Virus record (IMG/VR): IMGVR_UViG_3300042010_000106
Coordinates: 1-64,000 of that record
DNA length: 64,000 bases
Direction: 5' to 3' (one strand)
The position numbers were made by a program, and so were the translations under genes. Each line of letters begins with the position of its first letter. Position 1 is the stretch's first letter. The notes below the pieces were generated by a model, which was not told the origin of the DNA, did not search any database, and saw only the letters and a list, made by a program, of their open reading frames with translations. Below are positions 1 to 64,000 of the stretch, piece by piece.

Positions 1-1
1 A

Positions 2-241
2 AAACAGGAAGTGGTCAGCTCCGCAATGGAAGGACAACGTTTCCTGTTCACGTCAATTCGTGACGCTGAAGTACAAGCGTGGATTATTGCAAATGGTGGC
101 AAGATCGCAACGACAGTCAACCAAGCAACAACGTTGATTGTGAAAGACGAAAGCGCGAGTAACGATAAGACGAAAGCTGCTGTTAGCAAAGGGATTCCTA
201 TTGTACCAATAGCCCAATTCCGAAAGACTAACAGGATTTAA
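2..241 (+). CDS. BRCT domain, C-terminal part of a gene truncated by the window edge (probably NAD-dependent DNA ligase)
   Basis: GQRFLFTS..GGKIATTV..TTLIVKD..K.K.A...GIPIV is a ligase-type BRCT pattern; frame is open to base 2. Confidence 0.7.
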   Translation, partial: KQEVVSSAMEGQRFLFTSIRDAEVQAWIIANGGKIATTVNQATTLIVKDESASNDKTKAAVSKGIPIVPIAQFRKTNRI

Positions 242-244
242 CCA

Positions 245-553
245 ATGAACATTACCGCCCGAGTTCATGAGTTGCGCAACAGCCGTAAATTTCCGAAGGA
301 TGTTTTGGTTGTTGAACACCACGAAAAAGAAGGGATTCCCGCTCGCATTAGCGTGATGCTTTACGGTGCTGGTTTAGCCGTGGCAACATTGGAGCGTGAT
401 GACCTGTGGCGTATTGCACACATTTCGAAAGACAACCACTATCGCACAGCAAAGTGGCCGGAAACGGTTACTGCTGCGCCCAACGTTGACGGCGCTCTCC
501 ATCTGATAGAGGGATTGATTGAGTGCGTCGTACAACACGACGGAGTTGCATAA
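245..553 (+). CDS. hypothetical protein
   Basis: ORF with AGGA SD, tiles between neighbours. Confidence 0.7.
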   Translation: MNITARVHELRNSRKFPKDVLVVEHHEKEGIPARISVMLYGAGLAVATLERDDLWRIAHISKDNHYRTAKWPETVTAAPNVDGALHLIEGLIECVVQHDGVA

Positions 554-556
554 AAG

Positions 557-1645
557 ATGAAAATTGCCGTGTACGCAATTGCGAAAAACGAAAGCCATAA
601 CGTGGTTCGTTGGCTGGAAAATATCAAGGATGCAGATGGGATCTTTGTACTGGATACAGGCAGTACAGACGGCACAGTTTCTTTGCTGGAACAGGGCGGT
701 GCAACGGTCAGTAAAATGTCCGCACACAAACCGTTCCGATTCGATCACGCACGTAACGAGGCGATGAACCTTGTACCTGAAGAATTCGACGTGCTTGTCA
801 TGTTGGATTTTGATGAAATGTTGATGAATGGCTGGCGCCAAATCATCGAAGAACAATTCACGTGTGATGCTGCAAACTACACGCTGATTTACGATCATGA
901 CGAACAAGGAAACGTAACAATTTCCTATCCGCGCATGGCAATTACTCGGCGTGGTATTGGTACATGGCAATATCCAGTGCACGAAGTTTTAACCGTGCCT
1001 GAAGGAACCGCAACGCAAGATATCACGCTGGCCTGCGTTCACTACGGCGAACCAAAAGCACCGGGTCACTATTTCGACCTGCTGAAAATGGCGCACGAAG
1101 ACGATCCAACCTGTGCACGTTCCGCGTCGTATTTGGCGCGTGAATATTACGGGATGCAGAACTGGCAAATGGCCGATGCGTTGTACCGGAAATATTTGGA
1201 GCTTGAAACATATGCCCCATTCAAATCCGATGCAGCACGCAAAATTGGCAGCATGTGTACGGATTACTACAATGCCGAATGGTGGTACAAACAGGCAGTG
1301 CAATACTGTTCTGACATTCGCGAATCGCATTGCGATCTTGCATCGTTTTATTTCAAACACAAACAATACGAACATGCCATCGCAAGTTTGCGTACGGCGC
1401 TCACCATCGAACGTCCCAATTATCGAATGATTTATTCGGATGTTTATTACGGCCCGATCTGGTGCCGTCACATGCTGCTGGCGAGTTACCAGCAAGCAGG
1501 GAATCTTCGTGAAGCGATCAAAATCATGCGTGAATTTCAGCAACCTGATTCGCCTATGACGGATGCACTTCGCGCTGACATTCTACTGCTTCAGCAAAAA
1601 GTACAGGATGCCTTCCATGTTTATAGCACTTGCTTGGGCGTTTAA
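557..1645 (+). CDS. glycosyltransferase family 2 with C-terminal TPR-like repeats
   Basis: IAKNE, VLDTGSTDGT, FDHARNEA, LDFDE (DxD), PVHE motifs; helical TPR-like C-half. Confidence 0.9.
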   Translation: MKIAVYAIAKNESHNVVRWLENIKDADGIFVLDTGSTDGTVSLLEQGGATVSKMSAHKPFRFDHARNEAMNLVPEEFDVLVMLDFDEMLMNGWRQIIEEQFTCDAANYTLIYDHDEQGNVTISYPRMAITRRGIGTWQYPVHEVLTVPEGTATQDITLACVHYGEPKAPGHYFDLLKMAHEDDPTCARSASYLAREYYGMQNWQMADALYRKYLELETYAPFKSDAARKIGSMCTDYYNAEWWYKQAVQYCSDIRESHCDLASFYFKHKQYEHAIASLRTALTIERPNYRMIYSDVYYGPIWCRHMLLASYQQAGNLREAIKIMREFQQPDSPMTDALRADILLLQQKVQDAFHVYSTCLGV

Positions 1646-3044
1646 AGACGACGAAGGCCACAAGGATCAATCCACGTGGCGTAAACGTTTGTCGAAGGCA
1701 GAGTTTTTGAAGCTGCCTAACGCCACGCGTAAACGTTATATCGAGCTGTACCCGCATTCCAGTCACCGCTTTTTGATGGCTGGCAAAGGGAAAGACGGTG
1801 AAGAAAATGCCGATGATTTCAGCGGACATTTGAAGAACATCGTTAACAGCAAAAAGACAGTCGTTCAGAAAGTGGAATCGGGTCGCACCAAACCCACTGA
1901 AGAATACATGCAGAAAAAGGCTGAAGAACGTCGCCGAATTGCCAAGGATATTTCCGACCATAACAAGTCGAATGCTTTGGTGATTAACAAAGCGAGTTTG
2001 GACGCCGTAGATCAAATCAAAGATGACGACCTGAAGAAAAGCAGCGTAGCAATTCGGCAGAATCAGCCTGTAATTGTTGATGCTGTTAAAAAGCAGGCAG
2101 AAAAACAACCGCATATGTATAAACGCGGTTTGGGCGTCATTAAAGATTTGTTGTCTGGTCAACGCGAACCAGAAGATCACAGCATTACAGAACGCCACGC
2201 AGCCGAACGCGTTATAACCGGTATTGCAACCATGGCAATCATGGGCGCTGGTGTTCTGGCGATGGGTGTAGCAGCGGCGCCTCTAGGCGTTCTGGCTGGT
2301 CGCCTGTTGTTCGATATGTGGTCGAAAGGTAGCGGCGGCAAACAATTGCGTGAAGACTTGCAAACGCTTGAACGCGCACGTGAGAAGAAACGCAAAGAAC
2401 GTTTGAAAATTGCCGACGAATACAACGACGATCAGGAAGAAGGGAAACCAAGTCAACCAAACGTTAAGCAGCCTGTATCCGATGCTGAGCGTAAACGTCA
2501 TGAAAAGATTCTGGCACGCAAGAAAGAAGGTAAATCGTTGTCTGATGCGGATAAAGAATTCGCAAAACAAATCAGTCTGCGCGATGCCCACCAAAAGCGT
2601 TCCAAATCGAAGTCGAAAGAATTGGCAGTTGCAGGCAACAATTTGCAGCCTCAAGGTTCGGAATTTGAAGAGCATGACGATACTATTAATTTAATCGTAG
2701 AGCAGGTTGCAGATATCATGCAATTCCACACTGCCCGCGATTTTAAAGATAGTCGCGACCATATGTTCTCCACCGCATCCGCATCCGATAGCACGCACCA
2801 CCAAATGGAATACCTGTTAACACTTGCACATTGCTACGGTTTCAAACCGAGCGGCGACGGCATGTATTTTCAGGGTATTGGCATGAAACACGTGAAAGAC
2901 ATTTTCCAAGGTTTGGGTTATTCGTACCAAGCTGAAGCGGACGGTGAAAAACACGTGCATACATTCAAAAAGGATGATGCTTTTGTTTCCATTGGTTCGT
3001 GTGACGGGCGCTATTACGTTCGCTATGATGGCGAATTGAGGTAA
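1617..3044 (+). CDS. putative virion (inner head) protein
   Basis: AGGA 8 nt before ATG 1617; begins MFIALA like ORF 4730; charged coiled-coil; lies in head cluster. Confidence 0.55.
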   Translation: MFIALAWAFKDDEGHKDQSTWRKRLSKAEFLKLPNATRKRYIELYPHSSHRFLMAGKGKDGEENADDFSGHLKNIVNSKKTVVQKVESGRTKPTEEYMQKKAEERRRIAKDISDHNKSNALVINKASLDAVDQIKDDDLKKSSVAIRQNQPVIVDAVKKQAEKQPHMYKRGLGVIKDLLSGQREPEDHSITERHAAERVITGIATMAIMGAGVLAMGVAAAPLGVLAGRLLFDMWSKGSGGKQLREDLQTLERAREKKRKERLKIADEYNDDQEEGKPSQPNVKQPVSDAERKRHEKILARKKEGKSLSDADKEFAKQISLRDAHQKRSKSKSKELAVAGNNLQPQGSEFEEHDDTINLIVEQVADIMQFHTARDFKDSRDHMFSTASASDSTHHQMEYLLTLAHCYGFKPSGDGMYFQGIGMKHVKDIFQGLGYSYQAEADGEKHVHTFKKDDAFVSIGSCDGRYYVRYDGELR

Positions 3045-3046
3045 AA

Positions 3047-3382
3047 ATGCTCTCATTTCTTTGCGATCCAACTGAGCGCCATTTGCCAATGCACCAACGC
3101 ACGGTAGTACACGTGTGTGACGGTGCTAAACGAATTGCGACACTCAGTGCAACCGACGATGAATCAGAAGATCGCAGCGAGTCAACCGCAATGTGGACGG
3201 CTCGCGTGCACCACAAACAATTCGATCCTTTCATGCACGATCATGAACCAAATGAAGAAGAAAACAACGTTCACGTTGCAGCTTCTGAAGAAGGTTTGGT
3301 ATCGCTGCACAACCCAACAAAAATGGACATTTCTTCTGCGCGCCAGTGGGTACGCGACGTATACACGGGAGCAAAAGATTAA
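3047..3382 (+). CDS. hypothetical protein (head cluster)
   Basis: GAGG SD; stop overlaps next start. Confidence 0.7.
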   Translation: MLSFLCDPTERHLPMHQRTVVHVCDGAKRIATLSATDDESEDRSESTAMWTARVHHKQFDPFMHDHEPNEEENNVHVAASEEGLVSLHNPTKMDISSARQWVRDVYTGAKD

Positions 3383-4191
3383 TGGAAAATCAATTCGAAG
3401 CAATGGCCTTTTCGTTGGGTGAGCCGCCTAGCGCACCGACTGAATTGCACGGCATTACAAAGAATGGTGATGGTTCCATTACCGTTAGTGGTGGCGTTGC
3501 AGGCGATCCGGGTGGTGCAAGTCATACGCTGGAAGCAAACATTTGGTTGCCGAAAGCTGCTGAATATCACGGGCTTTCAAAGGACATTAACGATTACATT
3601 CTCGTTCCTGTTCCTGCAATGATTACCGATCTTCCTAACACGAATGGTGACTCTGTTTCGCTTAAAGAATTCCTCGCATGGAACTCTGATTGCGGTCGCC
3701 AAGCGTACAAGACTTGGGAAGGTCGGCCAATGTACATTGAACACCAGCATTCGCCTGAATGGGTACGGGGTTTGATTCTCGGTTCCTATATGCGCCCAAC
3801 GCGCTTTAAAAACGTTCAGAAAATGGTGTTGCTTGCTGCATTGGATCGTACCCGCGACCCACAACGTGTTGCCCGTGTATTGTCACGTGAATTGAATACG
3901 TATTCCATGGGCATGTTTTATAGTGCTTATACGTGTTCCATTTGCAGTGCCCGTGCCGGTAAAGGTATTGGTTCGCCATGCCTGCATACACGCCCGCGCA
4001 AACCAACGTATCGTCAAATGGATGGACGTTTGGCTTATCGTCGTTGCGAAAACATTACTGGTTTTGAGCTTTCATTGCTTGAAAACTTAGGTGGTCGTAG
4101 CGGCGTTGATGGCTACCGTTCTGGTTTCGGCGATCCTTCTTACGTGTCTGCAATTGGTGACACAATTCTCGACCCTCGGAGTATGCGTTAA
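3382..4191 (+). CDS. putative prohead protease with Zn-ribbon insert
   Basis: PNTNGD, EHQH, YSMG, CSIC..CLH..C, GFELSLL motifs; upstream of scaffold and capsid; start set by TAATG overlap. Confidence 0.65.
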   Translation: MENQFEAMAFSLGEPPSAPTELHGITKNGDGSITVSGGVAGDPGGASHTLEANIWLPKAAEYHGLSKDINDYILVPVPAMITDLPNTNGDSVSLKEFLAWNSDCGRQAYKTWEGRPMYIEHQHSPEWVRGLILGSYMRPTRFKNVQKMVLLAALDRTRDPQRVARVLSRELNTYSMGMFYSAYTCSICSARAGKGIGSPCLHTRPRKPTYRQMDGRLAYRRCENITGFELSLLENLGGRSGVDGYRSGFGDPSYVSAIGDTILDPRSMR

Positions 4192-4301
4192 TGAAAGAAA
4201 TGAATAGTGGTTTCGGCGATAGCATCGGTTGTGACGAAATTGGTTGCGATGAAATCAGCGGTGTAGGCGAAGGCTGCACTAACGAAGAAGAATGGGTTTA
4301 A
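4191..4301 (+). CDS. 36-aa acidic micro-protein (MKEMNSGFGDSIGCDEIGCDEISG...)
   Basis: TAATG-coupled to protease gene, GGAG SD, fills the gap; below ORF-track cutoff. Confidence 0.45.
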   Translation: MKEMNSGFGDSIGCDEIGCDEISGVGEGCTNEEEWV

Positions 4302-4310
4302 GGAAATAGC

Positions 4311-4589
4311 ATGGAAACGCGGCGTTTTAAAGTAACTGCGTCAGTCAAAGGAATGACCGCTGACTGGCACAGACAAATAACGATGTCTAACCCACGCGAA
4401 AAGCTACGTATGACAATTGAAGCGTCTAAACGTTTCAGTAAAAGCGTTAAGGTCAGCATTGGTGATGGTTCAAAGGAAGATATTGAAACGTTTAATCGTT
4501 TAATGGAATCCAGCGTACCATTGAGCTATTACACAACGCCGCGTTTCGGCTTTAAACTCGCTACATTTGAATTCATTCTGCAACCGTAA
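4311..4589 (+). CDS. hypothetical protein
   Basis: AAGGA SD. Confidence 0.7.
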   Translation: METRRFKVTASVKGMTADWHRQITMSNPREKLRMTIEASKRFSKSVKVSIGDGSKEDIETFNRLMESSVPLSYYTTPRFGFKLATFEFILQP

Positions 4590-4638
4590 TTTATTGGTAA
4601 GTAGTGAATAACTGCTTAACCTCTGTGTGTTTACCTTT

Positions 4639-4677
4639 AGCCCACTCGGTGCCCCCGCCCGCGTGGGCTTTTTTTTT
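4639..4677 (+). terminator. intrinsic terminator
   Basis: AGCCCAC...GTGGGCT stem followed by long T run. Confidence 0.8.
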
Positions 4678-4729
4678 GTCCAAAATTCTGTTTGGACTAA
4701 TTTATACCTATAGCGTTAAGGAGTTTGCT

Positions 4730-5092
4730 ATGAAAGTGTTCATCGCTTTAGCAGCATCACCATTAACGGAATTGCATTTGCCGCAAACATTCGATTTGAA
4801 GAGTTTGCGACACCATTTGGTAGACATTCCTGAGTTTCGACAAGGGAAAATCAAATGGGAAGTTCATTATGATTCCGTAGGCAATTCAAAGCCGCACCAT
4901 AGTGCACGTGTACAGTTAACCGGCGACATGGGAACGGGGTGGTTAGAACTCGTTTTAGGTGAACGCGCATGGCATTACACCGGCGAAACCGTCATTAATG
5001 GTGAAACGACAGATTACGAAGGCGATACCGCGCATTCATCCATTCAATCAGCGTGCCGAAAGGTTCGTGGAATGGCTCAAATGTTGTTGTAA
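4730..5092 (+). CDS. putative head protein (MKVFIALAAS...)
   Basis: AAGGAG SD; track start 4604 runs through a terminator, so start moved to 4730. Confidence 0.65.
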   Translation: MKVFIALAASPLTELHLPQTFDLKSLRHHLVDIPEFRQGKIKWEVHYDSVGNSKPHHSARVQLTGDMGTGWLELVLGERAWHYTGETVINGETTDYEGDTAHSSIQSACRKVRGMAQMLL

Positions 5093-5157
5093 TGTTTTTG
5101 TTCTTTGTAATTTTTTAATGTGAGAGACAATCTCATACCTTTAATGGGAGCTTAACC

Positions 5158-7044
5158 ATGTCGAAACGAAACTCGCAGTTGCGCGGAATCGTCGTGGCAG
5201 CCGACACCCAAGAACAGGCTTTGGATCATTTCCGTGCCGTTGCATCTGGTAACTACCAAACGCTCGAAAGTAAAGACGGTCAATACGCCTTTGCGACTTC
5301 GGACACGGTAGGCATTCAAATCATGAATCCGCTGAACGGCGAAGAAATGGTTGTTGTACCAGAAGACGAAAAACACGATATGGTCGCAACCGCATCCGCT
5401 GGTTCGGATATGGATGTTTTCTACAAAGTTTGTGCAAGTGGTTGCGGTTCTCACGTCATTGCCGATCAAGAAGAAATTCTGATGCAATGCCCGTCCTGCG
5501 CTTCCGCACTACCCCCAATGGAAGACGCTGAATTGAAAAACACACCTGCACAACCAGTCAAAGAAATTCTGCTTGCCGTTGCAAGTTCGCGCAAAGAAGC
5601 CGCCGTGGCTTACAAAGCGCTCGCTTCTGGTGATTGCGAAACTTTCACCGCTGAATGCGACGGCGTAAAGGTTATTTCTAACCAGCCGCTGACCTACGAC
5701 ATTTACAAAGGCACTCCTGCCGTTGCTGTCGATGGTTACGTACCGCAATTGGCCGTAGCTGCAAATGCTGAAGGCAAAATTCAGGCTCATTACCTGACCA
5801 CCGCTGCCACCGAAGGCACCGATGAACAATTGCACCTGATTTGCTCTGACGAATCGCCAATTTTCTGCCCTGCTACTTCGTCCGGTTTGGTCGATCCAAT
5901 CGAAGCAATGACCGAACAAGAACGTGCTGTTGCTGCCTCTGATTTCGAAGACGAAGAAGAGGAAGAAGAGGACGACGAAGAAGAATCCGAAGACGACGAA
6001 GAAGACGACGAGGAAGAGGAAGAAGACGACGAGGATGAAGACGAGGACGACGAAGACGAAGAAGAAGAGGAAGAAGACGACGAAGATTTGTCGTTGAGCC
6101 TCGCGTCTGAAAAGCCCGCGAAATCCAAAACCAAAAAAGGCGGCGTCCGTCGCAAATCCAAGGAGAAAAAAGAAGTGGCTACCGCATCTTCTACTCCAGC
6201 AGCGCCAGCCGTAGCACCAGTGGTTGAACCAACCGTTCAAACTCCTGCTGAAACTGTTCCGCTGACTGCATCGCTCGTTGCAATTGCATCCGCTGCAAAC
6301 GCAATGACTGACACCAGCGTTGAAGTTGCTTACGTTGGTTCCGTTCAAGGCGACAGCACTTGGTTGGCTTTCCACGACGGCGTGCCGTTTGCAAAAGCTA
6401 CTGCATCGAATGCAGAAAACCCAACGCAATTTGCTGATGCTTCTTTTGGTCGCGCTTTCAAAGCACTCGCATCTGAACAAGGTGTGCAGGCTGCAATGGA
6501 ACAGATGAAGTTCGAAGAAATTCGTCCAGTCGTCAACGTTGATCAATTGGTTGCTGCACAAATCGAAACCCGCGTTCAAGAAGCTACCGCCGAAATTGCA
6601 CAAGCTGCAACTCGCGATACCGAAGAACTCGCACAACGTTTCGAAGCTGCAATCGCAACCGCCGCACAGGGCATCAATCGTGGTTTCTTCCCTGATCTGA
6701 AAAACCCTGTTCGTTTGGCTCTCGCTTCTACCCTCGAATCCCTCGGTTTTGAAGGTGGCGACGAACTGCTGCAACGTGCGTTCGCTGATCACGCCGACGA
6801 TCACCACAAGCAAATCCTCGCGAAAGCTTGTGAAATCATGAAGTTTGATCTGACCGTGCAAAATCAATTGGCAACAGCCATCAACGACGTACAAGAAGTG
6901 AGCGTAGCAACTGCTGCGTCCATGAGCATTGGCCGTCCGGTTAGCCAGCCAGTTAAACCACACGTAAAACCGGAACAGGAAATTGCTACCGCAGCTTCTG
7001 TCCCTACTGACTTTGCCGCCAAACTGGCGACCCTGCGTTTCTAA
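5158..7044 (+). CDS. putative prohead core/scaffolding protein
   Basis: between protease and capsid genes; Cys-containing N-terminal repeats, long acidic tract, Ala-rich coiled-coil C-terminus; strongly biased codons. Confidence 0.65.
   Translation: MSKRNSQLRGIVVAADTQEQALDHFRAVASGNYQTLESKDGQYAFATSDTVGIQIMNPLNGEEMVVVPEDEKHDMVATASAGSDMDVFYKVCASGCGSHVIADQEEILMQCPSCASALPPMEDAELKNTPAQPVKEILLAVASSRKEAAVAYKALASGDCETFTAECDGVKVISNQPLTYDIYKGTPAVAVDGYVPQLAVAANAEGKIQAHYLTTAATEGTDEQLHLICSDESPIFCPATSSGLVDPIEAMTEQERAVAASDFEDEEEEEEDDEEESEDDEEDDEEEEEDDEDEDEDDEDEEEEEEDDEDLSLSLASEKPAKSKTKKGGVRRKSKEKKEVATASSTPAAPAVAPVVEPTVQTPAETVPLTASLVAIASAANAMTDTSVEVAYVGSVQGDSTWLAFHDGVPFAKATASNAENPTQFADASFGRAFKALASEQGVQAAMEQMKFEEIRPVVNVDQLVAAQIETRVQEATAEIAQAATRDTEELAQRFEAAIATAAQGINRGFFPDLKNPVRLALASTLESLGFEGGDELLQRAFADHADDHHKQILAKACEIMKFDLTVQNQLATAINDVQEVSVATAASMSIGRPVSQPVKPHVKPEQEIATAASVPTDFAAKLATLRF
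5941..6087 (+). repeat. GAA/GAC/GAG low-complexity tract encoding ~49 almost purely Asp/Glu residues
   Basis: directly visible. Confidence 0.95.
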
Positions 7045-7057
7045 TCGGAGAAATACC

Positions 7058-7795
7058 ATGCTCGTACAAAAATACACTCGTTTTCACAACACCGAACACC
7101 GCGACGTTGAGCCGGGCGTTATCATCGAAGAAGAAGGTATCGCACTGGTTTACTCGCACGTCGGCAACAAAACCTACGTAAAACCTTCGACTGGCGCAGC
7201 CGGTGAAGTGTTCGCAGGTTTCTCCCTGTCGCGTAACAGCCCACCACGTTATCTGCCACGCGTTATCACTGACGTTGTTGTTCCAGAAAGCGGCGTTGTT
7301 GATCTGGCCCGTGTTCCACTGAATGGTCAAATCCTCGTGAAAATCGCGGGCGATGTACAAACCATTTCCGCCAACGCTCCGGCTGCTGGTTCGGTTCAAC
7401 TGGTTGGTCAAAAACTGTTTTTCTTCACCGGCACCCCAGCCGATGGCGCTACCCCGGCAGTACCGGGCGATCAAGGTCACGAACTTTACGTTCAATTCGT
7501 TTACGAACCAAGCGTAATGGAAGCTCGCACCATTATCGGTGATGCTCCAATCGGCGGCCTGCCTTCGACCTATCAGGAACGCATCGGCGTTACTGCTCGC
7601 ACCGAACAAGTAGGTACTACCTACTACGACGCTTCGAAAGATTGGTCTGGTGTTACTCACCCTCGTTTGGGCGTTGACGGCAAACTGACCACCGATGGCA
7701 GCGGCACCCTGCTTACACAGTGCATCGTAATGGGTGGCCCTGTGGGTGACGCAGCTTCCTACGGCGCTCTGCCAGTCAAAGTAATCGCGGCTTAA
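7058..7795 (+). CDS. virion structural protein (head decoration-like)
   Basis: GGAG SD; immediately upstream of MCP; beta-rich. Confidence 0.6.
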   Translation: MLVQKYTRFHNTEHRDVEPGVIIEEEGIALVYSHVGNKTYVKPSTGAAGEVFAGFSLSRNSPPRYLPRVITDVVVPESGVVDLARVPLNGQILVKIAGDVQTISANAPAAGSVQLVGQKLFFFTGTPADGATPAVPGDQGHELYVQFVYEPSVMEARTIIGDAPIGGLPSTYQERIGVTARTEQVGTTYYDASKDWSGVTHPRLGVDGKLTTDGSGTLLTQCIVMGGPVGDAASYGALPVKVIAA

Positions 7796-7838
7796 TTCGC
7801 GATACAAAAAATTCTTTTCTTTTTGGAGTAACACCAGC

Positions 7839-8921
7839 ATGACTACTGCATTCAAAAGCGCTCGTATGGTACTGAAGAACGGCGCCCCACTCGAAGACCT
7901 GCGCTTCGGTAAGGGCCGCGAAATGGCTCTGTCGGCTTCGACCGGCGAGTTCAACGCCAGCGACAAGAAAGACCTTGCCCGCCAAATCGGCAACCTGATG
8001 GCCGCTTTCGCTTCCGGCGAAATCGTTCAACAAAAAGACGAAATCGCTGTTGCGAACCATCGCGAAATTCTCGCTGACGCACTGGCTTCCGAAGCAAACT
8101 GGAAAGCGTTGGGCGCGAACATCGCTCAACAAATTTACGAACAAGCAGACCGCGACGGTTTCCTGCGTAAAATTTCCGTAGGTAACACTCTGCGTCAAGG
8201 TGAAGTGCAGCGCGTTCCAATGCCTCCGCACGATACCTTCGCTGTAATCGCCACCGCTAACGCTGGTGTTGGTTATCAGCACATTCGCCAGAAAGTTTTC
8301 CAGCCTGAAGAATTCGAAATCATCGCCAACGTGCGCGTTTCGCAACTCGACATGCAACAAGTGAACGGCGATCTGCTGGAACACGCTTACAACGATGGTC
8401 TGCAAAGCATCATGGTTGCCGAAGACAAACTGTGGAAAAAAGCTGCCGATATGACCGTGGGTGTTGTTAACCCACTGGAATACATCGCCGGTGAACTGAC
8501 CACCAAAAACCTCGGCAAACTGCGTCAAGCCGTAGCCCAATGGAACCTGCCAGCTTCGACCGCGATTATCGCGAACGATTACTGGTCGGACATCATCGGT
8601 TCGAACGATTTCGCAACCTTCCTCGATCCAATCACCAAATACGATCTGGCCCTGAACGGCCAACTCGGTACGCTGGTTGGTCTGAACCTGATCACTGACG
8701 CATTCCGTCAGCCGAATCAGAAGGTTCTGAACAAAGGCGAAATCTACGTTGTTTCCGACGCACAAAACCACGCTGCATATTCGACCCGTGGCGGCATCAC
8801 CTCCACTCCAGTAGACGGCGCCTTCGAAGGCACCACTTCGAAAGGTTGGTTGCTGAGCGAAATGTTCTCGTTCATCCTGACCAACAACCGTTCGGTTGCT
8901 AAAGGTCAGCGTCTGATCTAA
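7839..8921 (+). CDS. major capsid protein (HK97-like fold)
   Basis: 360 aa; 'GQLGTLVGLNLITD' P-domain-like motif; position after scaffold; very strong codon bias. Confidence 0.8.
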   Translation: MTTAFKSARMVLKNGAPLEDLRFGKGREMALSASTGEFNASDKKDLARQIGNLMAAFASGEIVQQKDEIAVANHREILADALASEANWKALGANIAQQIYEQADRDGFLRKISVGNTLRQGEVQRVPMPPHDTFAVIATANAGVGYQHIRQKVFQPEEFEIIANVRVSQLDMQQVNGDLLEHAYNDGLQSIMVAEDKLWKKAADMTVGVVNPLEYIAGELTTKNLGKLRQAVAQWNLPASTAIIANDYWSDIIGSNDFATFLDPITKYDLALNGQLGTLVGLNLITDAFRQPNQKVLNKGEIYVVSDAQNHAAYSTRGGITSTPVDGAFEGTTSKGWLLSEMFSFILTNNRSVAKGQRLI

Positions 8922-8990
8922 CTTTACTCTCCGGCGTGGTAATTAGGAGCGCCCCTGATTACCACGTTAGAAACACTTTGGAGAATAAAG

Positions 8991-9527
8991 ATGGATATTC
9001 AGGCTCTGCTTTACATGGCAGCGATGTGTTGCAAAAACGGTCGTAAAGATTTGGCATGTAGCATTCTTGAACAAGCGTGCGAAGATGCAAGTTTTAACGA
9101 CGGTTTTAATCGAAGTGTGCAGCCTGTGTTTCCAGCTTCGCCGATCCTCACAGCACCCGCGTGTAATGAAGCAACGGGCAATGAAGGTGGCTTAGATGGT
9201 TTGGATAGTTTCGTTGCTGATAAAGGCGAAATAATGCCAACCCCTCAAGGCGACATGCCCGCAAGTGAAAATACGTGGAACCCATCGCTTCACGGTGATG
9301 ACGCTGTTGCACTTGGACAAGTAATTGCCGTCGCTTCTGCCGTTTACGCGCAGTCGAAATATTTGTACGACGGTGAAGACATTATCGTTGACCCGCAGTA
9401 CGCTGCAACTGCTTCTGATGTTTTGGAGCTTTACGACGATCATGCGCTTGTGCCTACGCTGGCAACCGCAAGTGCAAACGAGAAACCCGCAACGCTGAAA
9501 CCGGGCCGACTCACGATCAAGATTTAA
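8991..9527 (+). CDS. hypothetical acidic head-associated protein
   Basis: GGAG SD; carries A-x-A-S motifs shared with scaffold. Confidence 0.65.
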   Translation: MDIQALLYMAAMCCKNGRKDLACSILEQACEDASFNDGFNRSVQPVFPASPILTAPACNEATGNEGGLDGLDSFVADKGEIMPTPQGDMPASENTWNPSLHGDDAVALGQVIAVASAVYAQSKYLYDGEDIIVDPQYAATASDVLELYDDHALVPTLATASANEKPATLKPGRLTIKI

Positions 9528-9530
9528 ACC

Positions 9531-9572
9531 AAAAGGCCGACGCGATTATTCGTATCGGCCTTTTTGTCTTTC
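9531..9572 (+). terminator. intrinsic terminator ending the capsid operon (possibly bidirectional)
   Basis: AAAAGGCCGA...TCGGCCTTTTT. Confidence 0.85.
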
Positions 9573-9583
9573 TGGGGCAAAAA

Positions 9584-10318
9584 ATGTCAGAAGAACAGGA
9601 AAATCCCTCGATACTTTCAGCTCTGCGCCGGAAAGATTTGTTAGGCACAACTGAATTCAAACAAACCCATTTATTTGCTTCTTTCGCTGGCATCCGCAAA
9701 GTGTTTAAGCGATTTTTCAAGCTTAGCGAACTGCCATTCGTGCACTCAAACGACGTAAAAGTGCTTCAGCGAGGGAAGTTTGAACCGAGCTTCCCGTATG
9801 CTTACGTGAGTATCACAAGCATGGGGATTTCGGAGAACAATGTGGACGTTGCACGTATTCGCCGTCACGGTGGCGGGCACACAGTGCATCAAGCAAACTC
9901 CACGTTAACAAAGCACTACTTTTTCCCGATCACTTTGAAGGTTGAACTGCATTTCATCACTGACGATTTCTTGAAAGCAATTCAGTTCATGTCTGAAGCG
10001 CTGATCCTCAGTCAAACGAAGGTGCTGACTTTCACATTGAGAACGGGAGACGTTGAAGGCTTTGTAACTATCACACCGGAATCGAAGGATCTGCAACTGC
10101 CGCGTGCTGATAAAGAAAACGAAGTTGACCCTGAATCGTTCGATATTGTTTGTAACTTCAGTATTGATACGTGGACTGGTGTTAGTCGTGAAACAGCGAA
10201 AGTGAATAACAATGGCGAAGTGGAATTGAACGTTAGCATCGCTACTGACGCGGACACACTTCAAATAATCGACACGGAAACTTCTCATATCAAAACGGCA
10301 GACGTTCATGAAAAATAA
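9584..10318 (+). CDS. putative neck/tail-completion protein
   Basis: FPYAYVSI motif, size and position upstream of sheath. Confidence 0.5.
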   Translation: MSEEQENPSILSALRRKDLLGTTEFKQTHLFASFAGIRKVFKRFFKLSELPFVHSNDVKVLQRGKFEPSFPYAYVSITSMGISENNVDVARIRRHGGGHTVHQANSTLTKHYFFPITLKVELHFITDDFLKAIQFMSEALILSQTKVLTFTLRTGDVEGFVTITPESKDLQLPRADKENEVDPESFDIVCNFSIDTWTGVSRETAKVNNNGEVELNVSIATDADTLQIIDTETSHIKTADVHEK

Positions 10319-11654
10319 ACCCGTTTATAAGCCGCTGGCTAAAACAGTCGTCACTGAAATCAAGCATGCAATTGTTGATACCGTGCGCCGTGTGGGCCAA
10401 TCGCATCACACCGTAGCAACGAAAATCAGCCGCGATATTCTGTCGCAAACTGAAGTGATTGTAGGCCCTGATAAAACCTACACGTTGAAAGACGTTCACA
10501 ATATCGTTTCTATTTTTGCACCGCATCCAATCGTTGCAGAATTCGTAGGCTTCGGCACAATTCCCGAAGAGGAAAGCACAACCGAACAAATCTTTTTCGA
10601 CGCTGTACTGACTGTAGGCCGCGCAGATGCAGGCCGTTTTGTGCAAGTCTTTGTCGAAGATTTGGATATGTTCACAGAGGCACCGCTTGAATGCGAAGTC
10701 GTGAACATGCGCACAGGCGAAACGGAATACTTTGAGATTCGCAAAGAAAGCGAAGGCATTTACGCAGGGTTTTTCCAGACGCAAAACAACGATGCAACCG
10801 GCACCAACTTCGACGGCGTTCTGTACGTGCGCGAATCGGATACACTGCGCATCACATACAACGAAGCATTTGCAGCGAATGGCAAAAGTCGCGAAGTGAT
10901 TCAAGAAGTTGTTGTCACATTGGATTTCAAACCGACTGTTCTGGAATGTCCCGAAACAATTCCGTTCAATGCCCTGTTGGCGATTCGTGTTTTGAATCCT
11001 GTTGGTTCCCGTGTGAAAGTGCAGAACATGCGCACGCTCTATTCCATTGAGCAACATATCGGAACTTATCAACCAATTCTGATGGCCTACGAAGACGGGC
11101 CGCTGGTAATGGATGTGCAGGACAACGACACACTGATGATTACCACGCTGGGCAAAGACAGCTTTGGTCAAGATCAAATCATTAGTCGGAATATTCACAT
11201 TGCAAGTGCGCCGGTTGCGGCAACGATTGATGTTGCTTCTGTTGCCGACGTAAAGCAACGGTTTCTGATCAAAGTGCAGGACGACAATCTGCCTGCGACA
11301 GCACGTGTAAAAATCACGAACGGTAATACTTCGAACGTTTCCGAAATGGGCATGATTGAAGCGTATCCGAATAGCGGTCAATTCTCTTTGGAATTGGATT
11401 CGCTTACGTACTTCGGTTTGCCGGGTCAATTGCTCGTTATGTCGTACGAAACTGCACAAGGTTTGACTGTGCAAAAGAACGTTTCGTTGGTCATGACACA
11501 AACCGAAGAATGCAAAGAAGTCGTGCCTAGCGCGCCTGTTTCTAATCCCGTTGTGTTCAACATTAACGGATTGTTCACGCTGAATGGTTCCTTTGCAGGG
11601 ACAATTAAATTGAGTGCGCCGGATTTGGTTCGTTGCACAATCATAAAAGCGTAA
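10308..11654 (+). CDS. virion structural protein with Ig-like beta repeats
   Basis: repeated 'V.D.D....V.N..TGE.E....E....G.F.G' units. Confidence 0.6.
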   Translation: MKNKPVYKPLAKTVVTEIKHAIVDTVRRVGQSHHTVATKISRDILSQTEVIVGPDKTYTLKDVHNIVSIFAPHPIVAEFVGFGTIPEEESTTEQIFFDAVLTVGRADAGRFVQVFVEDLDMFTEAPLECEVVNMRTGETEYFEIRKESEGIYAGFFQTQNNDATGTNFDGVLYVRESDTLRITYNEAFAANGKSREVIQEVVVTLDFKPTVLECPETIPFNALLAIRVLNPVGSRVKVQNMRTLYSIEQHIGTYQPILMAYEDGPLVMDVQDNDTLMITTLGKDSFGQDQIISRNIHIASAPVAATIDVASVADVKQRFLIKVQDDNLPATARVKITNGNTSNVSEMGMIEAYPNSGQFSLELDSLTYFGLPGQLLVMSYETAQGLTVQKNVSLVMTQTEECKEVVPSAPVSNPVVFNINGLFTLNGSFAGTIKLSAPDLVRCTIIKA

Positions 11655-11696
11655 TTTATAAGTAATCCCACAAAGGGAGATATACGGAGAGCTGCT

Positions 11697-13301
11697 ATGC
11701 CCCTTTACAACGGCAGTAATACTGCTCCGGGTATGTACGGCGGAGAGGAAGACAATTCTTTTTCTCCAACGCAACGTTACCCAAGCACGGGCGCAATGGT
11801 AGGCGAAGCAAATCGCGGTCAAGTCGGCATTCCTGTTCGCTTAACAAGCAAAGAAGAATGGCGCAGCCTTTTTGGCCGTCGTGACGCTACCCTTACCTAT
11901 GCCCACTTCTGTGCAGAACGTTTCCTCGAAATTGCACAAACAATGTGGTTCATTCGTGTTGATACCGAGGCGAATTACGGTTCGTGCAGTATCCGCACCG
12001 TGAACGGTTTCGCTACCGGGAAAGCTGCTACAAATGGCTACCTCGATCCAGTCACCGAACACAACCAATTGCCAGACGAAATTCTGCTGATCTACGGGGC
12101 TAACCCCGGTTCGTGGAACAACAATCTGCGCGTTCTGCTTTACCCGGACACGAACGATATCGAAAACGAATTGTTCATTTTGCAAGTGTTCGAAACCAAC
12201 ATGAATGCCCCGGTTGAAACACACCGTGTTGTTCTGCGCGACAAAGTAAACGGCGTTAACAAGCAATTGAACGTCGAATACGTTTTGGAAAATGAAAGCA
12301 CGCGCATCCGTGCGAAAATCAACGTAGACAATCCACAATGGATTGCGAACGAAGGTAAGCTGCGTTTGGTTAACGCCATCGTAACGCAAGACCTGAGCTA
12401 CGGTGATAACGGTCGCAAAGCAAACAACGGCGACATCATGAACGCGTGGGAAGAGTTTTCCAACGAAGACGATTTCGAAATCCGCATTCTGATCAACGCA
12501 GGTTACACCGACACGGGCGTTCAAAACCGCATGCTGCAATTGTGCGAAGAACGTCGCGACTGTTTCGCAATTCTCGACATTCCATCGGATATGCAAACCG
12601 TTGCACGTGCTGTCGATTACCGCCGTAACATCCTGAACGCCAACACCAGTTTCGGTGCGATTTATTGCTCTGACATTCTGGAAGTGACGGACGAAGGCCA
12701 AGAAATTTACGTTCCATGCTCCGGTGCAATCGCTGCTGTGTTCGCACAGTCCGACGCCGCTGAAGCTGAATGGTGGGCGCCTGCTGGTGTGACCCGTGGT
12801 GTGATCAAAAACATCAACGGTATTCGCCACAAGTATTCGCAGAACGAGCGTAACATTCTCGACCAGAACCAAATCAACTTCATTCACAAATTCAGCGGCT
12901 ACGGCTTCTGCGTTTGGGGTGCACAAACTCTGCAAGCGCAAAAGTCCGCACTGCAAGATATTCCGGTACGTCGCCTGATCAACACGATTGAAACGACTGC
13001 GAAATATGACGGGCTTGTGATTCTGTTCGATCCGAACGATGAATTCTTGTGGGGCCAGTTGAAAGGTTTGATCGAAGCGATTCTGCGTCCGATCATGAAC
13101 GCCCGTGGCCTGTATTTCTACGCTGTGAAATGTGACAAAGACACTAACCCGCCTGCACAAGTTGCTAACGGTGATATTGCTGCTGTCTACATCATTCAGC
13201 CGATGCGGTACGCGAAACGAATTCTGTTCACGACTACCGTAGCGGCCACCGGGCAACTGAGTACCGCTGTCGATTACGTGACTGCTGACACGAACATTTA
13301 A
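11697..13301 (+). CDS. tail sheath protein
   Basis: WWAPAG..RG, QINFI, VWGAQTL, IPVRRL, FDPND, VKCDKDTNPP: T4 gp18-type motifs. Confidence 0.95.
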   Translation: MPLYNGSNTAPGMYGGEEDNSFSPTQRYPSTGAMVGEANRGQVGIPVRLTSKEEWRSLFGRRDATLTYAHFCAERFLEIAQTMWFIRVDTEANYGSCSIRTVNGFATGKAATNGYLDPVTEHNQLPDEILLIYGANPGSWNNNLRVLLYPDTNDIENELFILQVFETNMNAPVETHRVVLRDKVNGVNKQLNVEYVLENESTRIRAKINVDNPQWIANEGKLRLVNAIVTQDLSYGDNGRKANNGDIMNAWEEFSNEDDFEIRILINAGYTDTGVQNRMLQLCEERRDCFAILDIPSDMQTVARAVDYRRNILNANTSFGAIYCSDILEVTDEGQEIYVPCSGAIAAVFAQSDAAEAEWWAPAGVTRGVIKNINGIRHKYSQNERNILDQNQINFIHKFSGYGFCVWGAQTLQAQKSALQDIPVRRLINTIETTAKYDGLVILFDPNDEFLWGQLKGLIEAILRPIMNARGLYFYAVKCDKDTNPPAQVANGDIAAVYIIQPMRYAKRILFTTTVAATGQLSTAVDYVTADTNI

Positions 13302-13314
13302 GGGAAGCATTGAC

Positions 13315-13824
13315 ATGCCAAAGGTAACGCTTAACGAAACGTATAGCTTGCCCGATCCGATGTTGAACGATAACTACGATATCGTTTTTACTGACATTCC
13401 GGGCGGCGGGAACGGTCGTCAACTTCGCATTCAAACCTTGAGTGCTGCACTTCCGGGTGCCACTCTGCAAACGGTTGAAGTCGAATTGTTCGGCCACAAA
13501 CTGATTTACGCAGCGCGTAAAACTTTCAGCCACCAAATGACTGTCGCCCTGCACGAAGTGTGGGACGGTCGTACGTACGTGGCAATCAAAGGTTGGATGG
13601 CCCTCGGTCGCGCAACCCAAACCCAAACCGGTGGTTTCTCGGCTGAATACATGCGTACTGCTGTACTCACCATTTACAACCAAAAAGGCGATCCAGCAAT
13701 GGCGTGGAATATCCATCGGATGTTCCCGACTGAGCTGCCAGAATATGCGTTTGAAGGTAGCGGTGGTCAAGCCCTTCGTTGCGATGCGCAATTCGCTTAC
13801 GGCTACGTTGAACGTAACAGTTAA
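13315..13824 (+). CDS. tail tube protein
   Basis: follows sheath; 169 aa; gp19-like pattern ending FPTEL..F.Y. Confidence 0.85.
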   Translation: MPKVTLNETYSLPDPMLNDNYDIVFTDIPGGGNGRQLRIQTLSAALPGATLQTVEVELFGHKLIYAARKTFSHQMTVALHEVWDGRTYVAIKGWMALGRATQTQTGGFSAEYMRTAVLTIYNQKGDPAMAWNIHRMFPTELPEYAFEGSGGQALRCDAQFAYGYVERNS

Positions 13825-13840
13825 TCGCAGCCAATGAACG

Positions 13841-13874
13841 AAGCCCGGTGCATCTTTTTGTATCGGGCTTTTTT
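13841..13874 (+). terminator. intrinsic terminator
   Basis: AAGCCCGGTGCA...TGTATCGGGCTTTTTT. Confidence 0.85.
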
Positions 13875-13890
13875 CGCTTGTGAGGTATAC

Positions 13891-14394
13891 ATGGGCATTC
13901 TAACCCTTGATGAATTTTACAAACGTCGAAGTGGCGACCGTAGCCCATTACTGAACATGTATTGGTACTGCGTAGAATTACCTTTCGGCGGCGATTTGGA
14001 TTATGTAGAAACGGTGAATATTCCTTTCCCGTCTCTGAACATGAAACCATTGTTCGCTGGCGCCAAGTTTTTGCAATACCCCGGATTTCTTGAAGTAAGT
14101 GCATTCGATGTCCAGCTTTACGAAGACGTGCGCGCTCGCTCCCGCAAATGGGCGCAGGCATGGCAGGAACGAATTCGTAACCCGAACACAGGCACTTACT
14201 ATTTGCCGTCTCACTACAAACGCGATATGAAATTCGCTTTGACTGACGGCACGACACGTGACACACCGATTTTGACAATCACTTTGCAAGAATGCTGGCC
14301 GACGCAAATGTCTGGTTGGGATTTGACAAACACCGACGGCCAACCGCTGAAAACACAAGTAAACTTTGCAACTGATGGAGTGTTAATTGAATGA
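13891..14394 (+). CDS. tube-like protein (tail tube initiator/paralog)
   Basis: GAGG SD; tube-like pattern (CWPTQM...VNF). Confidence 0.65.
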   Translation: MGILTLDEFYKRRSGDRSPLLNMYWYCVELPFGGDLDYVETVNIPFPSLNMKPLFAGAKFLQYPGFLEVSAFDVQLYEDVRARSRKWAQAWQERIRNPNTGTYYLPSHYKRDMKFALTDGTTRDTPILTITLQECWPTQMSGWDLTNTDGQPLKTQVNFATDGVLIE

Positions 14395-15173
14395 AATTTG
14401 AATGCGCTAAACTCCCGTCTCGCGGCATCCCGTACGCAGTTAAGGAAATCAACGTTTCTCCTTTCCGTCCGGTGCACATGTCGTTTGTTTCTGAAGCGAT
14501 TTACGCACGGAACAACGCGCCGCTGATCGAAGCCGTTTCCATGGTTGTGGATTTCGACGCCAAGCAATTAACCGATGGTGATTTCTATTACATTCTCGCA
14601 TGGCTGCGTTTCAACAGCCGCGATTTGCCAATCTATTCTGATTGGGAATGTGGTGGTGTTTACTTCACTCGTAAAGACGACGACAAAGAATACACAATCT
14701 CCGACATCGACCAAATGGTTGAGCAATGGGAACTCGCCGAAGGCACTGAAGCACAGGCCGAAATGGAAGACCCACGCACAATTGATTTCATCGAAAACGA
14801 TTGTCACCATCACAACAAAGTCGAAGTAAAATTCGAAGATTTCTCTGTCAAGTTCATGAAAGAAGATCCACTCGATCCGCGACTGGACTACCCACGTGCA
14901 ATGCACATGGTTGAATACGTTGGACTGCGGGAAGAAAACCGTTACAAGAAATTGATTGGGCCAGTGCGCTATATCAAAGAAGGTCAAACACTGCACGCTA
15001 AATTGAACCTCGTTCTGGAATCGGATTCTATGGAACTGTTCGACATAGCAGCACGCGCAAACTTCGAATACGAACACGGTATTTTGCAACGTGTTTATAA
15101 ATCGTGCGAACGTTGCGGTATCGACCATGCTTTCGACGTTGCGATTGACGCTCACTCTTTCTTTATGGAGTAA
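14391..15173 (+). CDS. baseplate hub assembly protein (T4 gp26/gp51-like)
   Basis: LPSRG.PY, LTDGDFYYILAWLR, C-terminal CERC. Confidence 0.65.
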   Translation: MKFECAKLPSRGIPYAVKEINVSPFRPVHMSFVSEAIYARNNAPLIEAVSMVVDFDAKQLTDGDFYYILAWLRFNSRDLPIYSDWECGGVYFTRKDDDKEYTISDIDQMVEQWELAEGTEAQAEMEDPRTIDFIENDCHHHNKVEVKFEDFSVKFMKEDPLDPRLDYPRAMHMVEYVGLREENRYKKLIGPVRYIKEGQTLHAKLNLVLESDSMELFDIAARANFEYEHGILQRVYKSCERCGIDHAFDVAIDAHSFFME

Positions 15174-15176
15174 GCA

Positions 15177-16139
15177 ATGACTACAAGCCAGAATGCCTAT
15201 TACTCGGACGCCCGGTATTTCGATATCGGCGATATGCCCAGCGGCGGTAAAACATACGACTACGACAGGTTTTATGTTCGTCAATTTGCGGCAGAAGAAT
15301 TACCGCTGCTGCACTACGGCATGAACACCCGAGTGCGCGCACATGAACACGTTATCCGTGCCGTTCAAATGGCTTGTAGTGCTGACCTTTCGCAATTGAC
15401 TGACGGTGATTTGTGCTACGTGATGGCATGGATTCGTCGGCAATCTTTTCCTGAAACGCCACTGCAAGCAAAGTACATTTGTACGAACATGCTTTATCAG
15501 GATGATGTCGGAAACATTTACCGCGACCTCTCACGGAAAGAAGCTGAAATTAAAGGCTACGTGTTGAAGGCGTGCGGTCGTGATAACGTCAACCTAATCA
15601 AAAGCACGGCGATTAAAATTCACACGCTGGAAGACGAAAATCTGCAAGTCATTGACCATCCTGAAATTGATTTCGCACGCGTAAGCACACTGGCGGACTT
15701 TCATGAATACGTCGATGACAATCCGCACATGCGGTACAAAGCAGACTTGGCCCGGTGGATTCGCAAAGGCAAAACACTCAAAGCAAAACTCATGTATTTG
15801 GATTCCCAAAAGGATTTCAAATTGTGGGAAGAAATCGAACGCATAAAGAATGCGCACTTCCACGGTATCACTGAAGAGATTCAGTTGCGTTGCTCTGACT
15901 GCAACCATGTCAAGATGCACGAATCGACGCCGTGTTTGCTGAAGTTCTTCGCCGACAATAGCGACAAAGACGTGTACAACATGACGTACAATTTGATGGC
16001 GCAATTCGGTGCGAGTCCTAACCTGAAAATGCCTGCCCAAATGCTGATGTATCACCACAGCACATTGGTTGATGACCGTCGCAAGTCTGAGCAAGCTGCA
16101 AAAGAACGGGCCGCGCAGCATCGCAAGGGGTTTAGATAA
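15177..16139 (+). CDS. baseplate hub assembly protein (gp26/gp51-like paralog)
   Basis: MPSGG..Y, LTDGDLCYVMAWIR, CSDC; paralog of preceding ORF. Confidence 0.65.
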   Translation: MTTSQNAYYSDARYFDIGDMPSGGKTYDYDRFYVRQFAAEELPLLHYGMNTRVRAHEHVIRAVQMACSADLSQLTDGDLCYVMAWIRRQSFPETPLQAKYICTNMLYQDDVGNIYRDLSRKEAEIKGYVLKACGRDNVNLIKSTAIKIHTLEDENLQVIDHPEIDFARVSTLADFHEYVDDNPHMRYKADLARWIRKGKTLKAKLMYLDSQKDFKLWEEIERIKNAHFHGITEEIQLRCSDCNHVKMHESTPCLLKFFADNSDKDVYNMTYNLMAQFGASPNLKMPAQMLMYHHSTLVDDRRKSEQAAKERAAQHRKGFR

Positions 16140-19100
16140 TGGCAAAGCTGTCAGAATTAAATGCAATTGCGGGAAAGCATGATCCGCGTTCGAAGCCCCA
16201 AAAGGGCAGCGCGCTTATGCAGCATTCTCGCGGTGCAAATGAACATCACGTGGAAATCAGCGAACGCCAAGGAAACGGAACACGCCGCCCTTCGCAATAC
16301 GCTCCACGAAATGTTACAGGCCGTGCCGAACGTATCGCGCATCCATCGGTGAACATTCGCGGGCCGGACAACAGCGCATTGATTGAGCATCAAACTGATG
16401 TCATGAAATCACAAGGCGTTGCGGTCAACAAACAATCGCAAGTTCTGGCACAACAAACGGGTCTGATGCACGATCAAATCCGCGCAACAAAAGACGTATC
16501 GCAAGTGGTGGAACGTCTTTACGAATACATGCAGAAAGAAGGGAATAAACTCAATCCCAAAGTTCAGCAAAGTGCAAAAGGGAATACGTACGAAGGCCAG
16601 TTCGAACGTGTTCAAGAAAAACAAATGGCTATGCAGGAACAGCGCCAACGTCGTCGTGAAATTTCCGATGATTTGCGCCGTCAACGTAGCGAACGCGCAC
16701 GCGGAATGGATCGTGACGAACGCGGTCGGTTTCAACGTGGCAAAAAAGGTTTGATTCCAAAGATTCAAGATTTCGGCGGTCGCTTAGGTGGTGCCGGTGG
16801 CGCTGGCGGTCGTTTGGGAGGTATGGGTGGTGGTGCCGGTGGTTTGCTCCGTATGGCTGGCCCTCTTCTTGCGCTCGCTACAGCTTTCTACGGCGGCAAA
16901 GCAATGGAAGCTGCCAGCGACAACTACCGTTATGATGTGAAAAATGCAGGAACAGTTGCACGCGGTTGGCAATCGACAAAAGACGTTGTAGGTGACGCAC
17001 TTGGCGGCATCGGCGGCGATCAAATGGCGATGATGGCACAGAATCCAAAATTCGCGGGTGATATTGCAGGCGCTACCAAGAAAGGAAAAGAAGGTGGCCT
17101 CGGTTCTGTATCTGCTTATTTTGAATCTGGTAATCGCGGCGTTGAAACCGTTTCTACAGGGAAAGGCGACAACGGCGGTGTAAGTTACGGCACGCACCAA
17201 CTCAGTTCTAAATCGGGCACCATGAATGCGTTCCTGCGTTCTGAAGAAGGCTCGAAATATTACAATGAATTCCGTGGTCTGAAAGCAGGCTCCAAAGAAT
17301 TCAACGAGAAATACCTCGACGTTGTGAAGAACGACAAAGAGGGTATGGAAGGCGCACAGAAAGCGTTCATTAAAAAGACGCATTTCGATCCGCTGTCGAG
17401 CTGGGTAAACAAACAATACGGTATCGACGTTAACGAACGTAGCCGCGCTGTACAGGAATTGATGTATTCGCTTTCTGTTCAACACGGTGCGTCTGGTGCG
17501 CAGGACATTATTTCGCAAGCGTTCGGCAACCGTGATGCTGCGTCAATGAGCGACAAGGAAATCATTGACCGCATTCAGAAATATCGTACATACAACGTCG
17601 GTTCTCTGTTTCGTTCCAGCAGTAAAGAAACACAAGTTGCAATGCAGGAACGCGGCTGGAAAGAAACCGCTGCATTGAACAACCTGCTGGAAACGGAAAA
17701 TAGCGGTAACGGTTCTGTTGCAGGATCGAATTACAAAGGCATGGGTTCGGCTATGGCCGGTACTGGTGAATTTGCGGCTGCTCAAAAGAGTTTCGGCGGT
17801 AAACCAAACCTAATGCTCGCTTCTGGAAACGGCGGTGGCGGTGGTGGTTCTTCAAACGGTACTGTAGGCGTTATGGCACCGGGCGGCGGTTCTGCTTCTG
17901 GTGCATCCGGTAACGCTGACGAAGCTGGCGCAAATGCTGGCGTGGAATATCAGGATAACGGAAACTTTTTCAACATTGGTGTGAAGAACGTTGTTCCTGC
18001 TGACTCCAGTGTAAACCTTGCTGGATTGAATCCGAAATTTCAGAAAGCTTTCTTCACCATGGTTGGTGATTGGGTAACGAATTTCGGTGGTGGTACAGTT
18101 ACTTCTGCTTCTGCATTCCGTACCCGCGCTGAGCAAGAAGCTTTGTGGGTAAAATACGGACGAAATACCAAACGTGTTGCACGTCCGGGTACATCGCGTC
18201 ACGAATCTGGTTTTGCAATCGACATCGACCGTAATTCTGCTGGCAAACTTGAGCAATCAGGAATGTTTAAGAAATACGGTTTCCATCGCCCACTTTCCAA
18301 CGAGCCTTGGCACGTTGAAATGGTCGGTGCTGGTAAAGGTGGTGGCGGTGTTTCCACTTCTGGTTCGGCTCCAAGTCCGCAAGTAATGCAAAAAGCTGCG
18401 GAACAGGAACTGAATAAAGTTGGCGAATCGCAAGTTGTTAGCGCGGAAGAAGGCACACGCCAAGCAGTCACGAAAGAGAATGCAAAAGCTGAAGCCGAAG
18501 TGCAAAGCATGCAGTCTGCAATTGCTGGCGGTGCTGATCCAACCACAACCGGTGAACCTCCTGCTGCTGGCGCTGGAAAAGAAGGCGAAGTTTCTACAAC
18601 TGCGCAGGGTGGCGGTGCCGAGAAAATCGACGCAGCAAATCGCACACCAGAACAACAAGCAATGTATGAACAGTATCTGAAAAGTTCTGGCGGTGATCCA
18701 CGGAAAGTTCCGCCTGATATTTTCACCAATCCGGCTGCATATGGATTGAGTGCAAAAGATGCTGAAGGGCAGAAGGTGATGAAACCCGGCGAGCCAATGC
18801 CACCAATGGTTACGGCTGGTGGTTTGCCTCCTGCGCTCAACGGAATGAAAACAACACCACGCCCAAATGATCCTGATATTTTCACGAACGGTGCTGCATA
18901 TGGATTGGACGGAAAGCCGGGACAAGTCGCGCTAGACGTGAATGGTCAACCGTACGAAGACCTCAATTATCGTGGCGGAAAAATCAACACGATGGCAACG
19001 CCGGGTGTGCAGACAGGACAAATTCAAAGCACTGCGGAATTGTTCAAGAATCCACAAGGCGGCGCGGCAGTTCAAAGCGGTAATCCTTTTGGCGCAAATC

Positions 19101-19834
19101 CTAACGGGCCTGTAATGGGGCCGAATGGAGTTCAAAAGGAACCGGGATTGCTTGATAGATTCGGAATTAAACCAACGATTTATCAAAGCGGTGCAGGTGT
19201 TGGTGGCGGTATTAGTGGTGGCGTTCTCGGCGGCATCAACATGAACAAAGGCGTTCGTGGAAAAGGTTCTGTTTCCTACACGCCGCCGTCTGTGTCTGGT
19301 GTTTTGGGTTCCCAAGGTTTGGGCATCCCCGGAATGAATGGTCAAATTGGCGGAATTATTGACGGTTTAACACGCGGTCAAAAACCCGGCAAAGACAGCA
19401 TGATTGATATGGCGGCATCGGCGGCAATTGGTGGTTTGTTTTCCATGGCGCAGGATCGTCCTAAACCAATGGAACCAACTGTTTCGCCAGTGCAATCTTT
19501 TACCAGTCCTGCGTCACCTTCGTATTATGCAAATGAACAACCAATCGTAGCGAAAGCAGCGACAATGGCACCGGCTTCTGTAATGCCTGTGCAAACAACG
19601 ACAGCACCGGTCGAAGCAACGCGTCAAGCATACGATCCAGTGCAATCGGTTAACGTTGTTAGTGCACCACCTCAAGAAAGCGCACCGGCTGTTGCTGGCG
19701 GGCCTGCTGCGGGTTCTGGTGCTGCTGGTGGCGGTGCAGGCGCGGGCGGTGGTTCTGATATGCCACAACTCGACGAAATTCCTGCAATGCTCGACGACTA
19801 CGGTTTACTGTTCATCAATTCAGGATATTGCTAA
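16139..19834 (+). CDS. tape measure/tail-associated lysin with lysozyme-like (VgrG3-C-like) and M15 peptidase domains
   Basis: coiled-coil and Gly-rich regions; FESG..GD.GGVSYG.HQL; FRT..EQ...ARPGTSRHESGFAIDI...EPWHVE. Confidence 0.8.
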   Translation: MAKLSELNAIAGKHDPRSKPQKGSALMQHSRGANEHHVEISERQGNGTRRPSQYAPRNVTGRAERIAHPSVNIRGPDNSALIEHQTDVMKSQGVAVNKQSQVLAQQTGLMHDQIRATKDVSQVVERLYEYMQKEGNKLNPKVQQSAKGNTYEGQFERVQEKQMAMQEQRQRRREISDDLRRQRSERARGMDRDERGRFQRGKKGLIPKIQDFGGRLGGAGGAGGRLGGMGGGAGGLLRMAGPLLALATAFYGGKAMEAASDNYRYDVKNAGTVARGWQSTKDVVGDALGGIGGDQMAMMAQNPKFAGDIAGATKKGKEGGLGSVSAYFESGNRGVETVSTGKGDNGGVSYGTHQLSSKSGTMNAFLRSEEGSKYYNEFRGLKAGSKEFNEKYLDVVKNDKEGMEGAQKAFIKKTHFDPLSSWVNKQYGIDVNERSRAVQELMYSLSVQHGASGAQDIISQAFGNRDAASMSDKEIIDRIQKYRTYNVGSLFRSSSKETQVAMQERGWKETAALNNLLETENSGNGSVAGSNYKGMGSAMAGTGEFAAAQKSFGGKPNLMLASGNGGGGGGSSNGTVGVMAPGGGSASGASGNADEAGANAGVEYQDNGNFFNIGVKNVVPADSSVNLAGLNPKFQKAFFTMVGDWVTNFGGGTVTSASAFRTRAEQEALWVKYGRNTKRVARPGTSRHESGFAIDIDRNSAGKLEQSGMFKKYGFHRPLSNEPWHVEMVGAGKGGGGVSTSGSAPSPQVMQKAAEQELNKVGESQVVSAEEGTRQAVTKENAKAEAEVQSMQSAIAGGADPTTTGEPPAAGAGKEGEVSTTAQGGGAEKIDAANRTPEQQAMYEQYLKSSGGDPRKVPPDIFTNPAAYGLSAKDAEGQKVMKPGEPMPPMVTAGGLPPALNGMKTTPRPNDPDIFTNGAAYGLDGKPGQVALDVNGQPYEDLNYRGGKINTMATPGVQTGQIQSTAELFKNPQGGAAVQSGNPFGANPNGPVMGPNGVQKEPGLLDRFGIKPTIYQSGAGVGGGISGGVLGGINMNKGVRGKGSVSYTPPSVSGVLGSQGLGIPGMNGQIGGIIDGLTRGQKPGKDSMIDMAASAAIGGLFSMAQDRPKPMEPTVSPVQSFTSPASPSYYANEQPIVAKAATMAPASVMPVQTTTAPVEATRQAYDPVQSVNVVSAPPQESAPAVAGGPAAGSGAAGGGAGAGGGSDMPQLDEIPAMLDDYGLLFINSGYC

Positions 19835-20550
19835 TGGCAACTGCTAACACGGTCAACCCTTCACCACCTCCGAGTACCCCGCGTGCACGTCCTGAAATTT
19901 CCAGTATTTATACTGCGCAATTGGACGTGCGACGTGACGGGGAATCTTACATCAACATGGATACACCATTGCCCGAAAACTTTTCGATGCAATTGGCTTC
20001 GCAATATGATCGACCGTTTGCACAACCTCTGTCGCAAAGCGCTGGTGATGCTGCCGGTGCTGGTGGTGGTGCGCAAAGTGCCGAAACGATTTTGCGTGCT
20101 ACTACAGGCGCAACATCGGTTAACAAAAACTTGAGTGGTGCTGTGTGGTCGTCTGGTTCGACGCTCACACTTTCCATTCCTTTTGTTGTGACTGCTTACG
20201 ACAATGCGCGTGAAGAAGTTACCGACAAAATGAAAAAGCTTTTGCAACTGGTGGCACCGTCTGAAGGCGTGGCCGGAATGCTTATGGCCCCCGGCCCACA
20301 CGTAGGCAATGCTTCTGCAATGCTTTCGGGAGATTTCAGTGGTGGTGTGCAATTGGGCGGCGATGACATCACGTTAAGTATTGGACGTTTTCTTGTGTTC
20401 ACACCGTGCATCATTACGGACGTTAACTGCACATTCGATACGCAGTTCGACAAAGACGGGCAACCGATTGCGGCGACAATTAACGTGACGTTTGAAGCGT
20501 ACTGGACAACCACTAAAGAAGACCTCGATAAATTCTTCGGCGTCTTCTAA
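19834..20550 (+). CDS. baseplate/tube-initiator protein (gp48-like)
   Basis: after tape measure; CIITDVNCTF...PIAATINVTF pattern. Confidence 0.55.
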   Translation: MATANTVNPSPPPSTPRARPEISSIYTAQLDVRRDGESYINMDTPLPENFSMQLASQYDRPFAQPLSQSAGDAAGAGGGAQSAETILRATTGATSVNKNLSGAVWSSGSTLTLSIPFVVTAYDNAREEVTDKMKKLLQLVAPSEGVAGMLMAPGPHVGNASAMLSGDFSGGVQLGGDDITLSIGRFLVFTPCIITDVNCTFDTQFDKDGQPIAATINVTFEAYWTTTKEDLDKFFGVF

Positions 20551-20559
20551 GGAGGACAA

Positions 20560-20886
20560 ATGCTTTCAGAACAACGTGATTTTATGCGAGTGGATGAATT
20601 CGGTTTTGATCCGTTGCTGGATCAATCGTACGAAGCCATTGAAGGCACCACGTCTTATCAGACGCAAACTGTAAAGACACAAGAAGAATATAACCCCGGC
20701 CTGATTGCATTCAACTATTACCGCGACGTGCGGTGGTGGCGTGCAATCATGGTCTACAACGCAATTGAAGATATTTGGGATTTGAAAGCTGGTATGAGAA
20801 TTCGAATTCCAGATATCAACGAAATGACGACACGGTTGCAACGCGTAAAATCGGAAACAGCCGTTAGTACCGTCATTACTTTCTGA
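20560..20886 (+). CDS. baseplate wedge protein (gp53/LysM-like)
   Basis: PGLIAFNYY.D..WWRAIM.YN.I......LKAG..IRIP. Confidence 0.75.
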   Translation: MLSEQRDFMRVDEFGFDPLLDQSYEAIEGTTSYQTQTVKTQEEYNPGLIAFNYYRDVRWWRAIMVYNAIEDIWDLKAGMRIRIPDINEMTTRLQRVKSETAVSTVITF

Positions 20887-20895
20887 GGAATAAAC

Positions 20896-22158
20896 ATGGC
20901 ACAGGCAGCGCTGAATATTGACGGCCTTGCTTTCTGTACGCTGGACATTGAAAACGCCAGCGTGCCGCCGTCTATGAACATGATTGAAACGATTTTGATC
21001 ATGGATGGTTTCGGCATGGGTCTGCCGGTTATGCGTATGCGTCTTTATGACGAAGACGACAAGCTTAGCCGTGATTTAAACCTGAAAAACGGAACGCTTG
21101 TAACGATCCGTTTAGGGAAGTCTGCACAGGAAGCACCGTCGTATAAATACCGTGTGTTTGGTTGGTCGCGTACGCGATCGTCTACCGGTAAAATCCTCTC
21201 AATCGTTTTGATATTTGATGCGCCTAAATTCGGTGCCGGTGCCTATTCGGAATACTTCGAAGGCTCTACCAGTTTGGTCATGCAGCAAATGGCAGAACTG
21301 AGCGGCTTGAAATACGACGGCCCTGCAAAAACTACAGACGATAATCAGAACTGGCTGAACCTGAACACCACACGTTTAGCTTTTTCTGAAGACGTTGCAA
21401 TGCGTGGTTATGCGAATGAGCAAAGCTGTATGGCTCGCCTCGTTTCCATGGACGGCACACTGATTTATAAAGATTTGATGGCACTGCTGAATGAAACACC
21501 GAAATTCTCGCTCGCTCACAACACCGATGGCGCAGGCGGTAGCGGTAAAGTAATCAACGTTCGTGCCGTAAAAGATAAAAGCGTTGCCGGTTTGTTCACG
21601 CACTATGTGAACTACGGGCACAAATCCTTTGGACATAGTTTTGAGGATGAATTTTCAGCAATCGAAACCCTCGACATAAATGCACAAGGTGCAGGACTCC
21701 CCGTTAACCCGGACGTTCTCACGCAATTGCAGGAACGCGGTTCAAGGGTTTCGTACACGGGCCTAGATTACGGCACCGGCCCCGAGGAAGGTTTCAATGT
21801 TCACGAACACTACGAACGTGCGTACTACCAAAACGTTCGTTTACTTTCGCTCTTTAGCGAGCGGCTTGTTGCCATTACCGATAGCGCTACTGAGCTGCGA
21901 AGTTTCACATCAATTGAATTCAATCAGGGCGCGGGAGCGAAAGGCAGCGCGGCCCCAACGCCTGCGGATGTCACCGGCAAATACATTGTCGGCGGTAAGT
22001 GCATCGTCATTAAAAACGGCACGAAGTATTCAGAAGTTTTTTACATGTACCGCCCATTCATCGGTGAAGCCGGTAACACGAACGGGACAAGCGCTGCCAA
22101 AACGAAAGTAAAGGCGTCTAATTCCGGCGTTGATACGAGCAGTCGCAACTTCACATGA
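20896..22158 (+). CDS. baseplate hub protein (gp27/gpD-like)
   Basis: size, position after LysM-like gene, GKYIV near C-terminus. Confidence 0.55.
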   Translation: MAQAALNIDGLAFCTLDIENASVPPSMNMIETILIMDGFGMGLPVMRMRLYDEDDKLSRDLNLKNGTLVTIRLGKSAQEAPSYKYRVFGWSRTRSSTGKILSIVLIFDAPKFGAGAYSEYFEGSTSLVMQQMAELSGLKYDGPAKTTDDNQNWLNLNTTRLAFSEDVAMRGYANEQSCMARLVSMDGTLIYKDLMALLNETPKFSLAHNTDGAGGSGKVINVRAVKDKSVAGLFTHYVNYGHKSFGHSFEDEFSAIETLDINAQGAGLPVNPDVLTQLQERGSRVSYTGLDYGTGPEEGFNVHEHYERAYYQNVRLLSLFSERLVAITDSATELRSFTSIEFNQGAGAKGSAAPTPADVTGKYIVGGKCIVIKNGTKYSEVFYMYRPFIGEAGNTNGTSAAKTKVKASNSGVDTSSRNFT

Positions 22159-22334
22159 TCGAAGTCTACATAGACAATCACGACAATCCCGACCTGATTA
22201 CGGAAACTGTAAACAGGTTAGGTGATTACGAAATCGAACACGCGGATGACGTTAGTTGCATAATCGTGCCTAACGTCAATGCTGCAAACAGTCTGGCAAT
22301 GCTGGACATATTATTTGTGAGAACAACACAATGA
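22155..22334 (+). CDS. 59-aa hypothetical protein
   Basis: ATGA overlaps at both ends; below track cutoff. Confidence 0.55.
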   Translation: MIEVYIDNHDNPDLITETVNRLGDYEIEHADDVSCIIVPNVNAANSLAMLDILFVRTTQ

Positions 22335-22777
22335 TGCCGACCGTAGAAGAAATGCTCGCAGACCATGCGGCAGAAATTGAACGTTTGAAAACTGCGCACG
22401 CTGCTGAAATTGTTGAATGGCAAGAAAGCGACGACATCATGACCGGTCAATGGGAACACACCCTGCACCGTGCACAACACAGCATGCGTATGCAGTTCGT
22501 TCGGGAATTGAAACACGCACTGGAACAGAGTGCGACATTTGGTGCATCGCGCCAATTGGAAGTTCTACAAGACGGGTTGCAAACTCTGATTGCACGCCAC
22601 GGTTTTGAAACGTACCACGTCATTACCGTGGACGATAAATTCGTCGGCTACTACGACGCAGATTTGGAACAAAAACTGTGCGACGAAGGTAAGCTCTGGC
22701 GCGTGTGGTATCTGTCGAAAGGTGAAATGAATTACCACGGTTTCCCACTGCCAGAAGAGGTTGCACAAAATGCTTGA
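22331..22777 (+). CDS. hypothetical protein
   Basis: coupled ORF. Confidence 0.7.
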   Translation: MMPTVEEMLADHAAEIERLKTAHAAEIVEWQESDDIMTGQWEHTLHRAQHSMRMQFVRELKHALEQSATFGASRQLEVLQDGLQTLIARHGFETYHVITVDDKFVGYYDADLEQKLCDEGKLWRVWYLSKGEMNYHGFPLPEEVAQNA

Positions 22778-23192
22778 TGTCGATGGCGTTGATTTCTTCA
22801 CCGCAATTCTGGATCGAAAGACTGGCGATTTCGTTTGCTGGTATTACACACCAGACGGCGCGGAACTTGTGCGTAACCTCGATTTGAACAATCAAAAATA
22901 TACGCTCGCCGATTTCAAACCACACGAAATTGTGGAACGTGGTTTGCCACAGCCTGAAGACTACAAAGCGCCAGTGCCGGAATGCGAAATTCCGCCGTAC
23001 ACCGACGAACAAGTCATGATCCTGAATATGCAAAAAGGCATTGAGGATCTTTTGGACGCCATTGTAGCGCTTCCAAAGCAAGGCACAATATTGCTTGGGC
23101 CTGAGTGGGGTTATCCTACAATCTCACACGCCAGTGCAGTTGAACTGGTGCGGAAATTCAAGAAAGATTTTGACGATGGGAAAATTGCATGA
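22770..23192 (+). CDS. hypothetical protein
   Basis: GAGG SD, coupled to dcd. Confidence 0.7.
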
Positions 23193-23908
23193 GCATCAAA
23201 TCGGATAAATGGATTCGTTCCATGTGCCGTCCTGAAGGGCGCACTCGCACAGCCGTTATGCACGACGGCAAATTCGCGTTCTGGTTGGACAGCATACAGG
23301 GCGAGCGTTGGAAGAATATGCGCCGTCGCGAAAGCGATTCTAAGTGGGATACGAAAACCTACGAATACGGCCCAATGATTTCGCCGTTTCTTGAACAGCA
23401 ACTGCGCCACGACAAAGACGGCAACAAGCTTATCAGTGCAGGCGTTTCTTCGTACGGTTACGACGTTCGTTGTGGCAACAAATTCAAAGTGTTCACCAAC
23501 ATCAACACAACCGTTGTCGATCCGAAGAATTTCGATCCAAACAATTTCGTTGAAGTTGACGCAGACGAACACGACGGCGTTTGCATCATTCCACCGAACA
23601 GTTTTGCGCTTGCGAACACGATGGAATGGATGGAAATTCCTCGCAATGTTTTGGTGGTATGCCTCGGTAAATCGACCTATGCACGTTGCGGCATCATCGT
23701 AAACGTCACGCCGCTGGAACCTGAGTGGAAAGGCTCGGTCACTTTGGAATTCAGCAACACAACAACGCTTCCTGCAAAGATTTACGCAGGCGAAGGCGTT
23801 GCACAAATGCTGTTCTTCGAAAGCGACGAAGAATGCGAAACTTCGTATGCTGATCGCGCCGGTAAATACATGGGCCAAGCAGCAGAACCAACCGTGCCGA
23901 GGCTGTAA
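23189..23908 (+). CDS. dcd: dCTP deaminase
   Basis: [71 protein letters not shown]. Confidence 0.97.
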
Positions 23909-24099
23909 TGGGCTGGCTAATCGTCGTTGCATTGATTCTGTTTATCTGTTTCGTTGCTGGCGGTTTCCGTACGTGGGGCAGCGCAATGCAACGCAAACGC
24001 AAATCAATTTTCTGCGTGATGCGCTTCGGTTGCAAACCCCTGCCAGCTAACCATTTCGATTACGGCCATTGTCGCCGTTGCGGACACAAACCAAAATGA
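23908..24099 (+). CDS. small membrane protein with C-terminal Cys/Zn-finger-like motif
   Basis: N-terminal TM segment; C..FGC...HCRRCG. Confidence 0.65.
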   Translation: MGWLIVVALILFICFVAGGFRTWGSAMQRKRKSIFCVMRFGCKPLPANHFDYGHCRRCGHKPK

Positions 24100-24401
24100 C
24101 TGAATTTCAGAAGTTTTACTACGGCACTCGCGTTATCGTTGCCGCAGGTTTTAACGGTACATCGTTCGAAGCAATTGTGATGCAGAGCCACGCTGCGCAT
24201 AATCTCGGCGGTGATGAAATCAAACAAAGTTCCTATCAAGTTTTGGAACTGAAAGCCTACGATCCTGAATCGGAACTCGACGACGGTGACGAAGGCATGT
24301 TCACGTGGCAATGGGTGCCTGAGCAACTGATGCAGGCGCAGAACAAAGATTACGAATACAACCAAGACATTATCGACGCATATTTGTCTAAACATTCATG
24401 A
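24096..24401 (+). CDS. hypothetical protein
   Basis: ATGA-coupled. Confidence 0.7.
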   Translation: MTEFQKFYYGTRVIVAAGFNGTSFEAIVMQSHAAHNLGGDEIKQSSYQVLELKAYDPESELDDGDEGMFTWQWVPEQLMQAQNKDYEYNQDIIDAYLSKHS

Positions 24402-24408
24402 GGAAAAA

Positions 24409-24798
24409 ATGAGCAGCTTTACCACACCCCTGATTTGTGAACTTCTGGACGATGGCGTCTCGTATAAAATCTACGAACGTTTTGTCTACAGAATTGGCGA
24501 CGTTAATTCGCAGCGCCGCGTAGAAACTGAAGTTGGTTTCGTGACCGACTTGGCTAGCACGTGGCCTTTCCGTTGGCTGCTGCCACCAAATGGGAAATAC
24601 GGTAAAGCTGCTGTGACGCACGATGATTTGTGCAAAAACAAACGCATCATGAATGGCAACATTGTCGAGACGTGCACACGTGCTGAAGGTGATGCAATTT
24701 TCTTGGAAGCAATGGGCGTTTTGAAAGTGCCTGTGCCTCTGCGTTACCTGATGTACGGACTGGTTCGCGCCTACGCAATCGCATTGAACAAGAAGTAA
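24409..24798 (+). CDS. DUF1353-family protein
   Basis: GFVTDLAS, GKY.KAAV.HD.L, R.E.D.IFLEAM..L.V...MY..VR. Confidence 0.9.
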   Translation: MSSFTTPLICELLDDGVSYKIYERFVYRIGDVNSQRRVETEVGFVTDLASTWPFRWLLPPNGKYGKAAVTHDDLCKNKRIMNGNIVETCTRAEGDAIFLEAMGVLKVPVPLRYLMYGLVRAYAIALNKK

Positions 24799-24801
24799 AA
24801 G

Positions 24802-24836
24802 AAAGGGACTCCATTTAACCGTGGCGTCCCTTTTTT
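24802..24836 (+). terminator. intrinsic terminator
   Basis: AAAGGGAC...GTCCCTTTTTT. Confidence 0.8.
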
Positions 24837-24886
24837 CATATGTGGGCCAAACTGTAAATGAACCATACATAAAGGGGGAATTACAT

Positions 24887-25333
24887 ATGACTGATGTGCT
24901 TGAGCTGTACCATAGAATTTCAATGGACGACACGTTCAAAGTGCAGACCACGCTGTTTGGTCACGACGTTGATATGAGCGTACGAAACATTCAAGAAATT
25001 CGGGCAATGTTAAACCCGTCGCCCATACTGCGCCATAATATTTACTACCCAAATCGCATTTCCTTTTGCGAGATTTCTTTTGACGTGACGGCTTTCGGTA
25101 TCGTGCACGGCATGCGTATGTCTATTGACCCATACGCTGTGTTCCAAAGTCTGGCCGAAGCTGCACGCGAACTCACGAAATGCCTTAACTACAACAACAC
25201 ACAAATGGCGATGGACGCAGCAGCAATCAATTTCTTGGGTGTTGAATTCTATCTGACCGATTACGAAATGACGATAGATGCAAGCAACCTACAAATGAAT
25301 GCACGGCCGACACTGCGCGCATTAGAAATATAA
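24887..25333 (+). CDS. hypothetical protein
   Basis: AAGGGGG SD after terminator. Confidence 0.7.
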   Translation: MTDVLELYHRISMDDTFKVQTTLFGHDVDMSVRNIQEIRAMLNPSPILRHNIYYPNRISFCEISFDVTAFGIVHGMRMSIDPYAVFQSLAEAARELTKCLNYNNTQMAMDAAAINFLGVEFYLTDYEMTIDASNLQMNARPTLRALEI

Positions 25334-25346
25334 GAGAAAAATAACC

Positions 25347-25646
25347 GTGAATATTCCGCGTGCGTGCATGTATGCAGCTTTCTTTGTTTTGGCAACAGCA
25401 ACCTTAATGGCAGTCGGTGCAACAGTTGGTGCGCTGCTGGCAGTCGTGGCAATAGTTGTTAGCGTTATTCGTAGCGCTTTCACCATGGGCCTATATGACG
25501 CCAGCGTGACCGGCGCTGCAATTCTGATTCGCATTATACCGATTACTATTTTCTTGGGAGCGCTTGCGTTCGGTGGTATTGAAGCCTGTCGAAGCATCTG
25601 GAAATCCCTGACAAAAACTCTTTCGCAGCAATTGGGAAAAGAATGA
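25347..25646 (+). CDS. membrane protein
   Basis: two or three hydrophobic segments. Confidence 0.65.
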   Translation: MNIPRACMYAAFFVLATATLMAVGATVGALLAVVAIVVSVIRSAFTMGLYDASVTGAAILIRIIPITIFLGALAFGGIEACRSIWKSLTKTLSQQLGKE

Positions 25647-25891
25647 AAAGCAAATTCTACATATTGATTCTTGCAGTGGTATTCGTTTTCGCTTTGTTAC
25701 TGGCAAGCGCCTCGCTGCTGTTAGGTTACATCGTGCACTTGAAAGCAATGTGGGAATGGGAAAGCGGTCTACATAAACACGCAATCGCGCAGTGGACGTT
25801 AGGCGTAATGGCCGTAGCAGGCATTTGCGGCTGCGCATACTGTCTTGTCCGCGACACTTTCAAAACCCTTGCCGTAGGAATTTTCCGTTGA
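25643..25891 (+). CDS. membrane protein
   Basis: two TM segments; ATGA-coupled. Confidence 0.65.
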   Translation: MKSKFYILILAVVFVFALLLASASLLLGYIVHLKAMWEWESGLHKHAIAQWTLGVMAVAGICGCAYCLVRDTFKTLAVGIFR

Positions 25892-26511
25892 ACAGATATA
25901 CCGCAAATAAAATCGTTCGTCTGCTGTTGGCTAAACATACCAAGAATCAAGAAAGCCTTTTGCAAGACATGTTCCCCGGCGCGCACATTCGTTGTCCCGT
26001 ACCGGTCACTTGGTTTGATACACTGGCCGATTGCGTGCGTTTTATTGAAGGTGGGTTTGACAAGCCGACGACTCACGAAGAACGTAAAGAATTCATGGTG
26101 CCTCACGACGAAAACACCACCGACGCCGAGGCAATGGATAACTACGCCAGCGCATCGCTGAAAGCTTTTGCAAAACGTAACGGACTTGACTACACAGCAT
26201 GTGATGGCGATTCCAGCGTACGCATTCCCGGTCGCCGTGTAATTGCTGCTGCAAACCGTTATGGTGATTTGATTTGTGTGGGCACGCGCCACGGTGGCCC
26301 TGCAATGTGGTCGCAGTTGGAAGCCGTGAAAGAAGACCGTTTACTTGAGGCGGATAAATTGGGTCGCGCCGAAGAAGGTTTCATTGACCAGTACGATGTT
26401 TTCATGACACGGGAAGAAGCATACGAAGTTGCGTTAGCTTCGGGTCAAATCAACGTCATTCGTTTGAAGCATTCAACGCCCGGTCGTCTGTATTCTGAGG
26501 ATATACACTAA
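25888..26511 (+). CDS. conserved phage hypothetical protein
   Basis: TTG start coupled to upstream stop; C-terminal AAA.R..G.RH...GFIDQ...F.TREEA...LYSED domain common in phages. Confidence 0.7.
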   Translation: MNRYTANKIVRLLLAKHTKNQESLLQDMFPGAHIRCPVPVTWFDTLADCVRFIEGGFDKPTTHEERKEFMVPHDENTTDAEAMDNYASASLKAFAKRNGLDYTACDGDSSVRIPGRRVIAAANRYGDLICVGTRHGGPAMWSQLEAVKEDRLLEADKLGRAEEGFIDQYDVFMTREEAYEVALASGQINVIRLKHSTPGRLYSEDIH

Positions 26512-26945
26512 TGAATTTCGGTGAAGGTCAAATGCTGTCGCTTGAAGAAATGAACAAGCTGAATTCCGCAGCGCAACGTCGCATAAACGAATTGAAAAAT
26601 ACACTGCATAGAATTCAACACGACAGAGATATGGAACCTCGCGACCGCGTGGGTTGCGGCCATGCTAAAAGCTTGAAAGAAGCACTGGATACGTTGCGTA
26701 ATCAGCGGAACACAATCGTTGAACTACAGGGTCACATTCACAACGAAGCTCTTGCAAAAGAAGCGTGCCGCAAAGCAGACAACGATCCGAAATTCGCAGA
26801 AGAGTTTCAGTCAATCGTTCGTGAACTGAATCTGCAAAATATTCTTGCACAGTACGAAGCTGAAGCAAGTAAGGTTGTGGTGGCCATCCGTAAATCGCGG
26901 ACGAAATGGTATGAACGTTTGTACACTTGGGTAATGAGCCACTGA
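26511..26945 (+). CDS. hypothetical coiled-coil protein
   Basis: GAGG SD, coupled. Confidence 0.7.
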   Translation: MNFGEGQMLSLEEMNKLNSAAQRRINELKNTLHRIQHDRDMEPRDRVGCGHAKSLKEALDTLRNQRNTIVELQGHIHNEALAKEACRKADNDPKFAEEFQSIVRELNLQNILAQYEAEASKVVVAIRKSRTKWYERLYTWVMSH

Positions 26946-26946
26946 T

Positions 26947-27276
26947 ATGAAAAAGATTACGTCATTGCATCAAGCAAATGAATATCTGAAGGACTTGGCG
27001 ATTTACCTTTGGCAGAAAGAAAACATTATTCATTGTGCAACGTCGGTAGGCCACGTTATTCGTTTGCGTTTTCCTGAAGTCGCGCCGTGCAAAAGTATGG
27101 CAGAAGCCGTTTCGCTTTTGCGTGAGTACGCACAACGTATGCGCGACTGTGATAAACGTTTCAAAACGTTGACGGAAGAACAGCAAGGCGCTGTTGAGCA
27201 TGTCTGGCGATTGGAACGGGAAAGTTACAAAGCTTTCAACGAAATTGTGCAAGGCTGGTATCCACCACACCAATAA
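26947..27276 (+). CDS. hypothetical protein
   Basis: tiling ORF. Confidence 0.7.
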   Translation: MKKITSLHQANEYLKDLAIYLWQKENIIHCATSVGHVIRLRFPEVAPCKSMAEAVSLLREYAQRMRDCDKRFKTLTEEQQGAVEHVWRLERESYKAFNEIVQGWYPPHQ

Positions 27277-27285
27277 GGAAAACAA

Positions 27286-27633
27286 ATGAGTAAGTTCGCG
27301 CCAGATGCACCTTACAATGGCACTATTCGCCGTTGGGTAAAAGAGGGTTTGCGTAAGCCTTGCGAACCAAATAAATGTATTGTTGGTTTGATCGGTACTC
27401 ATGAAATACCGATGGATGAATGGCAAGCAAATGTTGACGCGTGGCAACGCAGCATTGATAGCTTTAATGAAAGCCGCTTAGCAATTCCGCATCCCGGTTT
27501 TGCGTTCCCTATTCGATTCTGTACCAAATGCGGAAATCCCGTTATGGAATTCCACGGTGAAACACCAGAAGACATCGCTGCAACGGAAGAACGAATAGCA
27601 AATATATTCAATGCAATGACAACGAAGTCGTAA
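27286..27633 (+). CDS. hypothetical protein with FCxxCG Zn-ribbon half-motif
   Basis: AAGGA SD. Confidence 0.7.
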   Translation: MSKFAPDAPYNGTIRRWVKEGLRKPCEPNKCIVGLIGTHEIPMDEWQANVDAWQRSIDSFNESRLAIPHPGFAFPIRFCTKCGNPVMEFHGETPEDIAATEERIANIFNAMTTKS

Positions 27634-27689
27634 TTTAATACAAGGGAAAGTATTAACGGGTTCCCCAGCCCCTACACCAAGGAAACACC

Positions 27690-28610
27690 ATGGAAATTCT
27701 AAAATATACGGGCAAGCTGGCGGAAATCGTCGCGCTTGTTCGTGATGCAGGCGAGCCGCCTGATGTGCGTGCTGTTTTTGTTACACGCGAAGAAATGGAT
27801 ACCATCATTAACGACCATAGTTTCCGCACAACCGTGTCGAAATACTACGGCGATAGCTCCACGATGGTTTACAACTCCATTACCGCAGATACCGAAGGCA
27901 ATATCATTTCGCTGTATCTCAATCACATTCTGATTGCACTCGCGCCTGAAGATCCAACGGGGCCAATTGCTGAATTGACATATCCACCACTGACCACCAA
28001 TCCAAGTGCAGCGACTACGTTTGCAAATGGCGGTGATTTGCTGGTCGGTACAGGCAACCCGGCAACCGGTATGATGGTTGGTACAAACGCCAACATTGAA
28101 CTGGCTTTGGCTGTGCGTAAAGCGCAAGACCTGACGAATTACAACAGTGGCACAGGCCGCTTTGTGATTCCAGTCGAAGAAAACGAAAACTGGAATTTCG
28201 TTGTTAGCGTTGGTTCGATGAATGCGGATGTTCCAAACATCACGGACATGTACAACGTCAAACTTTTCCTCGACCTGAATTCGTACGAAGGCCAGACCAC
28301 CAATCTCGTTTTCGAACTGAAATTTGTCGAAGGTTATATCAACGGCAACGCTGTTAAAAACTACGTCTGGTACAAAGGCGTGGAACCTGTAGTAGTCGAT
28401 GGCACCACGAACGAAGACCTGACCGTCACGCAGATGATTCAGAAATATTCGTTCCAGTTTATCAGCAAATACATTCCGAGTTATGTGCAGCGTAACGAAG
28501 CTGGCGCACCACTTGGGAATTTCACGCTGCGTCTGGAAGCCACACCGAAATACGGTGATAGCGAGCCGGTATCGGTTGAAGTGTTGGCAACGATTACAAA
28601 AAAGAAGTAA
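27690..28610 (+). CDS. putative virion protein (short form)
   Basis: AAGGA SD, preceded by TAATTT motif; Thr/Asn/Gly-rich beta composition. Confidence 0.65.
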   Translation: MEILKYTGKLAEIVALVRDAGEPPDVRAVFVTREEMDTIINDHSFRTTVSKYYGDSSTMVYNSITADTEGNIISLYLNHILIALAPEDPTGPIAELTYPPLTTNPSAATTFANGGDLLVGTGNPATGMMVGTNANIELALAVRKAQDLTNYNSGTGRFVIPVEENENWNFVVSVGSMNADVPNITDMYNVKLFLDLNSYEGQTTNLVFELKFVEGYINGNAVKNYVWYKGVEPVVVDGTTNEDLTVTQMIQKYSFQFISKYIPSYVQRNEAGAPLGNFTLRLEATPKYGDSEPVSVEVLATITKKK

Positions 28611-29422
28611 CGCCCGTTCCTCGAAAAACCTTTTTGGTCGGTACGTCTGACGGTTTAATTGTACAGTCGTCTCAAGGGAGTTTTGATCAAATGTCTCCGG
28701 CTACGGCCATAAGAGATATCGTCGCAGGTGCAGGCCGTTGGTTGGCTGTAGGCGGCGAAGGTTCGGGTTCTGTTTTTTCTTCCACAGACAAAGCCACTTG
28801 GGTAGAAATGCCATTTGGTTTTGGTGAGTGCAAAGCTGCAATTTTCTCTGCTGGTAAATTCTACGTAGCGGTTGATGGCGAAGGTATCTACGCACTCGAC
28901 GCGGATGTTTGGACACTGGTTCAAGCGAGCGCACAAGTTTTCACAAACGGTGTGGACGCAAACGGTGTTCCAATATTTGCAACTACGGACGGCGACCTTT
29001 GGGTTGGCCCAACGTGGACAAGTAAGAAAGTATCGAGCGGCAAATTGAAAGTTGCGTACAACGCTAAACTTTTTGTCGCAAGCCTTGTCGGTGAAACACT
29101 GGAAACATTGGTTGGAACCACCGCACAAAATCTTGTATCAGAAGGCACCAGTACCCTCGACGGACTAGATATTTTCTCGTTCTTCGTGGATGCAAACGGT
29201 GTTGTAGTCGGTACGTGTAAAATGAATGTGGATGAACCGCTGATTATGGTTCGTCGCAACAACAAATGGACATTCGTTTTCTCCGACATGCCTGTACCAC
29301 TGACTCACGTTGTGAACAAAGCCGTAGCAGGTGGCCCAACGATTTACACCACCAGCAATTACTTTGATTACACCGAGTATTACTCTGTCGATAAAGACAT
29401 AACCGCATTGCTGTACGCATAA
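28598..29422 (+). CDS. beta-propeller-like ORF, probably a -1 frameshift extension of 27690 (alternative independent start ATG 28691)
   Basis: A_AAA_AAG at 28598-28604; -1 frame open from there to 29422; repeated blade-like units. Confidence 0.6.
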   Translation, partial: KKEVTPVPRKTFLVGTSDGLIVQSSQGSFDQMSPATAIRDIVAGAGRWLAVGGEGSGSVFSSTDKATWVEMPFGFGECKAAIFSAGKFYVAVDGEGIYALDADVWTLVQASAQVFTNGVDANGVPIFATTDGDLWVGPTWTSKKVSSGKLKVAYNAKLFVASLVGETLETLVGTTAQNLVSEGTSTLDGLDIFSFFVDANGVVVGTCKMNVDEPLIMVRRNNKWTFVFSDMPVPLTHVVNKAVAGGPTIYTTSNYFDYTEYYSVDKDITALLYA

Positions 29423-29423
29423 C

Positions 29424-29460
29424 AAAGGCCCTCGTTAGCTAACGCTTTCGGGGGCTTTTT
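29424..29460 (+). terminator. intrinsic terminator
   Basis: AAAGGCCCTCG...CGGGGGCTTTTT. Confidence 0.75.
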
Positions 29461-29511
29461 CGTTGGTGCTGAAAACTGTAAAGAAGAGCCATACACATAC
29501 AGGGCAAGTTG

Positions 29512-29913
29512 ATGAAACCAGTTTATGTAAACCCAATCAAATTCGAACGTATGAAGCGCTACGTGTGGCGCAATTTCATGGCCGACCAATACCCTACGTT
29601 GATTCAGATTGGCGAACTTTACATCGGTGCGTATCTGACCAACGTGCAATTCGCGAAAGACAACACAGACGTTTTGATCGAATTGAATATCAACGCGTAC
29701 ACCACCGATGAACTGGAACGCATGCAGTCCGGTGAAATGAAAGTGGTGATGGATTTCGGCGAGTTTCCTTTCGAAGTTGTATGGATTGAAACAGTGCCGC
29801 GTAATGATCATTTCGAAAACGGTGCCCATGTCAGTGTGCGTATCCGTGCACATAACAGCGCTCGCCGCCTCAGTAAACTCAGTCAAAAAATTCTGAAACG
29901 TTTCATGGGATAA
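29512..29913 (+). CDS. hypothetical protein
   Basis: tiling ORF. Confidence 0.7.
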   Translation: MKPVYVNPIKFERMKRYVWRNFMADQYPTLIQIGELYIGAYLTNVQFAKDNTDVLIELNINAYTTDELERMQSGEMKVVMDFGEFPFEVVWIETVPRNDHFENGAHVSVRIRAHNSARRLSKLSQKILKRFMG

Positions 29914-29917
29914 CACA

Positions 29918-30304
29918 ATGAACATGACCAAACCGTTCCCTAGTTTGCAACTGCCTGAAGTGTCGTCGAAGTTCGCACCGTTCATGCTGAGTGCAGCACA
30001 GCGGGCGCCCGTGCAATTGAGCATTCTTGCTTATCCGTTTGTTGGTCTGGTGCAGGCGTACAAACTGCATGAAATCGAAGACCAGCGTTGCACGCTTCTG
30101 GTAATTCGTATGGAGCTGACTGCTTCGGAACAGACCGCAAAAGATTTCATCGAGTCGGCTACCGAACGCGCAGGCCAACTGATCGAAATGCACTGCTATG
30201 CGCCACACAATCAGAAGCTTGTGGTCATGGGCGTGGACGAATTCGAATTCGCGGAAACAACAAAAATTCCGGTAGAGGTTCAACTGGTTGCGGAGTGGTT
30301 ATGA
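29918..30304 (+). CDS. hypothetical protein
   Basis: tiling ORF. Confidence 0.7.
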   Translation: MNMTKPFPSLQLPEVSSKFAPFMLSAAQRAPVQLSILAYPFVGLVQAYKLHEIEDQRCTLLVIRMELTASEQTAKDFIESATERAGQLIEMHCYAPHNQKLVVMGVDEFEFAETTKIPVEVQLVAEWL

Positions 30305-30771
30305 GCGAATACGTAACGAGTGATTCTGCGTTCCTAAATATAGCCACGTACCTGTCAAACAAATGCGTGGCGGGACAGAAACCGTATAGCCCTGTGCCTG
30401 CTAAATTCCAAGGCAATCGCGTAAGCATTCCGATTTATCGCGTTGGTTTTCTGCGTATGGAAGATGACGAAGCCGGACGTGAAGTTTGGGCCATTTCTTT
30501 TGGCACCACGGTTATCATCAAAGAGAAAACGTGGAACGGTATTCTGAAAAGCACGGAACAGCCGCGCAATGTCACGCTGTTGGCCGATGGATCGAAACAG
30601 TTCTACAATACTGATTTCCGTATCTACATGTATCAACAGGAAGCAGAGCTGCAAGGCGATTTGGTTTCGATCAACGTTGATGCAACGGCCTTGTTCAGTT
30701 TCCACACCCTCGGTTTCGGCGACATCGGCGCTGAAATTGCTGCAATTACGGAGAAAGGAAATGGACGATAA
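30301..30771 (+). CDS. hypothetical protein
   Basis: GGAG SD, ATGA overlap. Confidence 0.7.
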   Translation: MSEYVTSDSAFLNIATYLSNKCVAGQKPYSPVPAKFQGNRVSIPIYRVGFLRMEDDEAGREVWAISFGTTVIIKEKTWNGILKSTEQPRNVTLLADGSKQFYNTDFRIYMYQQEAELQGDLVSINVDATALFSFHTLGFGDIGAEIAAITEKGNGR

Positions 30772-31120
30772 AGCACGCATCGAAAAACTTGTTGCACGTC
30801 TGCGTGAAAGCTTTGCGAAACAGCAACGTGTTTTGGCAATCATTCAGACCCGTGATGAAACGATTGAAGCCTTGTGTGACAGCGTAACCGTTCACGAAGG
30901 CCGCGTGCGTAAGTTGTCTATTCGGTTGCAGTCGGGCGAACTGAAATTCAAAGACGTGCACGACCTGTACGAAGATCGCAACTGCTATGCGTACATCGAA
31001 AAAGATCCACAAGTTGTGTTCAAGTTCCCCGGAAAAGAAATGCCGCTCGATCTACATTTCGACGCCGAAGGTTTTGCAGCGCTGACAGCAACGTACGAAT
31101 TTGAGCTGGAACTGCCATGA
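30761..31120 (+). CDS. hypothetical protein
   Basis: GGAG/AAGGA SD. Confidence 0.7.
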   Translation: MDDKARIEKLVARLRESFAKQQRVLAIIQTRDETIEALCDSVTVHEGRVRKLSIRLQSGELKFKDVHDLYEDRNCYAYIEKDPQVVFKFPGKEMPLDLHFDAEGFAALTATYEFELELP

Positions 31121-31689
31121 CGTACATGTGTGCCGACCTGCATTTGGGTCACAAACAAATCCATATTTATCGTGGCTTCGATACAACAGCGGCACACGAT
31201 GACTTCGTAGAGAAACGCTGGCTTGAAACCATCACAAAGAAAGCTAAAAGCCCAATTGTCGAAAAGCAGGACACGATCTACATTTTGGGCGACATCGCAT
31301 TCAGCCGAGAAGGATGGGAACGCCTCGACAGTTGGCCCGGACACAAAACCATCATCCTTGGAAATCACTGCACAGAATACGCTGACGCCAAGTACATTAG
31401 CAGTCTGAAAACTGTAAAGGCTGTTCATGGTTTGATGAAATACAAAACGGCTTGGCTGTCGCATGCACCGTTGCACCCTGACCATCTGCGCGGCAAGCGG
31501 AACATTCACGGACACTTGCACGGAACGCTTGTAAAAGATCGTCGCTATCTGAATGTGAGTCTCGAAAACACAGACATGGCGCCGTTGCATCTGGATAAAA
31601 TTCTGGCTGAATTCGAACGCCGCCAAAACCTTGCGTACGTCTATGAGACGTTGGGAAGTGCAGCATTATTCCGAGCATTGTCGAAATGA
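31117..31689 (+). CDS. calcineurin-like metallophosphoesterase
   Basis: DLHLGH, ILGD, LGNH, LSHAP, NIHGHLH. Confidence 0.92.
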   Translation: MTYMCADLHLGHKQIHIYRGFDTTAAHDDFVEKRWLETITKKAKSPIVEKQDTIYILGDIAFSREGWERLDSWPGHKTIILGNHCTEYADAKYISSLKTVKAVHGLMKYKTAWLSHAPLHPDHLRGKRNIHGHLHGTLVKDRRYLNVSLENTDMAPLHLDKILAEFERRQNLAYVYETLGSAALFRALSK

Positions 31690-32012
31690 AAAAGAGTCAA
31701 GCTTTCATGATGCTGTTGCCGAAATTAATGGCGCTCGACACCGGGAAAAACCCAAGTGTTCTGCGTCTGTTCCACGAAAACGGCGAGTACCAAGCTACGC
31801 TGAAATCGTTCACGGCAGCGGACAAGAAAAAACGTACGTTGGATATGAAAGTTTATATCTACACGCCCATGCAAAATATGGACTACACCGACGATGACGT
31901 AATCATTGAAGGTGATGGTTTTACGCTTGAATTAACTGTGCTTAATCAGCGCCGCAAGAAACAGCCAGACGGCGGCTATCGGCACATGCTCGACCTTTAC
32001 GGGGAAATGTGA
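31686..32012 (+). CDS. hypothetical protein
   Basis: coupled ORF. Confidence 0.7.
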   Translation: MKKSQAFMMLLPKLMALDTGKNPSVLRLFHENGEYQATLKSFTAADKKKRTLDMKVYIYTPMQNMDYTDDDVIIEGDGFTLELTVLNQRRKKQPDGGYRHMLDLYGEM

Positions 32013-33490
32013 TGAACACCACACCGGAACAAATTCAACGCCTGCAAAATCTTCGTAGTTTTCTCGATCCTACGGGCAAGCTTAACGACGAAGAATATCG
32101 CGACCTTTTGATGCACGGAACGCAGCACGGATACAACCTCGTTGGCCGCACTGAATTCCCTGAAAGCAATTGGCCGTTTGATGGCAGCGTAAAAACAGAC
32201 GTTTCGATCAACGACGTAGACAGCGAATTTCTGAAGTTTGCAAATGATCGCTATATCGCGCTGCTCGGAATCGAATACGTATCCGGCGTCATGCTTCTGA
32301 AATGGCTGGCCGGTGAAAACGCTACGCGCAAAGGCATTGACGAAATGCTCATTTATTCGCGCATGGCGATGATGCCATCCTTCGTGTATCACCCATCGCT
32401 GAAACGTTCTGAAATTCCCCTCGGCGTAACTGCACACGATACCGAAGTAGCTGCCTTGCAAGAAGCTGTACGGGAAATGCACCCAGCCGATTTGGAAATC
32501 ATGAAATCGACCGGTGAAGTTCCTGAGAGTTTGGGCCGAGGAATGACGCGCAGCCGCACAACCGAAATGCTCATGCAACTTGAAGATGATCAAATAGCAT
32601 TCGGTCTGGAAGCACTTAACAAATATCTTGAAGAAGGTATTCGTCCCGGTGTGTTATCCGGTGCTTCGGGAATTACCGCAACTGCATACCCAAACGATAT
32701 TGAGGAACGCCGCGCTGCTTTCGCTGCTGAGCAATCTGGTGTTGAAATCAAAACGGCTAAAGGTTTGTACGAAACCAAATCCGGTGCCGCAACGTTCCAA
32801 GTGATTTGCGACGAAAGCAATAACCCGCCTGACGTTGTTGAAACTGGTGACTTGAACGTCGATATTTTGCTCGACCTGAATCACATTTCTGCAAAGCTTT
32901 CCGACATGGGTATCAGTTGGCAGGGCGGAAGCTCGCAGAACATCGACCACGAATACGCAGCCGGTTACGCGAAACACATTCTGCAATTGCGTGATGATCA
33001 CGATGTTGAACCTGAACCGATTACGTTGATCGACGGCAAGCTGGTTGCAGGCGAAACCAAACGTGAAAACCATGCACGTGTTATCGACTTGTTCAAATAC
33101 GCCGCCGAAGTAGGCATTGGTAAATTTTCAGGTCAGAAACCACCGTTCGCCGTGAACACTCCGAAAGGCAGTCAAATCATCACCGCTTACGACGTGTCGT
33201 TGCGTGAAGACAATGCTGTACAAACCGTTACGCGTAAAGACCTCGACGGCAACATGTTTGTGCTGAGTACGCACAGCATCTGCGCCTACGACGTTGCACG
33301 AATCACCGATAAACAAACGCGTCAAATGCAACACCATGAAACTGCTGAACTTCTTACCGAAATGCGTAAGGAATCCGGCAGTCTCGCGACCGTTTCCCCT
33401 GCGTACGTTGCGGCAATGAATGCGCAAGACGCACGCAAGAAGCAAAAGAAAGTAAAAACCAAAAACCGTAACAAACGCGCTAAGCGCTAA
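32012..33490 (+). CDS. multi-domain hypothetical protein containing a tail-sheath C-terminal-like motif
   Basis: long ORF; FQVICDESNNPPDVVETGDLNVDI; basic C-terminal tail. Confidence 0.75.
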   Translation: MNTTPEQIQRLQNLRSFLDPTGKLNDEEYRDLLMHGTQHGYNLVGRTEFPESNWPFDGSVKTDVSINDVDSEFLKFANDRYIALLGIEYVSGVMLLKWLAGENATRKGIDEMLIYSRMAMMPSFVYHPSLKRSEIPLGVTAHDTEVAALQEAVREMHPADLEIMKSTGEVPESLGRGMTRSRTTEMLMQLEDDQIAFGLEALNKYLEEGIRPGVLSGASGITATAYPNDIEERRAAFAAEQSGVEIKTAKGLYETKSGAATFQVICDESNNPPDVVETGDLNVDILLDLNHISAKLSDMGISWQGGSSQNIDHEYAAGYAKHILQLRDDHDVEPEPITLIDGKLVAGETKRENHARVIDLFKYAAEVGIGKFSGQKPPFAVNTPKGSQIITAYDVSLREDNAVQTVTRKDLDGNMFVLSTHSICAYDVARITDKQTRQMQHHETAELLTEMRKESGSLATVSPAYVAAMNAQDARKKQKKVKTKNRNKRAKR

Positions 33491-33500
33491 AGGAGAAATC

Positions 33501-33800
33501 ATGAAACATTATCTGATCGGTTCCCTGACTGCACTGAAGAACACTGCAATCGCAATGACCGTTACCGACGTGTACGAATACACTCCAGCAGAAGGCAGCG
33601 ACGACGAAGAAACCACGACCATTACCGCGATGTATTTCGCTGGTGACATTCTGCAAACTGTTCAACTCGACGCTGACCAGTTCATCGGTTTCGGTGATTA
33701 CCTGATTTTCGAAAACGGTCATTTCACCGACGCGGCTTTCCATGAAACCGACGATGACGACGATGACGACACCGGCCCTACTGACGAACCAGAAGCCTAA
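33501..33800 (+). CDS. small acidic protein
   Basis: AAGGAG SD; strong codon bias. Confidence 0.75.
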   Translation: MKHYLIGSLTALKNTAIAMTVTDVYEYTPAEGSDDEETTTITAMYFAGDILQTVQLDADQFIGFGDYLIFENGHFTDAAFHETDDDDDDDTGPTDEPEA

Positions 33801-33843
33801 GTGACAAAGGCCAAGGACGGCCACCTTTCCAACGGAGAATTAA

Positions 33844-34176
33844 ATGGATATTCATCAAGAAGTTGCAATGCTACTGCGTTGGTTGGGTAGTGAATCCCAC
33901 TTCAATGCAAAACCTGAAACATTAGAATTCCACAAACTTTTACAGGAACCGGACAGTGAAAAACTTTCGGCATTTGTAGAAGAACATGGGGGCGTACGTG
34001 CACTGGAAATCAAGCTGTACGGCGCCCCTCTTTCCTATCTGCTGGGCCGTGGGTACGCACCGGGCCGGTACATGGGAACGTGCCCCGGTTGCAAAGAATC
34101 TTTCATCGGCGACAAGCGCGCCATTTCTTGTCTTTCATGCGCGGTGAAAACCTATGCAGCAGTTTCCGGTAATTGA
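33844..34176 (+). CDS. hypothetical protein with Zn-finger (GYAPG.Y...C..C...F.GDKRA..C..CA)
   Basis: GGAG SD; motif visible. Confidence 0.75.
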   Translation: MDIHQEVAMLLRWLGSESHFNAKPETLEFHKLLQEPDSEKLSAFVEEHGGVRALEIKLYGAPLSYLLGRGYAPGRYMGTCPGCKESFIGDKRAISCLSCAVKTYAAVSGN

Positions 34177-35116
34177 TCGAATTGGTTTGGATGGCAAACC
34201 TGAAATACAGAATTACACCACAAGTTTTCTCGACGAAGTAAACGCGAATTACGTGTGGCGTGTATATGACAAGGAAACTTGTGCGCTGAGCCTTGAAGCG
34301 GTCTACACGTTTCTGTACACGCTCGTAATCTTGACTGCCGTTGACAACGATATTCGTGAAATTCCTGATTGGGAACGTGAAACCACATTCGACGTTGCAA
34401 TTATGCTGGCAATGACAGAAATCAAAGACGCGGAATATACGCCTGCGATTGAACGTCACAAATATCTGCAAGTGTTTCGTGCATACGTTGCAGCACAACA
34501 CCTCGGCGACAGCGCATGGGAACGCCGCGTTGAATGTCTGGCCCTGTTCATTGACTTGGCTATTCCAAACGTCATGACAATACGCACAGCAAAAGGCGGT
34601 GACGGCCACGTCTTCAAAGCACAACGTTGCGTTTCTGACGCGTGGAAAATCTTTCCAATTTTCATGGAAAACCCGCGCCTGCAATACAGCTCACAAAGCG
34701 CGTGGAATGCTGCCTGTTTCCGTGTTGATAGTGCATTGGAATACTGCGGAACGTTGCCTGCAATAGATTACATGCGCCGCCTGCATCCGTACTTCAACGA
34801 ACAACGTTTTATGCACGTCGGCAGCGATCACAAAATCACGCTGGCAATTCTTCAGCAGCAGAAAATCATTGAAGACGCGCAAGCACAAATTGTTGCCATC
34901 CGTACAGGCTGCACGCATCCGAAAGAAGCCATCAAATCCCATTCGTGGGGTAACTCCGGCAACTACGATCCGAGCGATGATTGCTACGGTCGTGAAGACA
35001 CTTGCACAATTTGCGGAAACGTTGCGCACTACCAAACAGAATACGGTAAGAACGGCTACCACTTCAAATACAACACGGCCACATCCTTGCCAGCAAAGAC
35101 ACGGGACGAAAAGTAA
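34154..35116 (+). CDS. hypothetical protein, C-terminal C.H...C..CG Zn-binding domain
   Basis: long ORF. Confidence 0.75.
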   Translation: MQQFPVIDRIGLDGKPEIQNYTTSFLDEVNANYVWRVYDKETCALSLEAVYTFLYTLVILTAVDNDIREIPDWERETTFDVAIMLAMTEIKDAEYTPAIERHKYLQVFRAYVAAQHLGDSAWERRVECLALFIDLAIPNVMTIRTAKGGDGHVFKAQRCVSDAWKIFPIFMENPRLQYSSQSAWNAACFRVDSALEYCGTLPAIDYMRRLHPYFNEQRFMHVGSDHKITLAILQQQKIIEDAQAQIVAIRTGCTHPKEAIKSHSWGNSGNYDPSDDCYGREDTCTICGNVAHYQTEYGKNGYHFKYNTATSLPAKTRDEK

Positions 35117-35403
35117 TGTATCACTACCTGTTGGTTTTTAACGACCGTAGCGAAACACGTGGTGCAGGTTTCAAAGACGAAGACGTTTTGAAAGTTGACG
35201 ATTTTTACGTGGCCCGAATCGAAAGCGAAGATCCATTAGTGCAACCGATGTTGGGTTGGTGCGTGGCCTACGCAGGCTTATGGCGACCGACAGGCAGTTA
35301 CGCTTTGCAGACTGTGAACCTCGGTGCAAATTGTCGCGGTGAAATTCATGCGTGTGTGAAAAAAGCGATGAACACTCCTGAACTCAAATTGATCACGGTG
35401 TAA
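35116..35403 (+). CDS. hypothetical protein
   Basis: TAATG overlap. Confidence 0.7.
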   Translation: MYHYLLVFNDRSETRGAGFKDEDVLKVDDFYVARIESEDPLVQPMLGWCVAYAGLWRPTGSYALQTVNLGANCRGEIHACVKKAMNTPELKLITV

Positions 35404-35404
35404 C

Positions 35405-35713
35405 ATGGAAATCAACCCTGAATTTGAAAAGTATCAAAAAGCATTGGAACGTGTGAACCGTGAGATTGATTCGCGCCATCGTAAACTGCTACAAATAATC
35501 TGGACTACAGAGCCTTTCAACAAGGGTGCAACTGGCCCGCTCGCTACCGCGCCTTTCCTGACTGAACTCGGTTGGGTTCACGCGATACACAAAGCGTTAG
35601 ATCAACTGGCTGACATCAACACGCAGTTGGAACGCCTGCGCAGTTCCGATCCTGCTCGCCATTTGACTGACCGTCTTTTCGAACACAATTTTCGCGATCT
35701 TTTACGGTGGTAA
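35405..35713 (+). CDS. hypothetical coiled-coil protein
   Basis: tiling; similar to next ORF. Confidence 0.7.
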   Translation: MEINPEFEKYQKALERVNREIDSRHRKLLQIIWTTEPFNKGATGPLATAPFLTELGWVHAIHKALDQLADINTQLERLRSSDPARHLTDRLFEHNFRDLLRW

Positions 35714-35717
35714 AAAT

Positions 35718-36062
35718 ATGAGCATGCCAGAAAACGCAAACGAAAAAGTCTATCGCAAATATTATCCAGCGTGGGCAGCGATGGGTAGCCATATCGAAGA
35801 CCTCGAAAAAGAATTGGCCTCGCTGAAATATACAGTCAGTCCTCTTCGTGATTATGTAGGGCCAACCGGGTTTTCGTATGAAGCTTTCTACTTCACTGAG
35901 CTGTATTGGCTGTCACTGATTCAAGACCAACTCAACAAAGTCAAAAGTCTGCGCGAAAGCATCGCCTATTACCAAATGAACAACGTTGCAAAAGCGCGTA
36001 ATCGTTTGTTGGGTGACTTGGAGGTTGCCGGAATGCACGACGTTTACGACTGGATTTCGTAA
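35718..36062 (+). CDS. hypothetical coiled-coil protein
   Basis: tiling. Confidence 0.7.
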   Translation: MSMPENANEKVYRKYYPAWAAMGSHIEDLEKELASLKYTVSPLRDYVGPTGFSYEAFYFTELYWLSLIQDQLNKVKSLRESIAYYQMNNVAKARNRLLGDLEVAGMHDVYDWIS

Positions 36063-36640
36063 TGCCTTGGACGGGAGTGGGTGCCCGTGTGACGCCACTT
36101 CTGATTCAAAAGGTCATGACGTTGTTTGCATCGACCATGGAAACGTTTTGTCGTCACGGGTACGCGGAAGGTGCAGACCAAGCCTTCGGAAAAGGTGCGC
36201 AAAAGCAGGAAGTGTATTTGCCTTGGCGTAACTTCAACGGCCACAAAACAGGCATGTGGGATTACACTGAAGCGCAGATAATGTTCGCTGAATATCTGGC
36301 GTGGAAAGTTTACCCTGTCGTAATACCTGACAATTTCATGAAACTGTTTCGTCGCAACGCGTTTCAAATCGTCGGTCTAGCTACGTGTGTCGAGGATGCC
36401 AAGCCTTCGTCATTCGTGTTGTGCTGGACGCCGGATGGTTGTATCGGAAGACAGTCGTATAATTATGGAACGACAGGTGGAACCGGCGTTGCAATTATGA
36501 TTGCCGAAGAATTCGAAGTCCCTGTCTACAATCTCGCTCGCCGTGAGCATATGCGAATGGTGCTAGACCATTTGAACGACCACGGAATCAAAACTGTAAA
36601 GCTTGAGAAAGAACTACGTAAACAGGGGCTGTTCGCATGA
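36062..36640 (+). CDS. DprA/SLOG-like protein
   Basis: TGVGAR.TP, G.A.GAD.AF, YLPW..FN, RNA.QI.G, V.CWT.DG, GGTG.AI.IA.....VYNL. Confidence 0.85.
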   Translation: MPWTGVGARVTPLLIQKVMTLFASTMETFCRHGYAEGADQAFGKGAQKQEVYLPWRNFNGHKTGMWDYTEAQIMFAEYLAWKVYPVVIPDNFMKLFRRNAFQIVGLATCVEDAKPSSFVLCWTPDGCIGRQSYNYGTTGGTGVAIMIAEEFEVPVYNLARREHMRMVLDHLNDHGIKTVKLEKELRKQGLFA

Positions 36641-37053
36641 ACGAAAACATCGTTGAAATCAAGTTCAGTAATTCCGACATGCGCACCAACGGTGTGTATG
36701 CCGCTGACCAGTACGGCAATGAAATGCCGTTTTACGAAGGCTACAAGATTGTAAAAAACCGCGACCTTACCACCCTTGTGAAAATTGTCCGGGAACGTAA
36801 GTGGGCACGCCGCAAGCAGTTTCAAAAAGAAGTGCAGTATACAACGAAGTACGAAAATCGTCCGTGTAAAACGGCGTTGATTCAAGACGACTGCATCATC
36901 ATGCACCCGTACTATTACGATGACGTACGCGCATGCACTGCAACACGCATGCACACAGGTTTCGGTGGCATGGGCGCATACATGGCCCAAAGACTACTCA
37001 TTACCAGTGAACGTCCCGGTTTTCTACGTCAGATGCTTGGAGAAAAAGAATGA
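36637..37053 (+). CDS. hypothetical protein (paralog of 37882)
   Basis: RERKW.R...FQKE motif. Confidence 0.7.
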   Translation: MNENIVEIKFSNSDMRTNGVYAADQYGNEMPFYEGYKIVKNRDLTTLVKIVRERKWARRKQFQKEVQYTTKYENRPCKTALIQDDCIIMHPYYYDDVRACTATRMHTGFGGMGAYMAQRLLITSERPGFLRQMLGEKE

Positions 37054-37328
37054 ACGATGGATATTACACCCGCGCACGTGCACTGCTGATTCGCGTTCTC
37101 GGTCGCGTTGCAATTCTTGAACATGACTTGGCGTTGCTGGCGAATCCAGAACACAAGCGTGTAATTCCTAACGAATTCCCAAAGACGGAAACGCTTAGCG
37201 AAATCAAAGATCATTTGGAAATCGCTTACGTCCGCATGCACAGTCTGCGTGCACAAATCGACGTTCATCCGCAGGGTACGGTTCTCGACATCATGCGTCT
37301 GGCTGAAAAGATGGGTGAAACATTGTGA
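37050..37328 (+). CDS. hypothetical protein
   Basis: GGAG SD, coupled. Confidence 0.7.
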   Translation: MNDGYYTRARALLIRVLGRVAILEHDLALLANPEHKRVIPNEFPKTETLSEIKDHLEIAYVRMHSLRAQIDVHPQGTVLDIMRLAEKMGETL

Positions 37329-37591
37329 AGCTTTGGCACTGGCTCAAAGAACTGTTACGTAAATCGCCCAAGCAGGAAAAACCAAAACCAAAATTCATTC
37401 TGTGTGAAAACTGCAACACGTGGTACGGCGACCTTACTGACGGTGAGGCATTCGCTTCGTCTTACGTGAACACAGAAAACCCTGAAGAACTGAAAGCGCT
37501 GTACACGTGTGGGAAATGCCGCCACGTTTCTGAGTGGTTCACAGGGGCACCAATGCCCATTAAATATTCTGACGTAAGGAAGGTTGAATAA
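37325..37591 (+). CDS. Zn-ribbon protein
   Basis: CENC...YTCGKC...SEW. Confidence 0.7.
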   Translation: MKLWHWLKELLRKSPKQEKPKPKFILCENCNTWYGDLTDGEAFASSYVNTENPEELKALYTCGKCRHVSEWFTGAPMPIKYSDVRKVE

Positions 37592-37878
37592 TGCGCGAAA
37601 CTATTTATGCAGTTGCTGATCGTCTGAATGCCCTTCTGACCTTCGACAACATCCCGAACGCGCAGGAAGAATACGCGCAGCTTTTCGAGATTCATTCGAA
37701 CACCGAAGAGTACACGATTTCTTTCTACGGCTATCCAGTCTGGTCTACTGCATCCGACTCGATTCCTGAAGACAACGAAGAAGAACAAATTTACAACGAA
37801 TGCCTGAATCGTGTTGTGAACATGCGCAGCGCAATCCTGCACATTACTGCAACCATTCCGAACAAATCGTGGACATAA
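37591..37878 (+). CDS. hypothetical protein
   Basis: coupled. Confidence 0.7.
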   Translation: MRETIYAVADRLNALLTFDNIPNAQEEYAQLFEIHSNTEEYTISFYGYPVWSTASDSIPEDNEEEQIYNECLNRVVNMRSAILHITATIPNKSWT

Positions 37879-37881
37879 AAC

Positions 37882-38454
37882 ATGACTGATTTTCGCAAGC
37901 TTTTTGGCGGTATCAATCCAGAATTCGATCCTGTTGCTTTGGCGAATGGCTGCGCCACCAGTTCCGCACCGACTGGCACTGACGCCGCTTCGATTCTTGC
38001 GTCGATCATGGCATTGAAACTGGAAATGGCAGCACACGGCAGACTTAACGAGCCAGCAATGCCTGATAAAAACGGAAACGTTTATCCTGCATCTTTGTTT
38101 GGTATGCCTCTCGTTGTTTCTCCGCTGTTGCCTACGACACGACAGGTTGCACACATGCGGGAACGTAAGTGGAGCCATCGCGTACGCTTTCAAAAAGAAC
38201 GTCGCTTTGACATCACTTATGAAACCAAACCGAACAACGAAGTTTACGTACTCGCTGACAAAATCGTTTTGAATCAACAACAATTTGACGCGCTGGAAGC
38301 TACGATTCCTAAAAGCAAAGAGCCGACGTTTTCCATGGGTATGTCTGTGCGCCCGCACGATTATGTACCGATGGAACCTGAGCCGCGCTTTCATGGCTTC
38401 GGTGCTTTCGATATCAACCCACGTTCCGTGGCCCTGATCCGAGGCGGTGTGTAA
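37882..38454 (+). CDS. hypothetical protein (paralog of 36637)
   Basis: RERKWSHR..FQKE motif. Confidence 0.7.
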   Translation: MTDFRKLFGGINPEFDPVALANGCATSSAPTGTDAASILASIMALKLEMAAHGRLNEPAMPDKNGNVYPASLFGMPLVVSPLLPTTRQVAHMRERKWSHRVRFQKERRFDITYETKPNNEVYVLADKIVLNQQQFDALEATIPKSKEPTFSMGMSVRPHDYVPMEPEPRFHGFGAFDINPRSVALIRGGV

Positions 38455-38894
38455 TGCGTGCCAACAAAAGAAATCGTCGCACGATAAATAACAAACGTGT
38501 GTCGAATAAAGTAGTGTGGAAACTTTACGATCACTACACGCTTTTTATCAGTATCTGCGAAGGTACTGGTGCATTGAGCATCGCCTCGATTACCAAACAA
38601 TTTGGCCTCGATGGCAACGGCAACATGGTTCTGCCTTCGTTCAAATGGGTAGGCGCCAGCGAAAATTACACGATGATTTTCTCGCCGTTCAACACCTTCC
38701 GTGAAGCACACGAATGGGCTGCTCAATACATTCAACAACTCATGGAACGTCGCGAAGAAATGTGGTGGGTGCCTGCTGGGCAGCTACGCGGCAAAATCAT
38801 GCTTGAGAAGCCGACCGAACGTGAACTCGAAACGTTTGAGTACACAACACTCGGTTCGCAATTCGTGAACAAAATTCCTGTAGGGCTTTCCTGA
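38454..38894 (+). CDS. hypothetical protein
   Basis: GAGG SD, coupled. Confidence 0.7.
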   Translation: MRANKRNRRTINNKRVSNKVVWKLYDHYTLFISICEGTGALSIASITKQFGLDGNGNMVLPSFKWVGASENYTMIFSPFNTFREAHEWAAQYIQQLMERREEMWWVPAGQLRGKIMLEKPTERELETFEYTTLGSQFVNKIPVGLS

Positions 38895-39100
38895 TGGCTA
38901 GCGCAACGTACGAACTTGCTGAACGTTATCGTCAGCACCAGCACTCAATACACAAAAAATTTCTCAGTGTTGTAGGCGACAAAATCAACACGGATATTCA
39001 TACCAGAAAATCCTACTGGAAAATGCACCGTCGTCTGCGTGACAAAGTTTACCCACGGGGCAAACGTAACATCGTCCTGCGTTTCGAGGGCATGATATGA
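38894..39100 (+). CDS. small basic protein
   Basis: coupled both ends. Confidence 0.6.
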   Translation: MASATYELAERYRQHQHSIHKKFLSVVGDKINTDIHTRKSYWKMHRRLRDKVYPRGKRNIVLRFEGMI

Positions 39101-39705
39101 GCTGGTTGAACACGCTGTTAAAACAGAAGCAATGTCTGACCCGTGTACTGGAACGGGATTTCAAATACATTGCACAAGTTCGCTATGCGTTTTTCTGGTT
39201 CACCTTGGCTTTCGAGGAAGAACAGGAATACGATTACGGAAACGAGTACGAAGAAAACCGCAATCGTTTGCAGAAAATGCGTGACCTTGCTGCCTACTAT
39301 GCTCGCACGCACAAAGGCTACTACCTCGGCACCGTGGAATACGAAAGCCTGCGCGATAAAATCCGTGCAAAACTTCGTGCAAAATTCACAGGCCCTTGCG
39401 GTGTACAAGGCGCTCGCGGCGACATGGGTACACCCGGTGCGGAAGGCCCACGCGGTCGTTCGTACGATGACATTCAGTGTCCGCATTGCGATACGTACCG
39501 TACGGATATTCGCCCGTCTGTTCCTTTGCACTTCGATCATTTCGGTGAAGACACACCGCTGGTTTACACGTGCCAATTTTCCAAGTGCGGTCGCCAATCA
39601 AACTGGATCGTTTATAACGGAGCTTTCCTGCATGCTGGATCAATTACGCAACATGTTGTTGGTGACGACGCCAAGCCAACCGTACCCGACAGCAAACTTC
39701 CTTAA
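39097..39705 (+). CDS. hypothetical protein with short collagen-like repeat and Zn ribbon
   Basis: 8 Gly-X-Y triplets; CPHC...YTC...C. Confidence 0.75.
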   Translation: MSWLNTLLKQKQCLTRVLERDFKYIAQVRYAFFWFTLAFEEEQEYDYGNEYEENRNRLQKMRDLAAYYARTHKGYYLGTVEYESLRDKIRAKLRAKFTGPCGVQGARGDMGTPGAEGPRGRSYDDIQCPHCDTYRTDIRPSVPLHFDHFGEDTPLVYTCQFSKCGRQSNWIVYNGAFLHAGSITQHVVGDDAKPTVPDSKLP

Positions 39706-39724
39706 CGCCGAAGTTTGTTTGCTC

Positions 39725-40309
39725 ATGAACAGAAACGTGGACGTCACGATCCCGCTGACCGCGCTGGTTCGTGACTACATGCACACGATTCTGGATGCGC
39801 GTTTGCATTTCAAGCCCATGAAAGAAACGCATCTGAAATTCGTTGAGGATTTGAAAGCGTACGGTGGTCTGTCGAAGGCTGACACAAAAACACACGACCA
39901 ATACGCAATCAGTTACCGCGCATCGCCAGTTGACTACAACATTCACGGATCGTCGCTAACGCTGATGAAACTGGCGGCGGAACAGTACGTGATTGCTCGC
40001 GCACGTGATGCGTTGTTGCCTTTGCGCGATGAAGTCTTTGATGAAATTTCGGCGATGCAATTCGTGTCAAATTTTCGTGGGGAAATGACCAAGACGAACA
40101 TGCGTTACGATTGGATGCGTGCACCAAAAGATCCAGACGACGAAAACGTGGCTGTGCTTATGGTTACGGATATTTTTCTGCCGGGTCACATGATTGCGCA
40201 TCGGTTCGTCATGAAAATTGATTACCACGGAATCATCACAAGATTTCCAAGTGATGATGGTTACGACCTTGCGTTTTCAATCAATAAAGGTTGGCTGCCT
40301 GAGTATTAA
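39725..40309 (+). CDS. hypothetical protein
   Basis: 3' part of track ORF 39143; upstream part overlaps the 39097 gene. Confidence 0.65.
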   Translation: MNRNVDVTIPLTALVRDYMHTILDARLHFKPMKETHLKFVEDLKAYGGLSKADTKTHDQYAISYRASPVDYNIHGSSLTLMKLAAEQYVIARARDALLPLRDEVFDEISAMQFVSNFRGEMTKTNMRYDWMRAPKDPDDENVAVLMVTDIFLPGHMIAHRFVMKIDYHGIITRFPSDDGYDLAFSINKGWLPEY

Positions 40310-40349
40310 GTAATTTAGTCATAACACTTATCCAAAGGAGGAATGTGTT

Positions 40350-40946
40350 ATGGCTGTTACTGGAAAAATCTCTGCAATTTTCGAATCGGCTGGTGCTGGT
40401 GTTTCGACAATCTCCACGGGTAAAGGTGATGCAGGCGGTGTGAGCTACGGTGCACACCAACTCGCTACAAAAACCGGAACCATGGCGAAGTTTCTTGCTT
40501 CGAAATTTGGTACTGCTTATCGCCAACGTTTCGCCGGTCTGGAACCGGGTACAACTGCATTCAATGAGGTGTACAAAAAAATCTGTAAAGAAACACCACT
40601 GGAATTCGAAGTAAACCAATTCCTGTACATCGCAGTATCCCATTACGATCCACAAGTGGCGATCCTGTTGAAAAACGGAATCGACATCACCAAACGTGCG
40701 GACGCTGTAGGCGAATGCGTGTTCAGTGTGTGCGTTCAATACGGGCCGAACACTTCATTGATTGTTCAAGCGGTTGGCGCCAATTTCAAAGGCACCGATG
40801 CGGAGTTCATCGAGAAGGTTCAGAACTACCGTCGCGATACTGTAAAGACAAGGTTCAAAAGCAGCAGCGCAAAAGTGCAACAAAGCGTGGCCGACCGTGC
40901 CGTCGCTGAAAAAGCCGCGTTGCTGAAACTACTCAACTCCAAATAA
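40350..40946 (+). CDS. putative endolysin (VgrG3-C-like lysozyme fold)
   Basis: FES...ISTGKGDAGGVSYGAHQL, homologous to tape-measure lysozyme domain; AGGAGG SD. Confidence 0.8.
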   Translation: MAVTGKISAIFESAGAGVSTISTGKGDAGGVSYGAHQLATKTGTMAKFLASKFGTAYRQRFAGLEPGTTAFNEVYKKICKETPLEFEVNQFLYIAVSHYDPQVAILLKNGIDITKRADAVGECVFSVCVQYGPNTSLIVQAVGANFKGTDAEFIEKVQNYRRDTVKTRFKSSSAKVQQSVADRAVAEKAALLKLLNSK

Positions 40947-40957
40947 ATGGAAATGAC

Positions 40958-41368
40958 ATGGAACAGGTTGCACGCAGAAATTCGTTCACGCATCGCGTAG
41001 GCCGCAAGGTTCGCGAAGTAACGTTCGATGAAATTGTTGCCTTTCAAGCAAACCACAAATACGTCGATGCTTTTCTGGTAGACGGGTCTGCGATTCTTCT
41101 GAGTCAAGATCAAGACACCATCAAAGGGTTGAAGGTAGAATTTCCAGAATTTATGCAAATCAATCGCGGGATTTTGGTTCGCCAATCCGCTGTGCATAGT
41201 CTGGAACGCGATGTGGCGCGCTGTCGCTATGACGTGGTGATGAAAGATTTCGTGTTTCCTGTTTCACGCCGTTTCGTTCCACTTGTTAGAAAGGCGTTGA
41301 AGAATGAGCCTAGTCCAACAGAAACAAACGAAAGCGTATGCGGTAGTGTCTGCGCGAATGCAGGTTAA
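40958..41368 (+). CDS. stand-alone LytTR DNA-binding domain protein
   Basis: EIVAFQANHKYV, FMQINRGILV....V, FPVSRRF. Confidence 0.85.
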   Translation: MEQVARRNSFTHRVGRKVREVTFDEIVAFQANHKYVDAFLVDGSAILLSQDQDTIKGLKVEFPEFMQINRGILVRQSAVHSLERDVARCRYDVVMKDFVFPVSRRFVPLVRKALKNEPSPTETNESVCGSVCANAG

Positions 41369-41510
41369 CGAAAACGGAATCATTGAAAAAGAATTGGTAA
41401 CGCACCACGTGACCTATTCCGAAACCGATGCTGACCGTGTTTGCGCAGCGTACATTCCACCGGATGCACATTACGGCCCTGCTTGGGTTGATCGTGACTA
41501 CCGGGTTTGA
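41304..41510 (+). CDS. hypothetical protein
   Basis: fills gap to terminator; overlaps LytTR end. Confidence 0.5.
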   Translation: MSLVQQKQTKAYAVVSARMQVNENGIIEKELVTHHVTYSETDADRVCAAYIPPDAHYGPAWVDRDYRV

Positions 41511-41516
41511 TTTTTC

Positions 41517-41549
41517 AGGGTCTGTTCAGGAATGTTCAGGCCCTTTTTT
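41517..41549 (+). terminator. intrinsic terminator
   Basis: AGGGTCTG...CAGGCCCT followed by T run. Confidence 0.65.
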
Positions 41550-41561
41550 ATGCGGAGAGAA

Positions 41562-41912
41562 ATGATGGAATTGTATTGGCAGTTTGCAGCAAGTGCACTC
41601 AAAGAAACGTTGGACACTTTGAACACCGATGGCATCACCATGGGCACCTATGAAATGTCGGTGCTATTCAACAAGCAACGAATGCACACGATTGAAAAGG
41701 GTATCTTTCAGGAAGCGTTGTTAGAAGTTGGTTTGACTGCGCAGTTCCACGCACCGGAACATATCGTGATTCAACGCACGTATGAGAACACCCGTTTCCC
41801 GCGAATGATGACCAACGAATTCGAAGCTGCTGTCGCCCGCGCACGCACTGACCAAGCGGCCTACGACGCCCGTAACGCCCTTGACACAGTGGACGTAGAT
41901 GCGGTATCTTGA
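41562..41912 (+). CDS. hypothetical protein
   Basis: GGAG SD. Confidence 0.7.
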   Translation: MMELYWQFAASALKETLDTLNTDGITMGTYEMSVLFNKQRMHTIEKGIFQEALLEVGLTAQFHAPEHIVIQRTYENTRFPRMMTNEFEAAVARARTDQAAYDARNALDTVDVDAVS

Positions 41913-41968
41913 CCGCTGCCGCACAGCACCCCAAAGCATGACACTCACACATCTAGGGAAGTTTAATC

Positions 41969-42316
41969 ATGTCCTTACTACTTAGCGTTGATTACGTCGA
42001 ACACGAACGTCATTTGTACTTCGTTCCAGACGTAAGCGTTATCCCTGAAAACCTGCTGCGCGCAATTCACAAAATGCACGGCGTTTACTGCAATAGCGAT
42101 GATTTCAAAAAGTCGTTCTATAAAGCGTGGGATTACATCAGCGCCGCGATGACCGTTAACCCGGATCACCTCGACAAAGAAGACCGCAACAATCAAAACC
42201 GTTTTGCGCACTTGCTGGTTCCGTTCCGAATCGACATCGCAGAATCACTGAATGCCGGAACGGTGTTCGCTGTGCCGACGCAAGAATTGATCGTCATTCA
42301 AACGGGAAGCTTTTAA
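41969..42316 (+). CDS. hypothetical protein
   Basis: AGGGAAG SD. Confidence 0.7.
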   Translation: MSLLLSVDYVEHERHLYFVPDVSVIPENLLRAIHKMHGVYCNSDDFKKSFYKAWDYISAAMTVNPDHLDKEDRNNQNRFAHLLVPFRIDIAESLNAGTVFAVPTQELIVIQTGSF

Positions 42317-42612
42317 TGCGTGCGCTGAACAGCTTTGAAATCCTCACCGAAGTGAAAAAGAAAATCCGCACAGTAGGGGATTTGAAAATGGCTTCGGTGT
42401 ATCTGCAATACCACGGCCAAACAATGGACATGGTAGACAGCATCGTTTTTGAAGACGGTGAATTCACTGTGAAAACGGAAAACCAACGTCTGCGTTATAC
42501 GCCAGAACGTTTGTACTTCCTGCTGGACTACAACAACACGATTGCGGAACGCAATTTTGAGTTTCACCAATTGCGCCACAAGATCATGGAATCGCAACAT
42601 CAACTTCGTTAA
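42316..42612 (+). CDS. hypothetical protein
   Basis: coupled. Confidence 0.7.
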   Translation: MRALNSFEILTEVKKKIRTVGDLKMASVYLQYHGQTMDMVDSIVFEDGEFTVKTENQRLRYTPERLYFLLDYNNTIAERNFEFHQLRHKIMESQHQLR

Positions 42613-42623
42613 CTGAGGTAGAA

Positions 42624-42833
42624 ATGTTTTCAGAATTGTTCAAGGCGTTTGCACCGCAAGCCGCTTCACTTCTTGTAGACGGAATCAGCGCGCACGTACT
42701 GCGTAAAATGCCAGACGGTACTGTACAAGATATCGAAATCGCAAACGACCGTGATTCAGATTTCGTTCGCCAGATGCGCGACGAATACGAGGCACACCCC
42801 GACGATGTTGGCGGGCCTTACGTACAGCAATAA
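42624..42833 (+). CDS. hypothetical protein
   Basis: GAGG SD. Confidence 0.65.
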   Translation: MFSELFKAFAPQAASLLVDGISAHVLRKMPDGTVQDIEIANDRDSDFVRQMRDEYEAHPDDVGGPYVQQ

Positions 42834-42848
42834 AAACTGTAAAGGGGA

Positions 42849-43136
42849 ATGACGATGGCTGAAACAGGATCGCAATTCACACTGAGACTAAAACAGCAGC
42901 TATACGAACTGTTGTGGTCGCAGGTTCCCACGAAAGCCCGTGGCGATGTTTTCGAAATGCGGGCTTATCTGAATTGCTCTGAAGAACAGGCGTTAGCGAT
43001 GTACGCCGAATACTTCGACCTTCTTACCATTGATTGGATGCTTGATCGTTTAGTGCAGCTAGGCGCTACAGCAACAATTGGTTCCGGTGTTGACGTAATC
43101 CTTGAGCTGAAATTGTTCCCCGCTCCAAAACTGTAA
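42849..43136 (+). CDS. hypothetical protein
   Basis: AGGGG SD (start may be ATG 42855). Confidence 0.65.
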   Translation: MTMAETGSQFTLRLKQQLYELLWSQVPTKARGDVFEMRAYLNCSEEQALAMYAEYFDLLTIDWMLDRLVQLGATATIGSGVDVILELKLFPAPKL

Positions 43137-43227
43137 AGAGTAGTTGCAACAAACACTAGGCGTTGGCTACTGCTGACCAGCATGACGCCCGGTGCATTCT
43201 TATATGGTTGGCAAAGGAAGTAAAACG

Positions 43228-43725
43228 ATGGCTAAGTATGATCCCGCAGACATTGCAGCAGTTGAAGCCCAAGTCATTGCAATGGCAGACGCCGCAAAGA
43301 TTTCTGGTAAGACAACGGTTTTCTTCGACACGCGTGTGATGTTCAACGCAATGAAGTTTTCCAAAATGACCCGCGCACAATTCACCGCACAGGTTGCCGA
43401 GCAATTGACCGGCAGCGCCTTTCACAAGAAATACGGTGATTGGGTAGCGTGTGAATACGAATGTGAAATGTGGGTTATGGTGCGTTTGGCTGCACCCGGT
43501 GATTTGCAGGCTGTCAATGACAGCACCCGCAACATGTTCTACAACACGACCACACGCAGCGCGAAACGCAAGCAAACGAAAACCATCACCATTGATGCAC
43601 CCGCAGACATGAGTGCGGACGATATCAACGCTGCGTTGCGCGCTTTCCAAGACCGTAAGAACAACACCGGTAGCATTGCGGATTTGCATAACGAAGATTT
43701 GCGCCGCGAACACCACGCCAACTAA
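43228..43725 (+). CDS. hypothetical protein
   Basis: AAGGA SD. Confidence 0.7.
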   Translation: MAKYDPADIAAVEAQVIAMADAAKISGKTTVFFDTRVMFNAMKFSKMTRAQFTAQVAEQLTGSAFHKKYGDWVACEYECEMWVMVRLAAPGDLQAVNDSTRNMFYNTTTRSAKRKQTKTITIDAPADMSADDINAALRAFQDRKNNTGSIADLHNEDLRREHHAN

Positions 43726-43740
43726 AAGCACCCGCTAAAC

Positions 43741-43767
43741 GAATCCTCGGCCTTGTGTCGGGGATTC
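43741..43767 (+). repeat. variant intergenic hairpin (CTTGT loop family)
   Basis: GAATCCTCGGC-CTTGT-GTCGGGGATTC. Confidence 0.55.
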
Positions 43768-43787
43768 TTGCATTTAAGGCCCGCAAA

Positions 43788-44015
43788 ATGAACCGCTATC
43801 AAGTCCGCATAACTAACGCCCACTTTGCCAGTGCCACGCTCACAGTCGAAGCAGAGACGAAAGCAGAAGCAGAAACAATTGCTCTGTATGCCCGTCACGG
43901 TTTCCGTGTGCACTGGTCAAAGAAAGTCCCGGCGAAAAAGAAACCCACGCGGCACCACTATGGCCTGTCTGCAAAAACAACTGGCGTTGGTACTTCCACA
44001 GCGAAAGCATACTGA
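43788..44015 (+). CDS. small basic protein
   Basis: AAGG SD. Confidence 0.65.
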   Translation: MNRYQVRITNAHFASATLTVEAETKAEAETIALYARHGFRVHWSKKVPAKKKPTRHHYGLSAKTTGVGTSTAKAY

Positions 44016-44030
44016 CAAGGAATCATCGTA

Positions 44031-44405
44031 ATGCAAGTAATCGACATCACGTGCAACACGAATGGCAACAAACCTGTTTTCTGTTCCATTGTTGACGGTG
44101 TACGTTTGGAGAGTGACAGCCTTTCCAAAATGGAATGTCTGATCACCAATGTTTACCCTCAGTCGAAATACAACTACGAATTCAGCCGGGACATGAAATG
44201 GTTTCGTGTCCTGATCAAACAGCAAGGTGAATTGTATTTCTACGGCGGCATGGAAATTCTCGACGACGATTATGTGCAGCAGTTGTCCCGCGCTTTCTAT
44301 TCCAGCATGTTTGCAAACACGATTCGCATATACGACATTCACGGCGACGTGATTGGCGAGCTGACCCGCGCCGATTATAAAGCTGGCAAGTTCCCCGCGC
44401 TGTAA
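44031..44405 (+). CDS. hypothetical protein
   Basis: AAGGA SD. Confidence 0.7.
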   Translation: MQVIDITCNTNGNKPVFCSIVDGVRLESDSLSKMECLITNVYPQSKYNYEFSRDMKWFRVLIKQQGELYFYGGMEILDDDYVQQLSRAFYSSMFANTIRIYDIHGDVIGELTRADYKAGKFPAL

Positions 44406-44407
44406 AC

Positions 44408-44445
44408 GAAAGGCCCCACGCCATTAAACGGTTTGGGGCCTTTCT
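44408..44445 (+). terminator. intrinsic terminator
   Basis: GAAAGGCCCCA...TGGGGCCTTTC. Confidence 0.7.
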
Positions 44446-44496
44446 GCGTTCTAGGCCCTTTAAACCAATAGCCTCGGCCCGCGTAAACAAAACCCG

Positions 44497-44589
44497 TTGA
44501 CGCCTTATTGCGTTTCAGGCATAGTGGCTACCAGATCGGCAATTATGCCTGTTACCAAACTAACTCACGGTTCAAAGGAAGTTTCCCAA
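44497..44589 (+). promoter_or_regulatory. sigma70-type promoter + conserved leader, copy 1
   Basis: TTGACG-17-CATAGT-5-CCAGATCGGCAATTATGCC...AACTCACGGTTCAAAGGAAGTT. Confidence 0.85.
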
Positions 44590-44739
44590 ATGCGCGCATT
44601 CAATGCCCCAGCAACCCGTCGCACCGCAACTACAGCAGTAAAGAAATCTTGGCAGTGGAACAGCGACGAATTGCTGGCCGCTGAAAAACGCGCCAAGGAA
44701 GTTCAAGCGGCACAACGCCGTTTTCGTAAAGCAGCGTAA
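44590..44739 (+). CDS. 49-aa basic early protein
   Basis: AAGGA SD within leader. Confidence 0.65.
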   Translation: MRAFNAPATRRTATTAVKKSWQWNSDELLAAEKRAKEVQAAQRRFRKAA

Positions 44740-44751
44740 GGGTAATTTGAA

Positions 44752-44979
44752 ATGGCCCTTCACGCTTACACGATTATCGAACGCAAGAAGAACAGCAAAG
44801 GTGTTACCTATTCGTTGCAGCGTGACAGCGGCGAACTGGCAAACAAAGATTGTCCTTATGGTGTTTGGAAACTCTGCATCAACTATGTACGCGGCAAAAA
44901 CGTTGCGACATGGCGCTACATTGAAACCGGCCTCGATTTAGAAGCCGCACAAAAACTTTTCGCACGTCGAAGCAAATAA
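44752..44979 (+). CDS. hypothetical protein
   Basis: AAGGG SD. Confidence 0.7.
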   Translation: MALHAYTIIERKKNSKGVTYSLQRDSGELANKDCPYGVWKLCINYVRGKNVATWRYIETGLDLEAAQKLFARRSK

Positions 44980-44989
44980 GGAATACAAA

Positions 44990-45391
44990 GTGGATATCGT
45001 AATCGCAACTGGCAGCACCAAGAAAGTCAACGTTTGGAAACCGACCGCCGAAGAATGCACGCAGATTCGCGCCTTCGCCAAACGTGAAGTAAGCGGCATG
45101 AAACGGTTGGAAGGTGGTTCCCGCCACAACATGCACGACAGCAGCGTACCGACTTCGCTGAACATCGCGCTCGTTGCCAAGAAAGAAAATTGGGAGGATA
45201 CAGACCTTTCCGATTTCGTGCCGTGGGCAATCTTTCGTAAAGGCGTGGAATTGACCGAAGACGGTCGCGCCATCATCGACTTCTACGTGTACAACGCGTG
45301 GGGTTTGGAAACCAACATTTCCGTCTACTATAAAGGCGGCAAAATCGTTAAGCTGGCCCGCACTGGCCGTGGTCGTGAACTGACGTTTTAA
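44990..45391 (+). CDS. hypothetical protein
   Basis: AAGGA SD, GTG start. Confidence 0.7.
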   Translation: MDIVIATGSTKKVNVWKPTAEECTQIRAFAKREVSGMKRLEGGSRHNMHDSSVPTSLNIALVAKKENWEDTDLSDFVPWAIFRKGVELTEDGRAIIDFYVYNAWGLETNISVYYKGGKIVKLARTGRGRELTF

Positions 45392-45401
45392 CAGCACCAA
45401 A

Positions 45402-45436
45402 ACAAACCCCGCCTTGTGTGGGGTTTGTCAGTAGTG
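45402..45436 (+). repeat. intergenic hairpin+tail repeat A
   Basis: ACAAACCCCGC-CTTGT-GTGGGGTTTGTCAGTAGTG. Confidence 0.85.
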
Positions 45437-45464
45437 AAACTAAATAACCCTAAGAGGATTAATC

Positions 45465-45758
45465 ATGAAAGGCGCAATGGAAAAATGGTTGGACGAAATG
45501 TTCGGCCATTCAATCACGCAAGAAGAACGCGCATCCTACGAACATTGGTTGACTGCAACCGAGTCGATGTTAGGGCGTGACGTGGTGCGCGGTGGTGAGC
45601 TGGAAATGATTTTCCTAAAAGACTACATAGCCGGGAAAAATCCCGTGCAAGCTTCCGACGACTACAAAGCCGTTGAAGAGGAAAACAGAAAGCCACGCGC
45701 TTTGAAAATCATCAACCGCCACGGGGTTGAGTCTGACGTGATGTGGCCTTTCGACTGA
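45465..45758 (+). CDS. hypothetical protein
   Basis: GAGGA SD. Confidence 0.7.
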   Translation: MKGAMEKWLDEMFGHSITQEERASYEHWLTATESMLGRDVVRGGELEMIFLKDYIAGKNPVQASDDYKAVEEENRKPRALKIINRHGVESDVMWPFD

Positions 45759-45767
45759 CACACAAAC

Positions 45768-45799
45768 AACCCCGCCAAGTGCGGGGTTTGTCGGTAGTG
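45768..45799 (+). repeat. intergenic hairpin+tail repeat B
   Basis: AACCCCGC-CAAGT-GCGGGGTTTGTCGGTAGTG. Confidence 0.9.
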
Positions 45800-45830
45800 G
45801 AATAAACCACGCTCAATTAGGAAACGCACC

Positions 45831-46199
45831 ATGCAGAATCCAATGCTTTCGCAACTGCCACAAATCCACGCGATGTTTGCACCTAACCCGCATATCGCGC
45901 CATCGCAATTCGACATCGTGTTCGAATTGAAAACCCGGTAGGAAGCGGATCACGTGGCAATTGATATTTGCCAATTCGTTTTCACCCGCGCCACAATCGT
46001 GATTCCGCACGAAGGCAACGGCTGCATGTTCGTTACCGCAGGCAAGGATGATGTAGGCCCATGCGACCTTGCATCGCTGCGCAACATTCTTTGGCACGAC
46101 GACTATATAAAGTCGAAGCCAGAAAACATGGCGCTGCTTTTCACGCGGGCTAAGAAGCCGCAAAACAAATACCCGCGCCAACGCAGTGTGCGCCGCTGA
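45831..46199 (+). pseudogene. ORF interrupted by one in-frame TAG at 45939 (or two tandem in-frame ORFs 45831-45941 and 45954-46199)
   Basis: AGGA SD at 45831; same frame continues after TAG. Confidence 0.45.
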
Positions 46200-46213
46200 A
46201 CAGGAACCAAATC

Positions 46214-46609
46214 ATGGACAAGGAAATTGTAGACCTCGCAAAAAATCCCGAACACGTTAACGAATTGCACGATGGTGCGATTGTTTGCATAGGCGATGTG
46301 CATTTGCGTTTCTCTTTCGATTCGCTGAAGCCAGACGCCGCAACCAATCCCAAGGCGTTCGTTTTCATGACCACGTTGGATTCCGACATGGACGGGTATG
46401 AAAAAGATTGTGACCGGATTCGCGCCGAACACAAAGCGCAGTACCCGGACGTAGAAACCGAGCCGTACAGTGTTGAAACGATTTTGGGCTACGGTTGCAA
46501 TTACGGCGAGTTCATCAAGAATTTCCGCGCATCTGAAAATGGTGCAGCAATGATGACCCGTGAAGAAATGATCACAACGCTGAAGTCTGGCGTTTTCGTA
46601 ATCTGCTAA
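46214..46609 (+). CDS. hypothetical protein
   Basis: AGGA SD. Confidence 0.7.
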   Translation: MDKEIVDLAKNPEHVNELHDGAIVCIGDVHLRFSFDSLKPDAATNPKAFVFMTTLDSDMDGYEKDCDRIRAEHKAQYPDVETEPYSVETILGYGCNYGEFIKNFRASENGAAMMTREEMITTLKSGVFVIC

Positions 46610-46621
46610 AGGAGTAGGACA

Positions 46622-46906
46622 ATGAAAGTTAAAACCCCAGCTTTGAAAATGGGCAAATACGAATTGCGTGTTGACCCGACCACCGTTGACCCAACCCTGA
46701 CGCATTTTATCTTTGTGTGCGATTGCGGCTATTGGGGCAAGGGCGCCACGCTGTCAGAAGCGATTGCAGCCTCTGATAAAGAGCGCGGCTACACCACGCG
46801 TTCCAGCAATGTGCAAATCTGGATGTGTACGCCAGAATCGCGCATCAACGAAGAAGGCTCGCTCGTTTGCAAGATGGGCCAAAAACCAGCAGTAAGGATT
46901 AACTAA
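46622..46906 (+). CDS. hypothetical protein
   Basis: AAGGAG SD. Confidence 0.7.
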   Translation: MKVKTPALKMGKYELRVDPTTVDPTLTHFIFVCDCGYWGKGATLSEAIAASDKERGYTTRSSNVQIWMCTPESRINEEGSLVCKMGQKPAVRIN

Positions 46907-46923
46907 CGTCGAGGAATAAAACG

Positions 46924-47085
46924 ATGGCCGTTTATTTGATCGCTTGGATTATGTCGGTGGTGGCTTCGTGTGCAGCGAGTATCGGCATAGCAACAGGACA
47001 CCAAACAATCGGCGCCATCGTTTCGGCGTCCGCTGCTTTAATCGCACTCGGTTGCGGAATCTATGTTTTGAGGAAGGGAGAATAA
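46924..47085 (+). CDS. 53-aa two-TM membrane protein
   Basis: GAGGA SD; MAVYLIAWIMSVVASC...ALIALGCGIYVLRKGE; below track cutoff. Confidence 0.65.
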   Translation: MAVYLIAWIMSVVASCAASIGIATGHQTIGAIVSASAALIALGCGIYVLRKGE

Positions 47086-47087
47086 AA

Positions 47088-47240
47088 ATGCAGGAACCAT
47101 TGTGGTTGATCACGTACACCAGCGGCAACACGCAGGAAGAACACGGTAAGGACGAAGCCGACGTGCGAGAATTCATCGCCCGCAGCTACGCCCACGAAGG
47201 CGCTGTCAAATCCGTGGAACTTCACCCCGACTATCAGTGA
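47088..47240 (+). CDS. 50-aa hypothetical protein
   Basis: GGGAG SD. Confidence 0.65.
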   Translation: MQEPLWLITYTSGNTQEEHGKDEADVREFIARSYAHEGAVKSVELHPDYQ

Positions 47241-47248
47241 ATCAAAAT

Positions 47249-47278
47249 AACCCCGCCCTGTGCGGGGTTTGTCGGTAC
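47249..47278 (+). repeat. intergenic hairpin+tail repeat C
   Basis: AACCCCGC-CCTGT-GCGGGGTTTGTCGGTAC. Confidence 0.9.
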
Positions 47279-47311
47279 TAGCGCAATTTCGCGTACATAG
47301 GAGGCAACTTC

Positions 47312-47614
47312 GTGAACGACGCCAAACCACAAATCATTCACGGCAATTCAATTCCCGAAATACAATTCGAAAGCGGCACATTCATCAAACCCGGCTTTCG
47401 TGTACGTGTGAATTCTCGCCACGGCACGACAGGCACCGGTACAGTCAAAGATATTCGCGTGTGGCAGAATTGCCCGCCCACGATTGTTCTGGAAATGGAC
47501 GCTGACACAAATTGGTCGCAGCGTTCGCAAGCGGGTTGGCCGTTAGACGATGTACGCTTTCCAACCCTCGGCGTTTTCGGTGGCGAGATTGCCGACGTTC
47601 TGACTTTGAATTGA
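47312..47614 (+). CDS. hypothetical protein (SH3/KOW-like beta pattern)
   Basis: AGGAGG SD, GTG start. Confidence 0.7.
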   Translation: MNDAKPQIIHGNSIPEIQFESGTFIKPGFRVRVNSRHGTTGTGTVKDIRVWQNCPPTIVLEMDADTNWSQRSQAGWPLDDVRFPTLGVFGGEIADVLTLN

Positions 47615-47625
47615 GGAATGCAGTA

Positions 47626-47904
47626 ATGCGAAACAGATATCCAACCAATGCACAAAACGCAGTGTTCGCTGATCACGTCGGACAAAGCCTTTTGAAAGAA
47701 GGGCGAGACTGCGCAACATTCACCTACCTAGAGTTTTACGCACTGGTGCAGAAGTTTTGCCATTGCGAGAAATATGACGAATCAATGATGCGCCGTCATT
47801 TCCGTGAAAGCGTTCTCGGCGGTTCCGTGGAATTTGTAATCAGCTTCGGCACGAACATTGTGTTTGTCGCCAAGGATTCCAACTTCGCCCCGGTTGAAAT
47901 ATGA
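47626..47904 (+). CDS. hypothetical protein
   Basis: GAGGA SD. Confidence 0.7.
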   Translation: MRNRYPTNAQNAVFADHVGQSLLKEGRDCATFTYLEFYALVQKFCHCEKYDESMMRRHFRESVLGGSVEFVISFGTNIVFVAKDSNFAPVEI

Positions 47905-47913
47905 AAGCCACTT

Positions 47914-47944
47914 ACCCCGCCCTGTGCGGGGTTTGTCGGTAGTG
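47914..47944 (+). repeat. intergenic hairpin+tail repeat D
   Basis: ACCCCGC-CCTGT-GCGGGGTTTGTCGGTAGTG. Confidence 0.9.
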
Positions 47945-47975
47945 AACCAAGTTAATGACCGCAGGCGGAAATATC

Positions 47976-48695
47976 ATGGCTAAGAAGAAATTGGTTATAG
48001 GTGATTTCTACGATGGCAGTTCTGTCACCCTGAAGAAATACATCGACCTCGATTCAGAAATCGACAAAAGCAAAAACGTTGTCAACCTGAAGTTGGCGAA
48101 CAAGCCATGGGGCCGCATCGCGTTTATCACCAAGGGAAAGAAACCCGGTGTGTATGCGTACGTTTTGAAAGACGGCAAAGAAAAAGAATTGGCCCGTCGC
48201 TTTTTTAGTGCTGACGATCCATTGGGCTTGGAAGACGATTTCGACGAAGCGCAAATGGACATCGGCGAAATCATTGTTCACCTGTACACGCGTGGACGTT
48301 TGGAAGCCTACAAATTAATTCACTACTGCATCGGTGCAGACGCACGCGAATTCGGTGTGGTGCGTTGGGCTACCGGTTCAGGCGGCACAATTAGCAGCCC
48401 GCCTTTTCTCGACGACAAACGCTACCAATTAATTTTGGGCCGTCGTGGTGTGCCGGATTATTCTTTCGGCTTCGATACGTTGGACGAATTGAAAGCGTTC
48501 GTGTTCGATTGCCCTGACCATCTGGCATACGGCTACGTGACGATTTACAAAGTGGTCGATGGCGTTGCAGATATGCTTTGCAAACCGTCTGCAAAGAAAC
48601 ACGGGCAAGGTGACGATTTCACTTTGCTTGCCGAGTACACAAAGTTTGTCCGTATGGTCAGCGACGGCACGCGCATAGAATTGCCGCGCTACTAA
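47976..48695 (+). CDS. hypothetical protein
   Basis: long ORF, GGCGGA SD-like. Confidence 0.75.
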   Translation: MAKKKLVIGDFYDGSSVTLKKYIDLDSEIDKSKNVVNLKLANKPWGRIAFITKGKKPGVYAYVLKDGKEKELARRFFSADDPLGLEDDFDEAQMDIGEIIVHLYTRGRLEAYKLIHYCIGADAREFGVVRWATGSGGTISSPPFLDDKRYQLILGRRGVPDYSFGFDTLDELKAFVFDCPDHLAYGYVTIYKVVDGVADMLCKPSAKKHGQGDDFTLLAEYTKFVRMVSDGTRIELPRY

Positions 48696-48712
48696 TTTCG
48701 TCCGGTAGCTAT

Positions 48713-48868
48713 ATGAATCAACGATCCCCACTGTTCTACGTTTTCCGTCTAATCTTTCTGATCTTGGGTTTTTTCATCGTGCGGGCAATCTGGCGCCGCT
48801 ACACACAACCCAAGACAGAAACCAAACCATTACCAAAACAGGAACGCCCAAAATGGCCCAACACATGA
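48713..48868 (+). CDS. 51-aa single-TM protein
   Basis: MNQRSPLFYVFRLIFLILGFFIVRAIWRR...; fills gap. Confidence 0.5.
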   Translation: MNQRSPLFYVFRLIFLILGFFIVRAIWRRYTQPKTETKPLPKQERPKWPNT

Positions 48869-49215
48869 TTTTGACTTTGAGCAAATTGGTTATCGACGTT
48901 TTGCAGCACCGTTTGGAAGTGCTACAAGATCCCGGCCACGTTGCCGAGCTTTTCGAAGAACACGAAGAGCTTGATCAAGATTTGTTGGTGGAAGCTGCCG
49001 AGACGATGCTCGATGCTTTCAAACAAGGTTCTACAACGATCACGATTACCACTGACGAAGATTTGGAAATCCTGATCGACTGCATCGACGGTTGCACGTA
49101 TTTCGGCACGCCGACGAATTCAGCGAAAGAGCGCCAGCGCAAAAAGGCGTTTATCGAATTCGCCGAAAAGCTGAGCGAAGCAACCGGGCAACAAATCATC
49201 GCTGCCGTTCATTAA
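48853..49215 (+). CDS. hypothetical acidic protein
   Basis: AGGA SD. Confidence 0.7.
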   Translation: MAQHMILTLSKLVIDVLQHRLEVLQDPGHVAELFEEHEELDQDLLVEAAETMLDAFKQGSTTITITTDEDLEILIDCIDGCTYFGTPTNSAKERQRKKAFIEFAEKLSEATGQQIIAAVH

Positions 49216-49258
49216 TTCCAAACCTCCTTTCCAACCTTCGCTAAAAGAGATTTTCATC

Positions 49259-49609
49259 ATGGCTGCTAAATTGTCCGTTGTTGGTAAAACCGAACGTAAC
49301 CTCGACACCGTTTTCCCGTTTCTGGAATTCGAAGAAAAAGACGACACCGAGGAAGTCATGCTCGCGCTGAAGCAGGAATACAATTTCAGCGAGTACGACG
49401 GTGCGAACACCCTCACGCGGGGCGGTGAAGATTTCAATCTGGAACTGCGAACGGATCACAACGAGCTAGGGCACCGAGTTTTTAAAGCCGTGCTGGTAAC
49501 GTACTGCCCTTTGAACGAACACGGTTCGGAATACAACCTGTGCCCGCACGCAGCGCTGGCAGAACTTGCGGGCCTGCTTAAACCGGCCACACGGGCACGC
49601 CGCAAGTAA
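49259..49609 (+). CDS. hypothetical protein
   Basis: tiling ORF. Confidence 0.7.
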   Translation: MAAKLSVVGKTERNLDTVFPFLEFEEKDDTEEVMLALKQEYNFSEYDGANTLTRGGEDFNLELRTDHNELGHRVFKAVLVTYCPLNEHGSEYNLCPHAALAELAGLLKPATRARRK

Positions 49610-49631
49610 TCCACAGGCAACACAAACCATT

Positions 49632-49660
49632 AAGGGCGCTTCGGTGCCCTTTTTGTTTTT
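49632..49660 (+). terminator. intrinsic terminator (UUCG loop)
   Basis: AAGGGCGC-TTCG-GTGCCCTTTTTGTTTTT. Confidence 0.9.
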
Positions 49661-49670
49661 ATAAAACCGC

Positions 49671-49761
49671 TTGACGTAATGAACCCGGTTCTGTAGTTTT
49701 GGTTCCAGATCGGCAATTATGCCTGTAGAACTTAGAACTCACGGATAAAGGTAAGTTAACC
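49671..49761 (+). promoter_or_regulatory. sigma70-type promoter + conserved leader, copy 2
   Basis: TTGACG-17-TAGTTT-5-CCAGATCGGCAATTATGCC...AACTCACGGATAAAGGTAAGTT. Confidence 0.85.
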
Positions 49762-49995
49762 ATGAACACAGACGGTGCAAAGATTTACCCGACTCGCGCA
49801 AAACAAGTGACGACGTTAATCGGTTGCCCGCATTTGGAATTGGTGCAGGGCGTTGGTTACTGGTATTTCGTATACGATGACCAGCGCGGCAAATATGAAA
49901 CGCATTCTGTTCAAGTCCTGCGTCTGAATCATCTGTCGATGGTTGAGTGGATTGCAGAAGGCAAAGAATTCGTCTCCACATTTGAGGGCAAGTGA
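49762..49995 (+). CDS. hypothetical early protein
   Basis: first gene after leader 2. Confidence 0.7.
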   Translation: MNTDGAKIYPTRAKQVTTLIGCPHLELVQGVGYWYFVYDDQRGKYETHSVQVLRLNHLSMVEWIAEGKEFVSTFEGK

Positions 49996-49996
49996 A

Positions 49997-50269
49997 ATGG
50001 AATATGTTCTATACATTGTAGGAGGCGCAATTGCCTCTTACATGATTGGCGGCGCTTTTCTGCTTACCTGCGTAATCCTTTACGTCAAAGGAACGCCAAA
50101 CAATCCAGAACACGCCCGCCTGCTTATGATGTACAGCGAATGCTTACCGAAAGGAAAAGCCTACATCTGGCTTGTGGCAATCTGGTACACGGTTTTCTGC
50201 TGGGCGCCTATCGCGTTCGGCTGGATGAAAACGCCGACTGAACTTCTCAACTGGAAGAAAGAAAAATGA
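49997..50269 (+). CDS. two-TM membrane protein
   Basis: GAGG SD; hydrophobic segments. Confidence 0.7.
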   Translation: MEYVLYIVGGAIASYMIGGAFLLTCVILYVKGTPNNPEHARLLMMYSECLPKGKAYIWLVAIWYTVFCWAPIAFGWMKTPTELLNWKKEK

Positions 50270-50538
50270 AACTGGCCCTACTCGCAATCCTGTTCGTTCC
50301 CTTTCTGGCGTCCGCTGCAACTTCTGCCCCGGCACAACCTGAACCGGCTAAAGTGGTTTCGGAACTGATCGTGGGTGAACAGGCGGTGCTGACCTACTTC
50401 AACGAAACCACGGAACAGGTTTGTACCTACGCGGCTTCGATAAACAGTACCGCGCCGTCGCTTACCTGCGTTTCGATCTATACGCTTTCTGACGATGCCC
50501 AACAAAACGTTAGGGATCGCGCCGCAGCCTTTAGATAA
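50266..50538 (+). CDS. secreted protein with signal peptide
   Basis: MKLALLAILFVPFLASA-A. Confidence 0.7.
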   Translation: MKLALLAILFVPFLASAATSAPAQPEPAKVVSELIVGEQAVLTYFNETTEQVCTYAASINSTAPSLTCVSIYTLSDDAQQNVRDRAAAFR

Positions 50539-50581
50539 ACCTTTTTAGCCGTTCGCCCATAAGGGAGCGGCTAATGGGGTT
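50538..50581 (+). other. long hairpin (GTTC..GAGC family, RNase III-like variant)
   Basis: AACCTTTTTAGCCGTTC...GAGCGGCTAATGGGGTT. Confidence 0.5.
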
Positions 50582-50610
50582 GGCCTAAAAAGTTTTTTTT
50601 GGTAAACCGG

Positions 50611-50701
50611 TTGACACTAACGCGCCTCTAAGGCAACATTGATTCCAGATCGGCAATTACGCCCATCAACATTTGAACTCACGGATCTAAGGAAGTTAAT
50701 C
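50611..50701 (+). promoter_or_regulatory. sigma70-type promoter + conserved leader, copy 3
   Basis: TTGACA-17-CAACAT-5-CCAGATCGGCAATTACGCC...AACTCACGGATCTAAGGAAGTT. Confidence 0.85.
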
Positions 50702-52096
50702 ATGACTACTCGCACTAACGCTCTGCTGAACGCCGCTATCACCGCTCTGGTTGCTCAAGTTGCCATCGCGAAAAAAGCCGGTATCGAAACTTTGGGCCTC
50801 GGCTCCGAAATTCTGCCGGGTGTGAAATTCCGCGACCTGAAAAACTGGCTGAAGGAAAACGGTGCATCGGCTCACGTCGAAACCAAACCAGTTGCAAAAG
50901 TGGCTGCAAGCGCAAAAGCCGTTTCGACTGCAAAAGCTGTCGGCAAGGCAATCGACAAAGTTGTGGCGAAAGATGCCGCGCCTGAATTCACCACTTCGGA
51001 ACTGAAAGGTTCTGACCTGCTGATCGGCCGCGTCAAAGACAAAATCGCCAGCGTCGTTAAATCGCCTGAAGGCGTGCGAGTAGCCGTGACCGAAAACGGT
51101 CTGCGTATCCCGGTTGTAATGCTGGAGCGCAACAACCGTGGCAACCTGCGCACTGTTGCCGAATTCGATCCAAAAGCACCGGCTACCAAAACCGCTGCCA
51201 AGGCCACTGCAAAAGCTGAAGTGAAAGCACCGGCTGCAAAAGCTGCCCATAAAGCAGAAGGCCGTGAACTGGTTTCGCGTATCAGCTCCAATCTGGTCAG
51301 CGCGATTTACAACCGCGACGAAAAAACCCTGACCGTGACTTTCAAGTCGGGCGCTGTATGGCAGTACGAAAACGTTGGTATCCGTGAAGCTAACGCGATG
51401 GCTAAAGAAGAATCGCACGGCAAATATTTCACCGCCAACATCAAAAACGTGAAAGAAGGCAAATGCCTCGTTCGCGGTGACAAAGCCCCGGCCAAAACCG
51501 TTGCTGAAGCTCCTGTGAAAGCGCCTGCTGCAAAAGCCGCTGCTGTTAAAGTGGTTGCCGGTGCCAAGCCTGTAGACGAAGCCAACGAACTGAAGGCTAC
51601 CGAAGTTCGCGGTCACACTGTTTTGAACGGTCGCACTAAAGAAGTCGTAGAGCGTGTGGTTCGCAACAAAGAAACCCAACGTCGCGAAGTCGTTTGCGAA
51701 TCCGGCGCACGTTTCCCGCTGGCAATGATTGCAAACGTGAAAGGCAAACTGCGCGTTATCGAAGTTGCTGAAACCGTTGCACCTGTAACCGCAAAAGGTG
51801 GCGCTGTGAAAAAGGCCACTGCTGCAAAAGCTGAAGTTGCACCGAAAGCAGAATCGACTAACCGTCGCGCCGCTTTCAGCGTTCCAAAAATCAGCGAAGT
51901 GCGCGGCGCAACTTTCACCGTGAACAAAGGCAGCAAGTCGAAAGAAGTAACCGCCAAGAAAATCGTTACCCGCGACGAAGTGCGCAAGGTAATCACTGAA
52001 AACGGCGGCGAGCTGAACTTCGACGACCTGTCGATTTCCGAAGGCGTGCTGCACTTCACCGGTAAGCTGATGGCTTCCGACTTCCACGCGCTGTAA
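50702..52096 (+). CDS. KTSC-domain, Ala/Lys-rich repeat protein (putative nucleic-acid-binding)
   Basis: SSNLVSAIYN....TLTVTFKSGAVWQYENV......M....S.GKYF..NIKN = KTSC; AK-rich linkers; strong codon bias. Confidence 0.85.
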   Translation: MTTRTNALLNAAITALVAQVAIAKKAGIETLGLGSEILPGVKFRDLKNWLKENGASAHVETKPVAKVAASAKAVSTAKAVGKAIDKVVAKDAAPEFTTSELKGSDLLIGRVKDKIASVVKSPEGVRVAVTENGLRIPVVMLERNNRGNLRTVAEFDPKAPATKTAAKATAKAEVKAPAAKAAHKAEGRELVSRISSNLVSAIYNRDEKTLTVTFKSGAVWQYENVGIREANAMAKEESHGKYFTANIKNVKEGKCLVRGDKAPAKTVAEAPVKAPAAKAAAVKVVAGAKPVDEANELKATEVRGHTVLNGRTKEVVERVVRNKETQRREVVCESGARFPLAMIANVKGKLRVIEVAETVAPVTAKGGAVKKATAAKAEVAPKAESTNRRAAFSVPKISEVRGATFTVNKGSKSKEVTAKKIVTRDEVRKVITENGGELNFDDLSISEGVLHFTGKLMASDFHAL

Positions 52097-52118
52097 CAGC
52101 AGAACGCGGAAAATTAAA

Positions 52119-52149
52119 ACCCCGGCCTAAAAAACCGGGGTATGTTTTT
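52119..52149 (+). terminator. intrinsic terminator
   Basis: ACCCCGG...CCGGGGT ATGTTTTT. Confidence 0.7.
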
Positions 52150-52193
52150 ATCTGGCCCAAACAATTCCGTTTGGCATGCAAGGAGGACGCACG

Positions 52194-52553
52194 ATGAAAA
52201 TCAAAAAACGGCTAGGCATTCCGTTGTGTCGGCAATGCAACTGCTACCACACGCTAAGCTGCGAGAATGTGTTTGCGGATTCGCCCGCCGACGTATTCAG
52301 CAAAAAGTTCTGGAACGTGGTAAATCAGATTTTGTTCCTGAACATGATGTTGATCATTCTGCATTTTGTGTCCTACCCGATTACGGGTGTTTTGGTTTGG
52401 CTGTTCTGGCCTGACGACGGGGCGTTTCCCGGCAACACAAAAGCCGCGCTGATATTCGTCACCGGCCACGTTCTAACCGCGTTGATGATTTACTGCATCA
52501 TGCAGCGCAAAAAGTGGTTCCCTGCATACTTCGGTAAGGTGCATTTCCAATGA
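52194..52553 (+). CDS. membrane protein
   Basis: AGGAGG SD; TM segments; N-terminal Cys cluster. Confidence 0.7.
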   Translation: MKIKKRLGIPLCRQCNCYHTLSCENVFADSPADVFSKKFWNVVNQILFLNMMLIILHFVSYPITGVLVWLFWPDDGAFPGNTKAALIFVTGHVLTALMIYCIMQRKKWFPAYFGKVHFQ

Positions 52554-52804
52554 GCGGCGAAATGATCGTAATCAGCGTTATGAACGCGGTGCTGTTCCTG
52601 ATTTCCATTCTGTATTTCCGCAACGGTAAAAAGGCGTACGCAGCGGCTACGGCCCGCCACGCTGAAAACATGACGGCACTTGATAAAATCATTGCCGAAG
52701 CTACAGCGGTGAATATCAAGCACAAAGAAATCGGCGAGCTGTTGACCGAAGTGCAAGAACTGGCCGAAGACATCAAAAACGGGAAGGTGAAGTATGTTCC
52801 ATAA
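52550..52804 (+). CDS. membrane-anchored coiled-coil protein
   Basis: N-terminal TM. Confidence 0.7.
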   Translation: MSGEMIVISVMNAVLFLISILYFRNGKKAYAAATARHAENMTALDKIIAEATAVNIKHKEIGELLTEVQELAEDIKNGKVKYVP

Positions 52805-53144
52805 GCCGAAGGATTTAACCAAAGATCCAATGGACGTTTTTGTTGTGCAGGAAAATCAGTTGGTGCTAATCGACGGTTTTCTTTTCAGAGTCGAGTACCC
52901 ATCGCAAACGGGCGAATGGAAAGACCACGTGTACTTCACGCAGGTTGATCCTGAAGGCAAAAACGTTGAGCGCGCCGGTACTGACGAAAGCGATTACGAA
53001 TGCGTGCACGTGCGTTTGTACAAGCCCGGTGACAAGAAGCACGGTAACGCGATTGTCAGTCGCCTTGATTGGTCGGACGCGTTGAACAACCGCCAGAACA
53101 GCCGCCCGTGTTGGGAACAGTTTCTGTCCTACGAGATTCGTTAA
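52794..53144 (+). CDS. hypothetical protein
   Basis: AGGTG SD. Confidence 0.7.
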   Translation: MFHKPKDLTKDPMDVFVVQENQLVLIDGFLFRVEYPSQTGEWKDHVYFTQVDPEGKNVERAGTDESDYECVHVRLYKPGDKKHGNAIVSRLDWSDALNNRQNSRPCWEQFLSYEIR

Positions 53145-53177
53145 ACTGTAAAGGTACAGTGAAAACTTACCGAGGAT

Positions 53178-53459
53178 ATGAACGTGGATATTTTAGACCC
53201 GCAAGTTGGTGACACTCACGTTGTAGGTGACGTTACGTTTCGCGTGAAATCCGTTGTACAGGATTCCGTCGAATACGAAATCATCGAGGGTAAAGCAGAC
53301 AGCGCTAAACTGGAATCGCTGTTTCAAATCATGGCCCAAGAATGGTTCAACGCGTTGCCACCTCTGAATCAATTCCTGATGCAGAATCCCAACGGCGGAA
53401 AATTCAACGTCAAAGCAAACACAAACGTTAAGGGTGATTCAAATGCCATGGAATCCTGA
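53178..53459 (+). CDS. hypothetical protein
   Basis: GAGGA SD. Confidence 0.7.
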   Translation: MNVDILDPQVGDTHVVGDVTFRVKSVVQDSVEYEIIEGKADSAKLESLFQIMAQEWFNALPPLNQFLMQNPNGGKFNVKANTNVKGDSNAMES

Positions 53460-53961
53460 ACTAGAACAACAACTGATTGAACTGACGTTGCTCGACGAAG
53501 TTACGCGCAAGACAATCAAGTTTCTGACGGCAGCGCGCAAGGCTGAAATGTCACCGCAAGAATTGTCGTCAACCATCACCAGCCGTAACCGCTGGCAAGA
53601 CAGCACAATCAAACGTGCTCAGGAATGGGCCACGTTCCACAACGGTACTCTGAAAGCGCACAAGGCCCACGAAGACGGAATCGTTTACGCGTGGGACATT
53701 TTGATTCCACTCAATAGCAAATACAAATTGCTGATTGAAGTGGATCGCACCGAAGACGTGGAACACTGGACTGACCCGCTGCTGATGCAGGCGCGTGTTT
53801 ATTCCGGCCCGCGTAAGAAAGATGATCGGTTCGGTCGCTACATCACGCAAGGCTTCACAGAGCTTTCGCGTAAGGATCATTTGAAAGCGCTGTTGAAAAC
53901 GGCAAACGAATACATTGCACCACCTGCGCCGGTAAAGAAAGCCGCTAAGAAGCGGGGCTAA
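53443..53961 (+). CDS. hypothetical protein
   Basis: AAGGGTG SD. Confidence 0.7.
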   Translation: MPWNPELEQQLIELTLLDEVTRKTIKFLTAARKAEMSPQELSSTITSRNRWQDSTIKRAQEWATFHNGTLKAHKAHEDGIVYAWDILIPLNSKYKLLIEVDRTEDVEHWTDPLLMQARVYSGPRKKDDRFGRYITQGFTELSRKDHLKALLKTANEYIAPPAPVKKAAKKRG

Positions 53962-53963
53962 TC

Positions 53964-54380
53964 ATGGGCGCTGGAATTGTTGGTGTAAGCGTCAAACGGA
54001 AACTGCCCGACATTGTGTTGAACCCGGAAATCATTTTGACGATTGCTGTAGGCTCACGCGTTTTGTTCAAAGGTGTTGAGTGCGTTGTAGAAGGTTGCCC
54101 CGACTCTGAGGAAATTTGGTTCACCACTGTTGATTCTCGCGTAGCGGAATACAACGCGCTGATGGAAGAATTTCTGAACGGCGATTATTTCGCTGACGGG
54201 ATGCACCCCAACTACCGCTCCTTTGTGCAACACGTTCGCGTACCGCACCACGTTGTAAATGATGAACCCGGTAAAAGCACAAAACGTAATCGGTGGGGAA
54301 TCGGTTTTCACACGCACACACGCGCAGTGAATAAACGTGCCCTGTTCCGAAACGTAATCGACCAGTGCGAAATCAAATAA
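53964..54380 (+). CDS. hypothetical protein
   Basis: tiling ORF. Confidence 0.7.
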   Translation: MGAGIVGVSVKRKLPDIVLNPEIILTIAVGSRVLFKGVECVVEGCPDSEEIWFTTVDSRVAEYNALMEEFLNGDYFADGMHPNYRSFVQHVRVPHHVVNDEPGKSTKRNRWGIGFHTHTRAVNKRALFRNVIDQCEIK

Positions 54381-54385
54381 CCCAC

Positions 54386-54423
54386 AAGGCTCCTTTCCAT
54401 TTGGTTAGGGGCCTTTTTCGTTT
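54386..54423 (+). terminator. intrinsic terminator
   Basis: AAGGCTCCT...AGGGGCCTTTTTCGTTT. Confidence 0.75.
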
Positions 54424-54465
54424 CTCAAGGGTAGAGACACTAAAACCACTTAAAGGAATAACACC

Positions 54466-54924
54466 ATGGGCCTCGCCTCTTCGATTTCCAGTTTGTACTT
54501 TGTCACCTGCACACTCGGCGGCGTTTGCAACGAACAACGCAGCGTAGACTTTATCGAACTGGCACAAAACAAACCGGTACAGTCCTGCGAAACATTTTCG
54601 AAGGCGCGCCCGGTCACAGAAGAATTTGCCCTGTTCGCAAAAGCTGAAGGATACAAAGTCAGCCTGCGTTGCGATTCGAATACAGAAGGCAAAGTCAAAG
54701 CTACTGACGCGACAGCAGTTGCGTACATGACTTCCTGCGGGCCGAAAGATTGCACCACGGATAAACTGGCGATGTTCAACGACGGGAATACCGACGTTAC
54801 AAAAACCTTGGACGACTGCGACAGCGCCGCCGAACTTCTGGCTAAGCCGTTCGTGGTAAAACGGAAAGCACAGGGCTACACCAAGTTTTCCTATAGCTGC
54901 TTCCCAACGGCGGAAACCCAATAA
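54466..54924 (+). CDS. Cys-rich protein, possibly exported
   Basis: AAGGA SD; two similar C..C halves; flanked by terminators. Confidence 0.7.
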   Translation: MGLASSISSLYFVTCTLGGVCNEQRSVDFIELAQNKPVQSCETFSKARPVTEEFALFAKAEGYKVSLRCDSNTEGKVKATDATAVAYMTSCGPKDCTTDKLAMFNDGNTDVTKTLDDCDSAAELLAKPFVVKRKAQGYTKFSYSCFPTAETQ

Positions 54925-54960
54925 GGCGCCTGAACGCCTGTAACCGTTTCAAAACCACGT

Positions 54961-54996
54961 AAGGCCCTTTGCCCTAATAGGCACGGGGCCTTTTTT
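54961..54996 (+). terminator. intrinsic terminator
   Basis: AAGGCCCT..TGCC..GGCA..GGGGCCTTTTTT. Confidence 0.85.
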
Positions 54997-55049
54997 CGTT
55001 TGGGCCTATAGCGTTCTATAAGGGGCCTAGCCCCGTTTGGTTTTGGTTG

Positions 55050-55140
55050 TTGACTCTAAACGGTTCCTTTGAGATAGTGGCAACCAGATCGGCGATTTCG
55101 CCATTAAGATTACCCACTCACGGATCAAGGGAAGTTTAGA
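55050..55140 (+). promoter_or_regulatory. sigma70-type promoter + conserved leader, copy 4
   Basis: TTGACT-17-GATAGT-5-CCAGATCGGCGATTTCGCC...CACTCACGGATCAAGGGAAGTT. Confidence 0.85.
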
Positions 55141-55365
55141 ATGAAGCGCTTCGGCACCTTTAACGTCAGCCTGCAAATCATCAACGACAAAACCGGCGCT
55201 GCCGTTTCGAAAACCATGCAAGACACTTTTGCATACGAAGACATGACCGACGCCAAGGAATACTTTTCCAGCGACCGTTATCTGGAACGCGTACTGTCTA
55301 CAAAGATTCCTGTTCAACTTCGTCGTCACGTACGTTTGCAAACCAGCAACGTCGCCCACGTTTAA
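55141..55365 (+). CDS. hypothetical early protein
   Basis: first gene after leader 4. Confidence 0.7.
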   Translation: MKRFGTFNVSLQIINDKTGAAVSKTMQDTFAYEDMTDAKEYFSSDRYLERVLSTKIPVQLRRHVRLQTSNVAHV

Positions 55366-55396
55366 ATCGACCTCACTCAATTCAAGGAAACTGTAA

Positions 55397-55537
55397 ATGA
55401 ACATCACCACCATGACCGGTCACATTGCTGAACTCGCTGTACTCGCTGCATTCCTGTTTTGCTTGGGCGTGCCGACCTACATCGAAATGCGCAAGAAAGC
55501 CCGCGCACCGAAACCAACTGGCGCCACCAAAATCTGA
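55397..55537 (+). CDS. 46-aa single-TM protein
   Basis: AAGGA SD; ELAVLAAFLFCLGVPTY then basic tail. Confidence 0.6.
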   Translation: MNITTMTGHIAELAVLAAFLFCLGVPTYIEMRKKARAPKPTGATKI

Positions 55538-55545
55538 GGTGCAAC

Positions 55546-55749
55546 ATGTTTGACGCAATCGAATCACATTGCATTGACGGCACCACACTAGTGTCGCTGC
55601 ATCTGCCTGATGATTACCACGTTCTGTACGGTTTCGTTTTTGCGGACGACGTAGAGAACCACGAAATCCCCGGCGAAGTTTATACCGCTCGCGTAGACGC
55701 ATGGGATGCAGCGGAAACAGAATTTGAGTACACGTCGCATTCGTGCTGA
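55546..55749 (+). CDS. hypothetical acidic protein
   Basis: GAGGT SD. Confidence 0.65.
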   Translation: MFDAIESHCIDGTTLVSLHLPDDYHVLYGFVFADDVENHEIPGEVYTARVDAWDAAETEFEYTSHSC

Positions 55750-55752
55750 TGT

Positions 55753-55790
55753 TTCACTCATGACCGTTCTACAGAGCGAGTCATGGGGAA
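55753..55790 (+). other. putative RNase III processing hairpin
   Basis: TTCACTCATGACCG-TTC-TACA-GAG-CGAGTCATGGGGAA. Confidence 0.6.
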
Positions 55791-55824
55791 GCTAAGTTAA
55801 AATCAAGGTACAAGGAAAACCGAA

Positions 55825-56058
55825 GTGACAAAGGAACCGCGTTGGTCTGTAACCGATTTGGCAGGCCACAAAAAAGTAAAAGCCTCACTGCTTTACGTAC
55901 GTGCGAAGAAAACCCCGCTGCCTACGCCGCTGGATGAAACGCGCACGGTTTTCAACGCTACCAAATCCCGCGCAGCGGCTGCGCGTTATGCCCGTTCCGA
56001 ACTGCTGGCATGGTTTGAAACCATCGACGCAATCAAACACGTTAAGAGGATCGCATGA
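55825..56058 (+). CDS. hypothetical basic protein
   Basis: AAGGA SD. Confidence 0.7.
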   Translation: MTKEPRWSVTDLAGHKKVKASLLYVRAKKTPLPTPLDETRTVFNATKSRAAAARYARSELLAWFETIDAIKHVKRIA

Positions 56059-56375
56059 AACGTTTAATGCTGCTGTGTGCTGTGTTGTCGCTTACCGCCT
56101 GTGACTGGATGGAAAGCCCGGTGGTGCATTCGTACCAAACGAACACGTACCGCGTTGTAGAAATCAATCGCCCTAAACATTTCCGCGTTGTGCTGGAAAA
56201 CGTGAAGACAGGCGAGCGACGGAAAGTCAGTGTGTCGAAACACTGCAACCGCTGGAGGGAATTGCAAATGGGTACGCAGTTCACTTTCAACGAAGTGACG
56301 TACGTATACCCGAAGAAGCAAACGTACTTCACGCAGCTTCAAAACACACGAATCATTTGCCCCGGAAATACATAA
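56055..56375 (+). CDS. putative lipoprotein
   Basis: MKRLMLLCAVLSLTA-C lipobox. Confidence 0.75.
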   Translation: MKRLMLLCAVLSLTACDWMESPVVHSYQTNTYRVVEINRPKHFRVVLENVKTGERRKVSVSKHCNRWRELQMGTQFTFNEVTYVYPKKQTYFTQLQNTRIICPGNT

Positions 56376-56376
56376 A

Positions 56377-56523
56377 ATGGAATTGAACACAGCGAATATC
56401 AAAACCAAAGAACAGGCGCTGGCCTTCGCGCAGAAACGCGTGAATAGCTACAGCGTTGTTCAAGTCTGCTACGACGACCGCCCGCGCTATGCGTGGGGGC
56501 CTTGGGTTGTCTTCTACGGGTAA
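56377..56523 (+). CDS. 48-aa hypothetical protein
   Basis: fills gap; below track cutoff. Confidence 0.6.
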   Translation: MELNTANIKTKEQALAFAQKRVNSYSVVQVCYDDRPRYAWGPWVVFYG

Positions 56524-56532
56524 GGAGAAAAC

Positions 56533-56760
56533 ATGTTCGACAAAGAAGAATTGACCGAAGAACAAATCTGTTGGGCATGGCTGGCTGATCATGAAAACGT
56601 CGCCAGCGCGTCTAGCGATTTTCACATGTTCCGCGTTACATGGTACGTTGACGGTTTCGGGCGTTGCGAAACAAAAGCACCGACGCTGTTGGCTGCTGTC
56701 AAAAGCGCGATGACAACCACCTTCACAGCAACTGAATATTTTCCGGGTAAGGAGAAATAG
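56533..56760 (+). CDS. hypothetical protein
   Basis: AAGGAG SD. Confidence 0.7.
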   Translation: MFDKEELTEEQICWAWLADHENVASASSDFHMFRVTWYVDGFGRCETKAPTLLAAVKSAMTTTFTATEYFPGKEK

Positions 56761-56761
56761 C

Positions 56762-57022
56762 ATGGGCCAAAATATTGCGTACTACAATCGCGTTCGTGAA
56801 TTCGAAGCCGGTTGGGGAAATCGCCCTGACGGTTTTCTGGTAGCCAAGACGAAAGAGCAATTCAACGACAAGGCCAAGGAAATCAAAGCGGCGGGTTCTT
56901 ACGCTGAATTTAGCACGGTCGAAGGCGAACCGATTCTGTGTCTGGTTACTGACGACATGGCCGCACAACTGGAAGCCAAAGGCACTGTCTGGCTGAACAG
57001 TAAAGATTGGTTAGTGGAATAA
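56762..57022 (+). CDS. hypothetical protein
   Basis: AAGGAG SD; E.E.GWG.RPDG motif. Confidence 0.75.
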   Translation: MGQNIAYYNRVREFEAGWGNRPDGFLVAKTKEQFNDKAKEIKAAGSYAEFSTVEGEPILCLVTDDMAAQLEAKGTVWLNSKDWLVE

Positions 57023-57025
57023 CAT

Positions 57026-57062
57026 TTCACTCTTACCAGTTCTAACGAGCTGGTAAGGGGAA
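57026..57062 (+). other. putative RNase III processing hairpin
   Basis: TTCACTCTTACCAG-TTC-TAAC-GAG-CTGGTAAGGGGAA. Confidence 0.6.
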
Positions 57063-57098
57063 GTTAAATAAACAACCAACTAAAGGAAATTCACTGTA

Positions 57099-57281
57099 AT
57101 GAAAGATCAACTGAATACCGAAATCGAAAACGGCGACCTCGTTGCGTTGACCGACAGTTCCCACAATCTGTACACGGGCACGGTCACGAAAGTTACAGCG
57201 AAGGTAATTCACATCGGGCCTGCTTGCTATCGCCGCCCTAATGGCGTGATAGTGCTGAAGAAGCGCAGCGCCCAACAGTAA
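57099..57281 (+). CDS. small SH3/KOW-like protein
   Basis: D....I..GD.V......L..G.V.K.T.K pattern. Confidence 0.7.
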   Translation: MKDQLNTEIENGDLVALTDSSHNLYTGTVTKVTAKVIHIGPACYRRPNGVIVLKKRSAQQ

Positions 57282-57292
57282 GGAAATTCATC

Positions 57293-57610
57293 GTGGCCTA
57301 CATCGTAATCAAACGCGGTAAGTTTCTTACAGGCAGCAGTTATTGCACTGGCTTCCCTGAACGCTTTTTCTGGTCATTCAAAGAATCGGATGCACGTCGA
57401 TTCAGCGACGACCACAAGGTGTACGCGGAACAAGCCGCTAGGCAGACTGGTGGCCGTGTAGAGAAACGCACGAACACAAAACTGGAACTGCGTGCACTTG
57501 GGCGCGTCCGCATGCAAGAACGCGAAAGGGAATTGGAACGCGCAGAAGAAAACAAGCGCGCCAACGACCGACATTTAGAATGGGTGGCATCATGCGTATT
57601 GGCGAGCTGA
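57293..57610 (+). CDS. hypothetical protein
   Basis: AAGGA SD. Confidence 0.7.
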   Translation: MAYIVIKRGKFLTGSSYCTGFPERFFWSFKESDARRFSDDHKVYAEQAARQTGGRVEKRTNTKLELRALGRVRMQERERELERAEENKRANDRHLEWVASCVLAS

Positions 57611-58029
57611 TTCATAAAGCAAAATGGTTTTTGTTGGCGACTGCTGTAGCGCCATCGTTCATCTGGAATATCAACGTCGGTGTACGCTTCAGCAAAGAAG
57701 TTCGCGACTTGAAAAAACTGGTGAAAGGTTTTCAGGACGCGTACTCACTTCAGTGCAAAATTGAAGGTACGAAAAACTACCAGCGTCTGCGCGTGCGTCA
57801 TGAGACGTACGAAGGTTCCCGGTTCGGTTTGATCCACGACCTCATTATCGAGGACAGAGATTTCTGGCTGGGCACCATTCGCGTTATTGTGGACGCTGAA
57901 CGAATCAACGGCACGCCGAAAATGAAATACACCAAAAGCTACATGGTGCAAAACATGGGCGAGCATTTCAAAGAGTGCGAAAGCGTTGCCGACGCAATCC
58001 AGAAATTGGATAGCATCAAATTCTCCTAA
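57592..58029 (+). CDS. hypothetical protein
   Basis: tiling ORF. Confidence 0.65.
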   Translation: MRIGELIHKAKWFLLATAVAPSFIWNINVGVRFSKEVRDLKKLVKGFQDAYSLQCKIEGTKNYQRLRVRHETYEGSRFGLIHDLIIEDRDFWLGTIRVIVDAERINGTPKMKYTKSYMVQNMGEHFKECESVADAIQKLDSIKFS

Positions 58030-58077
58030 CGCACAGGCCCTTCGGGGCCATTGTGCTTTCCAGCGTAGGAGGTTTTT

Positions 58078-58422
58078 ATGACCATCGTTGTAATGATCCA
58101 CAATCGTACACGCGCCACCACAAAATTTCTTGGCATGGTCGAAGGCTATCTGTGCGACGTTGATACGTTGACCGACGCCCATATCTATCCAGCACTTTAT
58201 AAAGCGCATGAGGAAGTGCGCGAATTCCTGAATCGCCCGAATGTTCAAATGGGTGAACGCACAGTGCTTGACCCGGTTATCAGTAACGTCAGCAATTTGA
58301 TTCCCGGCGCATACAACGAAGTCGATTTTGAGTTTTGCGAATTGAGCCTGAAACACACCGGGACAATTATTGCAGCCATCGACGAATCCGAATCCGTTCC
58401 AAGATCCCAAATTATTAGTTGA
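58078..58422 (+). CDS. hypothetical protein
   Basis: AGGAGG SD. Confidence 0.75.
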   Translation: MTIVVMIHNRTRATTKFLGMVEGYLCDVDTLTDAHIYPALYKAHEEVREFLNRPNVQMGERTVLDPVISNVSNLIPGAYNEVDFEFCELSLKHTGTIIAAIDESESVPRSQIIS

Positions 58423-58433
58423 GGTATTCCACC

Positions 58434-58913
58434 ATGATGTTTGCAATCCACGTGACAGGCATTCCAATGTTGGCACTCGGCGCCGTTTCGGGCGCGTGCT
58501 TAAACGGACTCATGACTTCGGTGTGTTCCGAAGCTGGTTACGAAGTGGGAGGCGGCAATCACATTTTGCAGAACGGCGGCAAAGTTGAATTGACTGCTGA
58601 AGACTGCATTCGTGTTGTCGAGGTTTGGCAGGATTTGCAAATCGACGAATCCGATGCGATGGAAATTTTCGCGTCCTTGAAACATTGTGGGTTGTCCGGC
58701 GCCGATTGGGAATTCCACGTGTTCCCTGAAAAACAGGAGCTGGAAGAAATCAAAGAAGCGCGCACCATGGCTGTTCATTACTCCGACGATCTAGACGATC
58801 AAATGGACACTCTCAATAAACAAATGGAAGCACTGCATAACAAACAGCGTGCGGCATTGCGTAGTTGCGCACGTCTCGATCAAATGGTTCGCGATAGGAG
58901 TCCGTCGAAATGA
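58434..58913 (+). CDS. hypothetical protein, C-terminal coiled coil
   Basis: GAGGT SD. Confidence 0.7.
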   Translation: MMFAIHVTGIPMLALGAVSGACLNGLMTSVCSEAGYEVGGGNHILQNGGKVELTAEDCIRVVEVWQDLQIDESDAMEIFASLKHCGLSGADWEFHVFPEKQELEEIKEARTMAVHYSDDLDDQMDTLNKQMEALHNKQRAALRSCARLDQMVRDRSPSK

Positions 58914-59395
58914 ATGGTATCAATATGCGTTTTGGTATCAGCATGGACGGCGGGCCAATGATTCACGTAGGCAACGCCGGGAACCTTCAAAGCGGAATGA
59001 TTGAACTGGCCGCGAAGATTTTGAAGCGCGACCTGCACGCGGCTTTCACCATTGGTGGCGTGTGGAAGTTTGAACCAGAACAAGCACACAAGTTTTTCGA
59101 CAAAGCCAAAAACATGAGCATGGGGAATAAAGATTCTGCCATGTTCTGGTCGTCGATGATTCACGCAAGCACGCACAACACGTGGTGCCGTATTTCGTTC
59201 TTCGATCCACGTTACGAAATCGGCTACCTGCAAGATGCGTTGGAACAAAGCCAGCGTGACGCAGCGAACGCCAACGATACAGAGCGCCATTTGAAAGAGG
59301 CGGCGTTCATTGCGCAAAAGGAACGTGAAGCTGCACAGCGCCACATTGACCGCCTGCGTACTGCACTGGAGGCAAAACGAAATGAATCTGTTTGA
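58910..59395 (+). CDS. hypothetical protein, C-terminal coiled coil
   Basis: AGGAG SD. Confidence 0.7.
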   Translation: MNGINMRFGISMDGGPMIHVGNAGNLQSGMIELAAKILKRDLHAAFTIGGVWKFEPEQAHKFFDKAKNMSMGNKDSAMFWSSMIHASTHNTWCRISFFDPRYEIGYLQDALEQSQRDAANANDTERHLKEAAFIAQKEREAAQRHIDRLRTALEAKRNESV

Positions 59396-59603
59396 GAAAA
59401 TGGATTACGCGCCGACGCTAAAGCAAAAGCTGCAAGGCGAAACCAATCTGGAGTTCATGCCGTATCACGTGCGCGTACCGGGCCGACAAAGTTTTCGGCA
59501 TACGTCGTACATGTCTACGGCGGAACACGTGAAAGCGAACAAGGCGAAAGCCAAACGCAAATCCGAAAAGAAAGCGCGTAAGCAATCTCGCTCACGCAAA
59601 TAA
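59382..59603 (+). CDS. small protein with basic C-terminal tail
   Basis: GGAGG SD. Confidence 0.7.
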   Translation: MNLFEKMDYAPTLKQKLQGETNLEFMPYHVRVPGRQSFRHTSYMSTAEHVKANKAKAKRKSEKKARKQSRSRK

Positions 59604-59614
59604 GGAGAAACACC

Positions 59615-60337
59615 ATGTACCAATTAGATTCTACGGCCTACTGGTTTTTGATCGCCTGCGCCGCCGTGCTGTTCTACAAAATCATTATCCCGGCAAGCTG
59701 GAAATTCGGCGTGGTGTTTATCCGCACCGTGTTCATGTTTCTGGAAGCCAAGGAAAACGATTTCCCGCTGTGGCCTGTTTTGCGTGCGCTGCCTAAAACG
59801 TTGTGGCGTGTGTGGCGAGCAGATTTGAACACCTGCTACGATTACACGGATGTATGCCGTTTCAATTACCGCACCGGCAAGTTCGAAAGCATGCTGACCA
59901 TGGATCACGAATGGTTGAACACGCTCGCGCTTTTGATTCGGCGCGGCCAAAAGAAATTCACGCTGACATTCCCGGCTGCAATTACTTCGTGGCTGGTGAA
60001 CAAAGACGAACGCGTCACGTTGAATTTCAATATCCGCTCAATGCGCTTTCTCGACGCCACCGCAAACGTGCTGATGATTTCGGAAACCAAGCACGCAGGC
60101 ATTGACGGTTTGATTGGGCATTCGCTGCAACAATTAATTCGCGTGCTGGAGCATTACGCACCGGATGTTTTTGCAGTCGTGGTAGAAACGCCGTTGGGTG
60201 TGGTTTCTCACATTTCAACTTTGGAAGCCGAAGAGGTTTTCATCAAAGGCAAGGCGCACCAGTTGTTCGTAATCAACACGGTGACTGTCGCGCCAAAGAA
60301 AACACACCTTGAATTGGTACGCGGCCATGGTCACTAA
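59615..60337 (+). CDS. membrane-anchored hypothetical protein
   Basis: AAGGAG SD; N-terminal TM. Confidence 0.75.
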   Translation: MYQLDSTAYWFLIACAAVLFYKIIIPASWKFGVVFIRTVFMFLEAKENDFPLWPVLRALPKTLWRVWRADLNTCYDYTDVCRFNYRTGKFESMLTMDHEWLNTLALLIRRGQKKFTLTFPAAITSWLVNKDERVTLNFNIRSMRFLDATANVLMISETKHAGIDGLIGHSLQQLIRVLEHYAPDVFAVVVETPLGVVSHISTLEAEEVFIKGKAHQLFVINTVTVAPKKTHLELVRGHGH

Positions 60338-60614
60338 ATATTTGGTACGGAATGCAATCAACCAACGGCCAACCGCAAAGCACGAACACTTTGTTAGCGA
60401 CACGCTTATGACCGCCGCGTTAAACGATTTGAAACGTGACGGTTACGAACGCGTATACGCTCTTATGGTTCGTGTACGGGATATGCCACCGGGCGCCGCT
60501 ATTGTGTTCGACCTGAGCGAGCGTAAGTGTCTACGGATCGCCCACGGGTGCAGCTACGACACACAGCGCCTAATAGGGCCGCTGCTGGGCTACGGGACTA
60601 TCTCAAGGGCTTGA
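60327..60614 (+). CDS. hypothetical protein
   Basis: overlapping tiling ORF. Confidence 0.6.
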   Translation: MVTKYLVRNAINQRPTAKHEHFVSDTLMTAALNDLKRDGYERVYALMVRVRDMPPGAAIVFDLSERKCLRIAHGCSYDTQRLIGPLLGYGTISRA

Positions 60615-60701
60615 CAGGGTTTGTGGGCGCAGTACAATGAAATCCAACACGGACACACTGTGCCCGCGATTCCTACCATCACGTACAAAGGTAAGTTTCC
60701 C
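60611..60701 (+). promoter_or_regulatory. sigma70-type promoter + divergent leader, copy 5
   Basis: TTGACA-16-TACAAT-5-CCA, 5' hairpin, TCACGTACAAAGGTAAGTTTCCCATG. Confidence 0.8.
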
Positions 60702-61340
60702 ATGACTACTCAAACTCGTTCGGAAGAGCTGAAAGACTTTATCGCCAAAGCAAAAACGCAAGTTGCTTACGGTTTGGTTCCGCAAACGGAAATCGACCGT
60801 TGGGAAGCGGAATTGAAATACACCGTTTCCGCTGGCGGTTACGAAGGCGACGGTGAAATCTCCACGGATTACATCGACAGCTTTGCAACCATCGAAGACG
60901 CGATGGCGGCAAACAGGAAATACGGTTCGGATCAACCGTGGTCGCGAATCGAATTGCGCGATGGCGAATTCATTTACGAAATCGAACCGGTGCGAATTAT
61001 GCGCCGCGATCCTACAACGGGTTTCTTCAATCGTTGTTCGGATGATGGCAGCGTAATTGTCGATCACTATCGCAGCGACGATAAAGACGACAATGCAGAA
61101 ACGCCGTCCGAGTTTGAAATCGAAGACGCTATCGGGCAACTGAATAGCGTGCACTCGCACAATGACCTGATGCTGATTCTTTCCGGCTTCCCAATGGACA
61201 TTATTCGGCGCATGGCAGAAGTGCAGGAGCTAAACGACGAAGACCATTTGCAAAGCTGCGATCAACTCGCAATGGAACTGGACAAGGGCGAACTGGCCGA
61301 CCTGCTACGTGAAAGCGCGGAACACTGCGGCTACTGCTAA
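60702..61340 (+). CDS. hypothetical early protein (shares a domain with 61412)
   Basis: first gene after promoter 5. Confidence 0.75.
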   Translation: MTTQTRSEELKDFIAKAKTQVAYGLVPQTEIDRWEAELKYTVSAGGYEGDGEISTDYIDSFATIEDAMAANRKYGSDQPWSRIELRDGEFIYEIEPVRIMRRDPTTGFFNRCSDDGSVIVDHYRSDDKDDNAETPSEFEIEDAIGQLNSVHSHNDLMLILSGFPMDIIRRMAEVQELNDEDHLQSCDQLAMELDKGELADLLRESAEHCGYC

Positions 61341-61352
61341 TCGACACAAAAC

Positions 61353-61383
61353 AACCCCGCCAAGTGCGGGGTTTGTCGGTAGT
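61353..61383 (+). repeat. intergenic hairpin+tail repeat E
   Basis: AACCCCGC-CAAGT-GCGGGGTTTGTCGGTAGT. Confidence 0.9.
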
Positions 61384-61411
61384 ATTGAACCAATCACAGG
61401 GAGTAAAGATT

Positions 61412-61660
61412 ATGACGACGTTCACGGTAACTGCTGGCAGCGTAGACGGTGTAGACCGCGACGTTCGCCATAACGAAAAGCACGACACGCTAGAAGATGC
61501 GCTAGCGGATTATGCGAAGCACGAACACATGGCGTGGCGCCGCATTGAATTGCGCGACGGCAAATTCATTTACGAAATCACGGCTAAGCGCATTCGCGTT
61601 AAGGACGGGATTTATTTCGTGGACTGTTCGCCTAGCGGTGAAGCAACCGTTTTCACGTGA
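61412..61660 (+). CDS. hypothetical protein (paralog of central domain of 60702)
   Basis: GGGAG SD; RIELRDG.FIYEI. Confidence 0.75.
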   Translation: MTTFTVTAGSVDGVDRDVRHNEKHDTLEDALADYAKHEHMAWRRIELRDGKFIYEITAKRIRVKDGIYFVDCSPSGEATVFT

Positions 61661-61670
61661 GGGCACGGCA

Positions 61671-62063
61671 ATGCAACTGATCAAACCTGTAGGCCGTTTC
61701 ATTCATCGCGGGTGTGACGAAAAAGACGGCCTGCTACTCGGCGCCGCTTTTATTGGCAACCCATTCAAGCCGAACACCGTTTACGAAATCGTAGACGTGC
61801 TGGGCGAATTGACCGTTCGTGAAGTCGGCCAAAGTTTTATCCGTGGTACAGATGAACCGCGTCACGGTCTAGTTGGTGAAACGTGGGGATCATCGGTTGA
61901 ACAGCTAATGACCGAACACGGCCCCGCGTTGATTCTGACGCGTGAAGAATACGCGCAGATTTTGTACCAGCGCCGCCGCGAAACACTGATCAAAGAATAT
62001 GGCGCCGACCAAGTTACCGAGTGGGAACTTGAAGGCAAAGATTTGAACGACATTCAGTATTGA
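61671..62063 (+). CDS. hypothetical protein
   Basis: GAGGG SD. Confidence 0.7.
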   Translation: MQLIKPVGRFIHRGCDEKDGLLLGAAFIGNPFKPNTVYEIVDVLGELTVREVGQSFIRGTDEPRHGLVGETWGSSVEQLMTEHGPALILTREEYAQILYQRRRETLIKEYGADQVTEWELEGKDLNDIQY

Positions 62064-62074
62064 GGGAAATCGAA

Positions 62075-62422
62075 ATGAGCAATGACGCTTATTTTCAAAA
62101 GAAGTGGGAAGAGTGCCAAAGCAATTTGTGCACCGGCTGCGAATTCTGCAACAACTGCAAGCACGGCACCGACCACAATACGTGCGAAGAGTGCAACCCG
62201 CCTGTGGTGCATTTGTGCAAGCACGGCAACGGCGACGATTGCGAAACCTGCGAAGAAATCCAGCAGGCAAAAGACGACGCCGACGCGTACGAAGAATCGG
62301 AATGCGAACACGGTGTTTCCGGTAGCTGTTGGGATTGCGCGGCAGAAGACGACCGACTGGCGCAGCACGCTCGCGACCGTGACGATTGGAATCACTTTCA
62401 CCCTGTAGGAGATTCGGAATAA
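62075..62422 (+). CDS. Cys/His-rich acidic protein (repeated C.HG....C..C)
   Basis: GAGGG SD; motif repeated three times. Confidence 0.75.
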   Translation: MSNDAYFQKKWEECQSNLCTGCEFCNNCKHGTDHNTCEECNPPVVHLCKHGNGDDCETCEEIQQAKDDADAYEESECEHGVSGSCWDCAAEDDRLAQHARDRDDWNHFHPVGDSE

Positions 62423-62616
62423 TGATTTTTCTGGTCAACGATAAAACGCTGTGCAAAGCAGTGATTCACGGAACGGATGCCAGCGAAGAAATTGCAGCGG
62501 GCTACCGTGTGGTAACGACCGAGGAATGGGACGCGTTCAAAACCGGATCGCAACTGAAACGCGAAAAGGTGCAGAAGCCTATTTACAAGCAACGCGCCAA
62601 GAAAGAAAAGTCCTGA
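62422..62616 (+). CDS. hypothetical protein
   Basis: AGGAG SD, TAATG overlap. Confidence 0.65.
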   Translation: MIFLVNDKTLCKAVIHGTDASEEIAAGYRVVTTEEWDAFKTGSQLKREKVQKPIYKQRAKKEKS

Positions 62617-62623
62617 GCCGAAC

Positions 62624-62656
62624 TTCGTTGTGCATTCTTGCGAGTGCACAGCCGAG
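62624..62656 (+). other. putative RNase III processing hairpin
   Basis: TTCGTTGTGCA-TTC-TTGC-GAG-TGCACAGCCGAG. Confidence 0.55.
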
Positions 62657-62679
62657 ACAAAACACAGGAGCAACAAAAC

Positions 62680-63411
62680 GTGTCTGCAAAAACTAGCCTG
62701 CAAAAAGAAGCAGAGAAAACGCACAAACGCATTCTGACAATTCTGTCTGAACAGTTGGGCGTTAAGGAAACCGAGTTGTCGCTAGAAAGCACCATGGCAG
62801 ACCACGGCGGTGATTCCCTCGACGCTGTTGAAATCATCATGGCGCTTGAGGAAGAATTCGAAGTCGAAATCACCGACTGCGAAATGGACAAGATCAAAAC
62901 GCCGCGCCAAGTAGTCGCGTTGATTCTGCCAAAGATTCACCTGCCAAGTCTTTCGTTCGATGACGCGTATATAGCTGCCTCCGAGCTGGAAGACATAAAG
63001 CCAACGAAGAAAAAACCGGCAGATAAAAAACCAGCACTGAAGAAAGTGGTACTCGCTGACGGTGCAACGTTGGTTCCCGGCGAGTCACGCAAACGGCACC
63101 TCGACGATTTGTTCGAATACACCATGAGCGATTCCGCCATGATGGAATTCGTGAAAGCCTTCAACACGGTTTTCAGCAATTCGGAATCTGCTTACCTGTA
63201 CGCTAGCAGAACGCCGAACGACAGCGATGCGTGGCGGATTCAAATGACAACCCGTCTGTCTGGTGAAGCCGTGGACGCAATTGCGCGCTTTGTAGAAGAC
63301 GCCGGTTTCTCTTTCGTCAAATCCACCGAACACACGGTGCGATTGCACGGCAGTAACCACGTCGGCATTGTCACAGCGATTCACCTGTCACTGACAACGT
63401 ACGGCCTCTAA
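62680..63411 (+). CDS. acyl carrier protein domain fused to an unknown C-terminal domain
   Basis: ILSEQLGV.E.E..LES....GGDSLDAVEIIMALEEEFEVEI.D.E..KIKT (AcpP-like, DSL Ser intact); AGGAG SD, GTG start. Confidence 0.9.
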   Translation: MSAKTSLQKEAEKTHKRILTILSEQLGVKETELSLESTMADHGGDSLDAVEIIMALEEEFEVEITDCEMDKIKTPRQVVALILPKIHLPSLSFDDAYIAASELEDIKPTKKKPADKKPALKKVVLADGATLVPGESRKRHLDDLFEYTMSDSAMMEFVKAFNTVFSNSESAYLYASRTPNDSDAWRIQMTTRLSGEAVDAIARFVEDAGFSFVKSTEHTVRLHGSNHVGIVTAIHLSLTTYGL

Positions 63412-63422
63412 GGAAAGAAATC

Positions 63423-63758
63423 ATGGTTCGCGAAAAACTTTACATCGGCTCCAAAGTTATCGTCTGGAAAAACAAAAACACGTGGGACGACGACGCTGTA
63501 CAGTTCATGGTTCCTCAAACTGCAATTCTGTTTGAGCGCGACCGGGACACATTGTCTGACGACGGGTACGGCGAACACTACGGCGTACTGTTTTTGAACG
63601 ACGACGGCAGCGCCTCACATTTCGAATGGTGGGTTGAGGGTGACGAATGCGTGTTGGTCGATAACGAGCTGATCGCGAACCAAGATTTCATTTACGCAAA
63701 TCGCGGTTTGCTGGAAACGTGCGACGGCGAAGACGAACCGGACGAAGACGAATTGTAA
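63423..63758 (+). CDS. hypothetical acidic protein
   Basis: AAGGA SD. Confidence 0.7.
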   Translation: MVREKLYIGSKVIVWKNKNTWDDDAVQFMVPQTAILFERDRDTLSDDGYGEHYGVLFLNDDGSASHFEWWVEGDECVLVDNELIANQDFIYANRGLLETCDGEDEPDEDEL

Positions 63759-63787
63759 TCCACGAATTTTGCTAAGGACACATTGAC

Positions 63788-64000
63788 ATGACTATCAAAC
63801 TGAAAGATTTGCGCGCTCGCTTTCCGCAGTACCACGTAAACAAATCGGCCATCGGCGACGATTTCTGTTTCAGCATGAAAGGCATTCGCGCAGACGAAGC
63901 CGACTACGCGTACCTGTCGATTCGCAACAACGAATACAAAAGCGCAGCACGGCTTTTCCTGTTCCCAACGAAAAACAAACCGTGTGTTCCGTTCGCCGAA
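63788..64000 (+). CDS. hypothetical protein (runs off window end)
   Basis: AAGGA SD; no stop before 64000. Confidence 0.6.
   Translation, partial: MTIKLKDLRARFPQYHVNKSAIGDDFCFSMKGIRADEADYAYLSIRNNEYKSAARLFLFPTKNKPCVPFAE

What the first reader, a model, noticed from the sequence alone, without database searches (positions are those of the whole stretch)
62680..63411. Phage-encoded acyl carrier protein domain fused to a Lys-rich linker and an unknown domain
Seen: the N-terminal ~85 aa closely follow bacterial AcpP (GGDSLDAVEIIMALEEEFEVEI, phosphopantetheine Ser intact). It is followed by KPTKKKPADKKPALKK and a ~110-aa unrecognised domain. No fatty-acid, PKS or PPTase genes are nearby; it sits in the early region behind a processing-like hairpin. 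Established: host ACP is a hub that binds FAS enzymes, SpoT and MukB. Inference: an ACP mimic or decoy that diverts lipid synthesis, the stringent response or an ACP-dependent host function, or that targets the C-terminal effector to ACP partners.
Basis: partly seen in the sequence, partly recalled or inferred. Interest (0 to 1): 0.65.

Follow-up and report, generated by a model that had tools for sequence, protein, structure and literature searches.

The report
Phage acyl carrier protein with tethered domain
A soil jumbo phage encodes a genuine bacterial-type acyl carrier protein joined by a floppy linker to a previously undescribed small domain. This layout is found only in a small clade of related phages, and it suggests the phage taps or redirects the host's lipid-carrier system rather than just carrying a spare copy of the host gene.

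Summary
Window 62680-63411 (+) is a real 243-aa gene with a GTG start and an AGGAG ribosome-binding site 9 nt upstream.

- **Carrier domain:** residues 15-88 are an AcpP-type acyl carrier domain (Pfam PP-binding, 56 bits). It is about 51% identical to solved bacterial AcpPs, and the GGDSLD serine is invariant in all 11 family members.
- **Linker:** residues 108-135 form a fast-evolving, disordered Lys/Pro linker.
- **C-terminal domain (CTD):** residues 136-243 form a conserved domain under purifying selection. It has no Pfam or PHROG family and was found only fused to this ACP.
- **CTD fold:** the predicted fold (pLDDT 82) is closest to phiKZ gp244, the protein that caps capsid pentons (Z 7.6, next 4.5-5.0). 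There is no sequence-level support for this.
- **Partners:** the complete 312-kb genome, from the Lu11/HRDY3/PaBG group of soil phages, has no PPTase, FAS, PKS or adenylation gene.
- **Upstream hairpin:** it is real, strand-specific and supported by covariation. It sits 34 nt before the start codon and occurs only twice in the genome.

Best reading (0.4): a carrier modified and loaded by the host, tethered swinging-arm style to an anchoring or partner domain. Decoy, virion-display and cis-enzyme readings remain open. I rate it a new variant of a known kind, of moderate interest.

The parts
62627..62652 (+). Conserved RNA-type hairpin in the leader. 11-bp stem (62627-62637 with 62642-62652), 4-nt loop, invariant U.G wobble. 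It starts 10 nt after the upstream gene's stop codon. The conserved GAGTG block ends 34 nt before the GTG start.
   Evidence: Folding. Present upstream of the orthologous gene in 8 other contigs, with compensatory stem changes. Pair counts: 93% of cells paired, 3 pairs changed on both sides, covariation score above all 500 shuffles, and collapse when the pairing is slid. Covariance model: 46 bits on +, 12 bits on -. No U tract, so not an intrinsic terminator. No Rfam family.
62666..62670 (+). Shine-Dalgarno AGGAG, 9 nt before the GTG start.
   Evidence: Read directly from the sequence. The same GGAG-spacer-GTG arrangement occurs in the homologous loci.
62680..63411 (+). CDS of the ACP-linker-CTD fusion protein (243 aa, P0001), including the stop codon.
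   Evidence: Eight full-length homologues at 47-97% identity and three distant ones found by profile search.
62722..62943 (+). AcpP-type acyl carrier domain (residues 15-88), preceded by a 14-residue N-terminal helix extension. The attachment serine Ser46 is at 62815-62817.
   Evidence: Pfam PF00550, PHROG 5934, genome scan hit 62728-62925, PDB AcpP matches. Helices predicted at 6-26, 38-42, 48-60, 66-69 and 75-86. The GGDSLD motif is invariant in the eight close homologues; the three distant members carry GGDSLD or GADSLD with the serine kept.
62944..63000 (+). Extra conserved helix after the carrier domain (residues 89-107; invariant F93, A96, A100, L103, D105, K107).
   Evidence: Alignment. 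Helix 93-101 in the full-length model.
63001..63084 (+). Disordered Lys/Pro/Ala-rich linker (residues 108-135).
   Evidence: pLDDT 27-35. pI 9.9 and only 14-25% identity among homologues that are not near-identical strains. In near-identical strains most changes here replace amino acids.
63085..63408 (+). Conserved C-terminal alpha/beta domain (residues 136-243). It is a new sequence family, always fused to the ACP.
   Evidence: No Pfam or PHROG hit. Not found free-standing and no second copy in the genome. Model pLDDT 82, pTM 0.74. Best fold match is phiKZ gp244. In a strain variant, 8 third-position changes against 2 replacements.

Best explanation
The gene encodes a tethered carrier protein.

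- **Carrier.** The N-terminal domain is a working AcpP-type acyl carrier. The phage has no phosphopantetheinyl transferase, so the host's AcpS must attach the cofactor. Because the recognition helix II is essentially that of AcpP, host fatty-acid-synthesis enzymes (FabD and onward) can load it.
- **Linker.** A 30-45-residue disordered Lys/Pro linker acts as a swinging arm.
- **C-terminal domain.** This lineage-specific domain of about 108 aa is the anchoring or partner module. It fixes the carrier, and whatever acyl group it bears, to a particular phage or host assembly.

The net effect is that the phage plugs a privately addressed carrier into the host acyl-ACP hub and draws acyl groups, or ACP-client enzymes, to a place of its own choosing.

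**Shown:** domain identities, conservation of the serine, linker disorder, CTD conservation and selection, and absence of phage-encoded partners.
**Inferred:** modification by host AcpS, loading by host FAS, and the anchoring role and target of the CTD.
For: - ACP identity and an AcpP-like helix II. The closest free-standing ACPs are ordinary 75-109-aa proteins, mostly 75-89 aa, at 42-57% identity.
- Ser46 within the (G/A)DSLD motif is kept in all 11 members, even where the CTD is only 23-33% identical. This argues that the holo form is needed.
- No PPTase, FabD, KS, FabZ, PlsC or adenylating enzyme anywhere in the complete genome. One search gave only a 13-bit sub-threshold SDR hit.
- Two conserved domains are separated by a linker that is 14-25% identical and has very low pLDDT. 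This is the layout of swinging-arm carriers.
- The CTD is under purifying selection, folds confidently on its own and is never seen without the ACP.
- Other phage ACPs in related lineages carry different C-terminal extensions (pf16 gp58) or none. The C-terminal part therefore looks like an exchangeable addressing module.
Against: - No partner of the CTD is identified. Every neighbouring gene is without a family.
- The immediately downstream gene is not conserved in the distant members.
- There is no expression or modification data. The runs found are DNA metagenomes or contigs, apart from one short run guessed to be RNA that held none of this gene.
- Serine conservation could also reflect the structural role of the DSL turn.
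- The conserved polar residues of the CTD (R192, E217-H218, H235, S182, W185) could mean catalysis or ligand binding rather than anchoring.
Confidence: 0.4

Rival explanations
1. Decoy or inhibitor. The protein is made in quantity early and titrates AcpS, FabD, PlsB or other AcpP clients, as apo- or holo-protein, shutting down or diverting host lipid synthesis or another ACP-dependent function. The CTD only oligomerises or stabilises it.
For: - Helix II is virtually that of AcpP.
- The phage has no pathway of its own to use a carrier.
- The gene sits among small unknown genes typical of host-takeover blocks, with a near-consensus sigma-70-type promoter 2 kb upstream.
- A preprint predicts a phage ACP-host FabZ contact (10.64898/2026.03.01.708874).
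- From general knowledge, not tested here: excess apo-ACP is toxic in E. coli.
Against: - A pure decoy does not need a 108-aa conserved extra domain under purifying selection, nor an invariant attachment serine.
- Most phage ACPs are free-standing, so the fusion must add something specific.
Confidence: 0.2
2. Virion display. The CTD is a gp244-like capsid-vertex (penton-capping) decoration domain, and the ACP is held out from the capsid on the flexible linker. Particles would then carry a phosphopantetheinylated, possibly acylated, surface protein.
For: - The only fold match that stands out is phiKZ gp244. Foldseek E 2.2e-3, probability 1.00, TM 0.58/0.56 over 106 columns. VIA-align Z 7.6 over 98 of 108 residues, against 5.0 and 4.5 for the next entry. 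The chain's identity was confirmed.
- The secondary-structure content is similar (three helices and a sheet of about four strands).
- In BFVD the four best hits, and six of the ten best, are 95-122-aa proteins of Pseudomonas jumbo phages. PA7, by its size, looks like the gp244 counterpart, but this was not checked.
- gp244 carries its free arm at the N terminus, which is where the linker joins here.
- An ACP was detected by LC-MS/MS in Eneladusvirus virions (PMC7760394).
Against: - There is no sequence-level similarity (hhalign E 0.089, probability 0.6%).
- Z 7-8 is typical of best chance matches for small alpha/beta models (tool note), and rmsd is 4.7 A.
- This phage's capsid is of the Lu11/PaBG type, not the phiKZ type. 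In phiKZ the gp244 site is made by the C-terminal arm of that phage's own capsid protein.
- The gene lies 20 kb or more from the head and tail genes I identified, among small unknown genes.
- MS detection of an abundant acidic protein in virion preparations is weak evidence.
Confidence: 0.15
3. Cis-acting enzyme or ligand-binding domain. The CTD acts on, or binds, what the pantetheine arm carries (for example transfer, hydrolysis or sequestration of an acyl or aminoacyl group). The protein would then be a minimal self-contained carrier-plus-catalyst module making a phage-specific product.
For: - Conserved polar residues cluster on adjacent predicted strands: S182, W185, R192, E217-H218, H235.
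- The fusion is obligate, and the linker is long enough for the arm to reach the CTD.
- The full-length model has pTM 0.61 despite a 40-residue disordered linker. This may hint at docked domains, but that is my inference and was not checked.
Against: - No fold or profile match to any acyltransferase, thioesterase, PPTase or hydrolase.
- The ACP-CTD complex prediction gave no answer.
- 108 aa is small for an enzyme.
Confidence: 0.15
4. Nucleic-acid-binding regulator. The Lys-rich linker plus an Alba/SpoVS/S6-like alpha/beta domain binds the conserved leader hairpin, giving autoregulation, and the ACP reports metabolic state.
For: - The second tier of fold matches is Alba, SpoVS, R3H and ribosomal S6-type domains (Z 4-4.5).
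- The linker is basic.
- A conserved hairpin precedes this gene, and in L006 also a second ACP gene.
Against: - Z 4-4.5 is background for this fold class.
- In the distant members P0014 and P0017 the linker contains several acidic residues and does not look strongly basic, by inspection only.
- Nothing links the hairpin to this protein rather than to any other factor.
Confidence: 0.05

Closest known systems
Bacterial type II FAS acyl carrier protein AcpP (PF00550; e.g. PDB 1ACP/1L0H, 7PDI)
   Same: Helical-bundle carrier domain. DSL attachment motif. Acidic recognition helix II almost identical. About 51% identity over 65 residues.
   Different: It carries a 14-residue N-terminal extension, an extra conserved fifth helix, a basic disordered linker and a 108-aa C-terminal domain. 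It is encoded by a phage that has no FAS or PPTase genes.
Free-standing phage ACPs (phrog_5934; phiRSL1 ORF083, Motura gp339, Bajun, BCSR5, Yersinia fHe-Yen9-04 g153, Eneladusvirus)
   Same: Orphan ACP genes in jumbo phages, in blocks of small unknown genes, function unknown. The PHROG match is E 2.4e-16.
   Different: Those are 77-87-aa single-domain proteins, 33-44% identical. Their downstream genes are not homologues of this CTD. This domain is closer to bacterial AcpP than to them.
Pseudomonas phage pf16 gp58 (163-aa 'acyl carrier protein')
   Same: A phage ACP with a C-terminal extension, in a related neighbourhood upstream of the DUF8224/phrog_1735 gene. The ACP part is 42% identical.
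   Different: Only the ACP part aligns to the family profile. The roughly 85-aa extension has no Lys-rich linker.
phiKZ gp244 (PDB 8Y6V chain C), penton-capping outer capsid protein
   Same: Best structural match of the CTD. Similar size, with three helices plus a sheet of about four strands. Aligned over 98 of 108 residues, Z 7.6, TM 0.58.
   Different: 6-8% identity and no profile similarity. Different phage lineage and capsid protein. gp244 is not fused to anything.
Swinging-arm carrier architectures (lipoyl domains of 2-oxo-acid dehydrogenase E2; BCCP of acetyl-CoA carboxylase). Comparison from general knowledge.
   Same: A small prosthetic-group carrier domain joined by a flexible Pro/Ala/Lys-rich linker to a domain that anchors it in an assembly.
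   Different: Different carrier fold and cofactor. Here the carrier is N-terminal and the anchor is an unknown 108-aa domain. No catalytic core is identified. This is an analogy of design, not homology.

Membership tests
Acyl carrier protein, PP-binding superfamily (PF00550), AcpP type | Profile match above the curated threshold | tested here: met
   56.3 bits against a cut-off of 20.8, residues 17-82 covering the full model 2-67/67. The genome scan gave 58 bits.
Acyl carrier protein, PP-binding superfamily (PF00550), AcpP type | Conserved (D)SL serine at the N terminus of helix II for 4'-phosphopantetheine attachment | tested here: met
   GGDSLD with Ser46, aligned to the AcpP attachment serine. 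Invariant in 11 of 11 family members.
Acyl carrier protein, PP-binding superfamily (PF00550), AcpP type | Helical-bundle fold | tested here: met
   The AlphaFold model has helices 6-26, 38-42, 48-60, 66-69 and 75-86, with block pLDDT 57-84. Confidence is moderate.
Acyl carrier protein, PP-binding superfamily (PF00550), AcpP type | Acidic helix II recognition surface for AcpS and FAS enzymes | tested here: met
   The helix II segment matches AcpP nearly residue for residue in the HMMER alignments.
Acyl carrier protein, PP-binding superfamily (PF00550), AcpP type | Is actually phosphopantetheinylated and acylated | not testable with these tools
   Needs mass spectrometry of the expressed protein.
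Acyl carrier protein, PP-binding superfamily (PF00550), AcpP type | Cognate PPTase and acyl-processing enzymes encoded alongside | tested here: not met
   PF01648, PF00501, PF00109, PF00698, PF07977 and PF01553 give no hit in the complete 312-kb genome. PF00106 gives only a 13-bit sub-threshold hit. Host enzymes would be required.
Phage ACP family phrog_5934 | Profile match | tested here: met
   E 2.4e-16, residues 9-83 against profile positions 10-85/93. Only the N-terminal third of the protein belongs to it.
phiKZ gp244-like penton-capping decoration proteins | Shared fold over the whole domain | tested here: inconclusive
   It is the top hit in two independent searches: Z 7.6, rmsd 4.7 A, 98 residues, TM 0.58. 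It stands 2.6-3.1 Z units above the next entry but within the range of chance best hits.
phiKZ gp244-like penton-capping decoration proteins | Detectable sequence or profile homology | tested here: not met
   hhalign of the CTD profile against gp244: probability 0.6%, E 0.089.
phiKZ gp244-like penton-capping decoration proteins | Presence in the virion on the pentons | not testable with these tools
   No cultured phage carries the gene, and there is no proteome or map.
phiKZ gp244-like penton-capping decoration proteins | Occurs with a phiKZ-type capsid, whose capsid-protein C-terminal arm forms the binding site | tested here: not met
   The major head protein (window 7839-8921, phrog_2522) is 67-73% identical to those of Lu11, HRDY3 and PaBG. 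The gp244 site is described in PMC11297242.

The most novel reading that the evidence does not exclude
The C-terminal domain is a true structural relative of phiKZ gp244 and caps the capsid pentons. Each vertex of this jumbo phage would then display five AcpP-like carrier domains on flexible arms. The virion would carry host-installed phosphopantetheine (and perhaps fatty-acyl) groups on its surface, for example for membrane or surface adhesion in soil, or to engage host ACP-binding proteins at entry.
Probability: 0.12. Interest if true: 0.85.

Novelty: new variant of a known kind. Interest (0 to 1): 0.5.

Why it matters
Orphan acyl carrier proteins are annotated in many jumbo phages, yet none has a demonstrated function. 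This clade offers a handle. The carrier is permanently tied to a second conserved domain whose partner, once found, would show where a phage sends a host-loaded acyl carrier. That could be into lipid metabolism, onto a phage assembly or onto the virion.

The protein is small, soluble-looking and easy to test: mass spectrometry for the cofactor, a Ser46Ala control, and pull-downs with each half.

The covarying leader hairpin marks a tiny co-regulated gene set that includes both ACP genes in one relative. It gives a second, independent entry point into how this gene block is controlled.

Tried and rejected
- **Free-standing CTD.** Word-indexed search of the CTD alone found none. A profile search of 1.84 billion representatives found only ACP fusions, plus three repeat proteins (P0013, P0015, P0016). 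I regard those three as spurious repeat-driven hits.
- **Other collections.** IMG/VR scan with the CTD profile: none. ESM Atlas by features: no usable hit. ESM Atlas by structure: TM 0.51 or less with mixed families.
- **Split-gene (Rosetta-stone) test.** The genes directly after the free ACPs of Motura and phiRSL1 are not CTD homologues.
- **AcpS-like or other ACP-enzyme identity for the CTD.** No Pfam hit even at E 1, and no such fold among the matches.
- **Complex prediction, ACP domain against CTD.** Verdict 'no answer'. It is reported here only and is not used as evidence either way.
- **Neighbour-based inference.** About 20 flanking proteins have no informative Pfam or PHROG match. The downstream gene is conserved only among closer relatives.
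- **Expression and processing evidence from public runs.** All holders are soil or rhizosphere DNA metagenomes kept as contigs. One short run guessed to be RNA held two small pieces that do not include this gene. No starts, ends or joints could be read.
- **Hairpin identity.** Rfam gave no family. The hairpin has no U tract and is not listed by the terminator scan.
- **Head-protease cleavage motif in the helix-5/linker region.** The candidate glutamate is not conserved.

Full report
**1. What is there**

The window is the first 64 kb of a complete 312,325-bp virus record with direct terminal repeats.

- Its major head protein (window 7839-8921, phrog_2522) is 73%, 71.5% and 67% identical to those of Pseudomonas phages Lu11, HRDY3 and PaBG.
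- Near-identical DNA occurs in rhizosphere and soil metagenomes from several studies.
- The flagged ORF runs from GTG 62680 to the stop at 63409-63411 and encodes 243 aa.
- AGGAG lies 9 nt upstream of the start.
- Orthologues in eight other contigs begin at the equivalent codon, mostly also GTG. Automatic 255-aa calls (P0002/P0003) start at the in-frame GTG 62644, inside a conserved hairpin.

**2. The N-terminal domain is a real AcpP-type carrier**

- Pfam PP-binding matches residues 17-82 over the whole model, at 56.3 bits against a cut-off of 20.8.
- PHROG 5934 'acyl carrier protein' matches at E 2.4e-16.
- Against solved structures the best 60 matches are all acyl carrier proteins, led by bacterial type II AcpPs. 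The printed alignment to 7pdi_A has 33 identities in 65 columns, and helix II is nearly the same as in AcpP.
- The nearest free-standing ACPs in 5.8 billion proteins are ordinary 75-109-aa proteins, mostly 75-89 aa, at 42-57% identity.
- Identity to other phage ACPs is lower, at 33-44%.
- Ser46 in GGDSLD is invariant in the eight close homologues. It is also kept in three distant ones whose C-terminal domains are only 23-33% identical.

**3. Architecture**

Segment identities to the six homologues that are not near-identical strains:

| Segment | Residues | Identity |
|---|---|---|
| ACP | 15-88 | 62-74% |
| Extra conserved helix | 89-107 | 42-58% |
| Linker | 108-135 | 14-25% |
| C-terminal domain (CTD) | 136-243 | 40-79% |

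- The linker has pI 9.9 and block pLDDT 27-35.
- In a strain variant assembled in another study (run X3, corresponding to P0003), the CTD shows 8 third-position changes against 2 replacements. Most linker changes alter the amino acid.
- The protein is thus two selected domains joined by a free-evolving tether.

**4. The C-terminal domain**

- It has no Pfam or PHROG family.
- It was not found free-standing, either by the word-indexed search or by an exhaustive profile search of 1.84 billion representatives. The only credible extra hits, P0012, P0014 and P0017, are again ACP-linker-CTD proteins of 218-232 aa.
- There are no further copies in IMG/VR, and there is no paralogue in the genome.
- With an 11-sequence alignment it folds at mean pLDDT 82 and pTM 0.74, as helix-helix-strand-helix-strand-strand.
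- Foldseek against the PDB gives one standout, 8y6v_C: E 2.2e-3, probability 1.00, TM 0.58/0.56.
- An independent all-against-representatives alignment gives the same chain at Z 7.6 over 98 residues (rmsd 4.7 A), with the next entry at 5.0 or 4.5.
- I confirmed that this chain is phiKZ gp244. According to PMC11297242, gp244 forms a five-membered ring capping each penton on the outside of the capsid. It has three helices, a four-stranded sheet and a free N-terminal arm.
- In BFVD the four best hits, and six of the ten best, are 95-122-aa uncharacterised proteins of Pseudomonas jumbo phages: PA7, PS119XW, Psa21, Phabio and PhiPA3.
- Against this, profile comparison with gp244 is not significant, Z 7-8 is within the tool's stated chance range, and this phage has a Lu11/PaBG-type capsid rather than a phiKZ-type one.
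- I treat the gp244 resemblance as a lead, not as membership.

**5. Context**

- No carrier-protein enzyme is encoded anywhere in the genome.
- About twenty neighbouring proteins have no informative family.
- Gene order is conserved in relatives: a 63-64-aa gene, the fusion, a 106-193-aa acidic-tailed protein, a 312-315-aa protein, a 112-114-aa protein and so on. In the contigs long enough to show it, this runs to a 667-669-aa DUF8224/phrog_1735 protein about 7 kb downstream.
- That large protein has homologues in more than 500 phage records. In pf16 it lies about 0.5 kb from a 163-aa ACP that carries a different C-terminal extension.
- Free ACPs of Motura, phiRSL1 and Bajun are single-domain proteins, and the genes tested after them (Motura, phiRSL1) are unrelated to the CTD.
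- The C-terminal part of phage ACPs therefore looks like a variable add-on. This fits an addressing or partner module.

**6. The hairpin**

- The stem-loop at 62627-62652 is conserved upstream of every orthologue, with compensatory swaps in the stem, a variable loop of 4-6 nt and an invariant U.G pair.
- Pair counting gives 93% paired cells, three pairs changed on both sides, and a covariation score that no shuffle reached. The pairing collapses when the 3' arm is slid.
- A covariance model scores the + strand at 46 bits and the - strand at 12 bits. In the whole genome it finds only one more copy, at G000 65089-65122.
- That second copy is also 34 nt before a start codon, that of a 93-aa gene, and it too is conserved in relatives.
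- In one relative (L006), weaker copies precede a second, free-standing 87-aa ACP and a 67-aa gene.
- It is not an intrinsic terminator and matches no Rfam family.
- It is best described as a leader RNA element shared by a small gene set: an operator, a 5'-end stabiliser or a processing site. Which of these it is could not be tested.

**7. Mechanism**

I commit to a host-serviced, tethered carrier at confidence 0.4. Host AcpS installs the cofactor. Host FAS enzymes recognise the unchanged helix II and load it. The disordered linker lets the arm swing. The CTD fixes it to a specific partner or assembly.

| Rival | Confidence |
|---|---|
| Stoichiometric decoy of AcpP clients | 0.2 |
| Capsid-vertex display through a gp244-like CTD | 0.15 |
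| CTD acting in cis on the arm's cargo | 0.15 |
| RNA-binding regulator | 0.05 |

- The invariant serine and the selected extra domain weigh against a passive decoy.
- The lack of any sequence signal, and the different capsid type, weigh against virion display.
- The lack of any enzyme-like fold weighs against catalysis.
- A complex prediction of ACP against CTD returned 'no answer' and is not used.

**8. Novelty**

Phage ACPs are known and annotated, so the kind is known. The obligate ACP-linker-CTD architecture, the CTD family and the leader hairpin are, as far as these searches show, undescribed. They are confined to about a dozen soil and rhizosphere phage sequences. I rate this a new variant of a known kind, with interest 0.5.

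**9. Operators' notes**

No alternative genetic code was used. No step had to be referred.

Noticed in passing
G000 65089-65122 (= L017:1189-1222, L002:9089-9122), just beyond the window: Second and only other strong copy of the leader hairpin in the 312-kb genome. Its GAGTG block ends 34 nt before the ATG (about 65147) of a 93-aa unknown gene. It is conserved at the same place in L003, L010, L011, L012 and L013.
   Followed up: partly
L006:3311-3348 and L006:3383-3646: A relative that carries the fusion also has a free-standing 87-aa ACP (P0037) about 1.1 kb downstream, preceded by the same hairpin motif (23 bits). Another copy, at L006:4356-4387, precedes a 67-aa gene. The hairpin seems to mark a small regulon that includes ACP genes.
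   Followed up: partly
window 62644 against 62680: Automatic gene calls in public data (P0002/P0003, 255 aa) start at a GTG inside the hairpin. The ribosome-binding site and the homologue alignment support 62680. The weak GTG start is itself conserved in most orthologues.
   Followed up: yes
G000 70706-72709 (L002:14706-16709): A 667-aa protein (phrog_1735; DUF8224 in precomputed Pfam). It has full-length homologues at 44-57% identity in more than 500 phage records, including Lu11, HRDY3, pf16 and phages recorded under Klebsiella, Salmonella, Dickeya, Caulobacter and Bacillus. Function is unknown, and it is sometimes annotated as 'DNA-directed RNA polymerase'. It is syntenic with the ACP gene in this lineage and in pf16.
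   Followed up: partly
L009:5992-6483 (Pseudomonas phage pf16 gp58): It is annotated as an acyl carrier protein but is 163 aa long: an ACP plus a roughly 85-aa C-terminal extension that does not align with the CTD family profile. It is flanked by its own annotated promoter and terminators.
   Followed up: partly
window 60611-60638 (+): TTGACA-16-TACAAT, the only 11-of-12 sigma-70-type promoter match in the whole genome. It lies about 2 kb upstream of the ACP gene on the same strand. This is weak support for host-RNAP (early) transcription of the block.
   Followed up: partly
window 63423-63758 (+): The downstream 111-aa gene has a strongly acidic C-terminal tail. It is conserved in closer relatives, and in three of them it is extended by a further C-terminal domain of roughly 60 aa. 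It is not conserved in the distant loci L007 and L008. Strains in runs X3 and X4 carry a 9-nt in-frame insertion (GACGAACCG) after 63731, within the acidic tail.
   Followed up: partly
P0010 (254 aa) and P0011 (356 aa), metagenomic proteins: These are other AcpP-like domains fused to unrelated extensions. P0010 has an acidic linker plus an unknown C-terminal part. P0011 has an unknown N-terminal domain plus a Cys-rich C-terminal part. ACP fusions to unknown domains may be more common than annotation suggests.
   Followed up: no
window 557-1645 (+): A predicted beta-1,4-glycosyltransferase (phrog_13126, E 1e-101) lies at the very start of the genome, next to head genes (protease at 3346-4191, major head protein at 7839-8921).
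   Followed up: no
L007:5965-6321: In the distant relative that carries P0014, a GNAT acetyltransferase gene lies about 3.7 kb upstream of the ACP fusion. It is the only recognisable acyl-transfer enzyme seen near any family member, and no counterpart was seen near the gene in this window.
   Followed up: no
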